DNA of 64,000 nt from positions 89,438 to 153,437 of the forward strand of contig DYGA01000001.1 in assembly GCA_020724865.1 (NCBI GenBank), read 5' to 3'. This DNA comes from Candidatus Paceibacter sp. (lineage in GTDB: Bacteria > Patescibacteriota > Patescibacteriia > S139-126). This document shows, piece after piece, positions 1 to 64,000 of this stretch. How positions within the stretch are numbered: the stretch's first letter is position 1; every line of letters starts with the position of its first letter. The notes under the pieces are model-generated. The model searched no databases, was not told the origin of the DNA, and saw only the letters and a list, made by a program, of their open reading frames with translations. Made by a program: the position numbers and the translations under genes.

Positions 1-420
1 TCTCACTAAAGTTTCAACTATTTCTAAAGCTTGCTCTCCTGTATCTGGTTGAGAAATTAATAATTCATTGATATTAACGCCAATTTTTTGTGCATACTCT
101 GGATCAAGCGCATGTTCAGCGTCAACAAAAGCAGCAATACCGCCTAATTTTTGCACTTCAGCAACTATATGTTGGGCTAAGGTTGTTTTTCCTGAAGCTT
201 CGGGTCCAAAAATTTCAATTATCCTACCTCTAGGCACACCTCCTACGCCCAAAGCAATGTCTAATGATAAACAGCCAGAGGGTACAACATCCACAACCAT
301 AGTTCGAGCTTGGCCAAATTTCATTATTGAACCTTCGCCAAATTTATTCTTAATCTGTTCCACAGCACTAGCGGCTGCTAAATGTTTATCATTTGAATTG
401 TTATCATTATTTTTTGGCAT
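1..420 (-). CDS. recA: Recombinase RecA, N-terminal part (gene runs off the window start; start codon at 418-420)
   Basis: Reverse-complement translation from 420 reads [37 protein letters not shown]...[71 protein letters not shown]. These are the canonical RecA Walker A and L1 regions. It is absent from the ORF track only because it is truncated by the window edge. Confidence 0.9.
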
Positions 421-437
421 ATTTTATTTATAAAAAA

Positions 438-1121
438 TTAATTAAATATTTCTGTTCGCCACATTACTCTAACAAATTCTTCTTTAATTGGTCCATTCTT
501 TTTAATAGCTTTAATCTTTAAAATATTAACCCCTGGTTGTAAATCAATTTCTTCTGTAAATAAACCGTTATTGACCGGGACTAATACATTATTAACCATA
601 ACTTCTACTTCTGGGTCTGTTTTACCACTTAAAATAATAGTCGGCACCTCTGTTATAAGATTATCAGTTGGATAATAAATACTCAACTCAGGAGGCATAA
701 AATAAGCCTTAGCCTGCCAACCAATATAACCGATCAATAAAACTAGCAAAAAAACTATTAAAAAATTCCGAATAAACTTAGGCAAAATTATAAAATTTGA
801 TGAAGGTAATGGTAAAGTTTTTTGGAGGCTATTAATGCTACTGGTCGTAAATGAAACTTTGCTTTGTTCATATTTTTTTTCAACTCTTGTCGGATCAAGT
901 TTTACCTCAGAAGCATAACGACGTAAAAAATTTTTTATATAAACTTCACCGGGCAATTTCAACCAATCTTCTGCTTCAATCGCAGTTAAATACTTTTCAG
1001 GAATTGATGTGCGTCTACTTAATTGAGCTAAGCTTAAACCAGCTTCCTGTCTTTTTTTCTTCAATAAATCTCCTAAATTACTACTTTCGTTTTTTATTTT
1101 TTTAACCGTAAATGAAACCAT
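438..1121 (-). CDS. RodZ-like protein: N-terminal XRE-type helix-turn-helix, one TM helix, C-terminal extracytoplasmic domain
   Basis: HTH motif LGDLLKKKRQEAGLSLAQLSRRTSIPEKYLTAIE, a hydrophobic segment FLIVFLLVLLIGYIGW, then a beta-rich C-terminal domain. This is the RodZ (DUF4115-like) architecture. Confidence 0.6.
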   Translation of the reverse strand: MVSFTVKKIKNESSNLGDLLKKKRQEAGLSLAQLSRRTSIPEKYLTAIEAEDWLKLPGEVYIKNFLRRYASEVKLDPTRVEKKYEQSKVSFTTSSINSLQKTLPLPSSNFIILPKFIRNFLIVFLLVLLIGYIGWQAKAYFMPPELSIYYPTDNLITEVPTIILSGKTDPEVEVMVNNVLVPVNNGLFTEEIDLQPGVNILKIKAIKKNGPIKEEFVRVMWRTEIFN

Positions 1122-1131
1122 AAATAAATAC

Positions 1132-3342
1132 TTACTCCTTATTTAATTCTTGTTTTTCAGAATAATTTTGCTCTAACTCATTTTCTACATCCATCTCATA
1201 TTCATCACGTGATATCAATACTTCTCTGGGTTTAGCACCATCTCCAGGACCAACCACACCCTCATTTTCCAATAAATCTAACAATCTAGCCGCCCTGGAA
1301 TACCCCACTCTTAATCTTCTTTGTAAATAAGAAGCTGAAGCCTTTTGCGCTTGAATTACTAAATTTCTAGCTTCATCAAGTAAATCATCTTCGTTACTAC
1401 CATAATCCAAACCATTGATACCTTTGTGCTTCTTTTCAGTAATTGTTTGATCATATTCAACTTCAGTGCCATTTTGATTTTTTATATATTCCGTAATCCG
1501 ATTTATTTCTTCATCTGACACTAAGGCTGATTGCAAACGTTTTGGTTTTGATAAATCTGCTGAAATATAAAGCATGTCACCTTTACCCAATAATTTTTCC
1601 GCGCCCGAACTATCCAAAATAGTTCTAGAATCAGTTTGCGAGGCGACGGCAAAAGCAATCCGAGTAGTAATATTTGCTTTAATGAGTCCAGTAATAACAT
1701 TAACTGATGGTCGTTGAGTTGCCAATATCAAATGAATGCCAACCGCTCGGGCCATTTGGGCTAACCTAATAATAGCAGCTTCTACTTCCTGGGCAGCCAC
1801 CGACATTAGATCAGCTAACTCGTCAATAATGATCACAATATATGGCATTTTTTCATTGGGAAAATCTTGATTATATCCAGCAATATTTTTATGTTTAGTC
1901 TGTGATAATTTAACATACCTTTGATCCATTTCAGCAACTGCCCATTTTAAAGCATTAATAGTTTTTTGTACATCTGTTATCACTGGCGTATAAAGATAAG
2001 GCAAATCATTATAGGCAGATAATTCCACTCGCTTGGGGTCTACCAAAATAAAACGCAAATCTTCAGGATTATTTTGATAAAGTAAACTAACAATAATTGT
2101 ATTGATACAAACTGATTTACCGCTGCCAGTGGCTCCAGCTATCAATAAATGAGGCATTTTATCTAAATTAGCCGTCCAAACTTTACCGGCCACATCCTTG
2201 CCGAGGCCAATGGTTAAATTGCTTTGCCTGGTGGTAAATTCTTTAGAAGTAATAACCTCGCGTAAGGATACGGTGGCAATAGATTCATTGGGCACTTCAA
2301 TGCCAACTAATGATTTCCCCGGAATTGGCGCCTCAATTCTTATGGGATGGGCTGCCAAAGCTAAAGCCAAATCATTATGTAAAGCAGTGATACTAGCTAA
2401 TTTCACTCCTTCCACTGGTCGCAGGGTATATTGAGTTACGGTAGGGCCGACACTAACTTCACCCATTTCAACCTCAATACCAAAATTTTGCAATGCTTTT
2501 TTAATTTTTTCTTTATTAGCTTGAATATCACCGCTAGTTGGTTTAGATCTAGTAGGATTAAGTAGATTAATTGGTAACTCAATTTTAACTGATTTTTTTG
2601 GCACAACAATTAACTCGGCTTGTTCGCCTTGATTTAAATTTAATTCTTTTTTGGAAAATTCAATCTCTGTTGCATTATCTGTCAATTCGTCACTAATGGG
2701 AGTTGTTTCATCCTCTTCTTCATCTTTAACATCTCTGGTTAGGCGATCATCACGATGACTAAAATGAAACCACCAGGAAGAAATTTTTTCTCTCCATAAA
2801 ATTAAATTATCAAACTTAACTAAAATAGATTGAAAAGAGGTATTAAATGTTAAAAATAAACCAATTAAAAGTAAAGCTATTAAAACAATAATAGTTGCCC
2901 AAAAACCAAATAATTTAAAAAGTGGCCATGTCACCAACCAACCAAACCAACCGCCTCCAGCGCCATTAATTAAATTTTGAAATGACATTAATTCATAATC
3001 ACGACTAACATGCAATAAACCAAGCAATGCTAAAAAAAATAAAACTAAACCTAAATAATGATTGGGCTTAACACCAAAACGTTCGCTGTCGATAAATAAA
3101 AAACCAACCAATAAAAAAATAAAAGGAAATAAAAAATAAAGCTTACCAAAAAAATATTTTAAAATTTTTAGTAAATAAATACCTACTACACCTGCCGAAT
3201 CAAATAAACTTAAAATCAATAAAGTGGATAGTAATAATACAAAAACAACTCCGATTGATTTTTTTGTTTCCGGAGATAAATGAAAGTTATTAGTCCAAGT
3301 AAATAATTTACTACCACTAAGATTATATTTTCTTTTTTTCAT
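1132..3342 (-). CDS. ftsK: DNA translocase FtsK/SpoIIIE
   Basis: N-terminal polytopic membrane region, linker, and a C-terminal motor domain with Walker A LIAGATGSGKSVCINTIIVSLL and the FtsK gamma-like tail. Confidence 0.9.
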   Translation of the reverse strand: MKKRKYNLSGSKLFTWTNNFHLSPETKKSIGVVFVLLLSTLLILSLFDSAGVVGIYLLKILKYFFGKLYFLFPFIFLLVGFLFIDSERFGVKPNHYLGLVLFFLALLGLLHVSRDYELMSFQNLINGAGGGWFGWLVTWPLFKLFGFWATIIVLIALLLIGLFLTFNTSFQSILVKFDNLILWREKISSWWFHFSHRDDRLTRDVKDEEEDETTPISDELTDNATEIEFSKKELNLNQGEQAELIVVPKKSVKIELPINLLNPTRSKPTSGDIQANKEKIKKALQNFGIEVEMGEVSVGPTVTQYTLRPVEGVKLASITALHNDLALALAAHPIRIEAPIPGKSLVGIEVPNESIATVSLREVITSKEFTTRQSNLTIGLGKDVAGKVWTANLDKMPHLLIAGATGSGKSVCINTIIVSLLYQNNPEDLRFILVDPKRVELSAYNDLPYLYTPVITDVQKTINALKWAVAEMDQRYVKLSQTKHKNIAGYNQDFPNEKMPYIVIIIDELADLMSVAAQEVEAAIIRLAQMARAVGIHLILATQRPSVNVITGLIKANITTRIAFAVASQTDSRTILDSSGAEKLLGKGDMLYISADLSKPKRLQSALVSDEEINRITEYIKNQNGTEVEYDQTITEKKHKGINGLDYGSNEDDLLDEARNLVIQAQKASASYLQRRLRVGYSRAARLLDLLENEGVVGPGDGAKPREVLISRDEYEMDVENELEQNYSEKQELNKE

Positions 3343-3427
3343 AAAAATCCGAATCTATTACTTGAATATTATAACAAATTAAACGATTTTCAAAAAGATA
3401 ACTGAATAAAATATTTGTCCGCCCTGC

Positions 3428-4300
3428 TTAGGTTATTTCAACTTTTTCTAAATTAATATTTTGTCCCATAAAATTCTTGGCAATATCATTTAAATGAGGA
3501 GTGAGATCGGAAACAAAATATCTAATCTGCTTACGTTTTGACAATGAACGGTCAATATCTGGATTACTCAACAAAAAATCTTTTAATTCCTTGGCTACCT
3601 GTAAAGCCGGGTTTATAATTTTGGCATTTTTCATTTTGGCTGAAATTAAATCATAAATTATTGGATAATGTGTACAACCTAAAATTAAAGTATCAATTTG
3701 TTCTTTTTTTAATGGTTGTAAATATTGTTTGATGATTTTCACTGCTTCGGATTTATAAATATAATTTTCCTCAATCAAAGGTACAAGTAAAGGTGCGATT
3801 TGATAAAATATTTTAATTTTTTGATCTGCAGTTTTTTTTATTTGTTGCTGCCGTCGAACAAAAGCGGGAACATTGATATTGCTGTCTGTTATATTTTCTT
3901 TGCCATGTAAATTTAAAACTTTTAATTCCTTAGTAAAAGCGTTGGAACTGATGGTTGCTCTAGTAGCAATGACGCCAATTCTACCTGATTTAGTAACTTG
4001 TAAAGCAGCCCGCAAAGCTGGTTGAATTACCCCAAAAATTGGGACTGGAAAATTATTTCGCAAATTTTCTAAAGCAACAGCGGAAACTGTATTACAAGCA
4101 ACGACAATTATTTTTGCTCCCATTTTAATTAAAAAATTAGCATCTTCTTGAGCATATTGGTTTATTAAAGCCGATGATCTATTGCCATATGGCACCCTAG
4201 CTGTATCACCAAAATATACTAAATCATAAAAAGGTAATAATCTTTTTATCTCTTTTAATACCGTCAAACCGCCTATCCCAGAATCAAAAATACCGATCAT
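3428..4300 (-). CDS. murI: Glutamate racemase
   Basis: IGIFDSGIGGLTV, ACNTVSAV and GCTHYP motifs. Confidence 0.85.
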   Translation of the reverse strand: MIGIFDSGIGGLTVLKEIKRLLPFYDLVYFGDTARVPYGNRSSALINQYAQEDANFLIKMGAKIIVVACNTVSAVALENLRNNFPVPIFGVIQPALRAALQVTKSGRIGVIATRATISSNAFTKELKVLNLHGKENITDSNINVPAFVRRQQQIKKTADQKIKIFYQIAPLLVPLIEENYIYKSEAVKIIKQYLQPLKKEQIDTLILGCTHYPIIYDLISAKMKNAKIINPALQVAKELKDFLLSNPDIDRSLSKRKQIRYFVSDLTPHLNDIAKNFMGQNINLEKVEIT

Positions 4301-4332
4301 AATAATTTAATTTAATAATAAAACAAACAATG

Positions 4333-5685
4333 TTAATTTTTTTCAGCTTCTCCCTGTATAACTCCTAATACTAAGTTAGTTTTATTTTTTAATAACTGTT
4401 CATTATTTGCTTCGACTGTAACTCTTAATAGCGGTTCTGTGTTTGATGGACGGACATTGAACCACCAATCATTATATTCTACAGTAATCCCATCGGTAAA
4501 ATCTTGTTGACCATCTGAAAAATAATTTTTAATAACATCTATTTTTTCTTCGCTGTTGGTTACTGGTAAATTTATTTCAGCATTTTTGGCATACTTGTAA
4601 AAAGGTTTGACAACCGCTGATAAAGGCTGATTATATTCTGATAACAGTTGCATCATTATCAACCAAGAAATAAAACCAGAATCACTATAAAAATTATCTC
4701 GAAATGAATAATGTGCTGATAGTTCACCACCCATTATTCCATCCGCCGTCCGCATATTGTTCGCAATATTGATATAGCCGGCTGGTGATTTAATAGGCCT
4801 ACCGCCCCATTCACTAATTTTTTCCGGCACTATTTTTGAACAAATTACATTATAAACAATGCCCGCTCCCGGTTCTCTAGTTAAAAACATTTTAGCTAGC
4901 AGTAATAAAGTTATGTCAGCTCTAATAAAATTACCTAATTCATCAATAAAAAACAGTCGGTCAGTATCACCATCAAAAATTACTCCAAAATTTGCCTTAG
5001 TGGCAACTGTCTGTTCACTAATTTGAATCTGACTTTCCGGTAAAAGCGGGTTAGACGGATGAACAGGAAAACTGCCATCTAAATTAAAATTTAGAGGAAC
5101 TATTTGTATTGGTAAGTGTTTAGCCAATAAAGGAACAATTTTTCCAGCCATACCGTTTCCGGCATCAACCACCACTTTAAATGGTTTTATTTTATTGATG
5201 TCAACAAAAGATAAAACATGATCAATATATTTATTTAAAATATCAACTTTTTCAATTTGCCCTTTTTTAATATTTTCTAATGGTGGCAAATTTATAACTT
5301 CATCTTTTAATTCTATGCCTCTAACCCAATTCATCCCAGTAAATACCATTTTAAAACCATTATACTCAGCAGGATTGTGCGAAGCTGTTATCATTACCGC
5401 AGCGTCATAACCTAATTTCCCCACGGTAAAATAAGTGGCATCTATTGAAACCAAACCAATATCAACTGCAGTTAATCCCTCATCAGTAATACCACGAATT
5501 AATTCAGTTTTTAAAACCGGACCTGACAATCTCATATCACTACCCACTACTATTTTTTTACAACCATATTTTGTTTTCCCTCGTCTGGCCAAAGCCCGGC
5601 CAATACTATAAGCTGCTTCTTCATTTAATTCAGTGGGGTAAATACCACGAATATCATAAGCTTTGAATATTTTCTCATTTATCAT
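4333..5685 (-). CDS. glmM: Alpha-D-phosphohexomutase family (phosphoglucosamine mutase / phosphomannomutase)
   Basis: Active-site TASHNPAEYNGFK serine loop and a DGDTDR metal-binding loop. GlmM versus ManB specificity cannot be decided from sequence alone. Confidence 0.75.
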   Translation of the reverse strand: MINEKIFKAYDIRGIYPTELNEEAAYSIGRALARRGKTKYGCKKIVVGSDMRLSGPVLKTELIRGITDEGLTAVDIGLVSIDATYFTVGKLGYDAAVMITASHNPAEYNGFKMVFTGMNWVRGIELKDEVINLPPLENIKKGQIEKVDILNKYIDHVLSFVDINKIKPFKVVVDAGNGMAGKIVPLLAKHLPIQIVPLNFNLDGSFPVHPSNPLLPESQIQISEQTVATKANFGVIFDGDTDRLFFIDELGNFIRADITLLLLAKMFLTREPGAGIVYNVICSKIVPEKISEWGGRPIKSPAGYINIANNMRTADGIMGGELSAHYSFRDNFYSDSGFISWLIMMQLLSEYNQPLSAVVKPFYKYAKNAEINLPVTNSEEKIDVIKNYFSDGQQDFTDGITVEYNDWWFNVRPSNTEPLLRVTVEANNEQLLKNKTNLVLGVIQGEAEKN

Positions 5686-5783
5686 TTTTTTATAAATATA
5701 ATCTTTAGCAATATAATCCTAGCAAATAAACCAAAAGAAAAAAACCCGCCTTTGAAAAGCGGGTTTTTAAAAAAACATAATCT

Positions 5784-7325
5784 TTATTGAGCGGATTCCA
5801 TAATTTTTATTGGTCCACCCCAATCATTTGCCGACAATAAATCTTTAGCTAGTGGTACAACTACTGCTTTTTTATAAACATCAACTTCGGCTGGTTTGTC
5901 TAAAATCGGAAATATCAAAGCCGGAATATATAGCTCATCACCTTCAGAAGCCCCTGGTTTAAAATTCCACATTCTAATATAAGAAATTATAGGCGTACCC
6001 AAACCAACTTCCACCCGATTAGGAGCATCTTCCCACTGCCAACTGTAAAGTCCTCCTCGTTCGGCATACTTTAAAATGGTATCAACGTTGGTTTCCGCAT
6101 CATACAGAGAACTTTGGTAATTCTGAGCAAATAGATTCCATACACCAGTTGCTTTTTTATACCTAATATTTACATTGACATAAAGACCGGTTTTATTACC
6201 ACTCTCATCATATACTTCTTTACCTTGTAAAATTTGTGGATAAACTACTGAAACCACTTCAGGAATATAAACATCTTGTTTATTTTCTGCTCGTTCATAC
6301 CAAACTCGCCAATCATTATTTACTATCGGTTCACCATAAGAACTGGTATTAATTCCATAATTACTAATAAACTCATTAGCTAAAGCAATAATCTCTTCAT
6401 CTGAAAGCATATCATTGATACTTAACTGAAAACTTCGATAACAAGCGTCATCCTGACACTGACTCATCGGATTTGGCCACTTAGGATAATTTTCTGACAC
6501 CGAGATACTGCTATCATATAAATTAGCATAAATGGAATAACCAAATTCACGATCTTCAACAAAATTTAAATTTTGTAATTGAATATTGGTAAATTTACCA
6601 AGATCCATTAGACCAAAATCAACTCCAGTAAGTAAAGAACCTAACTGACTAGCACTAGCAGAATTTTTTACTCTTTTTAATACTCCAACTTTATCTTGAT
6701 TTAATTCTAAAGGTTCGCCTTTATAAACATAAGATATATAAACTGGCGCAGGCATAATCATTCCGCCACCGCCAAAACCAGGCTCAACTGAAGTGGCTAC
6801 TTTGTCTCCGGTCGCCACTGCTTCGGGAACTGTTTCTGACCTAACAGCTAAACTGCCTTCACCCATTCCTCCAGCCCCTAAACCTTCAACCCCAGCTGGT
6901 AATCCAGTATTTTGTGGCTGTAAAACCCCGAAGGCTCGATCAGAAACTTCTACCAAATTAAATTGTGAATTCAATGCTAATTTAGTTCCAGCCACACGAA
7001 ATTTAGGAGAAGTTAAATAAAAACTTGAACTAATAGCTAAGGCCATTACAGCTACGCCGACTGCTACGTAAGAGAAACTACGAGCAAATTTAAGAAAAGA
7101 AAATTTAAACATATATTTATCATTTAATTTTTTAGTATTTTTAATAGTATTTGCTTTTGCCAACAATTGAACTTTTAATTGCTGACGAAAACTTTCATCA
7201 AGCGAAACATCTGGTTTAGATTTAATTAATTCTTCCATAAGATTTATTAATTGCTTTTCATATTTTTTTAAATCCGGATCATTTTGATAAAGCTCGGTCA
7301 ATATTTCTTGATAAAAATTTTCCAT
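5784..7325 (-). CDS. Membrane protein co-transcribed with the ECF sigma factor; putative anti-sigma factor with a large extracytoplasmic domain
   Basis: Its start lies 2 nt after the sigma gene stop. It has an ~80-aa cytoplasmic N-terminus, a single TM (FARSFSYVAVGVAVMALAISSSFYL) and a ~400-aa external domain. The anti-sigma role is inferred from synteny only. Confidence 0.4.
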   Translation of the reverse strand: MENFYQEILTELYQNDPDLKKYEKQLINLMEELIKSKPDVSLDESFRQQLKVQLLAKANTIKNTKKLNDKYMFKFSFLKFARSFSYVAVGVAVMALAISSSFYLTSPKFRVAGTKLALNSQFNLVEVSDRAFGVLQPQNTGLPAGVEGLGAGGMGEGSLAVRSETVPEAVATGDKVATSVEPGFGGGGMIMPAPVYISYVYKGEPLELNQDKVGVLKRVKNSASASQLGSLLTGVDFGLMDLGKFTNIQLQNLNFVEDREFGYSIYANLYDSSISVSENYPKWPNPMSQCQDDACYRSFQLSINDMLSDEEIIALANEFISNYGINTSSYGEPIVNNDWRVWYERAENKQDVYIPEVVSVVYPQILQGKEVYDESGNKTGLYVNVNIRYKKATGVWNLFAQNYQSSLYDAETNVDTILKYAERGGLYSWQWEDAPNRVEVGLGTPIISYIRMWNFKPGASEGDELYIPALIFPILDKPAEVDVYKKAVVVPLAKDLLSANDWGGPIKIMESAQ

Positions 7326-7326
7326 A

Positions 7327-7899
7327 TTATAAATAATTAATTATTAAAGCAAATAAAAGTAAAATAATTTCATCTTGCATTTTAATAAGTGCTCGAGAAA
7401 AAATCATTTTACAACTAGCCTCAGTTTTACCAAGTAAACTAGCTATTTCTTGGTAAGGTAAATTGTCCCACAATCTTAGAAGTACAACCTCTCTCTGTTC
7501 TGGCTGAAGTTTATTGATATATTTTTGCACTTTAAGTAATAATTCACGATTATCAAATTCAGCTACCAAATCCGTTTTATCTCCTAAGTGCCAAGCATCG
7601 ACTAAATCTTCTTCAGGATAAGAATTCCGGTAGTGGTCAATGACTGTATTGCGGGCAATTTGATATAACCAGGTGGCAAATAATCCTTTTTCGCTATCAT
7701 AAGTGTTAATTTTTTCTAAAGCTTTCATAAAAGTTTGACTGGTCAAATCTTCGGCTGTTTCAGTATGCATAGTTTTGTAATAAATAAAACGATATATTTT
7801 ATCTACGAACATCTCATACAAAATTGCAAATTTTTCTAACTCTCCTCTTTGACAAGCGGAGATTGCTTCAGTTTGATTTGTATCCATGTTTTTCCCCAA
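7327..7899 (-). CDS. RNA polymerase sigma-70 factor, ECF subfamily
   Basis: Region 2 (YRFIYYKTMH...FATWLYQIARNTVIDHYR) and region 4 (VVLLRLWDNLPYQEIASLLGKTEASCKMIFSRALIKM). Confidence 0.85.
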   Translation of the reverse strand: MGKNMDTNQTEAISACQRGELEKFAILYEMFVDKIYRFIYYKTMHTETAEDLTSQTFMKALEKINTYDSEKGLFATWLYQIARNTVIDHYRNSYPEEDLVDAWHLGDKTDLVAEFDNRELLLKVQKYINKLQPEQREVVLLRLWDNLPYQEIASLLGKTEASCKMIFSRALIKMQDEIILLLFALIINYL

Positions 7900-8068
7900 A
7901 TTAAATATAAAGGTTTGCCTTGGCTATAATATCCTTGGCGGCGCGCCCGCCTAAATATATTTCGCCTTAATTTTACACTTATCATAACATTTTCTATTAA
8001 TTTTCTCACCTCTATATTTAAATACGTTATAAAAAGCTAAAAGTAACAGAAAAATTAAATTTGTTTGC

Positions 8069-8074
8069 TATAAT
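8069..8074 (+). promoter_or_regulatory. -10 box TATAAT within TTGCTATAAT, ending 6 nt before the uvrD ATG (probable leaderless transcript)
   Basis: tttgcTATAATaacccATG with no Shine-Dalgarno sequence. The same TTGCTATAAT arrangement occurs 6 nt upstream of rluD and ~70 nt upstream of tRNA-Ile. Confidence 0.5.
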
Positions 8075-8080
8075 AACCCT

Positions 8081-10090
8081 ATGACTAAAAAAATCTATAA
8101 TCTACGTACAACCAAACCAACAAAAATTCAACTTGATTACACTAAAGACTTAAATGCTGAACAGCAGTTAGTGGTAAAATCAGCCGATGGGCCCTGTTTG
8201 GTATTGGCTGGAGCCGGCAGTGGTAAAACCAGAACCTTAGTATATAGAGTGGCCTACTTACTAGAAAAAGGGGTACCGGCTGACAAAATTCTACTAATGA
8301 CTTTTACCAATAAAGCAGCTAAAGAAATGTTATGGCGCGTTGAGCAATTGCTTGGCTTTAAACCTCAGCAACTTTGGGGAGGAACCTTTCATCATATTGG
8401 CAATATGCTCTTAAGAAAATACATTCAACATCTAGGTTATAATCAAAATTATTCCATCTTTGATGAAGATGATGCAGAAACTTTATTACAATCTATCATA
8501 GCAGAAAAAAATATTAAAAAAGATAAATATTTCCCCAAAAGTGGGGTTTTGAAAAATCTTATTAGTTATAGCAAAAATTCTGGGCAACCAATAGAAAAAA
8601 TATATAAAGAAAAATTTTCTTACTTAAAAACAAACATCCTGCCTGATATTATTGACATAACTTATATTTATGAACAGCGAAAAAAACAACACAACGCTTT
8701 AGACTATGACGATTTATTGTTATTGTGGCTAAAATTAATGGAAACAAAACCTGTTGTAAGAAAGGAGATAATCAAAAAATTTCAATATATTTTGGTAGAT
8801 GAATATCAAGACACTAATCATTTACAAGCTAAAATTATTGAACACTTAAGCCAACAGCATAAAAATATTTTAGTAGTTGGAGATGACGCTCAAAGTATTT
8901 ACTCTTTTCGAGCTGCGGATATTAGCAATATTCTACAATTTCCTAAAAAAATATCTGGTACAAAAATTTTTAAACTAGAAAATAACTATCGCTCAACGCC
9001 AGAAATCTTAAAATTAGCCAACAATTCAATTAAAAATAATCTACATCAATTTCCCAAAAACTTAAAAGCTACCAGAGCCAGCGGGGAAAAACCAATCTTA
9101 ATACCCGCCCAAAATATTGAACAACAAGCACAATTTATTTCCCAAAGGATTATTGAACTCACAGAAGAAGGCTATAAATTACGAGATATAGCCGTTTTAT
9201 TTCGAGCTGATTTTCATGCTTTGGAACTTGAAATAGAATTAAACAAAAAAAATATACCCTATATTAAAAGGGGGGGAATAAAATTTTTTGAACAAGCTCA
9301 TCTTAAAGACATAATTTCTTTTTTAAAAATTTTACATAACCCTCATGATGAAATTGCCTGGACCAGAATTCTCAATCTTCAAGTTGGCATTGGCCGAGTC
9401 GGAGCACAAAAAATTATCAATCAATTTACCAGTCTTACTTTGGATAAAATATTAAATACAGACTTTATTTTACCTGCCAATTTAAAATCTACTTGGCAAA
9501 AATTTAAAACTGATTTAAATAAATTTTTTAATCATGATAAAAATGATATTGATGGTTGTATTAGAGAATTAATGTCATCATTCTATACGGTTTATCTGCA
9601 AACTAAATACGACAACGCTACCAAAAGAATCGAAGACATTGAACAACTAGAAAATTTCGCTTCAAATTATCAGCAACTTGAACAATTTTTGTCAGACATA
9701 TCTTTATCAGAAAACTTTCGCGCCGATGAAGTTAATCCTGAAAAAAATGAACCAGAAGATTTTTTAATTTTATCTACCATTCATCAAGCTAAAGGTTTAG
9801 AATGGCCGGTGGTATTTATTATAAATCTGGTTAGCGGACAATTTCCTCATGCCAAAGCTATGGAAAATAATGAGGAATTTGAAGAAGAAAGAAGATTATT
9901 TTATGTAGCTACTACCAGAGCTCAAAATTTATTATATATGGTTTATCCTAATATACTGTATAATCAATATTATGGTTTTATTTTTAGTCAACCTTCCGAA
10001 TTTATTCAAGAATTAGATAGTAACCTATATGATATTTGGAATATAACTACAACTGAGGATGAAGATTTGCCTACGATTGAATATCAATGA
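8081..10090 (+). CDS. uvrD: ATP-dependent DNA helicase UvrD/PcrA/Rep family
   Basis: Walker A LAGAGSGKTRTLVYRVAYL, motif II VDEYQDTN and helicase motifs V/VI. Confidence 0.9.
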   Translation: MTKKIYNLRTTKPTKIQLDYTKDLNAEQQLVVKSADGPCLVLAGAGSGKTRTLVYRVAYLLEKGVPADKILLMTFTNKAAKEMLWRVEQLLGFKPQQLWGGTFHHIGNMLLRKYIQHLGYNQNYSIFDEDDAETLLQSIIAEKNIKKDKYFPKSGVLKNLISYSKNSGQPIEKIYKEKFSYLKTNILPDIIDITYIYEQRKKQHNALDYDDLLLLWLKLMETKPVVRKEIIKKFQYILVDEYQDTNHLQAKIIEHLSQQHKNILVVGDDAQSIYSFRAADISNILQFPKKISGTKIFKLENNYRSTPEILKLANNSIKNNLHQFPKNLKATRASGEKPILIPAQNIEQQAQFISQRIIELTEEGYKLRDIAVLFRADFHALELEIELNKKNIPYIKRGGIKFFEQAHLKDIISFLKILHNPHDEIAWTRILNLQVGIGRVGAQKIINQFTSLTLDKILNTDFILPANLKSTWQKFKTDLNKFFNHDKNDIDGCIRELMSSFYTVYLQTKYDNATKRIEDIEQLENFASNYQQLEQFLSDISLSENFRADEVNPEKNEPEDFLILSTIHQAKGLEWPVVFIINLVSGQFPHAKAMENNEEFEEERRLFYVATTRAQNLLYMVYPNILYNQYYGFIFSQPSEFIQELDSNLYDIWNITTTEDEDLPTIEYQ

Positions 10091-10144
10091 GGCAAAATAC
10101 ATAAAATTGTGCTAAAATAAAAACGATTAATAATTATTAATTTT

Positions 10145-11209
10145 ATGTCCAGTTTAAATACAAAAAATATGAATTTAGAAAACCTATTTGAAATTGCTGT
10201 AGAAAACAATGCTTCTGATATTCATCTTTTAGTAGGTAAATCGCCTATTTTACGTGTTTCTGGAGACTTAAAAGAACTTAATGATTTACCTATTATCGTC
10301 CCTGAACTTATTCAAAAAATGATTAAAGAAGCAATAAACGAAAAACAGTATGAGACCTTTATAAAAGATCGTGAATTAGATTTTTCTTATCCTTTAAAAA
10401 ATGGCACCCGCATGCGTGTTAATCTATTTTGGGAAAAAGAAAACATGGGCCTAGTCGCTAGAGTTGTGCCCAGTAAAATTCCAGCGATGAAAGAAATTAT
10501 GATGCCTGAAGTTGTTTATCGCTTAACTAGGTTAAATCAAGGATTAGTTTTGGTAACTGGACCCACTGGTTGTGGTAAATCCACTTCTCTGGCAGCTATG
10601 ATTGAGCTGATTAACTCAGAAAGAGGGGTAAATATTGTTACTCTAGAAGATCCAATTGAATTTGTTTATAAAAACAAAAAATCTATTATTAAACAACGTC
10701 AACTTGGTTCTGATATGCTATCTTTCCAATCAGCCTTAAAACACGTTCTACGCCAAGACCCTGATGTTATTTTGGTAGGAGAAATGCGGGATTTAGAAAC
10801 AATAGCTGCAACTATTACTTTGGCCGAAACTGGACACTTAGTTTTTGCTACCTTACATACGCTCAATGCCTCTCAAACTATTGACCGTATTATTGATGTT
10901 TTTCCGCCATACCAACAACCACAAGTAAGATTACAAGTCTCAATGACACTAGCCGGTATTGTTTCACAAAGACTCCTGCCAAAAAAAGATGGCGGCATGG
11001 TGGCTACTCGTGAAATTCTTATTAATACTCCAGCTATTTCAAATTTAATAAGAGAAAATAAAATTCAACAAATTAAAACTATTATCCAAACTTCAGCCGC
11101 GGAAGGCATGATTTCTATGGATCAAGATCTAAAACGATTATACAATGAAAACTATATCGATAAAGAAACTGCCAAACAATACATGATGGATCCCAATAGT
11201 TTAAAATAA
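10145..11209 (+). CDS. pilT: Type IV pilus retraction ATPase PilT
   Basis: GLVLVTGPTGCGKSTSLAAMI Walker A, Asp box, His box and the PilT-specific AISNLIRENKIQQI motif. Its 354-aa length fits PilT rather than PilB. Confidence 0.85.
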   Translation: MSSLNTKNMNLENLFEIAVENNASDIHLLVGKSPILRVSGDLKELNDLPIIVPELIQKMIKEAINEKQYETFIKDRELDFSYPLKNGTRMRVNLFWEKENMGLVARVVPSKIPAMKEIMMPEVVYRLTRLNQGLVLVTGPTGCGKSTSLAAMIELINSERGVNIVTLEDPIEFVYKNKKSIIKQRQLGSDMLSFQSALKHVLRQDPDVILVGEMRDLETIAATITLAETGHLVFATLHTLNASQTIDRIIDVFPPYQQPQVRLQVSMTLAGIVSQRLLPKKDGGMVATREILINTPAISNLIRENKIQQIKTIIQTSAAEGMISMDQDLKRLYNENYIDKETAKQYMMDPNSLK

Positions 11210-11224
11210 ATAAATTTTATATTA

Positions 11225-11254
11225 AAAAACTCCACCCTTATGGTGGATTTTTTA
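11225..11254 (+). terminator. Rho-independent terminator after pilT
   Basis: Hairpin tccacc-ctta-tggtgga followed by TTTTTT. Confidence 0.6.
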
Positions 11255-11321
11255 TGATGCTTTTGTTTTACGAAATCCTAATCTATTTTGAACGAAACTG
11301 ATAACACATGAACGCAGTCAA

Positions 11322-11400
11322 ATCGGTCAGTAAAATTTCTGAAAGTCAAATCTTGGTGCAATTATATGACCAAATCCGAACTCACTTCGAGCGGGACTAA
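11322..11400 (-). repeat. Decayed copy of the tRNA-Lys 3' end (…gttcggatttggtcatataattgCACCA) plus ~45 nt of its 3' trailer
   Basis: In minus sense, cacca-agatttgactttcagaaattttactgaccgatttgactgcg aligns at ~70% with the trailer directly 3' of tRNA-Lys (cacca-gtatcaaactttcaggaattttgccgaccgattcagccgcg). The T-loop-like gttcgga is retained. Confidence 0.55.
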
Positions 11401-11511
11401 CCGCCTCGCTTCGCTCGGCGTACGCTCGGGCGCGGCGGAATTCCCCCCTTGAACCCCCCTTCCGCCGCGCCCTCGCGGGAGGCCAAAAATTTTTTCGCCG
11501 CCAAAAATCAA
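11401..11511. other. GC-rich structured island with a perfect 13-bp stem gggcgcggcggaa/ttccgccgcgccc around a 19-nt C-rich loop, plus smaller GC palindromes
   Basis: Local GC is far above the genome background. The overlapping ORFs (11327..11569, 11449..11697) are Arg/Pro-rich translation artifacts. Confidence 0.5.
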
Positions 11512-11799
11512 CTAGAAAAGAGTATTGATTGCGATAGATCCACCAATCCAAAGCAGGATTGCCAACCACCCAAGGTTATTAGCCTTCTTAGCTTTCTTCG
11601 GCAATCTTTTTTTCCAGCCGTAGTAAAAAATCGCCTGTGCGATGAGGGGAGCAAACAGACACAAAATGAATACATACCAAAGAACATTTCCGCTTAGTGG
11701 TGATTCGTCCACCTGACCTTCGGGCACAGAGGATTTTTCTTTTCTCATCACAAAAAACGAAATGATGCCGGGGATGAGTGTGAAAATTAGTAAATTCAT
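11512..11799 (-). CDS. Small membrane protein (3 predicted TM helices), hypothetical
   Basis: ORF with hydrophobic segments and genome-typical AT-rich codon usage. Confidence 0.5.
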   Translation of the reverse strand: MNLLIFTLIPGIISFFVMRKEKSSVPEGQVDESPLSGNVLWYVFILCLFAPLIAQAIFYYGWKKRLPKKAKKANNLGWLAILLWIGGSIAINTLF

Positions 11800-11812
11800 A
11801 GTTTTTGATTAT

Positions 11813-12574
11813 TTATTTTTTAATTTGTAATTCTTCTCTCAGAAAATTAGTCAACGGGTGCGTATACACATTCAGTATATAACTATAAGGATTATCTGTA
11901 AACGGATTTTTTGTGGACAGTAAAGATTGCTGTACTTCTCTGATTGGGTTTGGATTTTCTTTGACCATTCTCTCTAATTCTTCTTGGGAGACAAAAATAG
12001 AGGTGTCATAAACTTGCACCGCTATTTCTCGACCTTTGTCAGTTTTTACAAATTCCACAGAATCCATTTCCGCTATTCGTTGCAATGCTTCCGAGGTAAA
12101 TGTTGATAATTCATCTCCTTGTATATTTAGACCAAATTTCTGCGGATTAGAAAGAATTGCGGCGTGAGAAGTAAAAACGGCTAGAAAAATTATTCCCATC
12201 GCTATAGCAATAGAAGGAAATTGTTTTTGAGGATTAACAAAACCGTAGTAAGAAGCGAGGGTGATTAGTCCAGTAGCAAGAATTAAATATACGAGTTGTA
12301 TTCCGTTCGGAATGGAAAAAAGTAAAATTCCAAGAGCAGCAGTAAGAGCCGCCCAACCAACAAAAATCCAACTTTTTTCACGGACAGTGAATAGTCCGAG
12401 TACAAATAAGCTCGCGAGCGTTATTGTAGTGCTAGAACTTAAAATTTTTTCTGGTACAGAAAACAAAAACAACGCGGGGATGAAAAATATCCCAGCGTAA
12501 ATCATCAATAGCCAACCCATAAATATAGCTGACGATTGGAAAAGCTGTTTATGTTTTTGAATGAAATTTTCCAT
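11813..12574 (-). CDS. Membrane protein (4-5 TM) with a C-terminal soluble domain, hypothetical. The start is reassigned to the internal Met (MENFIQ…); the upstream GC-rich extension is not coding-like.
   Basis: The ORF-track N-terminal 30 aa (ETLAPPAQRGSPSAGSSQRF) come from the GC-rich hairpin region and match neither the composition nor the usage of the rest of the gene. Confidence 0.5.
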   Translation of the reverse strand: MENFIQKHKQLFQSSAIFMGWLLMIYAGIFFIPALFLFSVPEKILSSSTTITLASLFVLGLFTVREKSWIFVGWAALTAALGILLFSIPNGIQLVYLILATGLITLASYYGFVNPQKQFPSIAIAMGIIFLAVFTSHAAILSNPQKFGLNIQGDELSTFTSEALQRIAEMDSVEFVKTDKGREIAVQVYDTSIFVSQEELERMVKENPNPIREVQQSLLSTKNPFTDNPYSYILNVYTHPLTNFLREELQIKK

Positions 12575-12597
12575 AGCAAAATTAAAAGGTTGCCGCC

Positions 12598-12721
12598 AAA
12601 GAAATCTTTGGCTCGAACCTGCGCTTGGCGAGCCGCGCTGTGCGGGGGGAGCCAGTGTTTCCATTCTCTGCCGCGCTTCGCGCGGCTGAATCGGTCGGCA
12701 AAATTCCTGAAAGTTTGATAC
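12598..12721 (-). other. tRNA-Lys 3' trailer module: conserved AACTTTcaGGAATT motif followed by GC-rich hairpins (gccgcgc-gaag-gcgcggc; ggctcg…cgagcc; ccaaag-attt-ctttgg)
   Basis: Lies directly 3' of tRNA-Lys on the minus strand. It is related to the orphan copy at 11322-11361 and more distantly to the 3' flanks of tRNA-Arg and tRNA-Leu(TAG). Confidence 0.5.
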
Positions 12722-12797
12722 TGGTGGGTCGCACAGGACTCGAACCTGTAACCAATTGCTTAAGAGGCAACTGCTCTACCAATTGAGCTAGCGACCC
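12722..12797 (-). tRNA. tRNA-Lys (anticodon CTT), CCA encoded
   Basis: Minus-sense gggtcgc-ta-gctc-aattggta-gagc-a-gttgc-ctCTTaa-gcaat-tggtt-acagg-ttcgagt-cctgt-gcgaccc-a-cca gives a cloverleaf with a 7-nt anticodon loop. Confidence 0.85.
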
Positions 12798-12818
12798 AAT
12801 TTTAAATTAAATAATAAC

Positions 12819-12842
12819 GACTAATTTCTAATTACTAAACAA
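12819..12842. repeat. 21-mer gactaatttctaattactaa, exact copy of the motif at 51635-51655
   Basis: Exact 21-nt match between two promoter-proximal regions of minus-strand genes (tRNA-Lys here, rpsP there). Confidence 0.5.
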
Positions 12843-13022
12843 TATACTAATAGCAAATAATTAAATAATGGTCAATGCTAAATTATATATTCTCAATTTT
12901 AAATTTAAAAATATATTATATTTTAAAATAAGTTTAAATAATTTATGTCCTCCCTTATAACGATAAGGAGCATCTACTCGGCAAACGCAACTTTTCTGCC
13001 GAACAATAAAATTTCAAGTTCC

Positions 13023-13535
13023 TTATGGTAAATTCCTATGAATTTTAGTTAAAAGAAACGGAGATAACAATGGTTTTAATTTTAATTGCTGTTTCCGCGT
13101 TAAATATTTAAACCCTTTAATATGACCAAAACAATTTTTGGCGCCACAGACACACTTGAAATCAGTACCCCACTTTTTCATATCCCACTCTGTAGTGAGG
13201 TAGTTAAAAGTTATCTCTTCATTTTTCGAAATATTTTTAATGGCAATAAACCATTTTTTTTCAGTATCAAGCTTAGTATTTGGTGAACAACTATGATTAA
13301 TAAAATCTTCTGGAACAAGATATTTTGTATCAATAAATTTATCCTTACTTATTTGCACCGCTTCCGGCGTAGAATTTGTGGCATTAACAAGCTTTCCTTT
13401 TAAAAAAATAATCTTATCACCTTTCCTAAATCTTTTATTGGCAAAAAGCGCTAATCCTTTTTTCCACACATAAACAACTTTAAGAGATTGAGGAATTTTC
13501 AAATTAAAAAGTCTTTTATTTTGCCTGATAAGCAT
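13023..13535 (-). CDS. SET-domain protein (putative lysine methyltransferase) with a post-SET Cys cluster
   Basis: SET signature motifs NHSCSPN and EEITFNY plus the post-SET CVCGAKNC. Confidence 0.75.
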   Translation of the reverse strand: MLIRQNKRLFNLKIPQSLKVVYVWKKGLALFANKRFRKGDKIIFLKGKLVNATNSTPEAVQISKDKFIDTKYLVPEDFINHSCSPNTKLDTEKKWFIAIKNISKNEEITFNYLTTEWDMKKWGTDFKCVCGAKNCFGHIKGFKYLTRKQQLKLKPLLSPFLLTKIHRNLP

Positions 13536-13713
13536 GGTTTAAAAAAAATTAATGACTGAAAAAATAAATTTGTTTACTTAATTTAATGCAAAAATCGGCC
13601 GAATTGCAAGAGAGGATAAATAAAACTTTATAAATTACTTAATGGAAAACTTATCACAAATGAAAATAATGTCGACAAAATTTGTGCCTATATTAATTAA
13701 AGATTGAAGAAAA

Positions 13714-14265
13714 TTAATTTTTCTCTTTTTCTTGGATTTGTTGGTATATTTCTTTTTTTAAATTTTCAAAAATCTGAAAAGATTGAGGAAAGTGTAGACG
13801 AATATACTCTAATACTGAAGGTTGCAATTTATTCATCATAAGGTAAGGGTAAAACTCTTCTTGATTCCTTAAAATAAATATTAAACCTGCTGTTTCGTTT
13901 TCAAAATCTAGTAAAATCGGATTAGCTTTCATAATTGCATCTTTTGATCTTTGATTATATTCATCTTCATTAATTTCTCCCTTTTGCAATAAATTAAATA
14001 AAAAATCGATTTCTTGTGACCAGCGTAATTCTTTTTCCTTAAAATCTTTTAAAATAAAATCACGCGCTTCATTTAAAACTACCCTTTGTTTTGTTGGCAA
14101 ATTATCTATTTCTTTGTGCAGTCGTTCATGTGCTAAAACATCACGAAAACCTTCTTTATGCAATTCATTCTCACTCAATACAATGTTGCCATTTTCAAAA
14201 TATGACATAAAAACTCGTGCTTCTTCTTCGGAATATCCTAACTGCTCCATTTTCTTTAAAAACAT
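13714..14265 (-). CDS. Hypothetical protein with an HExxH motif (AHERLH), possible small metallopeptidase-like fold
   Basis: ORF with typical composition and a single HExxH. No further recognisable family. Confidence 0.35.
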   Translation of the reverse strand: MFLKKMEQLGYSEEEARVFMSYFENGNIVLSENELHKEGFRDVLAHERLHKEIDNLPTKQRVVLNEARDFILKDFKEKELRWSQEIDFLFNLLQKGEINEDEYNQRSKDAIMKANPILLDFENETAGLIFILRNQEEFYPYLMMNKLQPSVLEYIRLHFPQSFQIFENLKKEIYQQIQEKEKN

Positions 14266-14435
14266 TATCTGTTTTTCCTGACTATTTAGATAGTTTTTTT
14301 AAAATAGCCTCCTGCTGGTGTTCCTATCATACCTGGATCAACTACTTCACCAAAGACAACCATTACTTTATTAGGCACCACGTACTCACCATTTTTAATA
14401 AGTTGGCAATTTTTTTCATACAAATTTTTCACTTC

Positions 14436-14804
14436 CTAAAAATATTCCATATTGATTGTTTTCTTCTCCTCAACTTCAGATTTGGTTTGAGCAAAAGCAG
14501 ATTCAGCCCTGATTAATGAAAAAATAACAACTAATGTCTTTAAGGCATTTCTCAATAGTGAATTATTTCGTATCTTTTCCAAAAATGATGGGGATTCAAT
14601 TACTTTTTCTACTTTTTTATCAATAATCTGTTCATTATCAGATGGCAAAATATCAAATTCATTTTTAAAGACTTGTTGTGCAGTAAAAATTTTTTCATTC
14701 TGTTCTAGCTCAAATTTTTGATCTCCAAACTTTTCAACTTCAATAGTTTTCGATTTTTCTTCATTTTTATTTGTAAAATTATTTTCAATATAATTTTCTT
14801 TCAT
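14436..14804 (-). CDS. Hypothetical acidic protein
   Basis: ORF only. A 170-nt gap to the next gene contains a further ~44-codon ORF, so frameshift or pseudogenisation is possible. Confidence 0.3.
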   Translation of the reverse strand: MKENYIENNFTNKNEEKSKTIEVEKFGDQKFELEQNEKIFTAQQVFKNEFDILPSDNEQIIDKKVEKVIESPSFLEKIRNNSLLRNALKTLVVIFSLIRAESAFAQTKSEVEEKKTINMEYF

Positions 14805-14984
14805 AAAATAATTTTATTAAACTCTAATAATTTTTCTTGATTAAATTGCATTAAATTAAGTAAGTTAAATTAAATTTTTTCCGTAACAACTTGATAGTAT
14901 TAGTAATAAATTTTCAAGTATCATAGAGCCTTTAATATTGTTTTATAAAATTTGCGTAAACTTTTTTTAATTTGTTAACTAGCG

Positions 14985-15027
14985 CGTGGACAGCGAGCGG
15001 AGCAATTAATTCCGACAAAGTTAGTTT
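14985..15027 (-). other. Conserved tRNA 3'-flank module (aaactaactttgtcggaattaattgctccgctcgctgtccacgcgc)
   Basis: ~90% identical over ~35 nt to the sequence directly 3' of tRNA-Leu(TAG) at 32757-32796. Confidence 0.5.
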
Positions 15028-15102
15028 TGGTGCACCCGGAGGGATTCGAACCCCCAACAACAGGTCCGAAGCCTGTCATGATATCCATTTCACCACGGGT
15101 GC
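15028..15102 (-). tRNA. tRNA-Arg (anticodon TCG), CCA encoded
   Basis: Minus-sense gcacccg-tg-gtga-aatggata-tcat-g-acagg-ctTCGga-cctgt-tgttg-ggggg-ttcgaat-ccctc-cgggtgc-a-cca. Confidence 0.8.
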
Positions 15103-15189
15103 GTATACTAATTTTACCTATTATCTAAAAAATAAACAAAAAAACACAACCAGCGTTGTGTATTACGCCAAAATAAATTGTAAAATAAC

Positions 15190-15477
15190 TTAATTTTCTT
15201 TAACTTTCAAAGCGTCTTTTAAAGTTTTGCCAGCCTTAAACTTTGGCACTATTACACTTGGAATTTTCATTGGTTCATTTGGTTTTTGCGGATTAACACC
15301 CATACGAGCATGTCGGTTACGAGCAGAAAAAGTACCAAAACCAGTAATTGTTACTTCGTTGCCAGCTTTCAAAGTGTCGATGATTAGTTCAACCATTGAA
15401 TTTACTAAATGCTCGGTTTCTTTTTTTGATATACCAGATTTATCTGATAATTTTTGGATAAATTCTATTTTGTTCAT
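15190..15477 (-). CDS. hup: DNA-binding protein HU
   Basis: MNKIEFIQKLSDKSGISKKETEHLVNSMVELI… and the GFGTFSARNRHARMGVNPQKPNEPMKIP arm region. Confidence 0.9.
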   Translation of the reverse strand: MNKIEFIQKLSDKSGISKKETEHLVNSMVELIIDTLKAGNEVTITGFGTFSARNRHARMGVNPQKPNEPMKIPSVIVPKFKAGKTLKDALKVKEN

Positions 15478-15504
15478 AATTTCACCTCCCTCTTTTAATA
15501 ATAA

Positions 15505-16299
15505 TTATTTAATTATTACTTTTTCTTGTAATCTTTTTATTTTTTTTGCTAGTTTATTTTTTCCAAATTCTACCAAAACACCATTAACTTGAGCTGGTCC
15601 AAATTCTGGAATTTTTAAAACAAAATTTTTGCCAGTTAAAAAATGATTTATAATTTCTTTCTTATCTACGCCAATCACGGAATCTATTGCCCCACAAAAA
15701 CCTACATCACTAATAGCTGCTGTACCTTTGGGAAGAATTCTTTCATCTGCAGTTTGCACATGAGTATGTGTGCCAAAAACTGCATTAACTCTACCATCCA
15801 CATACCAAGCAAAAGCATGTTTTTCGCTAGTAGCTTCAGCATGTAAATCAACAATTGCTAAATCATATTCACTAGATTTATATTTGTCTAATATACTATC
15901 AATCGCTTGAAAAGGATTATTAACAGGTTCATCCATAAATACTCTACCTAATAAGCTTATCACAAGCAATTTTTTTTTGCGAATGGAAAATATTGCTTCC
16001 CCCCGACCAGGAAAATCTCCCTCCAAATTAAATGGCCTTAAAACTACAATCTCGGATGAGTTCAATAACGCTTCAGCTTCTTTTCGCTCTAAAGTATGAT
16101 CACCAGCGGTAAAAATATCTATTCCTAATTCGCTAAGATAATCAAAATGTTTTTGATTCATACCACGGCCATGAGTGACATTGTCAGCGTTGGCAATGAT
16201 AATATCGGGGCGATATTTTTTTTGCCAACGCGGCAATATTTTGGCCACAGCTTTACGACCAATTTTCCCGTCAATATCACCAAAAAATAGTATTTTCAT
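15505..16299 (-). CDS. ymdB: YmdB-like metallophosphoesterase (TIGR00282; 2',3'-cyclic-nucleotide phosphodiesterase family)
   Basis: MKILFFGDIDGKIG…DIIIANADN…GDH metallophosphatase motifs. It sits immediately downstream of rny as in Firmicutes. Confidence 0.8.
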   Translation of the reverse strand: MKILFFGDIDGKIGRKAVAKILPRWQKKYRPDIIIANADNVTHGRGMNQKHFDYLSELGIDIFTAGDHTLERKEAEALLNSSEIVVLRPFNLEGDFPGRGEAIFSIRKKKLLVISLLGRVFMDEPVNNPFQAIDSILDKYKSSEYDLAIVDLHAEATSEKHAFAWYVDGRVNAVFGTHTHVQTADERILPKGTAAISDVGFCGAIDSVIGVDKKEIINHFLTGKNFVLKIPEFGPAQVNGVLVEFGKNKLAKKIKRLQEKVIIK

Positions 16300-16307
16300 A
16301 AAATAAA

Positions 16308-17837
16308 CTATCTTGCGTATTCAATTACTCTATTTTCTCTAATGGCAGTTACCTTGATTTCACCAGGGTATTTTAATTCCGCTTCAATACGATCGGCTAT
16401 ATCACGAGCAATTTTTTTCATTTGATAATCATCTACTTCTTCAGGTTTAACAAAAACACGAATTTCCCGACCGGCTTGAATGGCATAAGTTTTTTCAATA
16501 CCTGGAAAATTATTAGCTACTGCTTCCAATTCTTCTAAACGTTGCAAATAATTTTCGTAAGTATCTTTTCTAGCTCCAGGTCTAGCTCCAGAAATTGCAT
16601 CGGCTACTTTTACTATCACACCTTCTAAAGTTTTGGGACTATCTTCATGGTGAGCAATAGCAATATAAGCTACCTCCTCAGGTAAGCCAAATTTTTTCAT
16701 AATATCATAGCCAATATCAGTATGAGCTCCTTGGACCTCATGGTCAACTGCCTTGCCAATATCATGTAATAAACCACCCTTTTTACAGACAGCAACATTG
16801 GCCCCCAACTCCTCAGCTAACATACCGGATAAAAAGGCAACTTCCATAGAGTGACGTAAAACATTTTGACCATAAGAAGTGCGATACTTTAAACGACCTA
16901 AAATTTGTAATAATTTTGGATCAAGTCCAGCCACTCCAACTTCATAAGCAGCTTCTTCTCCAGCTTTTTTTATATCTAAAGCCAACTCTTTTTTAGCCTG
17001 TTCTACGGTTTCTTCAATTCTACCTGGATGAATACGTCCATCTGATATTAATTTATCTAGAGCTCTTTTAGCCAAATGTCTTCTAATTGGAGAAAAACCA
17101 GATACTAAAATGACTCCTGGAGTATCATCAACAATAATTTCCACCCCGCACAAATTTTCAATTGCTTTAATATTTCTGCCTTCCCGACCGATTATTCTGC
17201 CTTTCATTTCATCATTGGGCAAGGTAACTGAAGTAGTGGTTGTTTCCGCAGCATGCGAAGAAGCGCATCTTTGTAAAACTAAACTAATTAAATTTTTAGC
17301 TTTTTGTTCTAATTCTTCTTCGCCAATTCTTTCCAACTTCAACATTCTTTCATACAAAACATCTTTTTGTCGTTTTTCGACATTATCCAATAAGACTTTT
17401 TTGGCTTCCTCTTGAGTAAGCTTAGCTACTTTTTCTAACTTTTCTAACTGTTGTTCACGCAGTTTGTCAATTTCTTCTTCTTTTTTCGTTAGCTGTTGTT
17501 CTTTTTCACGTAAACGTTGTTGACGATTCTCAAGTTCCAATATTTTTTTATCAAAAATCTCTTCTCGTTTTTCCAAACGAATCTGTAAATGTTGGATCTC
17601 ACGACGTCTTTCCGTTTCTTCTTTTTTCGCTTCATCAATAATCGCTATAGCTTTGTCTTTAGCAGCCAGTAAAATTTCTTTTTCTTTATTTTTAGCAGTA
17701 ATGATTATTTTCTCAGCTTTTCTTTCGGCAGAATTAACTGCTTGTTTGGACCAAATTTTTCTGACAAAATAACCACCAACTAAACCAATAATAGCGGCGA
17801 TGCTAGCGCCGATTAAAAACTCTAAAGTTACTTCCAT
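16308..17837 (-). CDS. rny: Ribonuclease Y
   Basis: N-terminal TM, a long coiled coil, a KH domain (GRIIGREGRNIKAIE) and an HD domain (LLHDIGKAVDHEVQGAH). Confidence 0.9.
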   Translation of the reverse strand: MEVTLEFLIGASIAAIIGLVGGYFVRKIWSKQAVNSAERKAEKIIITAKNKEKEILLAAKDKAIAIIDEAKKEETERRREIQHLQIRLEKREEIFDKKILELENRQQRLREKEQQLTKKEEEIDKLREQQLEKLEKVAKLTQEEAKKVLLDNVEKRQKDVLYERMLKLERIGEEELEQKAKNLISLVLQRCASSHAAETTTTSVTLPNDEMKGRIIGREGRNIKAIENLCGVEIIVDDTPGVILVSGFSPIRRHLAKRALDKLISDGRIHPGRIEETVEQAKKELALDIKKAGEEAAYEVGVAGLDPKLLQILGRLKYRTSYGQNVLRHSMEVAFLSGMLAEELGANVAVCKKGGLLHDIGKAVDHEVQGAHTDIGYDIMKKFGLPEEVAYIAIAHHEDSPKTLEGVIVKVADAISGARPGARKDTYENYLQRLEELEAVANNFPGIEKTYAIQAGREIRVFVKPEEVDDYQMKKIARDIADRIEAELKYPGEIKVTAIRENRVIEYAR

Positions 17838-18158
17838 ATAATAATCCTCGGAAACTTTGGAGTATAATTGAATAATTTTTAGCTGTTATTCAAGACAAGT
17901 ATGAGTTAATGTTTGGGGTACCAAAAAAAAGGCTTCTGGATGAAACTTTTTGAAAAACAAAGAAATAAAAATAATTACGTTCCAAAAGATAATTTCCAAT
18001 AAATCAAGCATCATAGACTCGTACCTGTACAGCCTAATCATCTATTATTCTTCTCCAAAGCTGTTATTAATAATTACAGTATTTTTAGTATACCACAGAA
18101 TTTGAATTTTGGCAATACTCAAAAATCGCTCCGATTTTAAGTCAAAGCGGAATAAAAA

Positions 18159-18770
18159 CTATCTAATTATTTTATCAACTAAGCCATAACTAATTGCTTC
18201 TTCTGCAGACATATAATAGTCACGATCAGTATCTTTTTCGATTCGCGATAAACTTTGCGAAGTATGCTTTGCCAAAATTTTATTCAAACGATCTTTAATT
18301 TTTAAAATATGCTCAGCCCGAATTTTTATATCAGAAGCCTGTCCTTCAGCGCCACCCATAACTTGATGCAACATCACTTCGCTATTTGGTAAAATAAAAC
18401 GTTTGCCTTTAGCCCCAGCAGCCAGCAAGACTGCTCCCATGGATGCAGCTGTGCCTATACAAATAGTAGATACTGGTGATTTAACATATTGCATTGTATC
18501 ATAAATTGCCATGCCAGCAGTCACCAAACCACCCGGCGTATTAATATACAACTTAATATCATCATCATTGCTTTGTGAGTCAAGAAATAACATTTGAGCA
18601 ATTACAGCATTTGCTACTGTATCATCTATTGGTGTGCCTAAAAAAATTATTCTATCTTTCAACAGCCGAGAATATATATCATAAACCCTTTCACCATACT
18701 GAGTTTTTTCAATTATAGTAGGGATAATAAACATACTATCTTTTATTTTTGATGTTTTTTCATTATTCAT
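18159..18770 (-). CDS. clpP: ATP-dependent Clp protease proteolytic subunit
   Basis: [14 protein letters not shown] active-site Ser region, HQVMGG His region and a length of ~200 aa. Confidence 0.9.
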
Positions 18771-18798
18771 ATATTTATAATTATCTAATTAAATAAAT

Positions 18799-19773
18799 TT
18801 AGATTACTTCCCAAATCTTACGTTCCTCATTATACCTAATCTGACCACGGATAGTAAACCCAGCTGCTTTTTTATGCCCACCACCACCAAAAAATTTTGC
18901 CAATTTACCGACATCGCAATTATCTTCTGTTGTTCGTAAGGAACCTTTTATCAAGCCGCCGCTTTCTTCTCTCAAAATCATAACAATCTTAGCATCACTT
19001 AAACTATTCATAAAGTTAGCTAACCCTTCTACCGCCTCGCTTTTTACCTCAGAAAAATCACGAAAATCATCTTGCAATAAAACCGTAAAAGCAATTTGAT
19101 ATTTTTCATTTAATTGCAGTCTTTCCAAAGCTCGTCCCCAAAGTTTTAAACTTTTAATTGTCTTATTTTTGGTTAGGGAATGCACAATCGTATTGACACT
19201 TGCTCCGGCTATTAATAAATTCGCCGCTTGTCCTAAAGCACTTTGGTTGGTAGCAGGATTAGTAAAAATACTGGTATCAGTAAAAATGCCATTCAATAAA
19301 CAAGTGGCAATTTTTTTGTTTAGATTAATATTATTCGCTTGAAAAAATTCATGTACCAATGTGGCAGTAGCTGAGGCAGTGGTATCAACAACATTTATAT
19401 CACCAAAATAATCGTTAGTATGATGATGATCAATATTTAGCAAATAAGCATCGGCTCTTTTTTCTTGTTTAATTTTTTCAGCAATGCCAGTTCGGCTAAT
19501 ATCTCCACAATCCAAAATTAACAATAAATCAAAATTACTGAGATTAAAATTATTAGAATCAGTAACTATTTCCTCAACGCCTGGTAAAAAATTGAAAATT
19601 TCAGGAATTGGTTCTGGTGAAAAAGCTAAATATCTTTTATTTAATGACGCCAACCAATGCATCATGGCTAAAGTTGAACCTATGGCATCACCACAACGGG
19701 CATGTCCTTGAACAAAAATATTTTCAGACTTAAGTATAATTTGATATATGTTTTGTAAAACTCTTTTATCCAT
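18799..19773 (-). CDS. nrnA: DHH-DHHA1 phosphoesterase (NrnA-like nanoRNase / pAp phosphatase)
   Basis: DHH motif NIDHHHTNDYFG and the C-terminal DHHA1 GGGGHKKAAG. It lies directly downstream of rbfA, as nrnA does in actinobacteria. Confidence 0.75.
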   Translation of the reverse strand: MDKRVLQNIYQIILKSENIFVQGHARCGDAIGSTLAMMHWLASLNKRYLAFSPEPIPEIFNFLPGVEEIVTDSNNFNLSNFDLLLILDCGDISRTGIAEKIKQEKRADAYLLNIDHHHTNDYFGDINVVDTTASATATLVHEFFQANNINLNKKIATCLLNGIFTDTSIFTNPATNQSALGQAANLLIAGASVNTIVHSLTKNKTIKSLKLWGRALERLQLNEKYQIAFTVLLQDDFRDFSEVKSEAVEGLANFMNSLSDAKIVMILREESGGLIKGSLRTTEDNCDVGKLAKFFGGGGHKKAAGFTIRGQIRYNEERKIWEVI

Positions 19774-19880
19774 AATTATAAATAGCTTTTTATACTATAA
19801 TATCAGTATAAAAAATGCAAGAAAAAAACCAACCAAATAATTTGGTTGATTAAAAGATTACTACTAATTTATATTTATAT

Positions 19881-20213
19881 TTAAATACTATCTAAAATTT
19901 TATTGATCTCATTTTCTTGCTGCATGCCTTTATCAATAAAAAATCTTATTTTGGGAACGAATTTAAGAGTTAATCTTTTATCTAAAAGTTTTTGCAAATG
20001 ATAAATATTTTGTTCTAATAACTGTAAGATTGGTTGTGTTTGTTCATCGGGTAAAACAGTTACAAAAATATCAGCGTGTTCTAAGGAAGAAGAAACTTCG
20101 ACCCGACTAATAGTTAAAAGTGTGCCGATCGGTAATTCTAATTCGGTATGCAAAATTTCTCCTAGCTCTTTTTGCACCAAGCTATTTACTTGTTCTTGGC
20201 GACGAGAAGACAT
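19881..20213 (-). CDS. rbfA: Ribosome-binding factor A
   Basis: RRQEQVNSLVQKELGEIL…ISRVEVSSSLEHADIFV, with infB upstream. Confidence 0.85.
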   Translation of the reverse strand: MSSRRQEQVNSLVQKELGEILHTELELPIGTLLTISRVEVSSSLEHADIFVTVLPDEQTQPILQLLEQNIYHLQKLLDKRLTLKFVPKIRFFIDKGMQQENEINKILDSI

Positions 20214-20216
20214 AGG

Positions 20217-22214
20217 CTAATTTTTGATTTCTTGTAATTTTTGTTTGACTTTTGTTTCTACAAAAAATTCCAATTCATCTTCAGGTTGCAGGGCTATACT
20301 CCCAGAATATTCTAAACCACATTCACTGCCTGACAATACCTTACTCATTTGTTCGGGACCAACCCGTAACTGCTGTACCTGCCCTTCGCCAACTATTTTT
20401 CCATTTCGCCAAACTATCAATTTTGCTCCAGTAACAATTTCTCCGGTCAAAACTTTTACACCAACAATCATCTTTTGTTTTTGTCCACGAAAAATCGCCA
20501 ACACCTTTCCTTTGCCTTTTATTTCTCGGTTATAAATAGGATCAAGTAAATCTTCCAATTTTTCTTCTACATCTTCCAATAATTTATAAATGATTTGATA
20601 TAATTTTATATCAATTTTTTTCTCTTTAGCTACTTCATAAGCTTGCGGAGTGGCACTAACATTAAAACCATAAATATGCGCTTTAGTACTTTCGGCTCGC
20701 ACCACGTCAACTTCAGTAATATTACCTAGACCCTTATAAATAATATTTACCATCACCTGCCTACCATTATATTTTTTTAACGACTGCGTGATGGCCTCCA
20801 AAGAACCAGCAACGTCAGTTTTCAATAAAATATTATATTTTTTTATTTTACTCTTTTTTTCATCTTCAGACTGTTTGCCTTTAAAATCAGAAGGTTGGTA
20901 TTTTTTATAATCTAATTGTCGACGCAATAGTTTCAAATCCACTCCTGCCTCCAATATCTCACCAACTGCTGGTACCCTTTCTAAACCAATTATCCGCGCC
21001 GGGGTGGAAGGGGTAGCTAAATCAATTTTTTTTCCTTGATAATCCTGCATGCTTCTAATTTTACCTAATACATTACCCACTTTGACTCGATCGCCAACAC
21101 GCAAAGTGCCACTATGAATTAGTACGGTAGCTACAGGGCCAGTACCTTTATCTAAGTGTGATTCAATAATAGTGCCAACAGCTAGAGTATCATATTCAGC
21201 TTTAATTTGTTCTTGATTTAAATCGGCTGTAAGCAATACCATTTCCAAAAGTTCATTGATGTTTGTTCCATCTTTGGCTGAAACCGAAACACAAATAACA
21301 TTTCCACCCCAATCTTCGGGAATCAAATTTATTTCAGCTAATTCTTTTTTTACTTTTTCAACATCAGCATCTGGTTTATCAATCTTATTTATGGCAACAA
21401 TCATTGGCAGTCCAGCATCTTGGATCATCTTAATAGCCTCGATTGTCTGCGGCTGAATTCCGCTGTCAGCCGCTACTACCAAAATAGCAATATCAGCCAC
21501 ATTGGCCCCTCGGGAACGCATAGCTGAAAAAGCTTCATGTCCTGGAGTGTCAATAAAAGTAATCATGCGTTCGTTTTTTACCACTTGATAAGCACCAATG
21601 TGTTGAGTGATACCGCCAGCTTCTGATGCTATAACATTAGCTTCTCTAATAGTATCAAGTAATTTAGTCTTACCATGATCAACATGACCCATTACTACCA
21701 CAATTGGAGGTCTGGATAATAATTTGTCTGATTTTTTAGTACGAATCTGCTTTAATTTTTCTTGAATTATTTGCTGTTGCTTTTCATCTAAATTTGACTC
21801 ATCAACCAAAACTGTTTTATATCCTAAACTTTCAGCTACTATTGTCGTAATTTCAAAATCAACTTTTTCTGATAAGGAAGCCATAATGCCATGTTTCATC
21901 AATTCAGTAATCATAGCTGGAGCAGACAAATGTAAACGTTCGGCTAAATCTCTTACCGAAATCGTTTGAGGTACTTTTATTATTCTCTCAGATTTATTTT
22001 CAGCGCTTGGTTCGGTCATTTCATTAACAGCTTGATATTTTTCTTCCAATTGTAGCCTTCTTTTTTCTTCATTCCATTTAGCAATAATTCTTTCCGCCAT
22101 ATCATCAGGTACTTTAATTGCTTTCATACCAATATCAAAGCCGAGCTTAGGTAATTTTTCTTTAAGCTCGCTGGTTGGAACTTTTAATTTTCTGGCTAAC
22201 TCAGTTAGATTCAT
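20217..22214 (-). CDS. infB: Translation initiation factor IF-2
   Basis: GTPase G1 VVVMGHVDHGKTKLLD, DTPGHEAF and NKIDK motifs. Confidence 0.95.
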   Translation of the reverse strand: MNLTELARKLKVPTSELKEKLPKLGFDIGMKAIKVPDDMAERIIAKWNEEKRRLQLEEKYQAVNEMTEPSAENKSERIIKVPQTISVRDLAERLHLSAPAMITELMKHGIMASLSEKVDFEITTIVAESLGYKTVLVDESNLDEKQQQIIQEKLKQIRTKKSDKLLSRPPIVVVMGHVDHGKTKLLDTIREANVIASEAGGITQHIGAYQVVKNERMITFIDTPGHEAFSAMRSRGANVADIAILVVAADSGIQPQTIEAIKMIQDAGLPMIVAINKIDKPDADVEKVKKELAEINLIPEDWGGNVICVSVSAKDGTNINELLEMVLLTADLNQEQIKAEYDTLAVGTIIESHLDKGTGPVATVLIHSGTLRVGDRVKVGNVLGKIRSMQDYQGKKIDLATPSTPARIIGLERVPAVGEILEAGVDLKLLRRQLDYKKYQPSDFKGKQSEDEKKSKIKKYNILLKTDVAGSLEAITQSLKKYNGRQVMVNIIYKGLGNITEVDVVRAESTKAHIYGFNVSATPQAYEVAKEKKIDIKLYQIIYKLLEDVEEKLEDLLDPIYNREIKGKGKVLAIFRGQKQKMIVGVKVLTGEIVTGAKLIVWRNGKIVGEGQVQQLRVGPEQMSKVLSGSECGLEYSGSIALQPEDELEFFVETKVKQKLQEIKN

Positions 22215-22383
22215 AAATTTATAACTGTTTAAATTTACTGAAAAAAGCCTAATTTGTCAATTATTTTAATAAAAATGTTTTATCTATATTAAAAAAATTA
22301 TAATCTTGACACCTTGACCCAAACAGAGTAGTATGTTTTAATTGTTTGTTTAGATATAAACAATTACTTCGAGTTATTTTTTT

Positions 22384-23526
22384 ATGTTAAACGAAAAACA
22401 ACAAATATTAGAACAAATAAATCGGGCTAAAGAGATACTGGTAACCTGCAAAGAACATTATTCGGGCGACAGTTTGGCTTCAGTTTTAGCTTGGCAATAT
22501 ATATTAAAAAAAATGGGGAAAAGCGCTACCGCTGTAATTAGTAATTTTACCATTCCTAATACCTATAAATTCTTACCACAAATCAATGATATCAAATCAG
22601 ATTTGTTGCACTTAAAAAAATTTACGATTGTTGTCAAAACTACTCAGGCTCCTATTGAAGAACTCAGTTACGATAAAACTGATCAAGCGATATTAATTTC
22701 TTTGACCCCAAAATTTGGCATTTATTCTGAAAAAGACGTTTCCTTTCAGTCATCTGATTATAAATACGATTTAATTTTTGTTTTAGATAGTCCTGACTTG
22801 GAATCCATCGGACAAATATACGAAAAACAAACTGATTTTTTTTATCATACTCCAATTATAAATATTGATCATTCACCGGCCAATGAATATTTTGGGCAAA
22901 TTAATGTAGTTGATTTAACTGCCACTGCAACTAGTGAAATTACCTTTTCACTTCTTAACTCGTTGGGGATTGAATTACTAGATGAAACTTTAGCTACTTA
23001 TATATATACTGGGATGACTGAAAAAACAAAAAGTTTCAAAACTAATAACGTTACACCTAACACTCTAAACATCGCCTCTCAACTGATTCAAGCTGGGGCT
23101 GATCGGGAAAAAATAATTACTCATCTTTATCGAACTAAATCAATTCAAATTTTAAAATTATGGGGACGAGCTTTGGCTAAACTCCAACTAGATCCTAAAC
23201 TAAAATTAGCTTGGACCAGCTTAAACAAATTGGACTTTGCAAAAACTGGTACTAAAGAAGAACATTTACAAGGCTTAGTTGAAGAAATTATTACTGAAAC
23301 GCCACAAGCGGAAATTATTTTAATATTTTCTTATCATGATGATCAAACTATTAATCTGCAAATACATACCAATCATAAATATAATGCCATGGGTTTACTA
23401 AAAACATATTCCCCTGAAGGAAATAAAACTTGGGCAAAAGCAAAGATAAAAAGCGACAATTTAGAAAATATGGTTACCACCATAATTACAGAGATAAAAC
23501 AGCATTTAGAAAAAACAATAATCTAA
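22384..23526 (+). CDS. DHH-family phosphoesterase paralog (NrnA-like) whose DHH motif reads DHS
   Basis: NIDHSPANEYFGQINVVDLTATATSEI parallels NIDHHHTNDYFGDINVVDTTASATATL in the paralog at 18799-19773. The second His of DHH is replaced by Ser. Confidence 0.65.
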   Translation: MLNEKQQILEQINRAKEILVTCKEHYSGDSLASVLAWQYILKKMGKSATAVISNFTIPNTYKFLPQINDIKSDLLHLKKFTIVVKTTQAPIEELSYDKTDQAILISLTPKFGIYSEKDVSFQSSDYKYDLIFVLDSPDLESIGQIYEKQTDFFYHTPIINIDHSPANEYFGQINVVDLTATATSEITFSLLNSLGIELLDETLATYIYTGMTEKTKSFKTNNVTPNTLNIASQLIQAGADREKIITHLYRTKSIQILKLWGRALAKLQLDPKLKLAWTSLNKLDFAKTGTKEEHLQGLVEEIITETPQAEIILIFSYHDDQTINLQIHTNHKYNAMGLLKTYSPEGNKTWAKAKIKSDNLENMVTTIITEIKQHLEKTII

Positions 23527-23552
23527 AGTTTAACTATCAACAAACTTTTGCT

Positions 23553-23558
23553 ATAATA
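23553..23558 (+). promoter_or_regulatory. -10 box TATAAT in TTGCTATAAT, ~70 nt upstream of the tRNA-Ile/tRNA-Val pair
   Basis: The same TTGCTATAAT decamer as at uvrD and rluD. Confidence 0.4.
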
Positions 23559-23626
23559 TTTAAGCCCTTTTAAGATATAAATTTATCTAATTTACTTTCC
23601 CCTCAATTTGCTCGGAGAATATTTTT

Positions 23627-23703
23627 GCGCGTATAGCTCAGTTGGTTAGAGCACCACTCTTATAAAGTGGGGGTCGATGGTTCAAGTCCATCTACGCGCA
23701 CCA
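23627..23703 (+). tRNA. tRNA-Ile with anticodon TAT (decodes AUA), CCA encoded
   Basis: gcgcgta-ta-gctc-agttggtta-gagc-a-ccact-ctTATaa-agtgg-gggtc-gatgg-ttcaagt-ccatc-tacgcgc-a-cca. The anticodon stem is 5 bp, which places TAT at positions 34-36. Confidence 0.8.
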
Positions 23704-23745
23704 CTTTATAATCTATCCTTGAGTTTAATTTTAGAACTTAATTCG

Positions 23746-23849
23746 TCTCATCTCTTTTGTGAGTCTGTAGCTCAGTTGGTTAGAGCGCCACGTTGACATC
23801 GTGGAGGTCAGTGGTTCAAATCCACTCAGGCTCACCAGAAGAGATGAGA
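23746..23849 (+). promoter_or_regulatory. Perfect 11-bp inverted repeat (tctcatctctt / aagagatgaga) clamping tRNA-Val(GAC), 4 nt before its 5' end and 1 nt after CCA
   Basis: The exact reverse-complement arms would extend the acceptor stem into a long precursor helix. Confidence 0.5.
23761..23837 (+). tRNA. tRNA-Val (anticodon GAC)
   Basis: gagtctg-ta-gctc-agttggtta-gagc-g-ccacg-ttGACat-cgtgg-aggtc-agtgg-ttcaaat-ccact-caggctc-a-cca. Confidence 0.85.
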
Positions 23850-23948
23850 TAAATTAACATCTCGTTAAAAATAAGATATACATATTTTTTACTCTAATTT
23901 TAAACTGAACGTTTTATTTTCAAAAACTAATTATTAATTAATAATTTT

Positions 23949-24131
23949 ATGAGTTTATTTGAAAAATTGTTCAATAAACCAAAAACAGAAAAAGAACCAG
24001 AAGACGACCAAAGTTTACACGAAAACATAAATGAATTTACTGAGAGATTAGAAAATGATGAGAATGATGAGAGCAAGGATGATTCTGGAAAAGAATCTAC
24101 CGCCGAACAACTAGACCAAGAAAAAAAATAA
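23949..24131 (+). CDS. Small acidic hypothetical protein (60 aa)
   Basis: ORF followed by a clear terminator. No family recognised. Confidence 0.3.
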   Translation: MSLFEKLFNKPKTEKEPEDDQSLHENINEFTERLENDENDESKDDSGKESTAEQLDQEKK

Positions 24132-24140
24132 ATTATTTTT

Positions 24141-24171
24141 CGCCCCAAAGTCAGATTGGGGCGATTTTTTT
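24141..24171 (+). terminator. Rho-independent terminator (cgcccca-aagtcagat-tggggcg + TTTTTTT)
   Basis: Perfect 7-bp GC stem and a U-tract. The rluD -10 box (TATAAT at 24174-24179) follows immediately. Confidence 0.75.
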
Positions 24172-24185
24172 GCTATAATTAAACT

Positions 24186-25088
24186 ATGCAAATCATCTTC
24201 ACAAAAACAGAAAAACAAAGGTTAGACAAATTTTTGACTGAAAAATTTTCCCAGCTTTCTCGATCTTATTGGCAAAAAGAAATTAAAAAAAGAAATATAT
24301 TAGTCAACCAACAAACTGTCACTCCACATCACTTTTTAAAAAATGGAGATACTATAGATATCAATGTTGCTCCAGAAAAAATAACCACTCCAAAAATTTG
24401 GCCACTTAAAATAGTTGCCGAATCTGATAATTTTTTAATTATCAATAAACCGGCTGGACTTACTGTGCACAGAACTCACAACAACAGTACTGAATATACT
24501 TTAGCCGACATGCTCCTAGCCCGCTGGCCCATCTTAAAAAGTGTTGGCGAAAACCATTTGCGTCCAGGTATTGTTCATCGTTTAGACAAAGAAGTTTCTG
24601 GCGTTATGATAATAGCAAAAAACAACACTGCCTTTTGGCATTTAAAAAAACAATTTAAAAACAGACAAATAAAAAAAATCTATCTCGGCCTGGTTTATGG
24701 ACAAATGCCAGATTTATCGGGAAAAATAGATTTTAAAATTACTCGCTCTAGTCGCAGTGGAAAAATGGTTGCCAGACCTAGCAATCAAATTGGTAAAGAC
24801 GCTTTAACTGAATATGAAGTCATTAGAAGTAATCAACATTATTCATATTTAAAAATAACACCTCATACTGGCCGGACTCATCAAATTAGATTACATCTGG
24901 CTGCCTTAGGACATCCTCTAGTTGGAGAATATTTACATATACCAAAAAAATTGAAACGATTTAAAAATATTGATAGGATATTTTTACACGCTTATTCTTT
25001 GGGTTTTTATGATTTAACAAACAACTGGCAAGAGTATAAAGTACCGCTACCGACTAACCTTAAAAAAATTTTAAATTCACTCTTATGA
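24186..25088 (+). CDS. rluD: RluA-family 23S rRNA pseudouridine synthase (RluD-like, with N-terminal S4 domain)
   Basis: HRLDKEVSGVMIIAKN catalytic Asp motif and an S4-like N-terminus. The TATAAT box 6 nt upstream of the ATG suggests a leaderless mRNA. Confidence 0.85.
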   Translation: MQIIFTKTEKQRLDKFLTEKFSQLSRSYWQKEIKKRNILVNQQTVTPHHFLKNGDTIDINVAPEKITTPKIWPLKIVAESDNFLIINKPAGLTVHRTHNNSTEYTLADMLLARWPILKSVGENHLRPGIVHRLDKEVSGVMIIAKNNTAFWHLKKQFKNRQIKKIYLGLVYGQMPDLSGKIDFKITRSSRSGKMVARPSNQIGKDALTEYEVIRSNQHYSYLKITPHTGRTHQIRLHLAALGHPLVGEYLHIPKKLKRFKNIDRIFLHAYSLGFYDLTNNWQEYKVPLPTNLKKILNSLL

Positions 25089-25648
25089 TTATTACTATCA
25101 GTGGCCACCCTGGTTCGGGAAAAACCACTATTGCTAAACGTATTGCTGAGGCATTAGGATATAAACATTTTTACATGGGTAAAATTCGTCGTGAAGCTGC
25201 TAAAAACAGAGGAATGACTTTGGCAGAATATAATGCTTTCGGCGAAAACAATCCAAGTACTGATAGCGAAGTCGATGAGCTGGTAAAAAAGCTAGGGATG
25301 ACACAAGATAATTTCGTAATTGAAAGCCGAACTGCTTGGTACTTAATTCCGCAATCAATAAAAATCTTTATTACCGTTGATCCTATGATTGGCGCCGAAA
25401 GGGTTTTTAAAGAATTGCAAACCACTAATCACCGTAATGAAGATAAAGAATTGAAAAATGTTTATGAAGTTTTGGCCAGTCATAACAAACGTATGGCCAG
25501 CGATAAATTACGTTATCATAAATATTATGGCATTGATTTTGATGATCCAAAAAATTTTGATTTTATAATTGATACATCAAAACTTACTCCCCAAGAAGTT
25601 TTTGATCAAACTATGTCTTTCATCAAACAAAAAATATCAAATCCTTGA
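25085..25648 (+). CDS. cmk: Cytidylate kinase, short archaeal-like type
   Basis: P-loop ISGHPGSGKTT, length ~187 aa, and a 4-nt overlap with rluD. Confidence 0.6.
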   Translation: MIITISGHPGSGKTTIAKRIAEALGYKHFYMGKIRREAAKNRGMTLAEYNAFGENNPSTDSEVDELVKKLGMTQDNFVIESRTAWYLIPQSIKIFITVDPMIGAERVFKELQTTNHRNEDKELKNVYEVLASHNKRMASDKLRYHKYYGIDFDDPKNFDFIIDTSKLTPQEVFDQTMSFIKQKISNP

Positions 25649-25741
25649 CAGAATAGCAGTTTTAGGATAGATTTTATAAAGTCCTAAAATTAATATTTGG
25701 GATTTTTCATTTGCTAATACCTTTTTGTTAATACTAAAATT

Positions 25742-26089
25742 ATGTCTATAACAAACAACAATGCCACGGCTAAACCAATTAAACTTGAACCAGGTTTAAC
25801 TGTTAAAATTTATCAAAAAGTAAAAGAACTAAATACTAAAGGTGAAGAAAAAGAAAGAATTCAAGTATTTGAAGGTCTAATTATTGCGATAAAAAAACCA
25901 AACACCAAAACCGGCACTTTTACAGTAAGAAAAGAATCGTCTGGAATCGGAGTTGAAAAAGTTTTTCCTATTCATTCTCCGCTGATCACAAAAATAGAAG
26001 TAATTAAAAAAGCCAAGGTTAGACGGGCAAAACTTTATTACACCCGAACTAGCAGTAAAAAACTCAAAGATAAAAAAATAAATAAATAA
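25742..26089 (+). CDS. rplS: 50S ribosomal protein L19
   Basis: [15 protein letters not shown]…[41 protein letters not shown] matches the L19 consensus. Confidence 0.9.
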
Positions 26090-26123
26090 ATTTATTAAAA
26101 ATTTTTTTTAGATTCAGCCATGT

Positions 26124-26209
26124 GCCCAGATGGTGGAATTGGTATACACACTAGGTTGAGGGCCTAGCCCGGTAACGGGGTGAGGGTTCGAGTCCCTCTC
26201 TGGGCACCA
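26124..26209 (+). tRNA. tRNA-Leu (anticodon GAG), long variable arm
   Basis: gcccaga-tg-gtgg-…-ctagg-ttGAGgg-cctag-cccggtaacggggtg-agggttcgagtccct-ctctgggc-a-cca. Confidence 0.8.
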
Positions 26210-26315
26210 GTTGTATATAGAATTAAGAATTTAAAATTAACTATAAATAGTTTTGGTTGATAAATTTACGAACGACTAATTAACATATTAAAAAGTTTAT
26301 TTAATTTTAAACTTG

Positions 26316-26392
26316 GGGTTTGTAGCTCAGTTGGTTAGAGCGCCTCGTTTACACCGAGGAGGTCAGAGGTTCGACTCCTCTCAAACCCACCA
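26316..26392 (+). tRNA. tRNA-Val (anticodon TAC)
   Basis: gggtttg-ta-gctc-agttggtta-gagc-g-cctcg-ttTACac-cgagg-aggtc-agagg-ttcgact-cctct-caaaccc-a-cca. Confidence 0.85.
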
Positions 26393-26552
26393 GGCATAAT
26401 GAATTCCCTGTAGATACCAAATCAAATCCACCAGACCAAAATTACTATACAACAATAACGGATGAAATATAGATACTATCCATTTTTTTATAAAACCATT
26501 TAATAAAAATAAAAAAATCATTATAATTTAAACAAATAACTAATATAATAAT

Positions 26553-26810
26553 ATGGGCAATATTATCATCGGTCTAATTATGGTTCTTGTTGGTTTTTTA
26601 TTAGTTTGGAAAACAGCATGGTTGGTCAATAATTTTGGTCGTATTGCTTGGTTTGAACAACACCTGCATACCATGGGCGGTTCTTGGCTGGCTTACAAAT
26701 TATTCGGCATTTTGTTTATAATTATTGGATTACTGGTTATGACTAATCTTCACCAACAAGCCGCTTCGGCAATTCTTACACCATTATTTGGTCGCGGTTT
26801 ACAAAAATAA
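26553..26810 (+). CDS. Small membrane protein (2 TM), hypothetical, embedded in the tRNA cluster
   Basis: ORF with two clear hydrophobic helices. Confidence 0.4.
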   Translation: MGNIIIGLIMVLVGFLLVWKTAWLVNNFGRIAWFEQHLHTMGGSWLAYKLFGILFIIIGLLVMTNLHQQAASAILTPLFGRGLQK

Positions 26811-26815
26811 TAAAG

Positions 26816-26891
26816 GGGCCCGTAGCTTAGCTGGTAGAGCGCCTGCTTTGCAAGCAGGAGGTCAGGAGTTCAAATCTCCTCGGGTCCACCA
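26816..26891 (+). tRNA. tRNA-Ala (anticodon TGC) with a G3:U70 pair
   Basis: gggcccg-ta-gctt-agctggta-gagc-g-cctgc-ttTGCaa-gcagg-aggtc-aggag-ttcaaat-ctcct-cgggtcc-a-cca. G3 pairs with U70, the AlaRS identity element. Confidence 0.85.
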
Positions 26892-27107
26892 AAGTTGATT
26901 AGTTACCTAGCTTGACTACTCACCACTATAACAACAAGCGTTAAGTTATAATTTTATTCACAATAATTTTTTTAAAAAAAACCGCCAAAGTTTAATACAT
27001 AAAAAAATATTTTTATATTTTTTATTTAATAAAAAGAATTTAACAATTCTTTTTATTTTTTTATTTGTAAAGTTTTCCACACTTGCTTTTACTTGACTAA
27101 CAAAAAA

Positions 27108-27116
27108 TGGTATAAT
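27108..27116 (+). promoter_or_regulatory. Extended -10 promoter TGGTATAAT upstream of the Lys-rich mini-gene
   Basis: TGnTATAAT consensus. No good -35 is needed for this promoter class. Confidence 0.4.
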
Positions 27117-27239
27117 AAATACGAAATTATTTATTTTAAATAATTTGATTCAAAAAATTTTACAATTATTTTCAATAAATAAATTTTAATATTAATTGAG
27201 GTCTCGTGCGCCTCATAATCCCAGGGAGGAGGTGATAAT

Positions 27240-27338
27240 ATGGCAAAAAAGAAAGTTAAAAAAGCTGCAAAAAAGAAGGTGGCAAAAAAGAAAGCTGCTC
27301 CAAAAAAGAAAAAAGTAGCAAAAAAGAAAAAGAGATAA
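27240..27338 (+). CDS. 32-aa Lys/Ala-rich basic peptide MAKKKVKKAAKKKVAKKKAAPKKKKVAKKKKR (not in ORF track; below length cut-off)
   Basis: Strong SD GGAGGAGGTG 6 nt before the ATG, a stem gaggtctcgtgcgcctc before the SD, and a terminator (cccac…gtggg + TTTTT) at ~27361-27392. Confidence 0.5.
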   Translation: MAKKKVKKAAKKKVAKKKAAPKKKKVAKKKKR

Positions 27339-27455
27339 ACTTTTCACTCTTCACTAAAAACCCCACTACATGACGTGTGGGTTTTTAGTTTATATAATTT
27401 TAAATTATTTTAAAAACTTAAAATTTTTTTATTTTAAATTTTATACTAATATTAG

Positions 27456-28727
27456 CTAAAATAATTGATTTTGTTTGGGCTTTATTTGCAATTTTTCTGC
27501 TGCAGAAAAAATTTTTATTTTACCGTACTCGCCATCATAACCCGGTTCTACGCTTAATTTATTTTCTCTAACCCTTCTAATTCCAATTGGTAAAAGTGGA
27601 GAATATTTATTCAAATTTTCCAATTCGTCATTTGTCAAATTTATTAAGACATTAAATTCAGAACCAAAATTTTTTATGATCTCAAAATAAATATTTTGTA
27701 CTTTTTTGGCTTGCCTGTTTTGAATTGACAAACATTCGGCAATTATTTTGTCTAATTCAACCATCTTTTTAAAACCTGGCTTATGAGGTGGCAAATAACC
27801 ATAATCACGATCAGCTAACTCCTCAACACGATACTGCACGCCAACAGTTAACGGTTTTTGACATTTTGGACAAATACCTTTATTGTGCTTGGTTTGTTGT
27901 GGTGATAAAGCTATTTGACAATCCCGGTGACCATCAAAATGATAACGCCCCTCTTCGGGATAAAATTCAACAGTGTATAAAAATTTATTGACATCCTGTT
28001 GTTTCAAAATACGGATTAGTTCGTCGTAACTAAAATCTTGAGGCATTATTTCAAACACATTTGCTTCGCGACCAATATTTTGCAAAGAATGAGAGTCAGA
28101 ATTTGAGATTAATATATATTTATCCAAGGCAGATACCTGATAATTCATCAAAGGATCTGAAGAAAGACCAGTTTCTAAAGCAAATATATACGGCGCCATA
28201 TCTTCGTAGCATTCCTCTACATTATTAAAACCTGATTTGGAACCAAAAAGCGAAAACCAAGGCGTCCAAATGTGAGCCGGTATGACTTCGATTTTCTCAT
28301 CCACGGTTTTTGCCATCTCTAAAAAATCCCGATCAGACATGCCTAAAATTGGCCGACCGTCAGAGTGCAAATTTATTCCGTGATCTAATAATTTTTTATT
28401 TAATTTTTTTACGGCGGAAATATTTGGAGCTAAGACAATATTGTGGACTCTTCTAGTTTTTTCTCCTTTTTTATAAATAAAAGATAGTTCAGTGGTAAAA
28501 ATAAAATAAACTTCTGCATCACCTGTTTTCAAGGTATAAAATCCGCCACCATTATCTATTAATCTTTCTTCGCATTCCTTAAGCCAAATTGGGTGAGTAA
28601 AATCTGCAGTGGTGAGTAAATTTACGCCCTTAATTTTCCCCCACTTAGCTAAATTTTCCAGAGTCAACTCTGGAGAACAAGCCCGGCTAAAACGAGAGTG
28701 ATTATGAATGTCAGCTACTATACGCAT
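27456..28727 (-). CDS. PHP-domain protein of the TIGR00375 / endonuclease Q-like family
   Basis: N-terminal MRIVADIHNHSRFSRA… PHP-type His motif and a Zn-ribbon-like GICPKCQKP segment. The EndoQ assignment is recalled family knowledge, not verified by search. Confidence 0.5.
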   Translation of the reverse strand: MRIVADIHNHSRFSRACSPELTLENLAKWGKIKGVNLLTTADFTHPIWLKECEERLIDNGGGFYTLKTGDAEVYFIFTTELSFIYKKGEKTRRVHNIVLAPNISAVKKLNKKLLDHGINLHSDGRPILGMSDRDFLEMAKTVDEKIEVIPAHIWTPWFSLFGSKSGFNNVEECYEDMAPYIFALETGLSSDPLMNYQVSALDKYILISNSDSHSLQNIGREANVFEIMPQDFSYDELIRILKQQDVNKFLYTVEFYPEEGRYHFDGHRDCQIALSPQQTKHNKGICPKCQKPLTVGVQYRVEELADRDYGYLPPHKPGFKKMVELDKIIAECLSIQNRQAKKVQNIYFEIIKNFGSEFNVLINLTNDELENLNKYSPLLPIGIRRVRENKLSVEPGYDGEYGKIKIFSAAEKLQIKPKQNQLF

Positions 28728-28920
28728 GTTATTATAGTGTCATATTTTTTAAGCAAAAACAAATAACTAATCTCTTTAGTAAAAGATATTTTAATATTTT
28801 AAAAAAATTAATAATCTGCAGAAAAAATATATTACTAATATATTTGTCTATGCTGCTTTGCTAAAATTTTATATTTTATTTAAAAAAAATTTTTTGGAAC
28901 AATAAAAAAATAAGATACAT

Positions 28921-29032
28921 AGTTCCCGCGCCGACCTACTTTCCCCAGATGAGTATCATCGGCGCTGATAGGCTTAACTTCCGTGTTCGGAATGAGAACG
29001 GGTGTGGCCCTATCGCTGTAGGCACGGGAACT
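28921..29032 (-). rRNA. rrf: 5S rRNA
   Basis: Minus-sense agttcccgtgcctacagcgatagggccacacccgttctcattccgaacacggaagttaagcct…ggcgcgggaact. Helix I closes the ends. Confidence 0.9.
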
Positions 29033-29079
29033 ATATATCTTATTTATAATTAAATAACTAAATAATTAGTCAATACAAT

Positions 29080-32234
<3,155 letters not shown>

Positions 32235-32554
32235 TATTGGCTAATCTTGTGTCAGTAAAAACTGCATTGACTTACTTCAAACTTAGATTAATTTTTAATT
32301 TGCAATCGTTGCTCGTCACAAAAAATTTCTTTACAATAAAATTTTTTCTAACGACCAATTTGTTTATTTTTTTTCAGAGAAACAAAAAACCGCTCTTTAC
32401 AAGCGGCTGGCAGTTTTTTAAGACAACTAAAAATACCTATCCGCTTGTTTTTTGGTTTAAGGTTAAAAGTATTTTCATATATTTCGTGCTTAAGCAGTAT
32501 ATATTATATTTATATTTTTGACAAGTAGTGGATGTGGAAAAACTATATATAAAT

Positions 32555-32583
32555 ATTATATCATATTTTTATATTTTTGTCAA
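32555..32583 (-). promoter_or_regulatory. Consensus sigma-70 promoter (TTGACA-17 nt-TATAAT) for the 23S-5S unit
   Basis: Minus-sense TTGACAaaaatataaaaatatgaTATAAT, ~320 nt upstream of the 23S 5' end. Confidence 0.6.
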
Positions 32584-32744
32584 TAATATTCAATAAAAAA
32601 ATACAAAAATAAATAACAAACTGACAAAAAAATATATTATTTTTTAACAATTGGTGTATTTAACAACCACGCTCGAACGCATTTTAGTAAAAATTACTGA
32701 ACTTGAACAGCTACCCCTTTTTCTGCCCGCCCCTCCCGAGCGGA

Positions 32745-32796
32745 TTGGTTTTTGGCGCGTAGCGAATGGAGCAATTAATTTCGACAAAGTTAGTTT
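32745..32796 (-). other. Conserved tRNA 3'-flank module (copy at tRNA-Leu-TAG) followed by a GC-rich segment
   Basis: aaactaactttgtcgaaattaattgctccattcgctacgcgcc matches the tRNA-Arg flank. Confidence 0.5.
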
Positions 32797-32883
32797 TGGT
32801 GCCGGAGAGAGGACTTGAACCTCCACGGGGTTACCCCCACCAGCTCCTAAGGCTGGCGTGTATGCCAATTTCACCACTCCGGC
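32797..32883 (-). tRNA. tRNA-Leu (anticodon TAG), long variable arm
   Basis: Minus-sense gccggag-tg-gtga-…-ccagc-ctTAGga-gctgg-tgggggtaaccccgtg-gaggttcaagtcctc-tctccggc-a-cca. Confidence 0.85.
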
Positions 32884-32985
32884 AAAATATTAACTAGCAA
32901 TTATAGTGTAAAAGAAAAGCTGTTGTCAAACAAGTTAAATTTTTATAAAATAATTAGAGAAAATAATAATTTATTTAAACTTATG

Positions 32986-35565
32986 AGCCAAGAGGAGAGA
33001 CTCAAAGTTGTTGGTATTATCATGGTTTTAATTATGACCATGATTTTTATTTTACCAACAATTAGTCAAGCTAATAACAATCAAATCCAACCCGGCGATA
33101 TAATTATCACAGAAATTATGATCAATCCCAAGGCTGTTAGTGATACGGCCGGTGAGTGGTTGGAAATTTACAATTCAACCGAAAATGATATTGACTTATC
33201 AGAATGTGAATTTACTGACAATGGTAGTAATAAATTTATTATATCGCAACTGATAGTGCTGGCGGAATCTTATTCGGTGTTAGCGCGTAATGGCAATGCA
33301 AACGAAAATGGTGGTTTGACACCTGATTATATTTATACCAGTTATACCTTAACCAACACAGAAGATGTTATTATTCTAACTTGCCAAGGAACAGAAATTG
33401 ATCGTGTTGAATACAGTACAGTACTGGGTTTTACTATCCCTGATGGAGCTTCAATAATCTTAAAAGATTTAACTCTTGATAACAACGTTGGCGCCAATTG
33501 GTGCGCATCGGATAATATTTTTGGTGCGGGCGACAAAGGTACGCCGCAAACAGATAACGGCACTTGCGCCGAAACCATCACCCCCAATCCATCGCCGCTA
33601 ATTACCACTAACCGACCGCCAATAGCAGAAGCTGGGTCAAACAAAACCGTTGTTGTTGGCCAAACCGTGCAATTTGATGGTAGTAATTCTTATGATCCGG
33701 ATAATGATACGCTTAAATATAATTGGGATTTTGGTGATGGCAACAAAGCTACCGGGAAAACAACTACTCATATTTATCAACAAGCAAATATTTATTTGGT
33801 CACTCTGACGGTTGATGATGGTAAAATCTCTCAATCTGATTCACTTTCTGTCACTGTTAACAAACCGCAAATCAATAACTACCAAAATAAACTTATTATT
33901 TCCGAGCTTATGCCCAATCCCGAGGGGTCAGATGAAGATGAATGGATTGAACTTTATAATCAAAGCTCTGAACCAATAGATTTATTGGGTTTATATATAA
34001 TTGATGCCAGTAATAAAAAATATACATTTAACACTGATGATTTTGCTTCAATGGTGATTCCTGCTAATAGCTACTTTTTACTTCCGCGCGCGATCTCTAA
34101 AATAAATTTAAATAATACTCCTCCAGAAACCGTTGCTATTGTTTCACTAAATAATGAAACTATAAATGAAGTAACTTATTTTGACTCTGCTAAAGAAGGT
34201 TGGAGTTTAATTTTTTTTGCTGATGAATATCAATGGACCAATACTCCTACCCCCGGTTATGCCAATCAATTAAATTTATCAAGCGAAGATTCAAATATTA
34301 ATCAGGATGAAATTAATGATGAGGATAATACTAATGAAGAATTATTAAGTTTCAATCAAAATTGCCAATCAGCTAAAAACAATCAAATAATTTTAAATGA
34401 ACTTTTACCTTCACCTCAAGGTGATGACCGGATATTTGAATTTATTGAAATAAAAAATGTTTCCACTCTTCCTGCAAACTTGTGTGGTTGGAGCGTGAGC
34501 GATCTGACAAGACAATATTTTTTTCCAGACAATGTTATTATACCACCTTTAGGATTTTATCTAGTTGAACCAATTACATCTCATATCAGTCTAAACAACA
34601 ATGGCGATCAAATCAGTTTATATAATAGTAATGATGAGCTGGTAGATTTTACTAGTTATGGTAAAGCGGGTATTGATCAATCATGGGCACGAGCTTCGGA
34701 TAAAAGCTGGTTATGGACAAAAAATATTTCGCCGAACGAAGAAAATATTTTTTCGGAAAATACAAATGTTACCAATGAAATAATTAATTCTTCATTAACC
34801 AATAATACCAACGAATATGTTTATTTGCCTTTAGAAGAGATAAACCAAACTCAAGTTAATGATAAAGTAATTGTTACCGGAATAATTACGGCTGAACCAG
34901 GTCGGTTAGGATCGCAAATAATGTATATTATGAATGTAAATGGTTTACAAATATATCAACATTTTAAACGTTGGCCCGCAGGACTAACTGTGGGCGATCG
35001 GGTAGAAATAAAAGGTATTATGTCTTTTCCCTCTGGCCTACCACGTTTAAAAGTTCAAACAACTGACGATATATATGTTTTAGAAAAAAACCAATTTGCT
35101 AAACTAGTATTACCAATTGTTACCACCGACGAATTAACTGAAGAACTAATTGGCTCACTCATAACCATAGTCGGCACGATAGTAGAAATAAAAAAAGGCA
35201 GTTTAATGCTGGCTGACGATCAAGGTGAAATTAATTTAGTGATTAAACCTTCCACAGAAATTAATTTGCCGCCAATCAAAGAGGGTGATATAATTGAGGT
35301 AATTGGTATACTTGATAAAACAACGGCGGGCTGGAGGTTGCTTCCGCGATTCAATACGGATTTAAAAATTATTGAGGTAAAAAGTTTTACAACTTCTTCA
35401 CCAATTTTAGAAAATGACCAAAAAAATTTAAAAAATAATTTTAGCAATAAATTAATTAACTACTTATATATTACTTTACTGGCTGTTATAATTATGCTCA
35501 GCCGATTAATTTACAAATTAAAAAAACAACAATATGGATACACCAACAACCAAAAAGTTAACTGA
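32986..35565 (+). CDS. Cell-surface protein with three lamin-tail domains (LTD), one PKD domain, an OB-like region and a C-terminal TM anchor. The start is assigned to the internal Met preceding the signal peptide.
   Basis: LTD signatures IIITEIMINPK…GEWLEIYN, LIISELMPNPEGSDEDEWIELYN, IILNELLPSPQGDD…FIEIKN. PKD VQFDGSNSYDPDNDTLKYNWDFGDG. Signal peptide MSQEERLKVVGIIMVLIMTMIFILPTISQA and the C-terminal hydrophobic LYITLLAVIIMLS. Confidence 0.75.
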   Translation, partial: SQEERLKVVGIIMVLIMTMIFILPTISQANNNQIQPGDIIITEIMINPKAVSDTAGEWLEIYNSTENDIDLSECEFTDNGSNKFIISQLIVLAESYSVLARNGNANENGGLTPDYIYTSYTLTNTEDVIILTCQGTEIDRVEYSTVLGFTIPDGASIILKDLTLDNNVGANWCASDNIFGAGDKGTPQTDNGTCAETITPNPSPLITTNRPPIAEAGSNKTVVVGQTVQFDGSNSYDPDNDTLKYNWDFGDGNKATGKTTTHIYQQANIYLVTLTVDDGKISQSDSLSVTVNKPQINNYQNKLIISELMPNPEGSDEDEWIELYNQSSEPIDLLGLYIIDASNKKYTFNTDDFASMVIPANSYFLLPRAISKINLNNTPPETVAIVSLNNETINEVTYFDSAKEGWSLIFFADEYQWTNTPTPGYANQLNLSSEDSNINQDEINDEDNTNEELLSFNQNCQSAKNNQIILNELLPSPQGDDRIFEFIEIKNVSTLPANLCGWSVSDLTRQYFFPDNVIIPPLGFYLVEPITSHISLNNNGDQISLYNSNDELVDFTSYGKAGIDQSWARASDKSWLWTKNISPNEENIFSENTNVTNEIINSSLTNNTNEYVYLPLEEINQTQVNDKVIVTGIITAEPGRLGSQIMYIMNVNGLQIYQHFKRWPAGLTVGDRVEIKGIMSFPSGLPRLKVQTTDDIYVLEKNQFAKLVLPIVTTDELTEELIGSLITIVGTIVEIKKGSLMLADDQGEINLVIKPSTEINLPPIKEGDIIEVIGILDKTTAGWRLLPRFNTDLKIIEVKSFTTSSPILENDQKNLKNNFSNKLINYLYITLLAVIIMLSRLIYKLKKQQYGYTNNQKVN

Positions 35566-35756
35566 TTTTGATAACTTTTGGAAAATCATAACTTTAGTAT
35601 CGGTAGCGGTTATTGCTGAAGGCGTAATTCTCTGGGCAGCCACTTCAGATATGGCTGTTAACTGGACTTATGATACGGTTATTGCTCCTCGAGAAGTAGC
35701 TCAAGAATCTGTTGTGGATCAAACACCAGAAATGGTTAATGAATAAAAGCAAAATA

Positions 35757-35878
35757 AAAAGGCCCATTATACTGCGGACAAGAAAATTTTTATAAGGAGC
35801 ATTAAAAGCTAAAAGCCTTTAAAATCCTAATAAAAATCCCCATGCTTGTCGTGCCCGCAGAATAATGGGCTTTTTTAT
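35757..35878 (+). terminator. Long imperfect inverted repeat (ggcccattatactgcgg-acaag … cttgt-cgtg-cccgcagaataatgggc) around a ~60-nt loop, followed by TTTTTT
   Basis: The arms are about 20-bp complementary and the loop contains an aaggagc motif. Could be a complex terminator or a small structured RNA. Confidence 0.4.
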
Positions 35879-35983
35879 ATTGTCTTTTTTTTGAGTGCTA
35901 ACAAAGTAGCATAGCAAAAAAAATTTTACTTGTCAAGAGTAAAAAATTTAGTTAGATTAATCTTAAATAATTAATCATAATAT

Positions 35984-37501
35984 ATGCAATTAATAGTTCA
36001 ACCAACACCTTTAGAAAAAATTAAAGCTGACCTATTGGTAGTTAATACTTTTGCCGGCGATACCAAGCCCAATGGCGGCACTGGAGCGGTAGATAAAAAA
36101 TTGCATGGGGCAATAAGTAAAAAAATTAAAAGTATAAATTTCTTAGGTAAAAATGCAGGCGATTATTTCTTATTAGATAATCATCAATCAACTGGCCCTA
36201 AACAAATTATGGTTATATCTTTAGGTGAAAGAAAAAATTTTTCTTTGGATGTAATTAGAAAAGTTGCTGCTTTGTCACTCCTCGAAGGTAAAAAACAAAA
36301 TGCAAAAATTATTACTACTATTTTACACGGTGCCGGTAATGGTGGCCAAAACGCTCAACAGTGCGCCCAAAGTTTAACTGAGGGTATATTGCTAAGTAAT
36401 TATCACTTTGATAAATATTTAAACGAACAGAAAAAAATAAACCGAATCAATAAAATAAAAAAAATAATAATTAGTCAGAGAAATAAAAAAAATTTAACAG
36501 CAATCAAACAAGGTATAAAATTGGGCACAATTTTTGCTGAGGGACAAAATTTTGCCCGTGACTTAGTCAATGAACCAGGTCTTACCATGGACCCAAAAGT
36601 CTTGGCCGATACTGCCAAAAATATTGCTGCAAAGAATAAAAATATATCCGTTAAAATTTTTACACAAACAGACATTGCCAAATTGGGTATGAACGCTTTT
36701 TTGGCTGTAGCTGCGGGCAGTGAAAAAAATCCTTATTTTATTCATCTTACTTATCAACCGCAAACTAAACCTCAGCGAAAAATTGTTGTTGTTGGCAAAA
36801 GTATAACTTTTGACTCCGGAGGATTGTCACTAAAACCGGCTGATAGTATGACGACAATGAAATGCGATATGGCTGGCGGAGCAGCTGTTTTGGGTTTATT
36901 TTCAGTGCTATCTAAGCTTCAACCAAACGTTGAAATACATGGGCTACTGGCTGCTTGTGAAAACATGCCATCGGGTTCAGCAATCAGAGTGGGTGATGTT
37001 GTCCAAGCAATGAATGGAAAAACTATTGAAATTTTGAATACTGATGCTGAAGGTAGATTGACCTTGGCTGATGCCCTAACTTATGCGGAAAAATTAAAAC
37101 CAGATTTTATAATTGATCTGGCTACCTTAACCGGTGCGGCAATTGTAGCTTTGGGAGAAAACATCGCCGCTCTGATGACTGACAATAAAGAATTGGAAAA
37201 TAAACTTATTAAAGCTGGGGAATCAACCGGAGAAAAAATTTGGCCATTACCTCTGGAAAAAAATTATCTCTCACATATTAAAAGCAATGTGGCTGATATA
37301 CAAAATGTTGGTAAAGGTAAGGGCGTAGCTGGCACAATTGCGGCAGGATTATTTTTACAGCAGTTCGTAAAAAAGACTCCGTGGGCACATTTAGATATAG
37401 CTGGCCCGGCTTGGACTGAAGATAAATCTATTCCTTATTTAACGGTTGGTGGAAGCGGTTGGGGTGTAAGGTTATTGCTTGATTATATAAAAAATTTATA
37501 A
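35984..37501 (+). CDS. pepA: Leucyl aminopeptidase (M17 family)
   Basis: NTDAEGRL, the MKCDMAGGAAV and GKSITFDSGG metal-site motifs. Confidence 0.9.
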   Translation: MQLIVQPTPLEKIKADLLVVNTFAGDTKPNGGTGAVDKKLHGAISKKIKSINFLGKNAGDYFLLDNHQSTGPKQIMVISLGERKNFSLDVIRKVAALSLLEGKKQNAKIITTILHGAGNGGQNAQQCAQSLTEGILLSNYHFDKYLNEQKKINRINKIKKIIISQRNKKNLTAIKQGIKLGTIFAEGQNFARDLVNEPGLTMDPKVLADTAKNIAAKNKNISVKIFTQTDIAKLGMNAFLAVAAGSEKNPYFIHLTYQPQTKPQRKIVVVGKSITFDSGGLSLKPADSMTTMKCDMAGGAAVLGLFSVLSKLQPNVEIHGLLAACENMPSGSAIRVGDVVQAMNGKTIEILNTDAEGRLTLADALTYAEKLKPDFIIDLATLTGAAIVALGENIAALMTDNKELENKLIKAGESTGEKIWPLPLEKNYLSHIKSNVADIQNVGKGKGVAGTIAAGLFLQQFVKKTPWAHLDIAGPAWTEDKSIPYLTVGGSGWGVRLLLDYIKNL

Positions 37502-37572
37502 AAAAATTAATTAAAAATCAGTTCACAATAAAGAACTGATTTTAATTTTCTTATTAATTTAATCTTAAAAAC

Positions 37573-38316
37573 TTAACTATTATGATTGGTCATTTTTTCA
37601 AAAGCTCGTAAAATTTCCAAAGGAATAGCAAAAATAATTGTATTGGACTGATCCGAACTTACATCATTTAGGGTGCTTAAAGTTCGCAAATGCAAAGCTC
37701 CCTGTTGAGCAGATAAAATACCAGCAGCTTTAGCCAAATTTTCTGCTGCTGCCACTTCGCCTTGTGATTTTATAACTACCGAGCGTCTTTCTCTTTCTGC
37801 CTCAGCCTGTTTAGCTATAACCCGCTGCATATCATCAGGTAGTATAATGTCTTTGAGTTCAACACTTTCCACACTAATCCCCCAAGGGTCAGTGGCTTTA
37901 TCTACGATTTGTTTGATTTTTTGTGCTGCAGTTTCACGATTAGCCAGTAGTTCATCAAGTTCCAATTCGCCACAAACATTACGCATAGTAGTTTGTGCCA
38001 ACTGCGACACAGCATACTGAAATTTTTCCACTTCCAACACTGCTTTATCAGCGTGCTTTACCCGATAATAAATCACGGCATTAATTTTAGCTGAAACATT
38101 ATCGCGGGTAATTGTTTCTTGAAAAGGTACATCGACAGCTTTAACTCTAATATCCACTTTGGTCATGCTTTGGAAAATTGGCCAAACCAAACGCCAACCA
38201 GGATTTACAACTTTAATAAATTTTCCCAACTGAAACTTAACACCTCGCTCATATTGATCAACTTGACGTATGCTCATAATTATTAAAATTAAAATAAAAC
38301 CAATAAAATACCACAT
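37573..38316 (-). CDS. SPFH/Band-7 (stomatin/HflC-like) membrane protein
   Basis: N-terminal TM plus a Band-7 core (VESVELKDIILPDDMQRVIAKQAEAERERR). Confidence 0.8.
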   Translation of the reverse strand: MWYFIGFILILIIMSIRQVDQYERGVKFQLGKFIKVVNPGWRLVWPIFQSMTKVDIRVKAVDVPFQETITRDNVSAKINAVIYYRVKHADKAVLEVEKFQYAVSQLAQTTMRNVCGELELDELLANRETAAQKIKQIVDKATDPWGISVESVELKDIILPDDMQRVIAKQAEAERERRSVVIKSQGEVAAAENLAKAAGILSAQQGALHLRTLSTLNDVSSDQSNTIIFAIPLEILRAFEKMTNHNS

Positions 38317-38374
38317 ATATTTTAGAGAAAATAATTAGTTTGTTTTATTATAACGAATTCTATTAAAATACACT

Positions 38375-39439
38375 ATGGCAACTTGTCAAAGTGCATCAAT
38401 ACAGTTAATCTTAAAACATATGACGGACAGAATAATTTCACCAACTAGCAAAGAAGAAGATATAAAATTGGACCAAACTTTACGGCCAAAAACCATGACT
38501 GATTTTATTGGGCAAGATAAAGTTAAAAAAAATTTGGAAATTTTTATTGGTGCGGCTAAAAAAAGACAAGAACCAATCGAACACACGCTTCTGTACGGAC
38601 CTCCGGGCTTAGGAAAAACTTCACTGGCTTATATTATTGCCAATGAAATGAACGCTCAAATCAGAGTTACTTCAGGCCCAGCTATTGAACGTAGCGGAGA
38701 TTTGGCGGCAATTCTTACCAATTTAAACGATGGTGATATTTTATTTATTGATGAAATACATCGTTTAAACAAAGTGGTTGAAGAAATCTTATACCCTGCT
38801 ATGGAAGATTTTGCTTTGGATATAATTGTCGGTAAAGGACCTTCAGCTAGAACCTTGAGAATTGATTTGCCTCATTTTAGTATTATTGGCGCTACCACTA
38901 AATATCATTTATTATCTTCACCATTACGTGATCGGTTCGGTTCAACTTGGCGATTGGATTTTTATACCAATGATAATATTACTCAAATTATCAAACGAGC
39001 AGCAAAAATTTTAAATTTCACAATTGATGAAGAATCAGCCAAAATACTATCTACTCGAGCTAGACAAACTCCGCGCATTGCCATTCGCTTACTCAAAAGA
39101 ATTCGTGATTTTGCTGATATAAAAAACCACGGCCAAATCAACCCGTCAATTACCAATGAAGCTTTGGCTTTATTGGATATTGATGAGATGGGACTTGATG
39201 AAATTGATCGAAGATTATTAAAAATTATTATAGAAAAATACCAGGGCGGTCCAGTAGGATTGGGGACTCTTGCCGCTTCCTTATCTGAAGATATTGGCAC
39301 GATCGATGAAATATATGAACCTTGGTTAATGCAGTTAGGATTTTTAGCTAGAACTCCAAAAGGAAGAATCGCTACAAAACTAGCATACGAACACCTAAAA
39401 TTAACACCACCTCCTAACCAACAAGAAAAACTAATATGA
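38375..39439 (+). CDS. ruvB: Holliday junction branch migration ATPase RuvB
   Basis: [21 protein letters not shown] Walker A, sensor motifs and a C-terminal winged helix. Confidence 0.9.
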
Positions 39440-39675
39440 CAATATATTTATGGTATTTTTTAATTCCTTATGCCTTATTCAGTTTGGTGATTTTTGTCAT
39501 GGCCTGGTTTAATTTGTATCATATTATACGTTTTAGCTTTTCCAATTCAACCTCAACAATCAATATTATTATTTATCTATTAGGTTTATCTATTATCTTA
39601 ATAACTTCACTGATTGGCATTCTACAGTATGATTGGTCACAAGCTATTGAAATTAATTTATCTTTAAATGCTTAA
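39436..39675 (+). CDS. Small membrane protein (2 TM), hypothetical
   Basis: ORF overlapping the ruvB stop by 4 nt, with hydrophobic helices. Confidence 0.4.
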
Positions 39676-40300
39676 GAATCATTTTTTTCCTTCTCAAAAA
39701 CCAGATGAAAAAATTATTATGTTGCGTCGCCGTCATTGGTTAATAGCCGCTACTATTATTTTAAAATATGGACTATTTCTTTTAGCGCCAATTATATTAT
39801 ATTTTCTCATTAACAATGTTTTTACTTTTGTGGAAATTAGACTGGAACAAAGTCTATTAGCCGGCCCATTACTGACTTTATTATTATCTTTATACTATAG
39901 CTTAACTTGGGTTTTATTTTGGCATGCTTGGATTGATTATTATCTAGACGTTTGGATAGTAACTGATAAACGAATTGTCAATATAAAACAAAAAGGGTTA
40001 TTTTCCCGTTCCATATCTGAAGCTAAACTTTATCGTATACAAGACGTCCAAGCAGAAGTACACGGCCTATTGCCAACTTTTTTTCATTTTGGCAATGTTA
40101 CTATACGCACTGCTGGTAATGAAACATTTGCCGTTTTTGAACAAGTCCCTAGTCCCTACGAAACTTCCCGAGAAATTTTAAAACTGGTTGAATACGAAAA
40201 AAAACATCACGACAATAATGATGATAATAAAATTAATACAATAAAAGCTGGTGATCCAGATCACGACTCAATCAATAATCAAATCTACCATGGAGCTTAA
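39668..40300 (+). CDS. Membrane protein with a bacterial PH-like (YdbS/YdbT, DUF304-type) domain
   Basis: Two N-terminal TM helices followed by a ~100-aa domain with a PH-like pattern. Family recalled, not verified. Confidence 0.4.
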   Translation: MLKNHFFPSQKPDEKIIMLRRRHWLIAATIILKYGLFLLAPIILYFLINNVFTFVEIRLEQSLLAGPLLTLLLSLYYSLTWVLFWHAWIDYYLDVWIVTDKRIVNIKQKGLFSRSISEAKLYRIQDVQAEVHGLLPTFFHFGNVTIRTAGNETFAVFEQVPSPYETSREILKLVEYEKKHHDNNDDNKINTIKAGDPDHDSINNQIYHGA

Positions 40301-41339
40301 AGACTTTAATTATTTTCTACCAACAAATCTAATTGCTCAAGTACCAGTTAAACCGCGCGACCACTCGCGGCTTTTTGTATATAATCGAGAGACGAAAAAA
40401 ATAAAACATGACTATTTTTACAATTTGCCATTATATTTAAAATCGGGTGATGTGTTAGTGTTAAATAACACTAAAGTTTTTCCTGCTAGATTACTTGGAC
40501 ACAAAGACACTGGAGGAAAAATTGAAATATTTTTACTAAAAAAAATAAATAAAAACAGCTGGCAAGTTTTAGTAGGCAATAAAAGAAAAAAATTAAACAA
40601 AAAAATTTATTTCAGTAAAAAATTTTTTGGTACTTTGATTAAAAATAACCAAGATGGTACTTGGGTGATTAAATTTAACCTTAGCGGAAATAATTTTTGG
40701 CAACAAATAAATAAATATGGCCATACCCCCTTGCCACCATATATTAAAAAGGACGCTAAACTAAAAGACTACCAAACAATTTTTGCCAATAAAATCGGTT
40801 CAGTTGCAGCTCCTACGGCTGGCCTTCATTTTACAAAAACTTTAATCAACAAATTAAAAAAACAAGGTTTACAAATAGAATATATAACCTTACATGTTGG
40901 TCTGGGCACCTTTGCACCTGTCAAAACAAAAAATATTACTAAACATAAATTGCATTCGGAATGGGTGGAAATAGGAAAAAGAACTGCTAACAGACTAAAT
41001 GCCGCTAAAAAATCTGGCAAAAAAATTATTGCTGTAGGAACAACCAGCATCAGAGCTCTCGAAGCGCTAACCCAAAAACAGAAAAATAAATACATAATTA
41101 AACCAGCAAAAAAATGGGTTAATATTTTTATTTACCCCGGCTATAAATTCAAATTTGTTGATATGATTATTACTAATTTTCATTTACCTAAAAGTTCTTT
41201 ACTTATGTTAATAGCCGCATTTCTGGCTACAGAAAAAAATAAATATTCTGGCATAACTAAACTACAAAAAATATATAAACTTGCTATTCAAAAAAAATAT
41301 CGCTTTTACTCGTTTGGCGATGGAATGTTGATTAAATGA
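40290..41339 (+). CDS. queA: S-adenosylmethionine:tRNA ribosyltransferase-isomerase QueA (start reassigned to MELKDFNYFLP)
   Basis: MELKDFNYFLPTNLIAQVPVKPRDHSRLFV parallels the E. coli QueA N-terminus. The C-terminal TNFHLPKSSLLMLIAAF motif is also present. Confidence 0.85.
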   Translation: MELKDFNYFLPTNLIAQVPVKPRDHSRLFVYNRETKKIKHDYFYNLPLYLKSGDVLVLNNTKVFPARLLGHKDTGGKIEIFLLKKINKNSWQVLVGNKRKKLNKKIYFSKKFFGTLIKNNQDGTWVIKFNLSGNNFWQQINKYGHTPLPPYIKKDAKLKDYQTIFANKIGSVAAPTAGLHFTKTLINKLKKQGLQIEYITLHVGLGTFAPVKTKNITKHKLHSEWVEIGKRTANRLNAAKKSGKKIIAVGTTSIRALEALTQKQKNKYIIKPAKKWVNIFIYPGYKFKFVDMIITNFHLPKSSLLMLIAAFLATEKNKYSGITKLQKIYKLAIQKKYRFYSFGDGMLIK

Positions 41340-41415
41340 AAATTTAACTAGCTTGAATTTTATTATTAATTAACTTATAATTTAAACACTTTATTTTTAA
41401 TTACTGAATTTTTAT

Positions 41416-43239
41416 ATGAAATCATTGAGCAAAAATTTTTTATTAATTTTTATAGTTTTTTTTGCTTTAGCCGCTTTATTTAGTTTTATTTACAACCCTA
41501 ATCAAAAAATAGATGTTGTGGGCATTAATCAACTTATTACCTATGTCAACAATGAAGAAATAAATAAAATTGAGGTTGAAGGCAATACCATTATGGTAAG
41601 TTTAAAAAATGGCGAAATAAAAAAAATTACCAAAGAAAATACTGAATCTTTTTCTGATATAGTTGCCAATTATCAAATTGATAAAAATAAATTAAATAAT
41701 ATTGATATTATTATCAAAGAAGATCCTTCAAAATCAATTTTTCTGGGAACAATTTTGCCATTTTTAATTCCGTTCATTTTAATTGCTGGCTTTATTTGGT
41801 TTATGATGCGACAAGTGCAAGGTGCTAACAACCGCGCTATGTCCTTTGGTCAAGCTATGGCCAAAGATGTTGGTCAACAAAAAATGAAAAAGAAAATAAC
41901 TTTTATGGATGTAGCTGGGGCCAAAGAAGCTAAAGAAGAACTTGAAGAAATAGTTGAATTTTTAAAAAATCCCAAAAAATTTATTTCCTTGGGGGCAAAA
42001 ATTCCAAAAGGTGTTTTATTGATGGGCAGTCCGGGAACTGGAAAAACTTTATTAGCCAGAGCAGTGGCGGGTGAAGCTAATGTTCCGTTTTTCCATATTT
42101 CGGGCAGTGAATTTGTGGAGATGTTTGTAGGAGTTGGTGCAAGTCGAGTTAGAGACCTATTTAATAAGGCCAAGAAAAATTCCCCCTGTATTGTATTTAT
42201 TGATGAAATTGATGCGGTTGGTAGACAACGAGGCGCCGGTTTGGGCGGATCACATGACGAAAGGGAACAAACTTTAAATCAGATTTTAGTAGAAATGGAT
42301 GGTTTTGACAATGAAACTAATATTATTGTCATGGCCGCTACTAATCGTCCTGATGTGCTTGATCCAGCCCTACTCCGACCGGGCAGATTTGACCGTCGAG
42401 TAGTTATTGACTTGCCTGATATAAATGATCGTGAAGCCATACTAAAAATTCACGCTCGCAATAAACCTTTAGCTGAAGATGTTTCACTGCGCAATGTTGC
42501 TGAAAGAACGGCTGGATTTTCTGGAGCTGACTTAGAAAATTTACTTAATGAAGCGGCAATTCTTACCGCTAGACAAAATAAACGCAAAATAGGAAAAGAG
42601 GAAATTTATTCAAGTATTGAAAAAGTAATTTTAGGTCCGGAAAGAAAATCAGCTGTCATTTCGGAAAAAGAGAAAAAAATCACCGCTTATCATGAAGCTG
42701 GCCACGCCTTGGTTGGACATATGCTTATTCATACAGATCCGGTACAAAAAATTTCTATTATTTCACGAGGGCGAGCTGGTGGTTATACTTTAGCTACCCC
42801 AAAAGAAGATAAACGCTTATATAGCAAATCAGAAATGCTTGACCGGCTGACTATGATTATGGGGGGTTACGCTGCAGAAATGATTGTATTTGGTGAAGTT
42901 ACTACTGGACCAAGCAATGATTTACAAAAAGCAACCTCTCTGGCTAAAGCAATCGTGACTGAATATGGTATGGATGAAAAATTGGGTCCAAGAACTTTTG
43001 GTCAAAAAGAAGAAATGATTTTTTTGGGTAAAGAAATTCATGAAAGACGTGATTATTCAGAAAGAACTTCACAAATGATAGATGAACAAATTACCAGTAT
43101 AATCAAAAGTGCTTATCATCAAGCCGTAGAAATAATAAATAAACATAAAAATAAGCTGGAACAAATTGTTGAGGTTTTGCTTGCTAAAGAAACTATAGAA
43201 AGAGAAGAATTTACAGAAATAATGTCAGAAAAAGTATAA
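41416..43239 (+). CDS. ftsH: ATP-dependent zinc metalloprotease FtsH
   Basis: Two TM helices, AAA module [18 protein letters not shown], the SRH, and the zinc site HEAGHAL. Confidence 0.95.
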
Positions 43240-43254
43240 AAATAAAAATATCAA

Positions 43255-43283
43255 ATCCGCCCATCTATTGGGCGGATTTTTAT
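43255..43283 (+). terminator. Rho-independent terminator after ftsH (tccgccca-tctat-tgggcgga + TTTTT)
   Basis: Perfect 8-bp stem and a U-tract. It is followed by an extended -10 TGtTATAAT at 43289-43297. Confidence 0.7.
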
Positions 43284-43336
43284 TTTGTGTTATAATAATA
43301 TAAATAAACTTACTATTTATAAATAATTAAAACTAT

Positions 43337-44332
43337 ATGGAACCGCTCTATCGTACCATAATCAAAAAAGCATGGGGGCAAATAAAAACCCATAAATGGC
43401 TTTGGCTATTTGGACTTTTTACTGCACTGCTAGGTAATGGCGGTGAAATTGATATTTTGTTTCAAAATAACAAATTGACCGATGCGCCAATTTTTCTCAA
43501 TAACCTAAAAGAAAATTTTGCCGCCCTTGATCTTAATGCAATTAAAGATGGTATTTTTAATGCCCTGGCCACTGCGCCCATGATAACTATTTTATCAGTG
43601 GCTTTGATACTTATTTTTACTTTATTGTTAATCTGGTTAATAACCGTCTCTCAAGGCGCTCTAATTGCCAGCGCTAGCAAATTAGATGAAGATAAAAAAA
43701 TTAATTTTAAAGAAGCTCTAAATAAAGGTATTGAAAAATTTTGGTCTATTTTAGGATTAAACATAGCTACCCGTTTTATCTTATATTTTACCTTGATAAT
43801 TTTATCCATACCTTTTGCTATGCTTTACATGTTTAACAGTTCCAATACTGCTATTACTTTTATAACTATTCTGGCTTTCTTTATATTGATTCCAATTGCA
43901 ATAATTCTTTCCTTTGTACTGAAATATGCTTTTGCTTATGTGGTTATAAAAAACCAATCCGCCGTAAGCGCTTTTATTCTGGCCTGGCGCTTATTTTTAG
44001 CCAATTGGTTAATAAGTATTGAGATGGCCATTATATTATTTTTAATAAATTTTGTTGTGGGTATATTATTGGTTATAGCTATAGTAGTTTTAGCTCTACC
44101 TTTTTTGGGTTTGATGATCCTGATGATATTGGTACAAAATGCTGTTGGTTTAAATGTTTCTTTAGGATTGGGACTTTTAATTACTTTAGTTTTATTATTA
44201 TTTACTGGTTCGGGATTAGCAGCCTTCCAATACTCAGCCTGGACAATACTGTTTCAAAAATTACTGGCTGGTAAAAACTTTCCTAAACTCATAAGACTTA
44301 CTGCTGGTAAAGAAAAAAATATAAATAAATAA
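43337..44332 (+). CDS. Polytopic membrane protein (~7 TM), hypothetical, directly upstream of pilB
   Basis: Multiple long hydrophobic helices. No GspF/PilC signature recognised. Confidence 0.5.
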   Translation: MEPLYRTIIKKAWGQIKTHKWLWLFGLFTALLGNGGEIDILFQNNKLTDAPIFLNNLKENFAALDLNAIKDGIFNALATAPMITILSVALILIFTLLLIWLITVSQGALIASASKLDEDKKINFKEALNKGIEKFWSILGLNIATRFILYFTLIILSIPFAMLYMFNSSNTAITFITILAFFILIPIAIILSFVLKYAFAYVVIKNQSAVSAFILAWRLFLANWLISIEMAIILFLINFVVGILLVIAIVVLALPFLGLMILMILVQNAVGLNVSLGLGLLITLVLLLFTGSGLAAFQYSAWTILFQKLLAGKNFPKLIRLTAGKEKNINK

Positions 44333-44352
44333 TTTTTTGGTTGTAAAAATAA

Positions 44353-46059
44353 ATGAGTAAACAGAATCCCTCAATCGAGGATTTGCTTATCAACAATGAA
44401 GCTACTGAAGACCCGCAAGACATATTGGAAGAAAAAATTTCTAATATTAAATTTAAAGATAAGGAAAAAGAAACTGCCCAAATTGCAGCCAGTCTAGGCA
44501 TGCCTTATATTAATTTATATGGTTTTGCTATTAGTCCTGAAGCTCTAGCATTACTGCCAGAAAACATAGCCGCTGAAAATAAACTGGTTTGTTTTTTTAA
44601 TAATGATCGCAAACTAAGATTTGCCACTACAAATCCAAATAATCCAAAACTTGATGAGTTGATTAAAAAAATCACTGAGGAGCAGTCGGGGAGTAGCGAA
44701 TTATATTTAATCTCGGATAAATCGTTTGATTTTGCTTTCTCTTTATATAAAAAACTTCCCAAAATTAAAAATATAAAAAGTGGAGTAGAAATTGAAGAAG
44801 ATGATTTATTAAAATGGGAATCAGAAATACAGAATTTTACCAATCTACAAAAAACTATACTTAGAGCAAACCTAACTGAAATAGTTACTATTATCATAGC
44901 TAGCTCGCTAAAAACCAATGCATCGGATATTCATATTGAAGCTGAAGAAAAAGAAGTTAAAATAAGGTTTCGTATTGATGGAATTCTTCATACAGTTGCA
45001 TCATTGCCTAGTAATTTGTGGCGACAAATTATTTCTCGTATCAAATTATTGGCCAAAATTAAAATCAATATTGATTCAATTCCGCAAGACGGTCGTTTTA
45101 CTATCTATTTAACCAACGATAAAATAGATGTTAGAGTTTCAACTGTGCCAACGGCTTATGGTGAATCAGTGGTTATGCGCTTACTCCGCTCTTCATCGGT
45201 TGGACTAAAATTTGAAGATCTAGGATTGCGTGACGAAGCTTTTAAATTATTGGAACAAGAAATCAAAAAACCTAATGGCATGATTATTACCACCGGGCCA
45301 ACTGGCAGTGGTAAAACAACCACCCTTTATGCAATCTTGAATAAATTAAACAATGAAGAAACAAAAATTATTACTTTGGAAGATCCTATCGAATATAAAC
45401 TAAATGGCATTAATCAATCACAAATTAACCATAGTAAAGGTTATACTTTTGCCAAAGGATTAAGATCAATTTTAAGACAAGATCCTGATGTTGTTATGGT
45501 TGGTGAAATAAGAGACGAAGAAACCGCCGAAATAGCGGTGAACGCTGCCTTAACTGGACATTTGGTTATTTCTACCTTGCATACCAATTCGGCAGCAGGA
45601 AGTATTCCAAGATTTCTGGCTATGAATGTTCAACCGTTTTTATTGGCTCCAGCTTTAAATGCTATTATTGGTCAACGTTTAGTCAGAAAACTTTGCCAGC
45701 ATTGCAAGCAACCAGCTAAACTAGATGAATCAACCATGAATAAAGTTTCAAAGCTATTGGCCAGTTTGCCAAAAAAATATTTAGAACAACAAAATTTAAA
45801 CCTATCAAAACTAGTTTTTTTTGAAGCTCCTGGTTGTAATTATTGTCATGGATTGGGGTACAAGGGCAGAATCGGTATTTATGAAATTATGGTTATGAAT
45901 GAAACAATTGAAAAATTAATTTTATCTGGCCAAGCTACAGAATATAAATTACAAGAAATTGCCACGCAGGCCGGTATGATAACAATGGTGCAAGACGGAA
46001 TTTTAAAAGCTTTGGATGGTATTACCAGTTTAGATGAAGTTTTTAAAAAAGCCGAATAA
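44353..46059 (+). CDS. pilB: Type IV pilus assembly ATPase PilB / GspE family
   Basis: ITTGPTGSGKTTTLYAIL Walker A, Asp/His boxes, the tetracysteine motif CQHCKQ…CNYCHGLGYKGR and an N-terminal GspII_E-like domain. Confidence 0.85.
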   Translation: MSKQNPSIEDLLINNEATEDPQDILEEKISNIKFKDKEKETAQIAASLGMPYINLYGFAISPEALALLPENIAAENKLVCFFNNDRKLRFATTNPNNPKLDELIKKITEEQSGSSELYLISDKSFDFAFSLYKKLPKIKNIKSGVEIEEDDLLKWESEIQNFTNLQKTILRANLTEIVTIIIASSLKTNASDIHIEAEEKEVKIRFRIDGILHTVASLPSNLWRQIISRIKLLAKIKINIDSIPQDGRFTIYLTNDKIDVRVSTVPTAYGESVVMRLLRSSSVGLKFEDLGLRDEAFKLLEQEIKKPNGMIITTGPTGSGKTTTLYAILNKLNNEETKIITLEDPIEYKLNGINQSQINHSKGYTFAKGLRSILRQDPDVVMVGEIRDEETAEIAVNAALTGHLVISTLHTNSAAGSIPRFLAMNVQPFLLAPALNAIIGQRLVRKLCQHCKQPAKLDESTMNKVSKLLASLPKKYLEQQNLNLSKLVFFEAPGCNYCHGLGYKGRIGIYEIMVMNETIEKLILSGQATEYKLQEIATQAGMITMVQDGILKALDGITSLDEVFKKAE

Positions 46060-46087
46060 ATAAAAATATTAAAAAATATTATAAAAT

Positions 46088-46117
46088 AAAAAACCTTGGA
46101 TACCAAGGTTTTTTTAT
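46088..46117. terminator. Bidirectional terminator (A-run, aaccttgg-atac-ccaaggtt, T-run) between convergent pilB and the 174-aa gene
   Basis: Perfect 8-bp stem flanked by A- and T-tracts. Confidence 0.7.
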
Positions 46118-46638
46118 CTTTGTTCTTGCCAATGTTTAATCTGTGCTGGGGTAGCATTATAATAACGGTAATAAATGTTATTACTCATCCGACTTATTTC
46201 ATACAAACGATAAGGGTTGCACCAGCCCATGGTTAAGGCAAATTCTAAAACAAATAATTCATCAAATAATTCTTGTAAGCCAGAAAAAGACAATATGTAT
46301 TTATCTGTGCGAATTGCGCCGGCCAATAAATTTTTCTCCGGATCTCTAAACTGCCAACTAGAAAAATATTGAAAATTTTTCTGATATAGTTTATGTAACT
46401 TTTCACTTTTTTCTAAAGATAATTGTAAATATTTTTCATGGTTTTCTTTAGATACTTTGCCCAACATAATGGCAAAGATTATTTGTCCAGTAGAAACATC
46501 TCGCAAGGAAAAATAACCTGATTGTCTTGATTGGTCAGTATTTTTAGGATGGGTTAAACAATAATGCATGGCTTGATCAAGAGCCTGAAAAATTTTAAAA
46601 AATTTTTCTTGTGGCAAAGGCAAGTTATTATAAAACAT
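46114..46638 (-). CDS. Hypothetical protein (174 aa)
   Basis: ORF only. No family recognised. Confidence 0.4.
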   Translation of the reverse strand: MFYNNLPLPQEKFFKIFQALDQAMHYCLTHPKNTDQSRQSGYFSLRDVSTGQIIFAIMLGKVSKENHEKYLQLSLEKSEKLHKLYQKNFQYFSSWQFRDPEKNLLAGAIRTDKYILSFSGLQELFDELFVLEFALTMGWCNPYRLYEISRMSNNIYYRYYNATPAQIKHWQEQR

Positions 46639-46714
46639 TTTTTACTCCTGATTATTTTTATTTTTTAAAGAAACTAAACAATCCTATTACATAAACTTTT
46701 ATTTGTCAATATAA

Positions 46715-46745
46715 TAAAAACTCGCCTTTAGCGAGTTTTATTTTA
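46715..46745. terminator. Bidirectional terminator ~140 nt after the 16S 3' end (aaaactcgc-cttta-gcgagtttt)
   Basis: Perfect 9-bp stem with flanking A/T runs. On the minus strand it follows the 16S gene. Confidence 0.7.
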
Positions 46746-46749
46746 ACAA

Positions 46750-46782
46750 CTAAAAAGTGAGAGAAACATTAAGTAAAAATAG
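46750..46782 (-). promoter_or_regulatory. 16S 3' processing-stem arm, complementary to 48417-48450
   Basis: aactaaaaagtgagagaaacattaagt and gacttaatgtttctctacactttttagttg are about 27/29 complementary across the 16S gene. Confidence 0.65.
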
Positions 46783-46885
46783 TATATAACTTCATAATAT
46801 ATGAAGACCGACCTTCTACGCTAACAAATATTTATTAACATCGAAATGTTATAAAAATTTATTAGCTCCTAGGTATATCTCCCTA

Positions 46886-48370
<1,485 letters not shown>

Positions 48371-48416
48371 AGTGAGAATTGATTGATCTCAAAATATGAG
48401 ATCTGACTCTCAAAAG

Positions 48417-48450
48417 AAATGACTTAATGTTTCTCTACACTTTTTAGTTG
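48417..48450 (-). promoter_or_regulatory. 16S 5' leader processing-stem arm (pairs with 46750-46782)
   Basis: See the complementarity described for 46750-46782. Confidence 0.65.
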
Positions 48451-48631
48451 TCAAAATGCATTTTCTAATCTGTGATTTAAGACTAGAAAAAACAGAGACA
48501 CTTAAAATTGTTTAAGTATCACTGTTTTTTCTCGTCCTGATTTGGACAATACAATATCAAATTTTAAAATTTACTATGCTTGGGGAATTAACTTAATTGT
48601 TAGCGAAAATATCTAAAATAATCGCTTTATA

Positions 48632-48660
48632 ATAATAATTAAATAAAAAAAACTTGTCAA
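48632..48660 (-). promoter_or_regulatory. Sigma-70-like promoter for the standalone 16S gene (TTGACA-17 nt-TATTAT)
   Basis: Minus-sense TTGACAagttttttttatttaatTATTAT, ~265 nt upstream of the 16S 5' end. Confidence 0.5.
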
Positions 48661-48709
48661 GCCCACCAAAAACAGAATTTTTTTATAAAAAAACTTACAT
48701 AAATTAATA

Positions 48710-49405
48710 TTACCTTTTTTTGGCCTTTTTTTGACGCCAATTTTTAATATCCTGATGGTTACCAGAAAGTAAAATTTTAGGTACACTCAACTTTTGTCCT
48801 TTTATGACAACTGTTTCGGGACGAGTATACTGCGGATACTCAACATAATTTAAATCTTTACTATAAGTTTCATCTATAATTGAAGCTCGATCTCCTAAAA
48901 CGCCTGGCTTTAATCTGGCTATAGACTCTACCAAAATCAAAGCTGGCAATTCTCCACCCGATAAAACATAAGGTCCAACCGAAATTTTTTCATCAACAAA
49001 TTTATCCAAACGCGCATCAAAACCTTCGTATCGTCCCGCTAATAAAATCAGCTGTTTATACTTTGACAGTCTTTCGGCATCGCGTTGTGTATATTGCTTA
49101 CCACCAGGAGTGAGCATAATAATTCTTGTCTGTTTTGATTTACGAATTTTTTGCAATGTTTTATATATTGGTAAAAATTTTAAAATCATTCCTGGACCGC
49201 CACCGTAAGGTCTATCATCAACAGTTCTATGCTTATCTTGAGTGTTTACTCTGGGATTATGAACGTTTATTTGAATAATTTTTTTTTGTCGGGCGCGCTT
49301 TAAAATTGACTCGTTTATATAAGTTGTTATTATTTCAGGAAAAATTGTAATAATGTCAAATCGCATAATAATATGATAACGAGAAAAAATATCTTTGCCA
49401 AACAA
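48710..49405 (-). CDS. trmD: tRNA (guanine37-N1)-methyltransferase TrmD
   Basis: MRFDIITIFPE… and the SPOUT knot motifs GRYEGFDAR and LSGG. Confidence 0.9.
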   Translation of the reverse strand: MFGKDIFSRYHIIMRFDIITIFPEIITTYINESILKRARQKKIIQINVHNPRVNTQDKHRTVDDRPYGGGPGMILKFLPIYKTLQKIRKSKQTRIIMLTPGGKQYTQRDAERLSKYKQLILLAGRYEGFDARLDKFVDEKISVGPYVLSGGELPALILVESIARLKPGVLGDRASIIDETYSKDLNYVEYPQYTRPETVVIKGQKLSVPKILLSGNHQDIKNWRQKKAKKR

Positions 49406-49448
49406 ATTCCCCCAGTTTTAACTGGGGGAGATTTGCATTGAAATTAAA

Positions 49449-49787
49449 TTAAAGCTGTAAATCAACGGCTGAGGTGTCAGCTTCAGCAGTTTCTCTTTCC
49501 TGCTTATCCTGCCGACGAGACGGACGTTGAGCGCCTTCTGGTTCGTAAATTTTTAAATTAACTCGGGCGTTATTTTTTGCTCCAACTACACGTAATAGTG
49601 TGCGGATGGCACGAACGGTTTGACCGCTGCGGCCAATAACTTGACCCATATCTTGTTGATTGATATGAAGAGTGATTAACACTCCCATTTCATCAATCTT
49701 ACGTTCGGTTTTCACATCTTCGGGATGATCAACCAACGCTTTGACGACCTGTTCGACAAAAGCTTGATCTTTTTCCATTTGTCTCAT
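49449..49787 (-). CDS. KH-domain RNA-binding protein (YlqC/UPF0109-like)
   Basis: KH GxxG region VIGRSGQTVRAIRTLL. It lies in the rpsP-(KH)-trmD neighbourhood. Confidence 0.75.
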   Translation of the reverse strand: MRQMEKDQAFVEQVVKALVDHPEDVKTERKIDEMGVLITLHINQQDMGQVIGRSGQTVRAIRTLLRVVGAKNNARVNLKIYEPEGAQRPSRRQDKQERETAEADTSAVDLQL

Positions 49788-49942
49788 ATTTAATTCTTAA
49801 ATTGCTCCCTGTCACAAATGCCTGTTGGCAGCCGACATTTTACTACCATTAGCTTGTGTATCAGGCGCGTATATGTATTATACAAAAAAAATATTATTTG
49901 TCAATAAAAACAATTACTATTATAATATAATTAATAACACTT

Positions 49943-51109
49943 ATGATGGAGAGGGAAAACAATCTATCAACTACTAGTCTGCTAAACAATTACCTTTTAT
50001 TGGCAGTACGATCTCGTGCTTCTGATATTCACTTTGAACCTGATAAAAATTTATTACGTGTTCGTTTGCGTATTGACGGCAGATTAAAAGAAGTTGGTCG
50101 CGAACCAAAAGAAACCCATTCCCAAATAGTTGCTCGGATCAAGGTTTTAGGAGAGGTAGATATGGGTGAAAAAAAACACAATATTGACGGTCGCTTTCCG
50201 ATTAAACTAGCGGGTGAAAGCCTAGATATCCGCTTTTCTATTTTTCCTACTATTTTTGGTGAAGCGGTTGTACTGCGCATACTTCACACTTCTCATATAG
50301 AATTGGGGCTAGAACCTTTGGGTATGAATAATGCTCAATTAGAAGCTTATAAAAAATTAATAAAAAAACCTTATGGTTTACTATTAGTAACAGGTCCTAA
50401 TGGTAGTGGAAAAACCACCACGCTTTACAGTTCTTTAAACGCCATCAATTCTATTGAAAAATCAATTGTTACTCTGGAAGATCCGGTTGAATATCAACTA
50501 CCTCTACTCCGACAAACTCAAATTGATCCTGATAAGGAAATAACTTTTGCTTCTGGTTTAAAAGCTCTACTTAGACAAGATCCGGATGTGATCATGGTAG
50601 GTGAAATTAGAGATTTAGAAACTGCCAAAATTGCTGTCCAATCTTCCCTAACTGGACACTTGGTATTTTCAACTTTACACACAAACAACAGCATTGGTGC
50701 ATTAGTCAGGCTTTTAAATATGGGTGTAGAATCTTTCTTGGTTGCTTATGCTACATTGGGGGTAGTTGCCCAACGTTTAGTCAAACAAATCTGTGATAAC
50801 TGCAAACAGGCCTATATGCCTCCACCAGAATTGCTTAAAACTTTAAATATTAGCTCTCCAACTGAGTTTTATAAAGGTACTGGTTGTCAAAATTGTGATC
50901 ATACTGGTTATCGCGGTCGGACGGCAATTTTTGAACTTTTAATTGTCACCGATGAAATTAGAAAATTAATTTTGAAAAAAGCTAACTTTGATGAAATTTT
51001 TGAACTTGCCAGAAACCAAGGTGTGAAAACTCTACGCGAGCACGGAGTGGAAAAAATTATTCAAGGCATTACCACTCCTGAAGAGGTAATGTTGGTAACC
51101 GAAGCCTAA
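49943..51109 (+). CDS. Short GspE/PilB-family secretion ATPase (388 aa; no long N-terminal domain)
   Basis: LLLVTGPNGSGKTTTLYSSL Walker A, Asp/His boxes and a tetracysteine motif CDNCKQ…CQNCDHTGYRGR. Confidence 0.75.
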   Translation: MMERENNLSTTSLLNNYLLLAVRSRASDIHFEPDKNLLRVRLRIDGRLKEVGREPKETHSQIVARIKVLGEVDMGEKKHNIDGRFPIKLAGESLDIRFSIFPTIFGEAVVLRILHTSHIELGLEPLGMNNAQLEAYKKLIKKPYGLLLVTGPNGSGKTTTLYSSLNAINSIEKSIVTLEDPVEYQLPLLRQTQIDPDKEITFASGLKALLRQDPDVIMVGEIRDLETAKIAVQSSLTGHLVFSTLHTNNSIGALVRLLNMGVESFLVAYATLGVVAQRLVKQICDNCKQAYMPPPELLKTLNISSPTEFYKGTGCQNCDHTGYRGRTAIFELLIVTDEIRKLILKKANFDEIFELARNQGVKTLREHGVEKIIQGITTPEEVMLVTEA

Positions 51110-51161
51110 TAACTTTATTTCAAATAAAAATATGACTCAGATTTGAGTCATATTTTTATTA

Positions 51162-51533
51162 TTATTTTTCAGTTGCTTCAGATTTTGCATCTTTCTGATC
51201 ATTTGCTGCTCCTCCTACCTCTTCTGACTTAGCTGTTGCTGGTTGTACAATGGGTTTATTCTTTATTCCTCTTGGTTTTATTTTTTTCTCATTCTCTAAA
51301 ATTTTTTGGTCAATCAAAATATTTTTAACTGTGTCAGAAACTTGAGCACCTTTACTTAACCAATATTTGATTCTTTCAACATTAAAATTGACAGTTGCGG
51401 GATTAGTGCGAGGGTTAAAATGACCAAGATATTCTAAAGCGTCTCCCCAAGGATCTTTGGTTTTTTCACTAATTACCAGACGATATTCTGGCTGTTTTTT
51501 CTTGCCTACTCTTGATAAACGAATAGTTAACAT
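51162..51533 (-). CDS. rpsP: 30S ribosomal protein S16 with a C-terminal basic/acidic extension
   Basis: MLTIRLSRVGKKKQPEYRLVISEKTKDPWGDALEYLGHFNPRT. Confidence 0.9.
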   Translation of the reverse strand: MLTIRLSRVGKKKQPEYRLVISEKTKDPWGDALEYLGHFNPRTNPATVNFNVERIKYWLSKGAQVSDTVKNILIDQKILENEKKIKPRGIKNKPIVQPATAKSEEVGGAANDQKDAKSEATEK

Positions 51534-51590
51534 AAAATTTATAAATTAAATCGTCAAAATTTGAGAGCAGTTTGACGGTCAATGTTAAAT

Positions 51591-51619
51591 AGTATAGACA
51601 GATGATTTTTGATTGTCAA
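51591..51619 (-). promoter_or_regulatory. Sigma-70-like promoter for rpsP (TTGACA-17 nt-TATACT)
   Basis: Minus-sense TTGACAatcaaaaatcatctgtcTATACT, ~60 nt upstream of the rpsP start. Confidence 0.5.
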
Positions 51620-51634
51620 GTATTACTATTAAAT

Positions 51635-51697
51635 GACTAATTTCTAATTACTAATCAATTATTTTAATTAACTAATTAGAAATTCATTAGTTATTAA
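51635..51697. repeat. Second exact copy of the 21-mer gactaatttctaattactaa, plus a near-perfect inverted copy (taattagaaattcattagt) 20 nt downstream
   Basis: Exact 21-nt identity with 12819-12839. The palindromic arrangement lies just upstream of the rpsP -35. Confidence 0.5.
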
Positions 51698-51721
51698 TAA
51701 TTAATCATTAGTAATTGTATT

Positions 51722-54388
51722 TTAATACCGATTCGCGTATTCCTGGGCTTCTTCAAATTTGACTGATAATAAATCCGACACACCATCTGCCCCCATGGTT
51801 ACTCCATACAAAATATCTGCTTTTTCCATAGTTGCCCGATTGTGCGTGATTACAATAAATTGAGTGTGTTTAGAAAGTTCCGAAATAATTTCAGCAAAGC
51901 GTAAAGAATTAGCTTCATCTAAAGCGGCATCAACTTCGTCTAAAACCACAAATGGCGATGGATTATTAGCAATCATAGCACAAATCAAGGCAATTGAAGT
52001 CAGGGCTCTTTCCCCACCAGATAACATAGCAATGCCTTTCATTTTTTTACCCGGAGGCGTGGCTTTAATCTCTATACCCTGAATAAATTTCTTACTATTA
52101 TAAAATTTTTTCAACTCGTCTTCTTCTTCGGCTAATTCTTTATCCAACTGATTCATTTCATCTGTTTCTAACGATGTTTCTTCTTGATTATCTTCCTCTT
52201 CATTGTTTTTTTCATCATCACTTGTCAATAACACCAATTCGGCTCGCCCGCCACTAAAAAGTATTCGAAAATATGTATTAAATAATTCGCCAATCTTCTT
52301 GAAATTTTGACTAAACTGTTTACTTATAATTTCATCAAGTTCAATAATTGTGTCTTTTAACTTGGTCATAGCTGCTGCTAAATCATCAACTTGAGCAGTT
52401 AAAAAATCATATTTTTCTTTAACTGTTTTATATTCTGCCACTGCTTCGGGTTCAATTCCACCTATCATTTCTCTTCTTTTTTTCAATTGTTCAATGCGTG
52501 CCACCAAGTCATCTTCAGTTAATTCATCTTGTAAAACCGGTGGATTTAATTTCCACATATCAACTAGGGCAGCTAAATAATCACCTAACTCGCGATGAAC
52601 CTCTATAGCCAGATCTTCTTCTTTAGCATCATATCTAGCTAATTGGGCCGTTAGCTCACCTATTTGTTGTTGTAAATTTTGCGCATTTTGTTGTGCGAAC
52701 TGGAGTTCAGCTTGTTTAGCTAATAATTTTTCTTTCTTCTGTTGTTCTATTTTATTAAACTCTTTTAAATTTTTAGTAACTACTTCGATTTTTTTATTTA
52801 TCTTAGCTATTTCATCTTTTACGCTTTTTTCTCCGGCTGATATTTCTACTTGATTACCTGGAGAAGCAACTATATGTTCAAGTTGTTGCCATTCAAGTTG
52901 TAATTCCTCTAAACGTTGTTCAATGTTGGAAATATTTGTTTCATAAATTTTTTCTGCCAAAATCAATTCATTTATTTCGTTGACTAAATTATCGCGACTA
53001 AAAATTATCTGCTGTAAAGCTTCTTTTAAGTCTTGGATCACCTGTTTATTCTTTTGAGCATCTTTAGCTGTCACTATTTCTTGAACAAAATTTTGCAAAA
53101 TTTCTTCCCACTGTGTCAAAGTGACCACGACATCTTCTTTAGATAGATCAGGTTTTTTTGACCAATCATTTCGACGTTGTTTTATTTGTTTTATAATATC
53201 GGTTAATTTTTCTTGAGCACTAACAATCAAAACATTACTATCTTGAACCTCCAATAGTTTATTTTCGATTTTTTTAAATTCATCAACCAAATTTACTTGT
53301 TCTTGTTTTTTTGCCTTTAATGTTTCCTGCAGTTGTTGATTTTTTAGTTGCCAACTGGCTAACTGCTTTTGATTTTGATCGATTTTTTCTTTTATTTCTT
53401 CTTTTTTTCTTTTTGCCCACAAAACATCATGACCTTTTGTTTGAGCAATGTCTAAATCTTTTTTTCCTTCATATATAGCTAATTGCCGCTGATATTCTTG
53501 TTTAATATTTTGCAACTTTTCATATTCTTCTTGGAGTTTGTTGTATTCTTCTTCACGTGACGCACTTAAACCCTCTTGTTTTAGTTGAGTAATCAAATTG
53601 GTAATTACTTTTTCCTGTTCTAACAACTGATCTTTAATTTGATCTCTCTTATTTTTTAGTTCCTGCTGAAGTAAAATATTTTTGTGCCACCTGTGGTAAT
53701 ATAAATAATTTTGGTAAGCTTTTAATTCTTTTTCTACTAACTCTTTTTGTTCTAATCTTCTTACCTGTTTAGTCAACATTTTCAAGTGTGGTTCCATCTC
53801 TCCGATCATCAACTTTCCTTGTTTCATATTTATATAAGCTCGTTCTAATTTGTGTAAAGCTTGGTCTCGTTTTAACTGATACTGCTTTACGCCCGTGGCC
53901 TCATCAAAAAAATCTTTTCTTTCAGTTGGCGTTGCGATTAAAACCGCATCAATTTGTCCCTGACCAATTACTGAATAAGTGCGATGACCAATGTTAGCTT
54001 TGGCCATAAGTAGTTGGATATCAGTTAAACGAGTCTTAGCGTTATTGATTAAATACTCCCCTTCACCAGATCGATAAAATCTTCTGGTAACAACTAATTC
54101 TGAATAATCTATTGGCGCACTATTATCTTCATTATTGAAAAACAAAGAAACTTCAGCCATGCCCAATCTAGCTTTTTTGTCTGACCCGGCAAAAATTACA
54201 TCAACTGACTTTTTGCCCCGAATTGATTTCATTGATTGTTCGCCCAATACCCATCTAACTGCATCAGCGATATTAGATTTACCACTACCATTGGGTCCTA
54301 CTATAGCGGTGATACCACGAACAAACTTTAATTCAACGTCTTGAGCAAATGATTTAAAACCATTTAATTTTAATTTTTCTAAATACAT
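51722..54388 (-). CDS. smc: Chromosome segregation protein SMC (compact, 888 aa)
   Basis: N-terminal Walker A GPNGSGKSNIADAVRWVLGEQS, long coiled coils, a hinge, and C-terminal LSGGERALTSIALICAM…VLDEVDAALD. Confidence 0.9.
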   Translation of the reverse strand: MYLEKLKLNGFKSFAQDVELKFVRGITAIVGPNGSGKSNIADAVRWVLGEQSMKSIRGKKSVDVIFAGSDKKARLGMAEVSLFFNNEDNSAPIDYSELVVTRRFYRSGEGEYLINNAKTRLTDIQLLMAKANIGHRTYSVIGQGQIDAVLIATPTERKDFFDEATGVKQYQLKRDQALHKLERAYINMKQGKLMIGEMEPHLKMLTKQVRRLEQKELVEKELKAYQNYLYYHRWHKNILLQQELKNKRDQIKDQLLEQEKVITNLITQLKQEGLSASREEEYNKLQEEYEKLQNIKQEYQRQLAIYEGKKDLDIAQTKGHDVLWAKRKKEEIKEKIDQNQKQLASWQLKNQQLQETLKAKKQEQVNLVDEFKKIENKLLEVQDSNVLIVSAQEKLTDIIKQIKQRRNDWSKKPDLSKEDVVVTLTQWEEILQNFVQEIVTAKDAQKNKQVIQDLKEALQQIIFSRDNLVNEINELILAEKIYETNISNIEQRLEELQLEWQQLEHIVASPGNQVEISAGEKSVKDEIAKINKKIEVVTKNLKEFNKIEQQKKEKLLAKQAELQFAQQNAQNLQQQIGELTAQLARYDAKEEDLAIEVHRELGDYLAALVDMWKLNPPVLQDELTEDDLVARIEQLKKRREMIGGIEPEAVAEYKTVKEKYDFLTAQVDDLAAAMTKLKDTIIELDEIISKQFSQNFKKIGELFNTYFRILFSGGRAELVLLTSDDEKNNEEEDNQEETSLETDEMNQLDKELAEEEDELKKFYNSKKFIQGIEIKATPPGKKMKGIAMLSGGERALTSIALICAMIANNPSPFVVLDEVDAALDEANSLRFAEIISELSKHTQFIVITHNRATMEKADILYGVTMGADGVSDLLSVKFEEAQEYANRY

Positions 54389-54395
54389 TTATAAA

Positions 54396-54878
54396 TTAAC
54401 TTAAAATCTGCCACAAAAAAACACTAAGCAAAGAAATACCAATAATTAGTTTTACAAAACTACCAGTCATCAAACCTAAAAAAGTTCCCCAAGTAGCTCT
54501 GACAGCTAAAGGGTGGGGTTTACCATCAATTAATTCGCCAACAAAAGCACCAACAATCGGTCCTAAAAATAGTCCTGGAAAACTAAACACAACAGAACCA
54601 AACAATGCCCCCAAAATTGCTCCCCAAAAACCTGATTTAGAAGCGCCATATTTTTTAGCGCCAATAGCACCAGCTGAAATATCCAATAAAATTGTGGCAA
54701 AAACAATTATTCCAAAAACAACAATAGAAGTTAGAGTAACCTTGTCCCAGTCGGTTAAAAAACCGTAAATAACATAACCTATATACATCAGGGGGAGACC
54801 AGGGATAAATGGAACAACTATACCAACCAAACCAACAATCATAATGGCTAAGGCCAATAAAATAAAAAATATATTCAT
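54396..54878 (-). CDS. DUF456-family membrane protein
   Basis: Four hydrophobic helices and a GIVVPFIPGLPL motif. Family recalled. Confidence 0.5.
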   Translation of the reverse strand: MNIFFILLALAIMIVGLVGIVVPFIPGLPLMYIGYVIYGFLTDWDKVTLTSIVVFGIIVFATILLDISAGAIGAKKYGASKSGFWGAILGALFGSVVFSFPGLFLGPIVGAFVGELIDGKPHPLAVRATWGTFLGLMTGSFVKLIIGISLLSVFLWQILS

Positions 54879-54881
54879 AAT

Positions 54882-55622
54882 TTATGAATTCATTTTATTT
54901 AACGCTTCTTGAGCAGCGGCAACCTGAGCTTCTTGTTTGCTGTGACCCTGACCTTTAGCTATTAATTCACCATCAACAAATACGCCGATTTCAAACAACT
55001 TATTGTGATCGGGTCCTTCTTCTTTTAAAACTTTATATTGTGGTGTTACTCCTTTTTTTTCTTGAATCAGTTCTTGAAAACGAGTCTTGGGATCAATATA
55101 TAAATCGTTAGCCAAAATGTAATCTAATTTACTAATTATATAATTTTTGACAAATTTAGCTGCCTGTTCATAACCTCGATCCAAATAAATTGCTCCTATA
55201 ATTGCTTCAATAGCGTTGGCCAAAATAAAGTTTCTGGCCTTGCCACTTTTATCTTTTGCTTCGCCTTTAGACAAATATAAATATTTTTCTAATTGTATTT
55301 CTTTAGCCACTTCAGCGCAACGCGTAGCATTTACTAAACTAGCCCGCCAATTTGTCAATTCGCCTTCAGGGTTATCAAAATGATGATACAAATAATCAGT
55401 CACTACTAATTCCAAAACCGCATCGCCCAAAAATTCTAAACGTTCATTGTGAGGTAAATGAAATTTAGGATGCTCATTAAGATAAGAGCGGTGGACTAAA
55501 GCTTGTCGCAGTAAATCTTGATTGATAAATTTTATACCAATTATTCTTTCCAAAGAGTCAAGTTCGCGCATAATCTTTTGACCAGATTGATTGGTAAATA
55601 TTTCTCCCAATGGGAGACGCAT
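54882..55622 (-). CDS. rnc: Ribonuclease III
   Basis: ERLEFLGDAVLELVVTDYLY catalytic signature and a C-terminal dsRBD. Confidence 0.9.
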   Translation of the reverse strand: MRLPLGEIFTNQSGQKIMRELDSLERIIGIKFINQDLLRQALVHRSYLNEHPKFHLPHNERLEFLGDAVLELVVTDYLYHHFDNPEGELTNWRASLVNATRCAEVAKEIQLEKYLYLSKGEAKDKSGKARNFILANAIEAIIGAIYLDRGYEQAAKFVKNYIISKLDYILANDLYIDPKTRFQELIQEKKGVTPQYKVLKEEGPDHNKLFEIGVFVDGELIAKGQGHSKQEAQVAAAQEALNKMNS

Positions 55623-55637
55623 TTACCAAGCAAAGGG

Positions 55638-56516
55638 CTAAGTATTAATAATTATATTTTTTGCTTTTTGCCATAATTCTTTAGCCTGATCATAGCCTAA
55701 TATATCAGCCACCTCATCATAATCATACCATTTTGCGTCTTTCATTTCACCTACATTCTGAGCTGGTGATAATTCGCTATCTTTAGCTTCAATTAAATAC
55801 ATGTAAACTGTTTTAGGATAGGGTTGAATATTGGGCTCTCTTACCACCAATTCCAATTCTCCGATTTTTTCACCAACAATCAAATCTTTCAATCCTAACT
55901 CTTCACCAATTTCTCTTTTCACTGCTGCAATTGGATCCTCATTGGGTTTAATTCTGCCCTTGGAAAAGGTCCACCGACCGTGACCATCTAATATCAAAGC
56001 TACCTTTATACTGCCATCTTCAAAACGGCGCCAAACGATTCCTCCAGCAGAAAACTGGCGCTCTCCTAAAACCGGTTGATCCATACCTTGTTTTTCGCCT
56101 TTTTCTTGCATGACTTTATAAATAGAGCCTAACACACCATTAACAAACTTACCTGAAGAATCTCCTCCAAAACTTTTTGCCAATTCAATTGACTCGTTGA
56201 TGGCGACTTTGGGCGGAATATTTGGAGAAAATTTAAGTTCATAAATTCCTAACCGTAAAACATTTCTATCAATACCAGTTATTTGATCTAAAGGCCATTC
56301 CGGAGCATAACTTACTATTAATTTATCAATTTCAGCTAGTTTTTCTACTGTTCCGTATAATAAATTTCTCGCAAATCCTTGATCATCAAAATCAGGAGCA
56401 AATTCTTTAAAATTATAATCCAATATCTGATCCAATCTTCCTTTGGGCATGCCATGAAAATCCCATTCAAATAATGATTGTAAGGCTAAGGTACGAGCTA
56501 GATGACGATTGGACAT
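55638..56516 (-). CDS. nusB: Fusion protein: N-terminal NusB transcription antitermination factor plus C-terminal NUDIX hydrolase domain
   Basis: NusB: RHLARTLALQSLFEWDF, GIDRNVLRLGIYELKF, VAINESIELAKSFGGDSSGKFVNGVLGSIYK. NUDIX box: GRIKPNEDPIAAVKREIGEELGL fits GX5EX7REUXEEXGU exactly. Confidence 0.8.
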   Translation of the reverse strand: MSNRHLARTLALQSLFEWDFHGMPKGRLDQILDYNFKEFAPDFDDQGFARNLLYGTVEKLAEIDKLIVSYAPEWPLDQITGIDRNVLRLGIYELKFSPNIPPKVAINESIELAKSFGGDSSGKFVNGVLGSIYKVMQEKGEKQGMDQPVLGERQFSAGGIVWRRFEDGSIKVALILDGHGRWTFSKGRIKPNEDPIAAVKREIGEELGLKDLIVGEKIGELELVVREPNIQPYPKTVYMYLIEAKDSELSPAQNVGEMKDAKWYDYDEVADILGYDQAKELWQKAKNIIINT

Positions 56517-56521
56517 AACTT

Positions 56522-56728
56522 TTAAATTTTGGCTTTACTATTTTTTTTCGGAAAAGAGATTTTAATAATCTCCTTCCCCTTATAAAATCCACAATTTTTA
56601 CATACTCGATGAGGACGTACTGGATTACCACAATTTGGACATTTACCTAATTGTAAGTTTGACTTTCCCTGCTGGGATCGTCTCCGACGGCCTTTACTTC
56701 GAGACAGTCTTTTTGCTGGAACACTCAT
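56522..56728 (-). CDS. rpmF: 50S ribosomal protein L32 (zinc-ribbon type)
   Basis: MSVPAKRLSRSKGRRRRSQQ… and CPNCGNPVRPHRVCKNCGFY. Confidence 0.8.
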   Translation of the reverse strand: MSVPAKRLSRSKGRRRRSQQGKSNLQLGKCPNCGNPVRPHRVCKNCGFYKGKEIIKISFPKKNSKAKI

Positions 56729-56790
56729 AATTTTTTTATTAATTAAAACTATTCAATAACATACCAGAAAAATACCTTTTTTGTCAAAAA

Positions 56791-56813
56791 AACCGCTGTA
56801 CTGAACAGCGGTT
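56791..56813 (-). terminator. Terminator after the 328-aa surface-protein gene (aaccgctgt-actga-acagcggtt; U-tract on the minus strand)
   Basis: Perfect 9-bp stem. The A-run on plus at 56784-56790 becomes the U-tract on the minus strand. Confidence 0.7.
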
Positions 56814-56834
56814 CAATAAACATGCTTATAACTT

Positions 56835-57821
56835 CTATTTATTAATTTTTTTCTTTTCCTGCCAATACCATAAATATAACAAAACCGTAGCCACTCCCAA
56901 TATAAATAAACCTGTATAACGATTTCTGCTTTCCCGTTCTTGATTTTGTTCGGTAACTATTGTATCTTGATTTGTCTCACTAATACTAGAAACTTCTTCA
57001 CTAGTAGATTCTAACACTTTGGCTTTTAAATTATCGCTGCCAGTTTGAGTTAAGATTTCAACTTGAGCATCGGATTTTTCTTCAACAATCTTAACCGTAC
57101 CGGAAGCTGGTTGATCAATTACTTGATTTGTAACCGTGTTTAAACTATCATCACTATCTTCAATTTCGCCTTTGGTTATTTTTTGTTGTTCTGTTTTAAA
57201 ATTTATAATTTCACTTTTTTTACTAGGTTTTCCGCTTGCATCATAAGCCACCGCATATACCTCATGAACTCCATTCAATAAATTTCTGGCTTTGAACCAA
57301 AAATTAGTTGTTCCTGAAGGATGGTTAGGAACAGCAAAATCAGCCGCTAAATTTCCGTCAATATATATTTTTACCACCGAATCGTTTTTGATTAAACCCT
57401 TAATTAAAATATAATCAGTAAAATCTTCTGGGGCAAATAAAGTTGGGGCCGGCGTGGGTGGACTGACTTTATAACCAATAATACCTCCTAAATCAGAAAA
57501 TTCATTATTATATTTTCCTCTTACTCTAAACTCATGCCACCCTAAAGGCAAATCTTCTTGTGGAGACCAACCAAAACTGGCCGTTCCTGAACTGTCTTTA
57601 ACCACTTTGGCAAAACCTTGGGAAACTTCGTCCATAAAAACTTCTACCTCAACTTCATTGGGCGTCCAACCAATAACCCAAGGTCGATAAGAATTATCTG
57701 CTGAGTGCACGACATTATAAATTTGCGGGATAGGAACTTTAGCCTGCGCAATCTGTGCTGAAAAAACTAAAAACAAAAATAATGGTAAAACTAAATAAAA
57801 ACTAAAAAAATATTTCTTCAT
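56835..57821 (-). CDS. Secreted/cell-surface protein with a signal peptide and a C-terminal TM anchor, hypothetical
   Basis: Signal MKKYFFSFYLVLPLFLFLVFSAQIAQA, a beta-rich middle, a Ser/Thr/Glu-rich linker and C-terminal LFILGVATVLLYLWYW. Confidence 0.5.
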   Translation of the reverse strand: MKKYFFSFYLVLPLFLFLVFSAQIAQAKVPIPQIYNVVHSADNSYRPWVIGWTPNEVEVEVFMDEVSQGFAKVVKDSSGTASFGWSPQEDLPLGWHEFRVRGKYNNEFSDLGGIIGYKVSPPTPAPTLFAPEDFTDYILIKGLIKNDSVVKIYIDGNLAADFAVPNHPSGTTNFWFKARNLLNGVHEVYAVAYDASGKPSKKSEIINFKTEQQKITKGEIEDSDDSLNTVTNQVIDQPASGTVKIVEEKSDAQVEILTQTGSDNLKAKVLESTSEEVSSISETNQDTIVTEQNQERESRNRYTGLFILGVATVLLYLWYWQEKKKINK

Positions 57822-57913
57822 AAAAAAACATACATAGTTAAGATTTTATTTATGAATTTTAATTTTTTTAGATAATTGCTACAAGTAGAAAAAATGTTGA
57901 AAAACTGTGTAAT

Positions 57914-58360
57914 TCAATTTAAACTGACATTCTCAAAATATTTTATTTTTACTTTTTTCTCAATTTTATCCAAAAATACACTGCAGACATCTATTTGAAA
58001 ATTTACTTTATTTAGCCATCCTTTGTTTTGCATAAAAATATATGAGCTTCTTTGTAAATTTTGCAATTTGTATTTATGAACTGCTTCGTAAGGTTCGCCC
58101 CAATCGCGAGAAGTTCTGGTTTTAACCTCAACAATTCTTACTCCTTGATCATTTCTGGCTACCAAGTCAATTTCTCCCAAACGGGTGAAATAATTTTCGG
58201 CAATTATTTCAAATTTATTTTTCAGTAAATAATATTTTGCCGCCTGTTGTCCATATAATCCTAATTTTTGTTTATAATTCAATTTGTCAAAATCTTCTCT
58301 AGATAAAAAATCAGCCAGTTTAAAACTGGCTGGCATTAAATTTGTTTCAAAAAATTTCAT
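57914..58360 (-). CDS. yraN: YraN-family (UPF0102) endonuclease-like protein
   Basis: GEIDLVARNDQGVRIVEVKTR motif. It is adjacent to rnhB as in many bacteria. Confidence 0.7.
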   Translation of the reverse strand: MKFFETNLMPASFKLADFLSREDFDKLNYKQKLGLYGQQAAKYYLLKNKFEIIAENYFTRLGEIDLVARNDQGVRIVEVKTRTSRDWGEPYEAVHKYKLQNLQRSSYIFMQNKGWLNKVNFQIDVCSVFLDKIEKKVKIKYFENVSLN

Positions 58361-58761
58361 TTTCGTCCGGGTAAATATTGACCATAAATAGCAGTGCGTT
58401 CTAAATTAATTTTTTCTTCTTTTCTTTTACGAACAAAATATTTTACAATAAACGCCAACCAAATAAATGCAGTTAGAAAAATTATCAACAACCAAAAGCG
58501 CGAAGAAAAAAATGGAACTAATTGTTGCCGCATAAACCAATAGATAACCGCCAATACAGATAAAGTTAATAAGCAGTTGCTTAATTTAATCAACGTTTTT
58601 TTTACTACACCTTTATTATTATTTTTATAAATAAAATAAACTTTCAGCAAAAAGCTAACAAACAATACGGTCAAAGAAATAATCAGAAAAATATTTCCTG
58701 TCCGACCCCAAACCGATGGGTATAGTTCAAACCAATAAGTAATATCTAAATATTTATTCAT
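58357..58761 (-). CDS. Membrane protein (3-4 TM), hypothetical
   Basis: ORF overlapping the yraN start by 4 nt, with hydrophobic helices. Confidence 0.4.
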   Translation of the reverse strand: MNKYLDITYWFELYPSVWGRTGNIFLIISLTVLFVSFLLKVYFIYKNNNKGVVKKTLIKLSNCLLTLSVLAVIYWFMRQQLVPFFSSRFWLLIIFLTAFIWLAFIVKYFVRKRKEEKINLERTAIYGQYLPGRK

Positions 58762-58773
58762 CGTGTTAATATT

Positions 58774-59331
58774 TTAGTTTATTTTCTCATATAACAACCC
58801 GTAATGATACTCGCCGGGAACAAATTCTTCTAATAATTTTAATTGATTATTATTATTTAACAAATTTTTTATCTCTTCAACTCCAACTCTTTGATTTAAT
58901 GGCGGACCAAGAGGAATATTATTTTTTTTCCAATCTATTATCAATAATTTTCCTCCGGGTTTTAAAAAACGTATGGCTTCTTGTAAAAAATTCTGTCTGT
59001 GCTGTGACTGATATAAGGCATGAATAACTAAAACAAAATCCAATAAACCAACGGGTATCTTGGTAGCTCCCAATATCTCTAAATTAGACCAAACCGTTTT
59101 TATATTTAAAAGATTGTGCCTTTGGGCCTCACGTTTAATAGTCTCTAAACAAGATTTCATTATATCAACCGCATAAACCTGACCATGACCACCAACTATC
59201 TGAGCAGCGGTTAGGGTAAAATAACCATTACCACAACCTAAATCAGCTATTTTCATACCCTTTTCTAATCCGATGTGTTTTAAAATCTCTAATGGGTTTA
59301 ATAATTTTGTTCCAGTAGCTACATTGGTCAT
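58774..59331 (-). CDS. Class I SAM-dependent methyltransferase
   Basis: Motif I DLGCGNGYF and motif post-I. Confidence 0.7.
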   Translation of the reverse strand: MTNVATGTKLLNPLEILKHIGLEKGMKIADLGCGNGYFTLTAAQIVGGHGQVYAVDIMKSCLETIKREAQRHNLLNIKTVWSNLEILGATKIPVGLLDFVLVIHALYQSQHRQNFLQEAIRFLKPGGKLLIIDWKKNNIPLGPPLNQRVGVEEIKNLLNNNNQLKLLEEFVPGEYHYGLLYEKIN

Positions 59332-59393
59332 AATGTTCTGGTAATTTTAATCAATTTAATTTTAACAAAAAACAAAAAAAAATAACAGATTAT

Positions 59394-60023
59394 TTAATTA
59401 AACTTAATATTACTTAAAAAACTAATTCGATGCTGATTACTAATACCATATTTTTTTATTGCTTGTAAGTGTTCTGCAGTACCATAGCCTTTATGTTTAG
59501 CAAACTGCCAGCGATTATCCTTCAGATCTAAACTTTTCATTAAATTATCTCTATACACTTTGGCTATAATTGAAGCAGCGGCTACTGAAAAAAAATTACT
59601 ATCGGCTCTTATAATACCTTGATTTGCTACTACTAAGGGTAGGTCCTGCCAAAAATCAACCAAAACAAAATCGGCTTGTTTTTTTAAATTTTTAAAAGCT
59701 CTAAGCAAAGCTTTGTGGTTAGCCTTATTTATGCCTATTTTTTCTATCTCGGCCACAGTTACCACACCGACCGACCATATTAAATTTTTAATTATAGTTT
59801 TATATAATAATTGTCTTAGCTGAGGATTCAATTTTTTCGAATCATTAACTTTCTGTAATAAATAATTTTCCTTTTTTCTTAAATCTAAACCATCTTCAAT
59901 CAACACACAGCCGGCTACTATGGGACCAGCCCAAGCCCCTCTACCGGCTTCATCCAAGCCGGCTATTTTCTTATAGCCTAATCTAATTAATTTTCTTTCT
60001 TTATTTAAATTCATTTTAATCAA
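59394..60023 (-). CDS. rnhB: Ribonuclease HII
   Basis: GLDEAGRGAWAGPIVAGCVL catalytic DEDD region. Confidence 0.9.
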   Translation of the reverse strand: MIKMNLNKERKLIRLGYKKIAGLDEAGRGAWAGPIVAGCVLIEDGLDLRKKENYLLQKVNDSKKLNPQLRQLLYKTIIKNLIWSVGVVTVAEIEKIGINKANHKALLRAFKNLKKQADFVLVDFWQDLPLVVANQGIIRADSNFFSVAAASIIAKVYRDNLMKSLDLKDNRWQFAKHKGYGTAEHLQAIKKYGISNQHRISFLSNIKFN

Positions 60024-60542
60024 ATGTATACAATTTGTGTATAAAATACTAATAAACTAATAATAACTTATGTATAAAAATATCAACAACGGTGTATAAA
60101 TTGAAAACAATTATTTTTATGTGTTTTTTAGCTAATATTAAATAAAAAAATAATATTGACCAACTTTATTTCTCAAGTTAAATTTAATTTGGAGAAATTT
60201 TTTTCTTTTTCATGATTATGAAATTTAAAAAACAATTCAAGATAATTTTTGTTTGGCGCAGGCGCTACCGCCAACATGTTAGATCTTGGCATAACAGTCT
60301 ATTTTATAAAAATAAAACCACTGCACCGCTTAATCAATACTTTTCTTGGAAGCAAAAAGCGGCTATCAACAACCACCGTGGTATTGGCAACGCTCTTCAC
60401 AAAGTTTAAAAAATAACAAGCCCTTGTGACTAAACTTTTTAGTTTGGCATGAGCTAAAATGTCCCTAGTCATAAGAGTTTGTGCAAAAAGCAGGGCAACA
60501 AGCATGGGGAATAAATGCACTCTAGCCCTGTTTTTTGTTATC

Positions 60543-60572
60543 TAAAAAAGCCATTAGTTTGTCTAATGACTT
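60543..60572 (-). terminator. Rho-independent terminator 20 nt after the gdhA stop (agtcattag-acaaa-ctaatggct + U-tract, minus sense)
   Basis: 9-bp stem with one G·U pair. The plus-strand A-run at 60544-60549 is the U-tract on the minus strand. Confidence 0.6.
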
Positions 60573-60591
60573 TTTTATATTTAAAAAATGG

Positions 60592-61857
60592 TTATTGTTT
60601 TGCTTTCATGCTGTCTACAATTCTTTGCACCGCCAAAATAAACGAAGCGGTTCTTAAATCAACTTGTTCATCCTGTTGAATCTGCCAAATATCAGTAAAA
60701 GCATGTTGCATAATTTGACCAAGTTTTTGATTTACTTCTTTTTCTGTCCAATATTGGTTCTGTTGATTTTGTAACCATTCAAAATAAGAAACAGTTACTC
60801 CACCAGCATTTGCTAAAACGTCAGGAACGATTATTTTTTTCTTTTTTAATAATTTTTTTTCGGCTAACGGAGAAACTCCACCGTTGGCCATTTCTAATAT
60901 TATCTTTGCCTTAATTTTATTTACATTTTTTTCATTAACAGCGTTTTCCAAAGCAGCGGGCACAATAATATCAACTGGTAATTCAAGTATTTCTTGATTA
61001 GAAATGCTTGGATAATTTTTACAATCACACACGCTACCAATACAATAACAACCATTTTTAAACCCTTTCTCTTTTTTTTGCTTAATTAAATTGTCTGGAT
61101 CCATGCCTTTTAATTTTTTGTCAAATATTCCGCCTTGGGAATCAGAAACCGCTACAATTCGCCAACCAGCTTGGTGTAAATATTTAGCAATATAATAACC
61201 CACATTACCAAAACCTTGAATGGCTATGGTGGATTTTTTTGGATTTAATTTTAACTTTTTGGCTAAATCTGAAAATATATAAAACCCTCCTAAACCAGTG
61301 GCTTCAGTCCTGCCCAAAGAACCTCCGTAAGCCAAGGGTTTGCCAGTAACCACGCCCAAATTACCATCACCTTTTAATTGGTTGTATTCATCTGCCATCC
61401 AAGCCATTATTTGCGGATTGGTATTGACGTCGGGCGCTGGTATATCAAGATTAGGACCAATAAAATCTTTAAAAGCTCTAATATAACCACGAGATAACCT
61501 TTCTAATTCATAAACAGATAATTTTTTAGGATCAACGGTTATTCCGCCCTTACCTCCACCTAAAGGAATGTCTACTACCGCAGTTTTTATCGCCATCCAA
61601 AAAGATAGGGCTTTAACTTCATTTAAATTGGTTTGGGGATGAAATCTAATTCCGCCTTTAAAGGGACCGCGAGCATTATTGTATTGAACCCGATAACCGG
61701 TAAAAACTTTAATTCTACCGTCATCCATTCTAATCGGAATAGCAGCTTCTAAAATACGTTGCGGCTGTTTTAATTGCTCCAAAATATCTGCCGATATATT
61801 TAAATATTTCTCTATATTTTGTAGCTGAACAAGAGCATTCTTAAATAAATTTGTCAT
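60592..61857 (-). CDS. gdhA: Glutamate dehydrogenase (Glu/Leu/Phe/Val dehydrogenase family)
   Basis: GGGKGG active-site region and Rossmann GFGNVG. Confidence 0.9.
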
Positions 61858-61869
61858 ATTATTAGTTTA

Positions 61870-62847
61870 TTATTTTTTGGCTGTTCCCCAATCTATACTA
61901 GTGCCTTTTATACCTTTAGTTTGCTGAAGATACTTATAAGCTTGCAGGGCGGCTTTGGCGCCTTCGCCGCCAGAAATAATTATTTGTTTATATTCAATAT
62001 CGGTAACGTCACCAGCAGCAAAAATTCCCGGGGTCTTAGTTTCGCAATTTTTATTGGTTTTAATCTGTTTATGATCGTCAAATTCTACCAAATCACCTAC
62101 CCATTCAGTTTTAGCAATATGCCCTATCTCTACAAACAAACCATCAACTGACAAATCTTTCAACGGCTGATTGTTTGTATCTACAAGCTCAATAGCTTCA
62201 ACTTTATTATTTCCTTTTATTCTAGCTATATTTGTGTTATATAAAATTTCTATATTAGAAATTTTTTTTACCCTATCAACTAAAATTTCATCGCCTCGAA
62301 ATTTATCACGACGATGAATTAAATAAACTTTTTTGGCTATTCTTGAAAGATATTCGGCGGCATCAAGCGCGCTATTTCCGCCGCCGATGACCGCAACATT
62401 TTTTTCTTTGAACAATGGTCCATCGCAAGTAGCGCAATAAGAAACTCCGCGTCCCTTTAATTCTTCCTCGCCAGGAACGCCAAGATCGCGCGGCGTTAAA
62501 CCAAAAGCCAAAATTATTGCCGCTGCTCTATACTGGTTGCTGTTAGTTGTAATAATAAAATCTCCGCCGTCTTTTTCTATTTTTTTAGCTTCTTCTGACT
62601 TCAGAATTGCACCAAATTTTTTTGCGTCTGCCAAAAAACGATTCATTAAATCAAAACCGTCTACTAAACCAACTCCGGGGTAATTTTCAATTTCTGTTGT
62701 TAAAGCAGCTTGCCCACCAACGTCTTTAGAAATAATTAGAGTTTTTAAAGCCCGCCTTGAAGTATAAATTGCAGCTGTCAATCCGGCTGCTCCAGCACCG
62801 ACAATAATAACATCAAAATATTCAGGAACACTTGTTTTACTATTCAT
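61870..62847 (-). CDS. trxB: Thioredoxin-disulfide reductase
   Basis: FAD GAGAAG, redox CATCDG and NAD(P) GGGNSA motifs. Confidence 0.9.
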
Positions 62848-62866
62848 AAATATGATTTTATATGGC

Positions 62867-63187
62867 TTAAAGCGCTTTGTCCAAACGCTCAGCTATTGCT
62901 TCTTTGGGATGAGCCCCTATTAATTGATCAACAACTTGTCCATTTTTAAAAATTAGCAAAGATGGAATACTCATAATGCCATAATTTTGAGAAGTAACAG
63001 GATTTTCATCTACATTTAATTTTCCTACCTTGGCTTTTCCTAAATACTCTTGGGCAATTTGTTCCACGATTGGACCAACGATACGACAAGGACCGCACCA
63101 GGGAGCCCAAAAATCAACTAACACCACTTGGTCACTTTGTAAAACTTCTTTATTAAAATTTTGATCGGTTAATGTTATTTCGGACAT
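62867..63187 (-). CDS. trxA: Thioredoxin
   Basis: WAPWCGPC active site. Confidence 0.9.
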
Positions 63188-63194
63188 ATTTTTA

Positions 63195-63458
63195 TTATAA
63201 ATTTTTAAACATTTGATTAATTAATTTTTCTAAATCTTTTTTAGCAAATTTTTTCTTATTTGTATTAAAACAATCATTAGAATAATTTAATAATAACAGT
63301 TTAGCAACAGAACGCAATGCCGAATTGGTAGCAGCTAACTGCTGTAATACTTCAGAAATGTCACGATCCTCATGGATCATTTTTTCTATACCTTGTATTT
63401 GACCAGCAATCTTACGCAAATTACTTAAAATATAATTTTTATCACATTTTTTTTCCAT
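63195..63458 (-). CDS. CsoR/RcnR/FrmR-family (DUF156) metal- or stress-sensing transcriptional repressor
   Basis: [43 protein letters not shown]… and a Cys near the C-terminus. This is the four-helix-bundle repressor pattern. Confidence 0.65.
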
Positions 63459-63484
63459 ATACTATATACTAGTATATAGTATAT
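63457..63484. promoter_or_regulatory. Perfect 28-bp palindrome ATATACTATATACTAGTATATAGTATAT overlapping the regulator's start codon; candidate operator
   Basis: Exact dyad symmetry about ctag. TACT…AGTA half-sites resemble RcnR/FrmR-type operators. Confidence 0.55.
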
Positions 63485-63494
63485 AAAAAAATTG

Positions 63495-64000
63495 TCAAGT
63501 GTTTTCCTCGGCTTTATCAACCTCGTCTTCTATTTCCCCAACCAAATGTTCTAAAACATCTTCCAACGACACTAAACCAATTATCTCTTGTTGGCTGTTT
63601 CTGGTAACCAAAGCAATATGTTCTTTTAATTTTATCATTTTACGTAAAACAACATCTATTTTTTCGTTGTTATCAAAAAAAGATATTTTTCTAACTAAGT
63701 TTTGCAGGGGCGTTTCACGATTGTCGCTATTTAAAATTTTCATAATGTCATGAACGTGGACATAACCAATAATATTATTTTCATTGTCAATATAAACAGG
63801 AAACCTTGAGTAACCTGACTGAGCTACAAAATATGCTATGCTGTCTACCGGGACCTCACCATTTAAAAAAACAACTTTATATTTAGGGGTCATTACTTCT
63901 TTTACCGAAATATCGTTTAATAAAAAAATTTTTTCAATTAATACGTGCTCTCGGTAATCAATGTGTCCACTTTCTACACCTAATCGAGCTAAAGCCTTTA
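63495..64000 (-). CDS. CBS-pair + CorC_HlyC transporter-associated domain protein (CNNM/CorC family), 5'-truncated by the window end
   Basis: The ORF stays open upstream of the listed Met (…EKIFLLNDISVKEVMTPKYKV matches the family's …VREVMTPR… junction). C-terminal GLVSLEDVLEHLVGEIEDE. Confidence 0.6.
   Translation of the reverse strand, partial: KALARLGVESGHIDYREHVLIEKIFLLNDISVKEVMTPKYKVVFLNGEVPVDSIAYFVAQSGYSRFPVYIDNENNIIGYVHVHDIMKILNSDNRETPLQNLVRKISFFDNNEKIDVVLRKMIKLKEHIALVTRNSQQEIIGLVSLEDVLEHLVGEIEDEVDKAEENT

Follow-up and report, generated by a model that had tools for sequence, protein, structure and literature searches.

A self-contained small gene for a lysine-rich peptide, with strong predicted expression signals, in a Parcubacteria-like lineage of the Patescibacteria

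Judged from its sequence and from comparison with relatives, a mini-gene located within the window (the whole 64-kb stretch of DNA that was analysed) is a genuine, self-contained and protein-coding micro-gene that has been overlooked by annotation. Its mini-ORF MAKKKVKKAAKKKVAKKKAAPKKKKVAKKKKR (27240-27338, + strand) runs from an ATG start through 32 codons to a TAA stop, and matches exactly the 32-aa Lys/Ala-rich mini-gene that a preliminary description had proposed in addition to the ORF track. The best explanation, and in our view a fairly likely one, is that of a coding micro-gene with signals for high output, the product of which would be an abundant nonspecific binder of polyanions and the leader of which carries a hairpin that would compete for the Shine-Dalgarno sequence (SD).

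The encoded peptide contains 19 lysines, seven alanines, three valines and a single proline, arginine and methionine, such that lysine makes up almost two-thirds of it and 20 of the 32 residues are Lys or Arg. It has a net charge of about +20 and lacks acidic, aromatic and strongly hydrophobic residues; His, Thr and Asn are likewise absent from the 32 residues. No other ATG-started ORF of 20 codons or more in the whole 64 kb reaches a Lys plus Arg content of 40%. A transmembrane segment or hydrophobic run was not found in the peptide (the longest apolar stretch is AA), and a type I toxin or membrane micro-protein was ruled out because the hydrophobic transmembrane segment is missing. The lysine codons are unusual for the genome: AAG is used for 7 of the 19 (37%), versus 9.6% in the long ORFs of the window, and only 2 of the 13 Lys pairs are AAA-AAA, versus 112 of 131 in the long ORFs. 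The alternation of AAA and AAG keeps the A-runs at six or fewer, and a gene for tRNA-Lys(CUU) was found.

ORFs of 20 to 69 codons that start with MAKKK, MAVKK or MVKRK were identified in about ten syntenic relatives (L001, L035, L161-L169), the anchor proteins of which are 55-98% identical. The gene order tRNA-Leu, tRNA-Val, an 85-aa membrane ORF, tRNA-Ala, mini-gene and a convergent PHP/MJ0043_C gene is kept in the relatives, and all parts of the mini-gene are conserved in them. The last of these genes (423 aa; 27456-28727, - strand) sits between the mini-gene and the 5S/23S genes, so that the mini-gene does not directly adjoin the rRNA unit, as its earlier placement had implied. The mini-gene appears to be confined to a narrow clade, as it was present in about 12 of the 182 loci fetched, the host group being Parcubacteria-like Patescibacteria. 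The 85-aa ORF was the more productive anchor, since the 160 loci collected with the PHP gene showed Lys-rich mini-ORFs in L001, L035, L006/L083 and L033 only. The deeper homologues of the 85-aa anchor (at most 51% identity) have other neighbours, and a mini-ORF is missing from their vicinity. In L006 and L033 the mini-ORFs lack a strong SD at normal spacing, and these are possibly analogues at most.

The preliminary description had named a loss of the reading frame in relatives as the result that would count against a gene; the frame is in fact kept in the relatives, and synonymous changes greatly outnumber non-synonymous ones. A comparison of the window with L164 yielded 18 identical, eight synonymous and no non-synonymous codons, and that of L001 with L164 yielded 14, 11 and one, respectively. 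Only frame 0 is open, as the remaining two frames run into stops in the relatives. Among the purine codons with a single G in frame 0 there are 66 AAG, 22 AGA and no GAA, and Asp and Glu are completely absent in nine lineages. Indels in the coding region come in multiples of three, whereas the indel in the 3'UTR is of 1 nt. The length of the peptide varies considerably (20, 24, 26, 28, 31, 32, 35 and 69 aa, a 3.5-fold spread) and internal tandem repeats occur, such as KVAKKKPAKRK (twice in L166) and KAAPKKKVVRKKK (twice in L168). Several lineages share the first 18 residues without a single difference, and this may point to a degree of sequence specificity. In the more distant relatives (L035, L166-L169) the nucleotide sequence has diverged, but the ORF, the MAKKK start, the composition and the SD persist.

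The transcription unit appears to be delimited on both sides. Upstream, an A/U-rich intrinsic terminator with the stem AAAAAGAAUU/AAUUCUUUUU followed by a U-run (27031-27066, + strand) closes the tRNA unit and would keep transcription from upstream out of the mini-gene. The fold is predicted for the window as well as for relatives, with a stem sequence that differs between the window, L167, L166, L168 and L164. The promoter is of the sigma-70 type (27088-27116, + strand), with a -35 element TTTACT (27088-27093), a 17-nt spacer and the extended -10 element TGgTATAAT (27108-27116) that had been noted earlier; a consensus scan gives 10 of 12 matches, with the TG. The form TTTACTTGAC...TGnTATAAT is kept in L001, L161-L164, L167 and L168, and we expect transcription to start near 27123. 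Downstream, an intrinsic terminator CUAAAAACCCCAC...GUGUGGGUUUUUAG (27354-27388) is common to the mini-gene and the convergent 423-aa gene. Its stem is preceded by an A-tract and followed by a U-tract, so that it should act on both strands, and its predicted folding energy is -17.8 kcal/mol. A simple consensus terminator scan gave no sites at 27354-27388 because of a bulge in the stem. The relatives carry terminators with different stem sequences and the same flanking A- and U-tracts, in line with the earlier proposal that the mini-gene has a terminator of its own.

Six nucleotides upstream of the -35 element lies a DnaA-box-like 9-mer TTTTCCACA (27073-27081, + strand; consensus AAAAAGTTWTCCACA). 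A TTWTCCACA box is present in 11 of the 12 lineages at 103-169 nt upstream of the ATG of the mini-ORF, on a background of 0.05 per kb across 1.2 Mb of loci; L169 carries the variant TTATCCACA and L006 an inverted copy. Both TTTTCCACA and TTATCCACA match the DnaA-box consensus TTWTNCACA exactly. The box precedes the expected transcription start by about 45 nt, which is a typical position for a regulator site and resembles that of DnaA boxes that serve as promoter-proximal operators; unlike these, the 9-mer lies outside any box cluster or origin and also accompanies the 23S rRNA gene. Indeed, the 23S rRNA gene is preceded by the same box in the two lineages for which this region was available, the window (32533-32541, - strand) and L003. 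None was found in the promoter region of the 16S rRNA gene, which implies that the box is not a general element of stable-RNA promoters. That the 23S gene has this box too can be reconciled with a role of the mini-gene at the ribosome and with one at the nucleoid alike. The box is not enriched in the window (exact TTWTCCACA occurs four times in 64 kb, exact TTTTCCACA three times versus 1.24 expected, and one-mismatch versions 65 times versus 54 expected), and the cumulative GC skew of the window has no turning point. These two observations together ruled out a replication origin at the mini-gene region; a dnaA gene was not found within the 64-kb window. What speaks for the box is its positional conservation, and DnaA is a candidate for the factor that would bind it.

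The transcript is predicted to be structured, both as a whole (27120-27395; folding z = -2.74 versus shuffles) and in its AT-rich leader, which can form a long imperfect hairpin at 27123-27187 (+ strand), a fold of which the exact model is uncertain. The leaders of the distant relatives form other AT-rich hairpins. Closer to the start codon, the stem-loop already listed in the preliminary description was located at 27197-27215 (+ strand) as UGAGGU-7 nt-GCCUCA, with an SD-like "decoy" arm and an anti-SD-like arm. Between the window and L001 the arms are invariant while all seven loop bases have changed; the sole compensatory support is a one-sided change from U.G to U-A in the stem of L164 and L167. 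The CCUC of the anti-SD-like arm has an alternative predicted pairing with the real SD, and an alignment-based consensus fold prefers this arm:SD pairing. The decoy-paired and SD-paired states are predicted to lie about 0.4-3.6 kcal/mol apart, with a sign that depends on the lineage. On these models, the GAGG/CCUC hairpin probably tunes translation by competition with the SD-sequestering fold.

The SD itself, AGGGAGGAGGUGAU (27223-27236, + strand), pairs with the 3' end of the window's own 16S rRNA (GGAUCACCUCCUUUCU) to form a duplex of -22.0 kcal/mol, its GGAGG core ending 7 nt ahead of the ATG. This is the strongest SD of the window, ranking first of 43, whereas the 42 ORFs of at least 150 aa reach -13.0 kcal/mol at best, with a median of -5.6 kcal/mol. 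The HU gene (15205-15477; SD of -18.2 kcal/mol), which has the layout GGGAGGTGA-4 nt-ATG in common with the mini-gene, is next and alone comes close, and an SD is absent at the window's bL19 gene, 85-aa ORF and PHP gene. The arrangement GGAGGTGA, 4 nt, ATG is kept in all close relatives. The SD had been described as near-perfect and the mini-gene as highly expressed. The first description holds, and the signals underlying the second are conserved and extreme for the genome; the level of expression itself we infer from these signals, which suggest a mini-gene built for very high output. The leader resembles the SD/anti-SD/anti-anti-SD switches of RNA thermometers and ribosomal-protein operators in that CCUC can pair with either the upstream GAGG decoy or the SD at similar predicted energies, and it resembles the STAB-SD type of 5' stabiliser hairpins in the closeness of a very strong SD to 5' structure. 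Unlike these, it has no Rfam family match and no recognised ligand, temperature or protein input.

Between the stop codon and the terminator stem lies a pyrimidine-rich motif CTTTTCACTCTTCA (27340-27353, + strand; consensus TTTCACTCTTYAC), which is kept in L001 and L161-L168 and which is non-coding, as judged from a 1-nt indel relative to L001. A specific pairing of this motif with the SD was rejected, as the duplex energies were no better than those of composition-matched shuffles in all eight lineages. Relative to L001, nucleotide identity is 99% in the ORF and 91% in the leader, versus 35% at the 4-fold sites of the neighbouring gene. Since such conservation exceeds the needs of a peptide that acts through composition only, the leader and the 3'UTR may have roles at the RNA level alongside the coding role, and these may equal the peptide in importance.

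Searches of Pfam-A and NCBIfam (no family matches), of 1.84 billion representative proteins (no matches) and of the PDB (no chains at E-values up to 10) are weak tests for this low-complexity 32-aa query, in the case of the HMMER searches owing to the composition correction. As HMM searches are blind to low-complexity peptides, they can demonstrate neither homology nor its absence. Rfam 15 gave nothing above the gathering score, and at E-values up to 10 only two chance-level antisense hits. An exact look-up of 9-11 versions of the peptide in a collection of 15 billion proteins returned one of them, a singleton with the wrong start. This sole entry is the gene call of L168 (41 aa, false start), and a search with it returned itself alone; gene callers almost never call the mini-gene. 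A scan of viral contigs for the signature of SD, ATG and Lys found nothing.

It is from composition and by analogy that a function can be proposed, and the peptide is most likely an abundant, sequence-nonspecific binder of polyanions. Its make-up of Lys, Ala, Val and Pro, and the drift in length from 20 to 69 aa by in-frame gain and loss of repeats, suggest that it acts through charge and composition. In this respect the closest parallel is formed by the H1-like tails of HupB/MDP1 and HbhA (AKKA/PAKKA) and of AlgP and PhaF (KPAA). HbhA and HupB bind DNA irrespective of its sequence, for which their Lys/Ala/Pro tails with AAKK/AKKA motifs are both required and sufficient (PMC10665949), and the KPAA tail of AlgP resembles the H1 tail, while AlgP also associates with polyphosphate granules (PMC9239181). 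The mini-ORF family shares with these tails the Lys/Ala/Pro/Val composition, the low complexity, the expansion and contraction of tandem repeats and the lack of acidic residues, with AAKK and AAPKKKK occurring in the window peptide. According to the motif definition in PMC10665949, AAKK occurs once (residues 9-12) and AKKA is absent, its place being taken by AKKKA. The known tails extend the folded domains of proteins that are about 200-350 aa long, whereas the mini-gene encodes the tail alone and is equipped with a promoter, SD and terminator of its own; the HU of the window has no Lys/Ala/Pro tail. The peptide would in effect be a free-standing version of the tails by which DNA is coated and condensed, and it may coat rRNA or polyphosphate equally well. 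An insulating terminator, a boxed extended -10 promoter, a structured leader, the strongest SD of the window and a bidirectional terminator of its own would equip the unit for high output, with the balance between leader hairpin and SD-sequestering fold probably tuning translation.

A possible but rather unlikely alternative is that the peptide acts at the ribosome, as a small constituent or an associated protein that would bind rRNA and be produced in parallel with it; it could be an analogue of bS22/eL41, bL37 or THX, or a detached Ala/Lys-rich tail of the parcubacterial uS19. In line with this, the size and charge match those of bS22 (about 30 aa, 61% Lys/Arg), which in Borrelia was likewise unannotated, is predicted in more bacteria and differs by one residue change across the genus (PMC10618245). 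bS22, with its analogues eL41 and mS38, also shares with the mini-gene the layout of a stand-alone tiny gene. The TTWTCCACA box is common to the 23S promoter region in both available lineages, the mini-gene of the window is surrounded by tRNA genes, bL19 and the 23S-5S unit, and the mini-ORF of L033 follows a gene that, judged by eye, resembles a ribosome hibernation factor. A single strong SD among genes that mostly lack one may recall the autoregulation of rpsU in Bacteroidia (PMC13000457). However, bS22 has a fixed length and the signature MPxGxKRK...THK...NRHKKK (Borrelia, Flavobacterium), neither of which is shared by the mini-ORF. In a comparison with the sequences from the supplement of PMC10618245, BLASTP against the Borrelia bS22 gave E = 1.2 over eight residues and the mycobacterial (M. 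smegmatis) bS22 gave no alignment, in addition to the empty NCBIfam and Pfam searches. The length range of the relatives contrasts with the stable Borrelia bS22 and disfavours a protein that fits a fixed rRNA pocket, which for bS22 is that of 16S h2/h27/h44/h45, since repeats would not be expected to come and go in such a protein. Membership of bS22 was therefore rejected on sequence comparison and length instability, in spite of a size and a Lys plus Arg content (at least 55%) that agree with it. The parcubacterial uS19 carries an Ala/Lys-rich C-terminal extension of about 25 aa (PMC9297842) that is found in the same lineage and has the same composition and a similar length as the peptide, but it forms part of a ribosomal protein, and the mini-gene is a gene of its own; a uS19 gene was not found within the 64-kb window. 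Of the two earlier suggestions, an H1-like or nucleoid-associated tail and a ribosome- or RNA-associated peptide, both stand side by side as leading candidates, bS22 membership excepted.

The other alternatives have far less in their favour. That an RNA (sRNA or cis-element) is the functional product, the ORF being incidental or secondary, is very improbable: the near-identity of ORF and leader relative to the neighbour's 4-fold sites, the conserved hairpin, the conserved 3'UTR motif and the structured transcript all agree with it, but the persistence of ORF, start, composition and SD in the distant relatives, the excess of synonymous changes and the lack of an Rfam match do not. The strict phase of the G residues (66:22:0) would moreover be unexpected for a non-coding A-rich RNA, and it is not evident what an untranslated one would do with a 14-bp SD that stands at the optimal distance from an ATG. 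The consecutive Lys codons, with five in-frame A-AAA-AAG heptamers as read off the sequence, the predicted bistable leader and a terminator that begins 16 nt past the stop codon would suit a leader or sensor peptide that reports Lys-tRNA supply or stalling and thereby controls another gene. Such a role is highly improbable, as a downstream gene on the same strand is missing and the terminator is shared with the convergent next gene; likewise, the interspersed AAG codons and the tRNA-Lys(CUU) favour smooth translation over stalling, and the peptide length varies widely. Membership of the leader-peptide attenuators failed for want of a regulated gene downstream in the transcription unit. Hardly more credible is an exported peptide of the cationic antimicrobial or cell-penetrating type, aimed at host or competitors. 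The short and strongly cationic nature of the peptide would suit an episymbiont, and the lineage presumably depends on a host, but the peptide has neither a signal peptide nor a hydrophobic or amphipathic face. Genes for a transporter, immunity or maturation are not adjacent to the mini-ORF, and the rRNA operon has the same promoter box.

Returning to the nonspecific polyanion binder, a more specific and speculative version, to which we give a rather low probability, is that the "tail-only" polycation is a genetically encoded counter-ion. Its supply would be coupled to the synthesis of rRNA, to the status of replication or to both via the box in common with the single 23S rRNA operon, would draw on what would be the strongest SD of the genome and would be tuned by the leader switch. 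Acting in trans as a coat on rRNA or on the chromosome, the polycation would replace missing ribosomal-protein mass, polyamines or nucleoid proteins.

Much of bacterial diversity belongs to the Patescibacteria, hardly any of which have been cultured; their ribosomes are reduced, and few nucleoid proteins are known from them. To our knowledge, the control of promoters and translation is essentially unstudied in these organisms, and the box that the mini-gene has in common with the 23S gene and the SD-competing hairpin provide concrete, testable candidates for regulatory elements. Since the mini-gene is invisible to gene callers and HMM searches, current inventories of the Patescibacteria miss at least one probably abundant component, and genes lost in standard pipelines can be recovered by looking for an SD and an ATG in combination with an ORF of biased composition. 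Should DNA or rRNA prove to be coated by the peptide, bacteria would have in it their first stand-alone counterpart of the histone H1 tail or of protamine, and it would offer an inroad into the way in which the charge of nucleic acids is neutralised in the cells of the Patescibacteria.

The G+C content of the AT-rich window is ~32%, and its genes have their nearest relatives in metagenome bins of the Patescibacteria/Parcubacteria type. The small ORF proposed in the preliminary description was confirmed at its exact location, 27240-27338 (+), with MAKKKVKKAAKKKVAKKKAAPKKKKVAKKKKR as the product; no other ORF in the 64 kb that begins with ATG and spans 20 codons or more reaches 40% Lys+Arg. The order on the + strand is bL19, tRNA-Leu(GAG), tRNA-Val(UAC), an 85-aa membrane ORF (26553-26810), tRNA-Ala(UGC) (26816-26891) and the mini-gene, which is convergent with a 423-aa PHP/MJ0043_C gene (27456-28727, -). 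The rRNA genes are unlinked in the window: the 23S (29084-32224, -) and 5S (28923-29029, -) genes are followed on the same strand by the PHP gene, an order seen again in L003, a locus from a relative, and the 16S gene (46887-48371, -) lies 14.6 kb apart. The 23S gene measures 3141 nt against a model of 2925 positions and therefore carries ~200 nt of extra sequence.

Using both flanking genes as anchors, syntenic mini-ORFs were obtained from ten further distinct loci of related Patescibacteria. The encoded peptides are MAKKKVKKAAKKKVAKKKAAPKKKKVAKKKKK (L161/L162, 32 aa), MAKKKVKKAAKKKVAKKKKVAKKKKR (L164/L165, 26 aa), MAKKKVKKATKKVAKKKVAKKKKK (L167, 24 aa), MVKRKRKAAPKKKVVRKKKKAAPKKKVVRKKKRKK (L168, 35 aa), MAKKKKAKKTKKTKTTRKAKKGGKKKKR (L035, 28 aa), MAKKKAKKKQVKGKKKGGKK (L169, 20 aa), one of 26 aa in L163, one of 31 aa in L001 and one of 69 aa in L166, which starts with MAVKKKKKKVAAKPKKR and contains KVAKKKPAKRK twice. 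Among the alignable close relatives, to which the codon comparisons apply, synonymous differences predominate: identical, synonymous and non-synonymous codons number 18, 8 and 0 for the window versus L164, 14, 11 and 1 for L001 versus L164, and 12, 10 and 2 for L164 versus L167. A single G in an A-rich tract yields AAG (Lys), AGA (Arg) or GAA (Glu) depending on its phase, and in frame 0 of nine lineages AAG occurs 66 times, AGA 22 times and GAA never, with neither Asp nor Glu present at all. Frame 0 is open throughout, stops arising in frames +1 and +2 in the relatives, and the indels within the ORF are 3 and 18 nt long, both divisible by three, with a 1-nt indel located in the 3'UTR. At the level of sequence, four lines of evidence thus show the predicted translated frame to be under selection. 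Loss of the frame in relatives had been named beforehand as an argument against the gene; on these four lines the frame is kept, and the argument falls away.

The codon usage looks as if it were tuned for translation. AAG accounts for 7 of the 19 Lys codons, versus 102/1062 (9.6%) in the 27 long ORFs of the window, and AAA-AAA neighbours for 2/13 versus 112/131; the longest A-run is 6, and a tRNA-Lys(CUU) gene is present.

An A/U-rich hairpin with a U-run (27031-27066) closes the tRNA unit upstream of the mini-gene and has counterparts with different stem sequences in the relatives. The promoter (27088-27116) consists of TTTACT, 17 nt and TGgTATAAT, and TTTACTTGAC...TGnTATAAT is kept across the close clade. 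The SD AGGGAGGAGGUGAU (27223-27236) complements the tail of the window's own 16S rRNA, GGAUCACCUCCUUUCU, with a duplex of -22.0 kcal/mol; for the 42 ORFs of 150 aa or longer, scored at the best candidate start of each, duplexes reach -13.0 at best (median -5.6), and bL19 (+1.0), the 85-aa ORF (+1.3) and the PHP gene (-0.6) are essentially without an SD. The only gene in the window with a comparable SD is HU (15205-15477, -; -18.2 kcal/mol), in which the layout matches as well: GGGAGGTGA, 4 nt, ATG (15205-15489, -). A scan of the window and 1.2 Mb of fetched loci for GGAGGTGA with an ATG 2-7 nt beyond it gave no more than 19 distinct ORFs preceded by this arrangement, and nine of the 19 are the mini-ORFs described here. 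In this sample strong SDs seem to be kept for few genes of an otherwise SD-poor set. An A-tract and a U-tract border the terminator (27354-27388, -17.8 kcal/mol), which is able to act for either of the convergent genes and whose stem varies in sequence among lineages. From the promoter, SD and terminator signals we infer that expression may be high.

Six nt upstream of the -35 lies the DnaA-box-like 9-mer TTTTCCACA (27073-27081), which is identical in sequence to the DnaA-box consensus. In 11 of 12 lineages a TTWTCCACA box precedes the mini-ORF start codon by 103-169 nt; L169 (TTATCCACA) is among them, as are two more distant loci, L033 and L006, the latter with the box inverted. The background density is 0.05 per kb (both strands, 1.2 Mb). 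Over its full length the window shows neither enrichment for the box nor a GC-skew turning point, so the region is not an origin. The box recurs upstream of the 23S gene (32533-32541, -), between two promoter-like sites (TTGACA-17-TATAAT, then TTGTCA), and at 370-378 (+) in L003, where the 23S gene starts at 641; in both lineages for which that region is available, TTTTCCACA or TTATCCACA stands ~270-310 nt upstream of the 23S gene, beside promoters that resemble the consensus. The 16S promoter region (48372-48700, -) holds no box. The element is thus common to the mini-gene and the 23S-5S operon.

A second 9-mer of DnaA-box consensus, TTATTCACA (26954-26962, +), occurs in the AT-rich spacer past tRNA-Ala, 119 nt 5' of the first. 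Further intergenic TTATCCACA boxes occur in other Patescibacteria, in L131 (2073-2081, +), L069 (1759-1767, -) and, inverted, L013 (~5302) and L102 (~4322), just upstream of promoter-like TTGAC..TATAAT sites and in several cases directly adjoining the PHP gene. Within the 450 nt after the L069 box no ORF reaches 90 aa, and the locus has no Rfam match.

Compared with L001, the leader is 91% and the mini-ORF 99% identical, versus 35% (27/78) at 4-fold sites of the PHP gene, the protein of which is 81% identical; constraint is therefore not confined to the peptide. Directly 5' of the SD, a hairpin (UGAGGU-7 nt-GCCUCA, 27197-27215) has unchanged arms and a loop differing at 7 of 7 bases in L001, and its closing pair U.G becomes U-A in L164 and L167. 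The two arms resemble an SD and an anti-SD, respectively. In the alignment-based consensus fold the anti-SD-like arm pairs with the real SD instead of its hairpin partner, and constrained folding places the two leader states ~0.4-3.6 kcal/mol apart, with a sign that differs by lineage. The hairpin is probably a translational tuning element, its stem varying too little for proof by covariation. Between stop codon and terminator a pyrimidine-rich motif, TTTCACTCTTYAC (27340-27353, +), is conserved; its pairing with the SD is no better than in shuffled controls, and specific pairing is unsupported.

No match to the mini-gene was found in Pfam, NCBIfam, Rfam or the PDB, nor to its peptide among 1.84 billion representatives, and no description of such a gene was found in the literature on Patescibacteria. 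Among the fetched contigs, gene callers picked up the mini-ORF in L166 and L168 only, and an exact look-up in 15 billion proteins returned one of nine peptide versions, the L168 call, a nameless singleton. An ATG just before the SD (ATGGGAGGAGGTGATAATATG) in L164 (3140-3238), L165 (759-857) and L168 (1388-1513) creates a false in-frame start (MGGGDN/IM...), and the one public gene call of the family (L168, 41 aa) begins there, at a spurious ATG inside the SD (MGGGDIM...). Other Lys/Arg-rich mini-ORFs, which contain KRKPAKRKTA-type repeats, occur in the more distant L033 (5840-5953, +; 37 aa) and L006 (5405-5575, -; 56 aa; L083 is identical in sequence there). A TTTTCCACA box precedes them, but neither has a strong SD at suitable spacing, and they are possibly analogous; the flanks in L033, judged by eye, are a ribosome hibernation factor-like and a SecA-like gene.

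The product carries a net charge of ~+20 over 32 residues; Ala, Val and Pro are its sole spacers, and it lacks any residue type that would build a fold. Relatives that share 55-98% identity in the 85-aa anchor protein encode versions of 20 to 69 aa, which differ by in-frame gain or loss of Lys-rich repeats, a mode that would fit action through charge and composition. Equivalents have been studied best in HupB and HbhA, where a Lys/Ala/Pro tail bearing AKKA/AAKK is both required and sufficient for binding DNA independently of sequence (PMC10665949), and in AlgP/PhaF, whose KPAA repeats resemble the H1 tail; AlgP is associated with polyphosphate granules too (PMC9239181). Because of this composition, this mode of length change and these equivalents, we favour a peptide that would be abundant and coat polyanions nonspecifically.

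A ribosomal protein seated in a fixed pocket is less likely than this, yet keeps some probability. The precedent is bS22, a protein of ~30 aa with 61% K/R that is unannotated in Borrelia and expected in further bacteria (PMC10618245), but the mini-ORF shows no significant similarity to the bS22 sequences in the supplement of that study, the bS22 signature residues are absent, and whereas bS22 is near-invariant within a genus, this peptide is inconstant even in length. Still more improbable, even taken jointly, are a pure ncRNA, contradicted by the coding evidence, an attenuator, which would need the same-strand downstream gene that is missing here, and an exported peptide, the export features of which are absent.

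For the favoured polyanion-coating peptide, a role in the nucleoid would fit the HU-like SD, and one at rRNA or the ribosome would fit the box shared with the 23S gene, the tRNA/rRNA neighbourhood and the lineage-specific Ala/Lys-rich extension of ~25 aa on uS19 of the Parcubacteria (PMC9297842). By its presumed function we classify the product with the small polycationic nucleic-acid-binding proteins; its regulatory shell is unusually complete and conserved within the narrow clade in which the gene is known.

What the first reader, a model, noticed from the sequence alone, without database searches (positions are those of the whole stretch)
55638..56516. NusB fused to a NUDIX hydrolase domain
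The N-terminal 140 aa are canonical NusB and the C-terminal 150 aa carry a perfect NUDIX box (GX5EX7REUXEEXGU), joined in one frame with no stop or frameshift. NusB binds boxA RNA in rRNA antitermination complexes. A NUDIX partner (RppH-like RNA 5'-pyrophosphohydrolase or nucleotide-sanitising enzyme) fused to it would tether a hydrolase to nascent rRNA or transcripts. The gene sits between rnc (RNase III) and rpmF.
Basis: partly seen in the sequence, partly recalled or inferred. Interest (0 to 1): 0.6.

Follow-up and report, generated by a model that had tools for sequence, protein, structure and literature searches.

The report
NusB fused to a NUDIX domain
This candidate-phyla (Patescibacteria) bacterium makes its rRNA transcription factor NusB as one protein with an intact NUDIX hydrolase of the kind that strips triphosphates and caps from RNA 5' ends; the fusion is real, shared by hundreds of related genomes, and apparently unstudied.

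Summary
ORF 55638-56516 (minus strand, 292 aa) is one uninterrupted gene. It encodes a full NusB domain (TIGR01951 129 bits, cutoff 88), an ~18-aa low-confidence linker, and a NUDIX domain (Pfam 52 bits, cutoff 21) with an exact Nudix box.

It is not an assembly artefact. All 240 listed homologues from independent assemblies carry both domains, in the conserved order rpmF-nusB::NUDIX-rnc. Named examples are Komeilibacteria, Nomurabacteria and Paceibacterota.

The NUDIX half belongs to the Ap4A-hydrolase clade. Its best match is Aquifex aq_158 (TM 0.90), recently shown to convert ppp-, Ap4-, NAD- and m7G-capped RNA ends to 5'-monophosphate. It is not MutT or RppH by profile.

Across the wider fusion family, pocket residues (W182, T183, K186, W263, Y275) are at least 95% conserved, but catalytic residues are often lost (E202 kept in only 58%). 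In this window's own clade the box is intact in 120 of 120 sequences.

Best reading: a working NusB that tethers a 5'-end/ApnA-binding hydrolase to boxA-bearing nascent rRNA. This is inferred, not shown. No publication describing the fusion was found. It is a new variant of known kinds, of moderate to high interest.

The parts
55638..56516 (-). Complete nusB::NUDIX ORF (292 aa plus stop)
   Evidence: 99%-identical protein P0001 called as one gene in GCA_037440425.1
56103..56516 (-). NusB domain, residues 1-138 (seven helices)
   Evidence: Pfam NusB 125 bits and TIGR01951 129 bits. AF2 helices H2-138. Foldseek T. maritima NusB 1tzv, TMt 0.84, 40% id. The boxA-contact residues G90/E93/F124 correspond to Aquifex G78/E81/F122 (PMC3177189) and are 95-100% conserved.
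56058..56102 (-). Inter-domain linker, residues 139-153 (...EKGEKQGMDQPVLGE...)
   Evidence: Block 141-150 has mean pLDDT 64, against >90 on both sides; pTM 0.54. G140/E141 are nearly invariant in the close clade. Linker length across the family is 9-43 residues.
55641..56057 (-). NUDIX-fold domain, residues 154-292, Ap4A-hydrolase/aq_158 type
   Evidence: Pfam NUDIX 52.3 bits. phmmer against PDB: 3i7u 1.4e-13, NUDT2 3.6e-6. Foldseek 3i7u_A: TMt 0.90, rmsd 1.6, 34% id.
55890..55958 (-). Nudix box G187-L209, GRIKPNEDPIAAVKREIGEELGL (catalytic R201, E202, E205, E206)
   Evidence: Exact match to GX5EX7REUXEEXGU. R201/E202/E205/E206 are present in 120 of 120 close homologues. E206 corresponds to aq_158 E51, and E51A is inactive (PMC13145063).
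56522..56728 (-). rpmF (ribosomal protein L32), first gene of the apparent operon, 5 nt upstream of nusB
   Evidence: the same order is seen in L004, L008, L010, L012-L015
54882..55622 (-). rnc (RNase III), 15 nt downstream of the fusion
   Evidence: rnc follows nusB in every related locus examined
56758..56787 (-). Best sigma-70-like promoter match (TTGACA-18-TATGTT, TG extended) upstream of rpmF; candidate operon promoter
   Evidence: consensus match only. No terminator-like site on the minus strand between rpmF and smc.
48448..48460 (-). Candidate boxA (TGCATTTTGACAA) in the 16S leader, the presumed RNA target of the NusB half
   Evidence: 10/13 match to E. coli TGCTCTTTAACAA. A relative has TGTTTTTTAACAA at the aligned position, downstream of a conserved hairpin. 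Weak on its own: 29 hits of this quality in the window.

Best explanation
The gene encodes the organism's NusB, the boxA-RNA and S10-binding subunit of the rRNA antitermination complex. NusB is joined through an ~18-residue, low-confidence (probably flexible) linker to a catalytically intact NUDIX domain of the Ap4A-hydrolase/aq_158/NUDT2 type. The gene is co-transcribed with rpmF and rnc.

Proposed mechanism: the NusB half docks on boxA in the leader of nascent pre-rRNA. This keeps the NUDIX pocket, which recognises a nucleotide carrying a 5'-oligophosphate, next to the transcript's 5' end. In this lineage the domain then hydrolyses the 5'-triphosphate or a nucleotide-derived cap (Np4, NAD and similar) to a 5'-monophosphate. 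That would couple antitermination to 5'-end-dependent processing and turnover of the leader by RNase III and 5'-P-sensitive nucleases such as RNase Y.

Shown: the architecture, domain identities, conservation, synteny, an intact catalytic box and fold-level kinship.

Inferred: NusB function, hydrolase activity, and above all that the substrate is the RNA 5' end rather than free ApnA.
For: Architecture and reality.

NusB function retained: TIGR01951 above its cutoff. RNA-contact residues G90, E93 and F124 and the N-terminal MSNRHLAR are 95-100% conserved. This is the only NusB in the 64 kb window. A candidate boxA lies in the 16S leader.

NUDIX competent here: exact box, and R201/E202/E205/E206 invariant in 120 of 120 homologues down to 52% identity.

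Substrate class: best sequence and structure match is aq_158, which deprotects ppp-, pp-, m7Gp3-, Ap4-, NAD-, FAD- and sugar-capped RNA to 5'-P (PMC13145063). NUDT2 trims PPP-RNA (PMC8616924).

Tethering: low-confidence linker and pTM 0.54.

RNA-processing context: invariant adjacency to rnc and an RNase Y gene in the window.

Precedent for a NusB-fold domain targeting an rRNA-directed enzyme: the N-terminal domain of RsmB (RsmB models match residues 29-145).
Against: There is no biochemical evidence.

The candidate boxA lies ~170 nt from the predicted transcription start, so closeness to the 5' end depends on how the RNA folds.

The NUDIX half is acidic (pI 5.0, against 9.2 for aq_158), so it has no obvious RNA-backbone surface. 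NUDT2 has a similar pI of 5.2.

In ~40% of the wider family the Glu equivalent to E202 is replaced, and about half lack a full REx2EE. Catalysis is therefore dispensable in many lineages.

rpmF-nusB-rnc synteny also holds where NusB has no NUDIX (L004), so the rnc linkage is not specific to the fusion.

aq_158's RNA activity is an in vitro result, and its physiological role is unknown.
Confidence: 0.4

Rival explanations
1. The NUDIX fold is mainly a non-catalytic module of the Patescibacteria antitermination complex. It would be a ligand-, RNA-end- or protein-binding accessory, comparable to the moonlighting enzyme SuhB in the E. coli rRNA complex. Hydrolysis in this clade would then be ancestral residue or secondary.
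For: Across 199 fusions, the residues at least 95% conserved in the NUDIX half are G158, D177, W182, T183, K186, W263 and Y275. None are the catalytic residues: R201 is 75%, E202 58% and E205 79% conserved. There are 104 degenerate and 95 intact sequences, with at least 30 state changes on a rough NJ tree. A Pfam-NUDIX-negative member (P0181) still models as an aq_158-like fold (TMt 0.85), with a helical linker and higher pTM of 0.73, which suggests fixed packing. SuhB is a precedent for an enzyme fold in the rRNA complex (PMC6614801, listed; that its catalysis is dispensable is from my own knowledge).
Against: In the window's clade all four catalytic residues plus G187 are invariant in 120 of 120 sequences over about 50% sequence divergence. 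That is hard to explain without selection for catalysis. The conserved residues line the nucleotide and phosphate pocket of Ap4A hydrolases (alignment to NUDT2 and aq_158), which points to ligand binding rather than a protein interface.
Confidence: 0.28
2. The NUDIX half is a housekeeping or alarmone-linked dinucleoside-polyphosphate (Ap4A/ApnA) hydrolase or sensor acting on free nucleotides. It is fused to NusB for co-expression in a minimal genome, or to tie rRNA transcription to ApnA levels, and does not act on RNA ends.
For: All close solved relatives are annotated ApnA hydrolases: aq_158, NUDT2, C. elegans Ap4A hydrolase, CT771, Ndx1 (Ap6A), and Rv2985/MutT1. The WTF(P/S)KG-x-E motif is shared with NUDT2 (HWTPPKGHVE). 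The domain is acidic like NUDT2.
Against: A fusion kept for co-expression alone would not be expected to persist across hundreds of lineages with a conserved linker motif, nor to survive loss of catalysis in about half of them. Two enzymes of this clade (aq_158 and NUDT2) that were tested on RNA ends act on them.
Confidence: 0.2
3. The NUDIX half is a MutT-like sanitiser that removes 8-oxo-GTP at the transcription complex to protect rRNA fidelity.
For: There is a weak match to the mycobacterial MutT1 N-terminal Nudix domain: NF052459 at 31-33 bits, and Foldseek 5gg5/6m6y.
Against: MutT and MutT1 equivalog scores fall far below their cutoffs (17.6 against 97.9; 33 against 475). The M. tuberculosis homologue of MutT1, Rv2985, is titled a Nudix diadenosine polyphosphatase in PDB entry 9cxx. 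A close relative has a separate MutT-like NUDIX gene.
Confidence: 0.05
4. The fusion is an assembly or frameshift artefact joining two separate genes.
For: None found.
Against: The same single ORF appears in 240 listed cluster representatives from NCBI, JGI, ENA and Logan assemblies, on contigs up to 963 kb. At least 51 clusters at 50% identity are fusions. No split nusB plus NUDIX gene pair was seen in any locus examined.
Confidence: 0.01

Closest known systems
NusB (TIGR01951 / PF01029), boxA-binding subunit of the NusB-NusE antitermination module
   Same: Residues 1-138 are a full NusB: above the equivalog cutoff, seven-helix fold (TMt 0.84 to T. maritima NusB), and conserved boxA-contact residues G90/E93/F124.
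   Different: Canonical NusB is a single ~140-aa domain. This one carries an extra linker and a 139-aa NUDIX domain at the C-terminus of helix alpha7.
Aquifex aeolicus aq_158, Ap4A hydrolase / 'Omnivore RNA pyrophosphatase' (PDB 3I7U/3I7V; PMC13145063)
   Same: Closest sequence match (E 1.4e-13, 33-34% id) and closest structure match (TMt 0.88-0.90, rmsd 1.6-2.1). Shares the SAGG, W-x-F-P/S-K-G and PKTV motifs and the C-terminal aromatic residue.
   Different: aq_158 is a free-standing, basic protein (pI 9.2) from a thermophile. The domain here is acidic (pI 5.0) and fused to NusB. Its activity has not been tested.
Human NUDT2 (asymmetric Ap4A hydrolase; PPP-RNA trimming enzyme, PMC8616924)
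   Same: Same NUDIX subclade (E 3.6e-6, TMt 0.72-0.75). The motif HWTPPKGHVEPGE aligns with RWTFSKGRIKPNE. Both are acidic. NUDT2 acts on the RNA 5'-triphosphate.
   Different: NUDT2 is eukaryotic and stand-alone, with no RNA-targeting domain.
E. coli RppH (with its partner DapF)
   Same: A NUDIX enzyme that converts 5'-ppp/pp and Np4 caps to 5'-P. A partner protein modulates it, which is functionally analogous to what is proposed here.
   Different: It belongs to a different NUDIX subfamily (TMt 0.61-0.66, 16-18% id). RppH equivalog models score 19-21 bits against cutoffs of 116-139.
RsmB/Sun 16S rRNA m5C967 methyltransferase
   Same: A NusB-fold N-terminal domain fused to an enzyme that acts on rRNA. 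RsmB models match residues 29-145. This is a precedent for the NusB fold serving as an RNA-targeting module.
   Different: The catalytic partner is a SAM methyltransferase, not a NUDIX. The RsmB N-domain is not the cell's NusB, whereas here the fusion appears to be the only NusB (only the 64-kb window was checked).
Dcp2 mRNA-decapping enzyme
   Same: An all-helical N-terminal regulatory domain, a hinge, and a NUDIX catalytic domain acting on RNA 5' caps. Foldseek aligns about 250 columns.
   Different: The rmsd is 13-16 Å and identity 12-17%. This is architectural analogy only, and the helical domains are unrelated.
SuhB in the E. coli rRNA antitermination complex (PMC6614801)
   Same: An enzyme fold recruited as an accessory subunit of the NusB-containing rRNA transcription complex. 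This parallels the frequent loss of catalytic residues in fused NUDIX domains.
   Different: SuhB is an inositol monophosphatase fold, a separate polypeptide, and binds NusA and RNAP. No homology.

Membership tests
NusB (transcription antitermination factor) | Scores above the curated equivalog/profile threshold | tested here: met
   TIGR01951 129.2 bits against cutoff 88.35; PF01029 125 bits against 23.1. NF001223, another nusB equivalog, scores 87.3, below its cutoff of 131.
NusB (transcription antitermination factor) | All-alpha seven-helix NusB fold | tested here: met
   AF2 model has helices 2-138 with pLDDT >90. Foldseek 1tzv: TMt 0.84, rmsd 1.7, 40% id.
NusB (transcription antitermination factor) | Conserved boxA-contacting residues (Aquifex G78, E81, F122; N-terminus) | tested here: met
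   The equivalents G90, E93 and F124 are 95%, 100% and 100% conserved. The N-terminal R4 and R8 are 98-99% conserved.
NusB (transcription antitermination factor) | Binds boxA RNA with S10 (NusE) and supports antitermination | not testable with these tools
   Only a candidate boxA in the 16S leader was found.
NusB (transcription antitermination factor) | Single-domain protein of ~130-160 aa | tested here: not met
   292 aa with an extra NUDIX domain. Plain NusB relatives are 101-190 aa.
NUDIX hydrolase superfamily (PF00293) | Profile match above the gathering score | tested here: met
   52.3 bits against 21.1, E 7.4e-14.
NUDIX hydrolase superfamily (PF00293) | Nudix box GX5EX7REUXEEXGU with catalytic REx2EE | tested here: met
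   G187-L209 is an exact match. REEE is invariant in 120 of 120 close homologues. It is NOT met in about half of the wider fusion family.
NUDIX hydrolase superfamily (PF00293) | alpha/beta/alpha Nudix fold | tested here: met
   Strands 154-265 and helices 195-207 and 276-291. The top 25 Foldseek hits are all NUDIX structures.
NUDIX hydrolase superfamily (PF00293) | Mg2+-dependent pyrophosphohydrolase activity | not testable with these tools
   Needs an enzyme assay.
Ap4A/ApnA-hydrolase clade (aq_158, NUDT2, CT771, Ndx1) | Closest sequence and structural relatives are members of this clade | tested here: met
   phmmer: 3i7u 1.4e-13, NUDT2 3.6e-6, Ndx1 1.3e-3, CT771 2.4e-3. Foldseek ranks 1-25.
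Ap4A/ApnA-hydrolase clade (aq_158, NUDT2, CT771, Ndx1) | W-x-(F/P)-P-K-G-x-x-E motif entering the Nudix box, plus a C-terminal aromatic residue | tested here: met
   RWTFSKGRIKPNE aligns with aq_158 VWSFPKGNIEPGE and NUDT2 HWTPPKGHVEPGE. Y275 aligns with the aq_158 Tyr and a NUDT2 Phe. W182, K186 and Y275 are 98-99% conserved. That these residues contact the substrate is from my own knowledge of Ap4A-hydrolase structures and was not verified here.
Ap4A/ApnA-hydrolase clade (aq_158, NUDT2, CT771, Ndx1) | Hydrolyses ApnA and/or RNA 5' oligophosphate or cap | not testable with these tools
   Shown only for the homologues (PMC13145063, PMC8616924).
RppH (RNA pyrophosphohydrolase, NCBIfam PRK00714 models) | Equivalog profile above cutoff | tested here: not met
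   19.2-21.5 bits against cutoffs of 116-259; only the Nudix box aligns.
MutT / MutT1 8-oxo-(d)GTP diphosphatase | Equivalog profile above cutoff | tested here: not met
   TIGR00586 15.8-17.6 against 97.9; NF008044 17-19 against 148; NF052459 31-33 against 475.

The most novel reading that the evidence does not exclude
In Patescibacteria the NusB-NUDIX protein is an integral 5'-end reader of the rRNA transcription complex. The NUDIX pocket would capture the 5'-triphosphate or nucleotide-derived cap of the nascent leader while NusB holds boxA. This would clamp the transcript's 5' end to RNA polymerase, taking over the accessory role that SuhB plays in E. coli. Catalytically intact versions, such as this one, would then release the leader by deprotecting it for RNase III and RNase Y-dependent processing. 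Catalytically dead versions would simply hold or sense the end. If so, this would be a co-transcriptional 5'-end-status checkpoint for ribosome synthesis.
Probability: 0.15. Interest if true: 0.8.

Novelty: new variant of a known kind. Interest (0 to 1): 0.55.

Why it matters
NusB is a universal bacterial factor that is almost always a small single-domain protein, and RNA 5'-end deprotection is normally done by free enzymes. Linking the two covalently, across a major uncultivated radiation with minimal genomes, suggests that rRNA antitermination and 5'-end chemistry (triphosphate or non-canonical caps) are mechanistically connected.

The family also offers a natural experiment. Catalytically intact and catalytically dead versions sit on the same scaffold, which could separate binding from hydrolysis.

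The proposal is directly testable with one recombinant protein and boxA-containing RNAs. It bears on how Patescibacteria build ribosomes with a reduced factor set.

In practical terms, current annotation (PGAP and IMG name these proteins simply NusB) hides the second domain.

Tried and rejected
1. Assembly or frameshift artefact: rejected.
2. Canonical boxA search (GCTCTTTAACAA, up to 2 mismatches): 7 hits against 12.9 expected, none in an rRNA leader. Only a 3-mismatch candidate in the 16S leader, supported by one relative, was found. No convincing boxA was found in the 23S leader.
3. The genome-contig scan with the single protein returned only 6 loci, three of them labelled 'uncultured Gammaproteobacteria' MAGs (probably mislabelled), so it gave no taxonomic survey.
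4. Cluster-member names gave no taxonomy. Taxon names came only from the NCBI names.
5. The Foldseek search against AFDB50 was unavailable.
6. Literature: 'NusB + Nudix (+ fusion / Patescibacteria / CPR)' returned 36, 10 and 22 papers respectively, none describing this protein. The Nudix-clan survey PMC5389931 does not mention NusB.
7. RppH and MutT membership: tested and not met.
8. A general basic RNA-binding surface on the NUDIX half is not supported; its pI is 5.0.
9. Model coordinates cannot be downloaded. The orientation of the NUDIX pocket relative to the boxA site, and the 3D positions of the conserved residues, could therefore not be examined.
10. The count of at least 30 intact/degenerate switches comes from a quick NJ tree with midpoint rooting and strict REEE scoring (E-to-D counted as loss). 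Treat it as 'many', not as a number.
Full report

Yes. The window has a single ATG-initiated ORF at 55638..56516 on the minus strand. It is 292 aa with no internal stop.
- Pfam finds NusB at residues 7-134 (125 bits, gathering 23.1).
- Pfam finds NUDIX at residues 178-272 (52.3 bits, gathering 21.1).
- NCBIfam's nusB equivalog TIGR01951 scores 129.2 against a cutoff of 88.35.
- Residues 187-209 (GRIKPNEDPIAAVKREIGEELGL) fit GX5EX7REUXEEXGU at every specified position.

The neighbours are as stated and on the same strand. rpmF (56522..56728) ends 5 nt before the start codon. rnc (54882..55622) starts 15 nt after the stop. A DUF456 gene and smc follow.

The best promoter-like site on that strand lies just upstream of rpmF. 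No terminator-like site on the minus strand interrupts the run. The genes probably form one transcription unit, although this rests on consensus scans only.

**2. Is it an artefact?**

No.
- The 120 best hits among 5.8 billion proteins are all 269-304 aa, all carry PF01029 and PF00293, and span 52-99% identity. They come from NCBI, JGI, ENA and Logan assemblies, on contigs up to 963 kb.
- In the library clustered at 50% identity, 51 of the best 150 representatives match both halves, with whole-length identity to the query as low as ~29%.
- A profile built from the distant members retrieves another 120 two-domain proteins of ~300 aa.
- Source names place them in Patescibacteria: Candidatus Komeilibacteria for the query's side, and Candidatus Nomurabacteria and Paceibacterota for the distant side.

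The window itself fits such an organism. It has 33% G+C and unlinked 16S and 23S genes.

The order rpmF-nusB::NUDIX-rnc recurs in every locus examined (L007, L008, L010, L012, L013, L014, L015). L011 shows nusB::NUDIX-rnc, but no rpmF gene was called there. A MAG whose NusB has no NUDIX, only a 60-aa acidic tail, keeps the same order (L004).

The fusion is therefore an elaboration of a conserved NusB locus. It is not universal in the radiation. 71 of the 150 representatives are plain NusB, and others carry different tails after a shared GEPGK motif.

**3. The two halves**

AlphaFold2, run with a 44-sequence alignment, gives mean pLDDT 91.8 but pTM 0.54. The only weak stretch is residues ~141-150 (pLDDT 64). 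This indicates two well-defined domains on a probably flexible tether.

*NusB half*
- It superposes on T. maritima NusB (TMt 0.84, 40% identity).
- In the Aquifex NusB-NusE-BoxA structure, RNA recognition runs from the NusB N-terminus to G78, E81 and F122 (PMC3177189).
- The equivalents here, G90, E93 and F124, are 95-100% conserved across 199 fusion proteins. The N-terminal motif MSNRHLAR is conserved across the close clade, and R4 and R8 across the whole family.
- It is the only NusB-like ORF in the 64 kb window.
- I conclude that it is a working NusB. This is an inference from conservation.

*NUDIX half*
- It is closest to Aquifex aq_158, by phmmer (1.4e-13) and by Foldseek (TMt 0.88-0.90, rmsd 1.6-2.1, 33-34% identity).
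- Next come the Nudix domain of mycobacterial MutT1/Rv2985, human NUDT2, Chlamydia CT771, C. elegans Ap4A hydrolase and Thermus Ndx1 (Ap6A).
- RppH and Dcp2 are clearly more distant (TMt about 0.6).
- No NCBIfam equivalog for RppH, MutT, MutT1, NudE, NudI or others comes near its cutoff.
- It is therefore an Ap4A-hydrolase-type NUDIX without a curated family.

**4. What the relatives of the NUDIX half do**

aq_158 was long annotated as an Ap4A/Ap5A/Ap6A hydrolase. It has now been shown in vitro to convert triphosphate, diphosphate, m7Gp3, Ap4, NAD, FAD and sugar-capped RNA 5' ends to a monophosphate, and the E51A mutant is inactive (PMC13145063). aq_158 E51 aligns with E206 here.

NUDT2 trims viral PPP-RNA to P-RNA, which is then a substrate for XRN1 (PMC8616924). 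NUDT2 E58, the residue mutated in PDB entry 4ijx, aligns with E202.

These precedents make an RNA 5'-end substrate credible for this subclade. Free ApnA remains an equally classical substrate.

**5. The unexpected result: catalysis is optional in the family, the pocket is not**

In the query's clade (120 sequences at 52% identity or above), G187, R201, E202, E205 and E206 are all invariant.

In the Paceibacteria-type set, only 53 of 120 keep G-E-R-E-E-E. Common variants are K-R in place of R-E (21 sequences), E205K (9) and E202V/K/R. Meanwhile W182, T183, K186, G187, P228, K235, W263 and Y275 are 120 of 120.

Over a mixed sample of 199 fusions:
- The NUDIX-half positions at least 95% conserved are G158, D177, W182, T183, K186, W263 and Y275.
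- R201 is 75% conserved, E202 58%, E205 79% and E206 94%.
- 104 sequences lack a full REx2EE.
- The intact or degenerate state switches many times on a rough NJ tree. Individual sequences were checked by eye.

A member whose NUDIX half is invisible to Pfam (P0181) still models as an aq_158-like fold (TMt 0.85). Its linker is helical and its pTM is higher, at 0.73.

The conserved residues align with the strand and loop entering the Nudix box (WTFPKG) and with a C-terminal aromatic residue. In Ap4A hydrolases these bind the phosphates and stack on the base. That statement is from my own knowledge; only the alignment was tested.

The family-wide constraint is therefore on binding something nucleotide-like. 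Hydrolysis is kept under selection in some clades, including this one, and abandoned in others.

**6. Mechanism**

*Best-supported reading (confidence ~0.4).* NusB docks on boxA of nascent pre-rRNA and keeps a 5'-oligophosphate or cap-binding NUDIX pocket next to the transcript's 5' end. In this organism the domain hydrolyses that end to 5'-P.

Supporting context:
- The gene always precedes rnc.
- The window also encodes RNase Y. Its stimulation by 5'-monophosphate is from my own knowledge.
- The 16S leader has a strong promoter (TTGACA-17-TATTAT), a conserved hairpin and a boxA-like TGCATTTTGACAA. A relative has TGTTTTTTAACAA at the aligned position.
- RsmB gives a precedent for a NusB fold targeting an rRNA-directed enzyme.

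Weak points:
- The candidate boxA lies ~170 nt from the predicted transcription start.
- The NUDIX half is acidic (pI 5.0).
- Synteny with rnc does not depend on the NUDIX domain.
- Nothing has been assayed.

*Rivals.*
- A mainly non-catalytic accessory or ligand-binding module of the antitermination complex, analogous to SuhB (0.28). The degenerate half of the family favours it. The 120 of 120 conservation in this clade disfavours it for this protein.
- A free-ApnA hydrolase or sensor fused for co-expression or regulation (0.2).
- A MutT-like sanitiser (0.05). This is disfavoured by the profile scores and by a separate MutT-like NUDIX gene 8 kb away in a close relative.
- An assembly artefact (0.01).

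**7. Novelty and verdict**

Both domains are textbook families, and the two-domain proteins already sit in public databases, named simply 'NusB'. Full-text searches of 8 million papers found none describing the fusion. The Nudix-clan survey does not mention NusB.

I classify it as a new variant of known kinds: a lineage-wide NusB architecture with an Ap4A-hydrolase-type NUDIX domain. Interest is about 0.55.

The combination is surprising to a transcription or RNA-decay specialist, is widespread, and comes with a natural series of active and inactive versions. It is directly testable. The mechanism, however, remains inference, and domain fusions in reduced genomes are not rare.

Noticed in passing
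window 46887-48371 (-), 29084-32224 (-), 28923-29029 (-): The rRNA genes are unlinked. 16S and 23S-5S are separated by ~14.6 kb of protein-coding genes, each with its own strong sigma-70-like promoter. The 23S match spans 3141 nt against a 2925-nt model, so ~216 nt of extra sequence sits somewhere in the gene.
   Followed up: partly
window 48441-48452 (- strand) and 32422-32433 (+ strand): The exact 12-mer GACAACTAAAAA lies in the 16S leader, overlapping the candidate boxA. Its reverse complement lies in the 23S leader RNA, so the two separately transcribed leaders are complementary over 12 nt. There are 5 hits with up to 1 mismatch in the window, against 1.26 expected. This could be chance in AT-rich DNA or a trans pairing site.
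   Followed up: partly
window 16308-17837 (-): RNase Y gene (RNase_Y_N + KH + HD). A Gram-positive-type endonuclease is present in the same genome segment.
   Followed up: partly
L004 6001-6615; proteins P0139, P0151, P0153, P0169, P0174, P0175, P0185, P0194: Patescibacteria NusB proteins without NUDIX often carry other C-terminal extensions after a shared GEPGK motif. These include acidic or K-rich low-complexity tails and ~200-aa K/E/N-rich tails. The C-terminus of NusB seems to be a hotspot for add-ons in this radiation.
   Followed up: partly
L013 1406-1828: A close relative (fusion protein 85% identical) encodes a separate 140-aa MutT-like NUDIX ~8 kb upstream of nusB. It is only 29% identical to the fused domain over 72 residues. 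The corresponding region lies just beyond this window's end.
   Followed up: yes
window 56835-57821 (-): A 328-aa protein with an N-terminal signal-like segment and a C-terminal hydrophobic anchor. It has no Pfam hit on record for its counterparts in relatives (L007, L013, L014) and is conserved immediately upstream of rpmF in those loci.
   Followed up: no
window 32923-35565 (+): An 880-aa protein with three Lamin-tail domains, a PKD domain and a weak OB-fold match. It diverges from the promoter of a tRNA gene (32800-32883, -) that lies upstream of the 23S promoter.
   Followed up: no
window 5784-7325 (-): A 513-aa ORF with no Pfam match at E<=1e-5.
   Followed up: no
L001-L003 record titles: Three GTDB representative MAGs carrying near-identical fusion genes are titled 'uncultured Gammaproteobacteria bacterium'. 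Their gene content and homologues point to Patescibacteria, so the record labels are probably wrong.
   Followed up: no

Follow-up and report, generated by a model that had tools for sequence, protein, structure and literature searches.

A probable thiol-switched CsoR-family repressor at the head of a thioredoxin operon in Patescibacteria

The window (the whole 64-kb stretch of DNA analyzed here) encodes an 87-residue protein of the CsoR/RcnR family that is probably an autoregulated, thiol-switched repressor of its own operon, regulator-trxA-trxB-gdhA. A broader and more tentative proposal, to which we give slightly less than an even chance, is that the Patescibacteria (CPR) employ a previously unrecognized class of the CsoR family as a dedicated regulator of the thioredoxin system. 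In this class, the attacking cysteine of a disulfide-stress switch would have moved from helix 2 (the X position) to the N-terminal arm, the switch would be reset by thioredoxin, and the regulator would be cotranscribed with an NADPH-generating dehydrogenase (GdhA, or glucose-6-phosphate dehydrogenase, G6PD, in one lineage). In the window's lineage, a single C-tract site would have given way to an operator of two interleaved TACT-N7-AGTA sites that carry no G/C tract. The genes concerned are as follows.

63195..63458, minus strand: CsoR/RcnR-family (PF02583) repressor, 87 aa, by Pfam match
62867..63187, minus strand: trxA, thioredoxin with a WCGPC active site (TIGR01068, 130 bits, cut-off 96.8)
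61870..62847, minus strand: trxB, thioredoxin-disulfide reductase with a CATC redox center and an HRRDKFR motif (TIGR01292, 360.5 bits, cut-off 343.45)
60592..61857, minus strand: gdhA, Glu/Leu/Phe/Val dehydrogenase of the glutamate dehydrogenase type, last in the string
ending at 63495, minus strand: CNNM/CBS-domain gene upstream of the regulator

The regulator, trxA, trxB, and gdhA are all carried on the minus strand with intergenic gaps of 7, 19, and 12 nt, and the four genes thus form one tight string. The identities of TrxA and TrxB are secured by scores above the NCBIfam equivalog cut-offs, and the HRRDKFR motif of TrxB is presumably of the NADPH-binding type, as in E. coli TrxR. The preliminary description had placed trxA-trxB-gdhA behind the regulator on the same strand, a reading that is borne out by the profile matches and by the same string in relatives. 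The gdhA gene holds the same position in the related loci L001, L004, L007, L009, L023, and L027, and trxA follows the regulator in every locus examined, including six distant ones with unrelated flanks. The promoter and operator elements ahead of the string are as follows.

63493..63498, minus strand: predicted -35 hexamer TTGACA, in which the upstream CNNM/CBS gene has its TGA stop codon
63471..63476, minus strand: predicted -10 hexamer TATACT, composed of the second TACT tetramer and the two preceding bases
63457-63484: perfect 28-bp palindrome ATATACTATATACTAGTATATAGTATAT, exactly self-complementary
63460..63481, no strand assigned: core operator TACT-ATA-TACT-AGTA-TAT-AGTA, with tetramers conserved across relatives
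TACTATATACTAGTATATAGTA: putative repressor-binding operator DNA of the window

The combination TTGACA-16-TATACT (63498..63471, minus strand) is the top sigma-70-like match in the 60-64 kb region of the window, agreeing at 11 of 12 positions. The left arm of the palindrome takes in the -10 box, and the ATG comes directly after the palindrome, the final two minus-strand bases of the palindrome being the A and T of this ATG (63458-63456); the overlap with the regulator start codon that had been claimed for the palindrome is thereby upheld. Transcription is predicted to start at approximately 63463-63465, which would give a leader of 5-7 nt that carries no Shine-Dalgarno sequence. A second promoter-like match, TGGACA-17-TAAAAT (62855-62883, minus strand, 10 of 12 positions), falls on the 3' end of trxA, immediately ahead of trxB; it could mark an internal promoter, or it could have arisen by chance in AT-rich sequence.

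The perfect 28-bp palindrome of the preliminary description is exactly self-complementary at 63457-63484. With an arm of 14, it is the longest zero-spacer perfect palindrome in the window (the runner-up has an arm of 9), and an arm of this length is reached in 0 of 200 dinucleotide-preserving shuffles of the window. No second copy occurs in the 64-kb window at up to three mismatches (a match is seen in 0 of 100 shuffles), so that the palindrome is a single-copy element there rather than a recurrent one. Neither the palindrome nor its 22-bp core has an extra copy in the window at this tolerance or a copy elsewhere in ~136 kb of related loci. The core comprises two interleaved TACT-N7-AGTA sites, 63460-63474 and 63467-63481, both of which are matched by the pattern TACYNNNNNNNRGTA. 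The likeness to RcnR/FrmR half-sites that had been suggested holds for the four TACT/AGTA half-sites and their N7 spacing and fails for the G/C tract: the operator has G or C at only 4 positions in 22 bp, and the tract of the family, whether type 1 or type 2, is absent. A TAC/GTA dyad that overlaps the promoter of its own operon, as expected from the dyad rule (PMC3902906), is present.

The relaxed pattern TACYNNNNNNNRGTA has two further matches in the window, with a chance expectation of 2.3; one is intragenic, and the other lies upstream of pepA. The latter, TACTTGTCAAGAGTA (35927-35941), is the sole other intergenic TACT-N7-AGTA in the window; it overlaps a TTGTCA box, and 43-57 nt separate it from the downstream plus-strand gene (35984-37501) for PepA, an M17 leucyl aminopeptidase. 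Since the site count is not above chance, this site may be either a coincidence or a second target. The symmetry at the operator also runs past 28 bp (63450-63492), with arms of ~19 nt and two G-T mismatches; the extension pairs a T-run at 63485-63491 with GGAAAAA of codons 1-3, whereby the promoter spacer is mirrored by part of the sequence that codes for the N terminus (Glu-Lys-Lys).

Comparison with 12 related loci reveals which parts of this region are maintained. The TTGACA box and the four tetramers are conserved, whereas the intervening 11-12 nt are not, nor are the two N3 spacers. In every relative with enough upstream sequence, TTGACA and the first TACT are separated by a constant 11-12 nt, and the four tetramers are invariant across relatives whose regulators are 59-99% identical. 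The first spacer occurs as ata, aca, or gta, and the second as tat, ggt, tgt, or ggg. The exception is the group L007/L008/L016, in which the array reads TGCC-cta-TACT-GGTA-tag-GGTA and precedes a glutaredoxin gene that is followed by the regulator, trxA, trxB, and gdhA. Each close-relative locus contains exactly one array, always ahead of the operon. As the tetramers are kept while the spacers vary, the conserved unit is the 22-bp array and not the 28-bp palindrome. The earlier claim that the palindrome is an operator thus gains support from the phylogenetic footprint, from the overlap with the -10 box and start codon, and from the single site per locus, and it is narrowed from the full 28 bp to a 22-bp unit, TACT-N3-TACT-RGTA-N3-AGTA. 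On the sequence comparison, the 28-bp perfect symmetry is a local extreme of this array, with the symmetry of the spacers and flanks particular to the genome of the window.

Close relatives are few. A word-indexed search of 5.8 billion proteins returns only 12 close homologues (56-99% identical), and an exhaustive HMM search of 1.84 billion representatives returns only two clusters at E<1e-30 before scores fall to those of the generic family. A genome scan (one genome per species, 185,579 species) yields only four loci and the JGI metagenomes yield six, which indicates that the clade of the window is rare in databases. Related contigs of 0.56-0.72 Mb have the same gene order, and those relatives that carry labels are Patescibacteria. 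Three locus-carrying MAGs (L013, L014, and L015) are titled 'uncultured Gammaproteobacteria bacterium'; given their CPR-type gene content and contigs of 0.56-0.72 Mb, this label is probably wrong. In two loci, L009 and L011 (4262-4390 in each), the spacer between the regulator and trxA is 150-230 nt, compared with 7 nt in the window, and includes a ~125-nt block that is conserved between the two loci, contains the palindrome CAAAATGCATTTTG, and is absent from the window. A search of the L009 block against Rfam returned nothing at E<=1, and a conserved ORF is absent from the block, which may be an unknown leader or a small RNA. Elsewhere in the window, the 16S gene is ~14.7 kb away from the 23S-5S pair (28923-32224 and 46887-48371), and the 23S match, at 3141 nt, is longer than its 2925-position model, pointing to at least one insertion. 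Unlinked rRNA genes and 23S insertions are typical of CPR bacteria. The distance between the 16S and 23S genes, the gene order shared with the related contigs, and the labels of the relatives make a CPR bacterium the most likely source of the window.

Linkage of a regulator of this family to trxA extends to six distant homologues (L023-L028), which stand at generic-family distance from the query by score and alignment. Named sequences among the nearest family members belong to Candidatus Nomurabacteria, Candidatus Dojkabacteria, and a 'Patescibacteria group'. The six loci have the following cysteine patterns, linked genes, and sites.

L023: N-terminal Cys, no X Cys; trxA-trxB-gdhA; TACC-CCCACAG-GGTA
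L024: N-terminal Cys, no X Cys; trxA-trxB; TACT-CCCCCCT-AGTA
L025: N-terminal Cys, no X Cys; trxA-trxB; TACC-CCCGCAT-GGTA
L026: N-terminal Cys, no X Cys; trxA-trxB; TACC-CCCTGGG-AGTA
L027: N-terminal Cys and X Cys; trxA-trxB-gdhA, with copA, cupredoxin, and copZ upstream; TACC-CCCTAGG-GGTA
L028: Z Cys only; trxA-G6PD; TACT-CCAGTAT-AGTA

The cysteine pattern of the window protein, with an N-terminal Cys and no X Cys, is therefore found in four of the six (L023-L026), and the flanks of L024, L025, and L026 are mutually unrelated genes. Each distant 7.2-kb locus contains exactly one TACY-N7-RGTA, located 18-30 nt before the regulator start codon and beside a TTGAC-type box. C tracts are present in the operators of these distant trxA-linked relatives, unlike in the window. 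These classical C-tract sites have the same N7 spacing as the interleaved sites of the window, which supports the interleaved reading and, from sequence comparison, suggests that the lineage of the window swapped the C tract for a second copy of the half-sites. In L028 (3755-5356), a lineage with a single-Cys regulator, trxA is followed by glucose-6-phosphate dehydrogenase and not by trxB-gdhA, a replacement that fits the idea of an attached NADPH source. The 78-residue trxA-linked group retains the Z Cys only, and a two-cysteine switch is therefore not universal. The gene for the L027 regulator, which retains an X Cys, is immediately preceded by copA (encoding a P-type ATPase that carries an HMA domain), a DsbD_2/cupredoxin gene, and copZ (1-3467), a neighborhood that may be a trace of a copper-sensing origin of the module. 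The regulator has its own promoter and operator, located after copZ.

The assignment of the regulator to the CsoR/RcnR family, made in the preliminary description, is firm. The 87-residue protein matches PF02583, 'Metal-sensitive transcriptional repressor', with E=1.2e-19 and 70.9 bits (cut-off 22.8) over residues 7-81, and alignments to solved relatives and fold matches agree with the profile. The nearest solved relatives are CstR, CsoR, InrS, and FrmR, the best being CstR of S. pneumoniae (7mq1). An AF2 monomer model (pLDDT 88) predicts helices at residues 7-29, 34-60, and 73-84, corresponding to the three-helix protomer of the family, and the top 18 Foldseek PDB fold matches of this model are all CsoR, CstR, InrS, or FrmR. 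In the helix-1 position of the RLxR motif (RASK in RcnR), the window protein has N-L-R-K and its relatives N-L-R-R, with the basic residues shifted (PMC3902906).

The sensing site departs from that of the family. Alignment to solved CsoR (4m1p), CstR (7mq1), and InrS (5fmn) places Ile34 at X, Tyr59 at Y, and Cys63 at Z; the positions were also read off alignments to 2hh7 and 4adz, and RcnR and FrmR models align with an offset of +1. The X position is Cys in solved CsoR, CstR, and InrS, and the Y position is His in metal sensors and Asn in CstR. In the AF2 monomer, Cys5 is predicted to lie in the N-terminal arm and Cys63 just beyond helix 2. All 13 aligned sequences have Cys5, Tyr59, and Cys63, and all carry Ile, Val, or Leu at X. 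Cys5 does not occupy the classical W position (RcnR His3) but aligns three residues past it.

No characterized fingerprint fits these residues. The x-C-H-C pattern of Cu(I)-sensing CsoR fails with Ile34 at X and Tyr59 at Y, although Cys63 is kept at Z, and the H-C-H-H pattern of RcnR (His3, Cys35, His60, His64) fails with Glu2, Ile34, Tyr59, and Cys63 in the query (+1 offset). The P-C-H-x pattern of FrmR (Pro2, Cys35) fails with Glu2 and Ile34, the protein scoring 35 bits against an NCBIfam cut-off of 133, and the x-C-x-C pattern of CstR fails because the X Cys is missing, although the Z Cys is kept and Y is not His. Ile at X, Tyr at Y, and the lack of Pro2 and His3 thus disfavor sensing of copper, nickel/cobalt, and formaldehyde. 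Metal and aldehyde sensing were rejected as candidates on this fingerprint. The preliminary description had offered thiol redox, metal, and aldehyde as kinds of control and had named a missing set of family sensing residues as grounds for refutation; formally, these grounds apply to the metal and aldehyde options, and only thiol redox survives, backed by the invariant Cys5/Cys63 pair together with the trxA linkage that is conserved across Patescibacteria.

The N-terminal Cys, located just before helix 1, goes with loss of the X Cys in the wider family. It is present in 48 of 69 X-less and 5 of 51 X-containing family sequences and, in a second set, in 22 of 26 X-less and 11 of 125 X-containing sequences; the latter is a hand count that takes in four sequences with the Cys shifted by 1-2 columns, and the sequences in these counts were drawn from the nearest of the family and are not phylogenetically independent. 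The invariance of Cys5 and Cys63, along with this association, argues for selection on a cysteine pair at the sensing site of the family.

A mechanism can be proposed on this basis. The reduced repressor would bind the 22-bp array TACT-N3-TACT-RGTA-N3-AGTA, which, by analogy with other family members, probably holds one or two tetramers; because the array covers the -10 box and the predicted transcription start, RNA polymerase would be excluded. The signal would be thiol chemistry on Cys5, in the flexible N-terminal arm, and Cys63, at Z just after helix 2. Exposure to oxidants or reactive sulfur species would join Cys5 to Cys63' of another subunit through a disulfide or polysulfide, by analogy with CstR, and the cross-linked repressor would leave the DNA, allowing thioredoxin, thioredoxin reductase, and an NAD(P)H-producing dehydrogenase to be made. 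By returning the repressor to its reduced form, thioredoxin would complete a negative feedback loop. The dehydrogenase (GdhA, or G6PD in L028) may be attached to feed thioredoxin reductase, a role hinted at by the replacement of GdhA by G6PD in L028.

The identity of the signal leaves room for two variants. A CstR-like sensor of persulfides or other reactive sulfur species, under which the thioredoxin system would be induced to clear protein persulfides, would be a sub-case of the thiol switch that differs in its signal only, and we consider it unlikely. The best solved match is CstR of S. pneumoniae (7mq1), dithiol members of the CsoR family that lack the Y His are classed as RSS sensors (PMC8643695), and TTHA1953 governs sulfur oxidation along with a thioredoxin (PMC10318464); the samples of several relatives were also taken as sulfidic or anoxic, from sample identifiers only. 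The attacking X Cys of CstR is, however, missing, and no rhodanese, persulfide dioxygenase, SQR, CoA-persulfide reductase, or TauE-type gene adjoins the regulator in the loci examined. Its neighbors are trxA, trxB, gdhA, and sometimes grx, with none for sulfide or persulfide detoxification. Very unlikely, in turn, is a sensor of Cu(I) or another thiophilic metal that uses Cys5 and Cys63 as a two-sulfur site, with thioredoxin repairing metal-induced thiol damage, even though the family is best known for sensing metals. In its favor, the regulator gene of L027 (C-C-E-C) is directly flanked upstream by copA, a cupredoxin/DsbD-like gene, and copZ and is followed downstream by trxA-trxB-gdhA, and the L027 operator TATACCCCCTAGGGGTATA resembles what we take to be the Streptomyces CsoR type. 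Yet L027 has its own promoter and operator between copZ and the regulator, and it is the exception: no metal-efflux gene (copA/copZ) adjoins the regulator in the window or in 11 of the 12 distinct contexts. His ligands for Ni or Co are absent, and the X Cys and Y His, Cu(I) ligands in every characterized CsoR, are both missing (PMC8643695). Furthermore, Cu(I) is bound by CstR without a response (PMC8643695).

Two other explanations concern the palindrome and the need for a signal. The palindrome could act as an RNA hairpin rather than as protein-binding DNA. It would then either terminate or help process the CNNM/CBS transcript, or else mask the start codon and so act on translation. The RNA fold of the window is strong (-15.9 kcal/mol, z = -6.3), and some substitutions in relatives are G-U compatible. 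In the relatives, however, z ranges from -0.5 to -1.9, no better than shuffles, and the folds are in other registers even though the tetramers are intact. The coding strand has no U-tract after the palindrome, the location of the -10 box within the left arm means that the operon transcript would start inside the palindrome, and the C-tract sites of distant relatives lie at the same place without hairpin potential. The hairpin or terminator reading, which we hold to be extremely improbable, was rejected because the fold is not conserved in relatives. A plain autorepressor that takes no signal input and buffers expression of the thioredoxin operon, with the conserved cysteines serving a structural role, is highly improbable as well. 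The single Cys of the 78-residue trxA-linked group speaks in its favor, but Cys5 and Cys63 are invariant, the N-terminal Cys goes with loss of the X Cys, and a signal response is found in every characterized family member (PMC8643695).

The thiol-switched repressor of the thioredoxin operon is thus a clear member of a known superfamily that differs from known members in the arrangement of its sensing residues, in its thioredoxin-system target, and in an unusual operator without a G tract; the first two of these differences seem to be unreported. The arrangement of regulator, operator, and trxA recurs across Patescibacteria and seems to be undescribed, no description of the module having been found within the literature searched for a link between the CsoR family and trxA/trxB, CPR, or Saccharibacteria. 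The characterized signals of the CsoR family are copper, nickel/cobalt, formaldehyde, and persulfide, all sensed via the X Cys, which is kept in all of the corresponding clusters listed in PMC8643695. The present group departs from this rule and suggests a fifth function of the fold, namely the direct regulation of the thioredoxin system. If true, this would be one of few regulator-operator-regulon assignments in Patescibacteria, organisms with very small genomes and few transcription factors in which hardly any experimental genetics has been done. The tolerance of Patescibacteria to oxygen and oxidants is a question of ecological interest. The interleaved, G-tract-free operator offers a natural test of the contributions of G-tract shape and TAC/GTA dyads to DNA recognition in the CsoR family.

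Among characterized systems, CstR (S. aureus, E. faecalis, and S. pneumoniae; PDB 7MQ1-3) shares the three-helix fold, the lack of a Y His, and the Z Cys with the window protein. In CstR, inter-protomer di-, tri-, and tetrasulfides abolish DNA binding (PMC8643695). CstR has its attacking Cys at X, where helix 2 begins, whereas the window protein and its relatives have Ile, Val, or Leu at X and the second Cys is residue 5. The operators are alike in that the CstR site is an AT-rich inverted repeat ending in ATAC...GTAT; a C/G tract is present in CstR and absent from the window. The targets of CstR are sulfurtransferases, persulfide dioxygenase, and CoA-persulfide reductase, whereas the window protein heads trxA-trxB-gdhA.

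The closest likeness in half-site is to E. coli RcnR (Ni/Co), which recognizes TACT-G6-N-AGTA, the same half-site and N7 spacing as in the window; recognition in the family depends on TAC/GTA dyads that follow a TAC-X9-GTA rule (PMC3902906). A site of the RcnR type, TACT-CCCCCCT-AGTA, is also found in the distant relative L024. RcnR sites are tandem, separate, and contain G tracts, whereas those of the window are interleaved with a 7-bp offset and have no G tract. Similar to what is proposed for the protein described here, RcnR and FrmR (formaldehyde) are autoregulated and encoded first in their operons. Both also sense with the N-terminal arm (PMC5146963), as is proposed here for the arm Cys5. 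In FrmR, this arm reaches the X site of the neighboring subunit, with the Pro2' N ~2.5-3 Å from the Cys35 S-gamma (PMC5146963). The residues differ, H-C-H-H in RcnR and P-C-H-x in FrmR compared with Glu2/Lys3, Ile34, Tyr59, and Cys63 in the window protein, and neighboring rcnA or frmA genes are absent.

The CsoR-family sox regulator of Thermus thermophilus, TTHA1953, provides another point of comparison. Its reduced form is favored for DNA binding in a cysteine-dependent manner, and the gene most strongly derepressed is that for the thioredoxin SoxW (PMC10318464). The TTHA1953 operator, TACNNTACNNNNGTANNGTA, has doubled TAC/GTA repeats like the doubled array of the window. The two differ in layout, TAC-N2-TAC-N4-GTA-N2-GTA over 20 bp in TTHA1953 and TAC-N4-TAC-N2-GTA-N4-GTA over 22 bp in the window. 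The cysteines also differ, being Cys39 and Cys68 in TTHA1953 (placed at X and Z from their positions) and Cys5 and Cys63 in the window protein. The regulon of TTHA1953 is the Sox sulfur-oxidation pathway and not trxA-trxB.

Outside the family, Spx, RsrA-SigR, and OxyR each use a cysteine switch to induce trxA/trxB, the product of which resets the switch. Spx is an RNA polymerase-binding factor, RsrA is an anti-sigma factor, and OxyR is a LysR activator. The logic of these systems is the same as that proposed here for the CsoR-family repressor, whereas their folds and mechanisms are unrelated to promoter occlusion by a CsoR fold.
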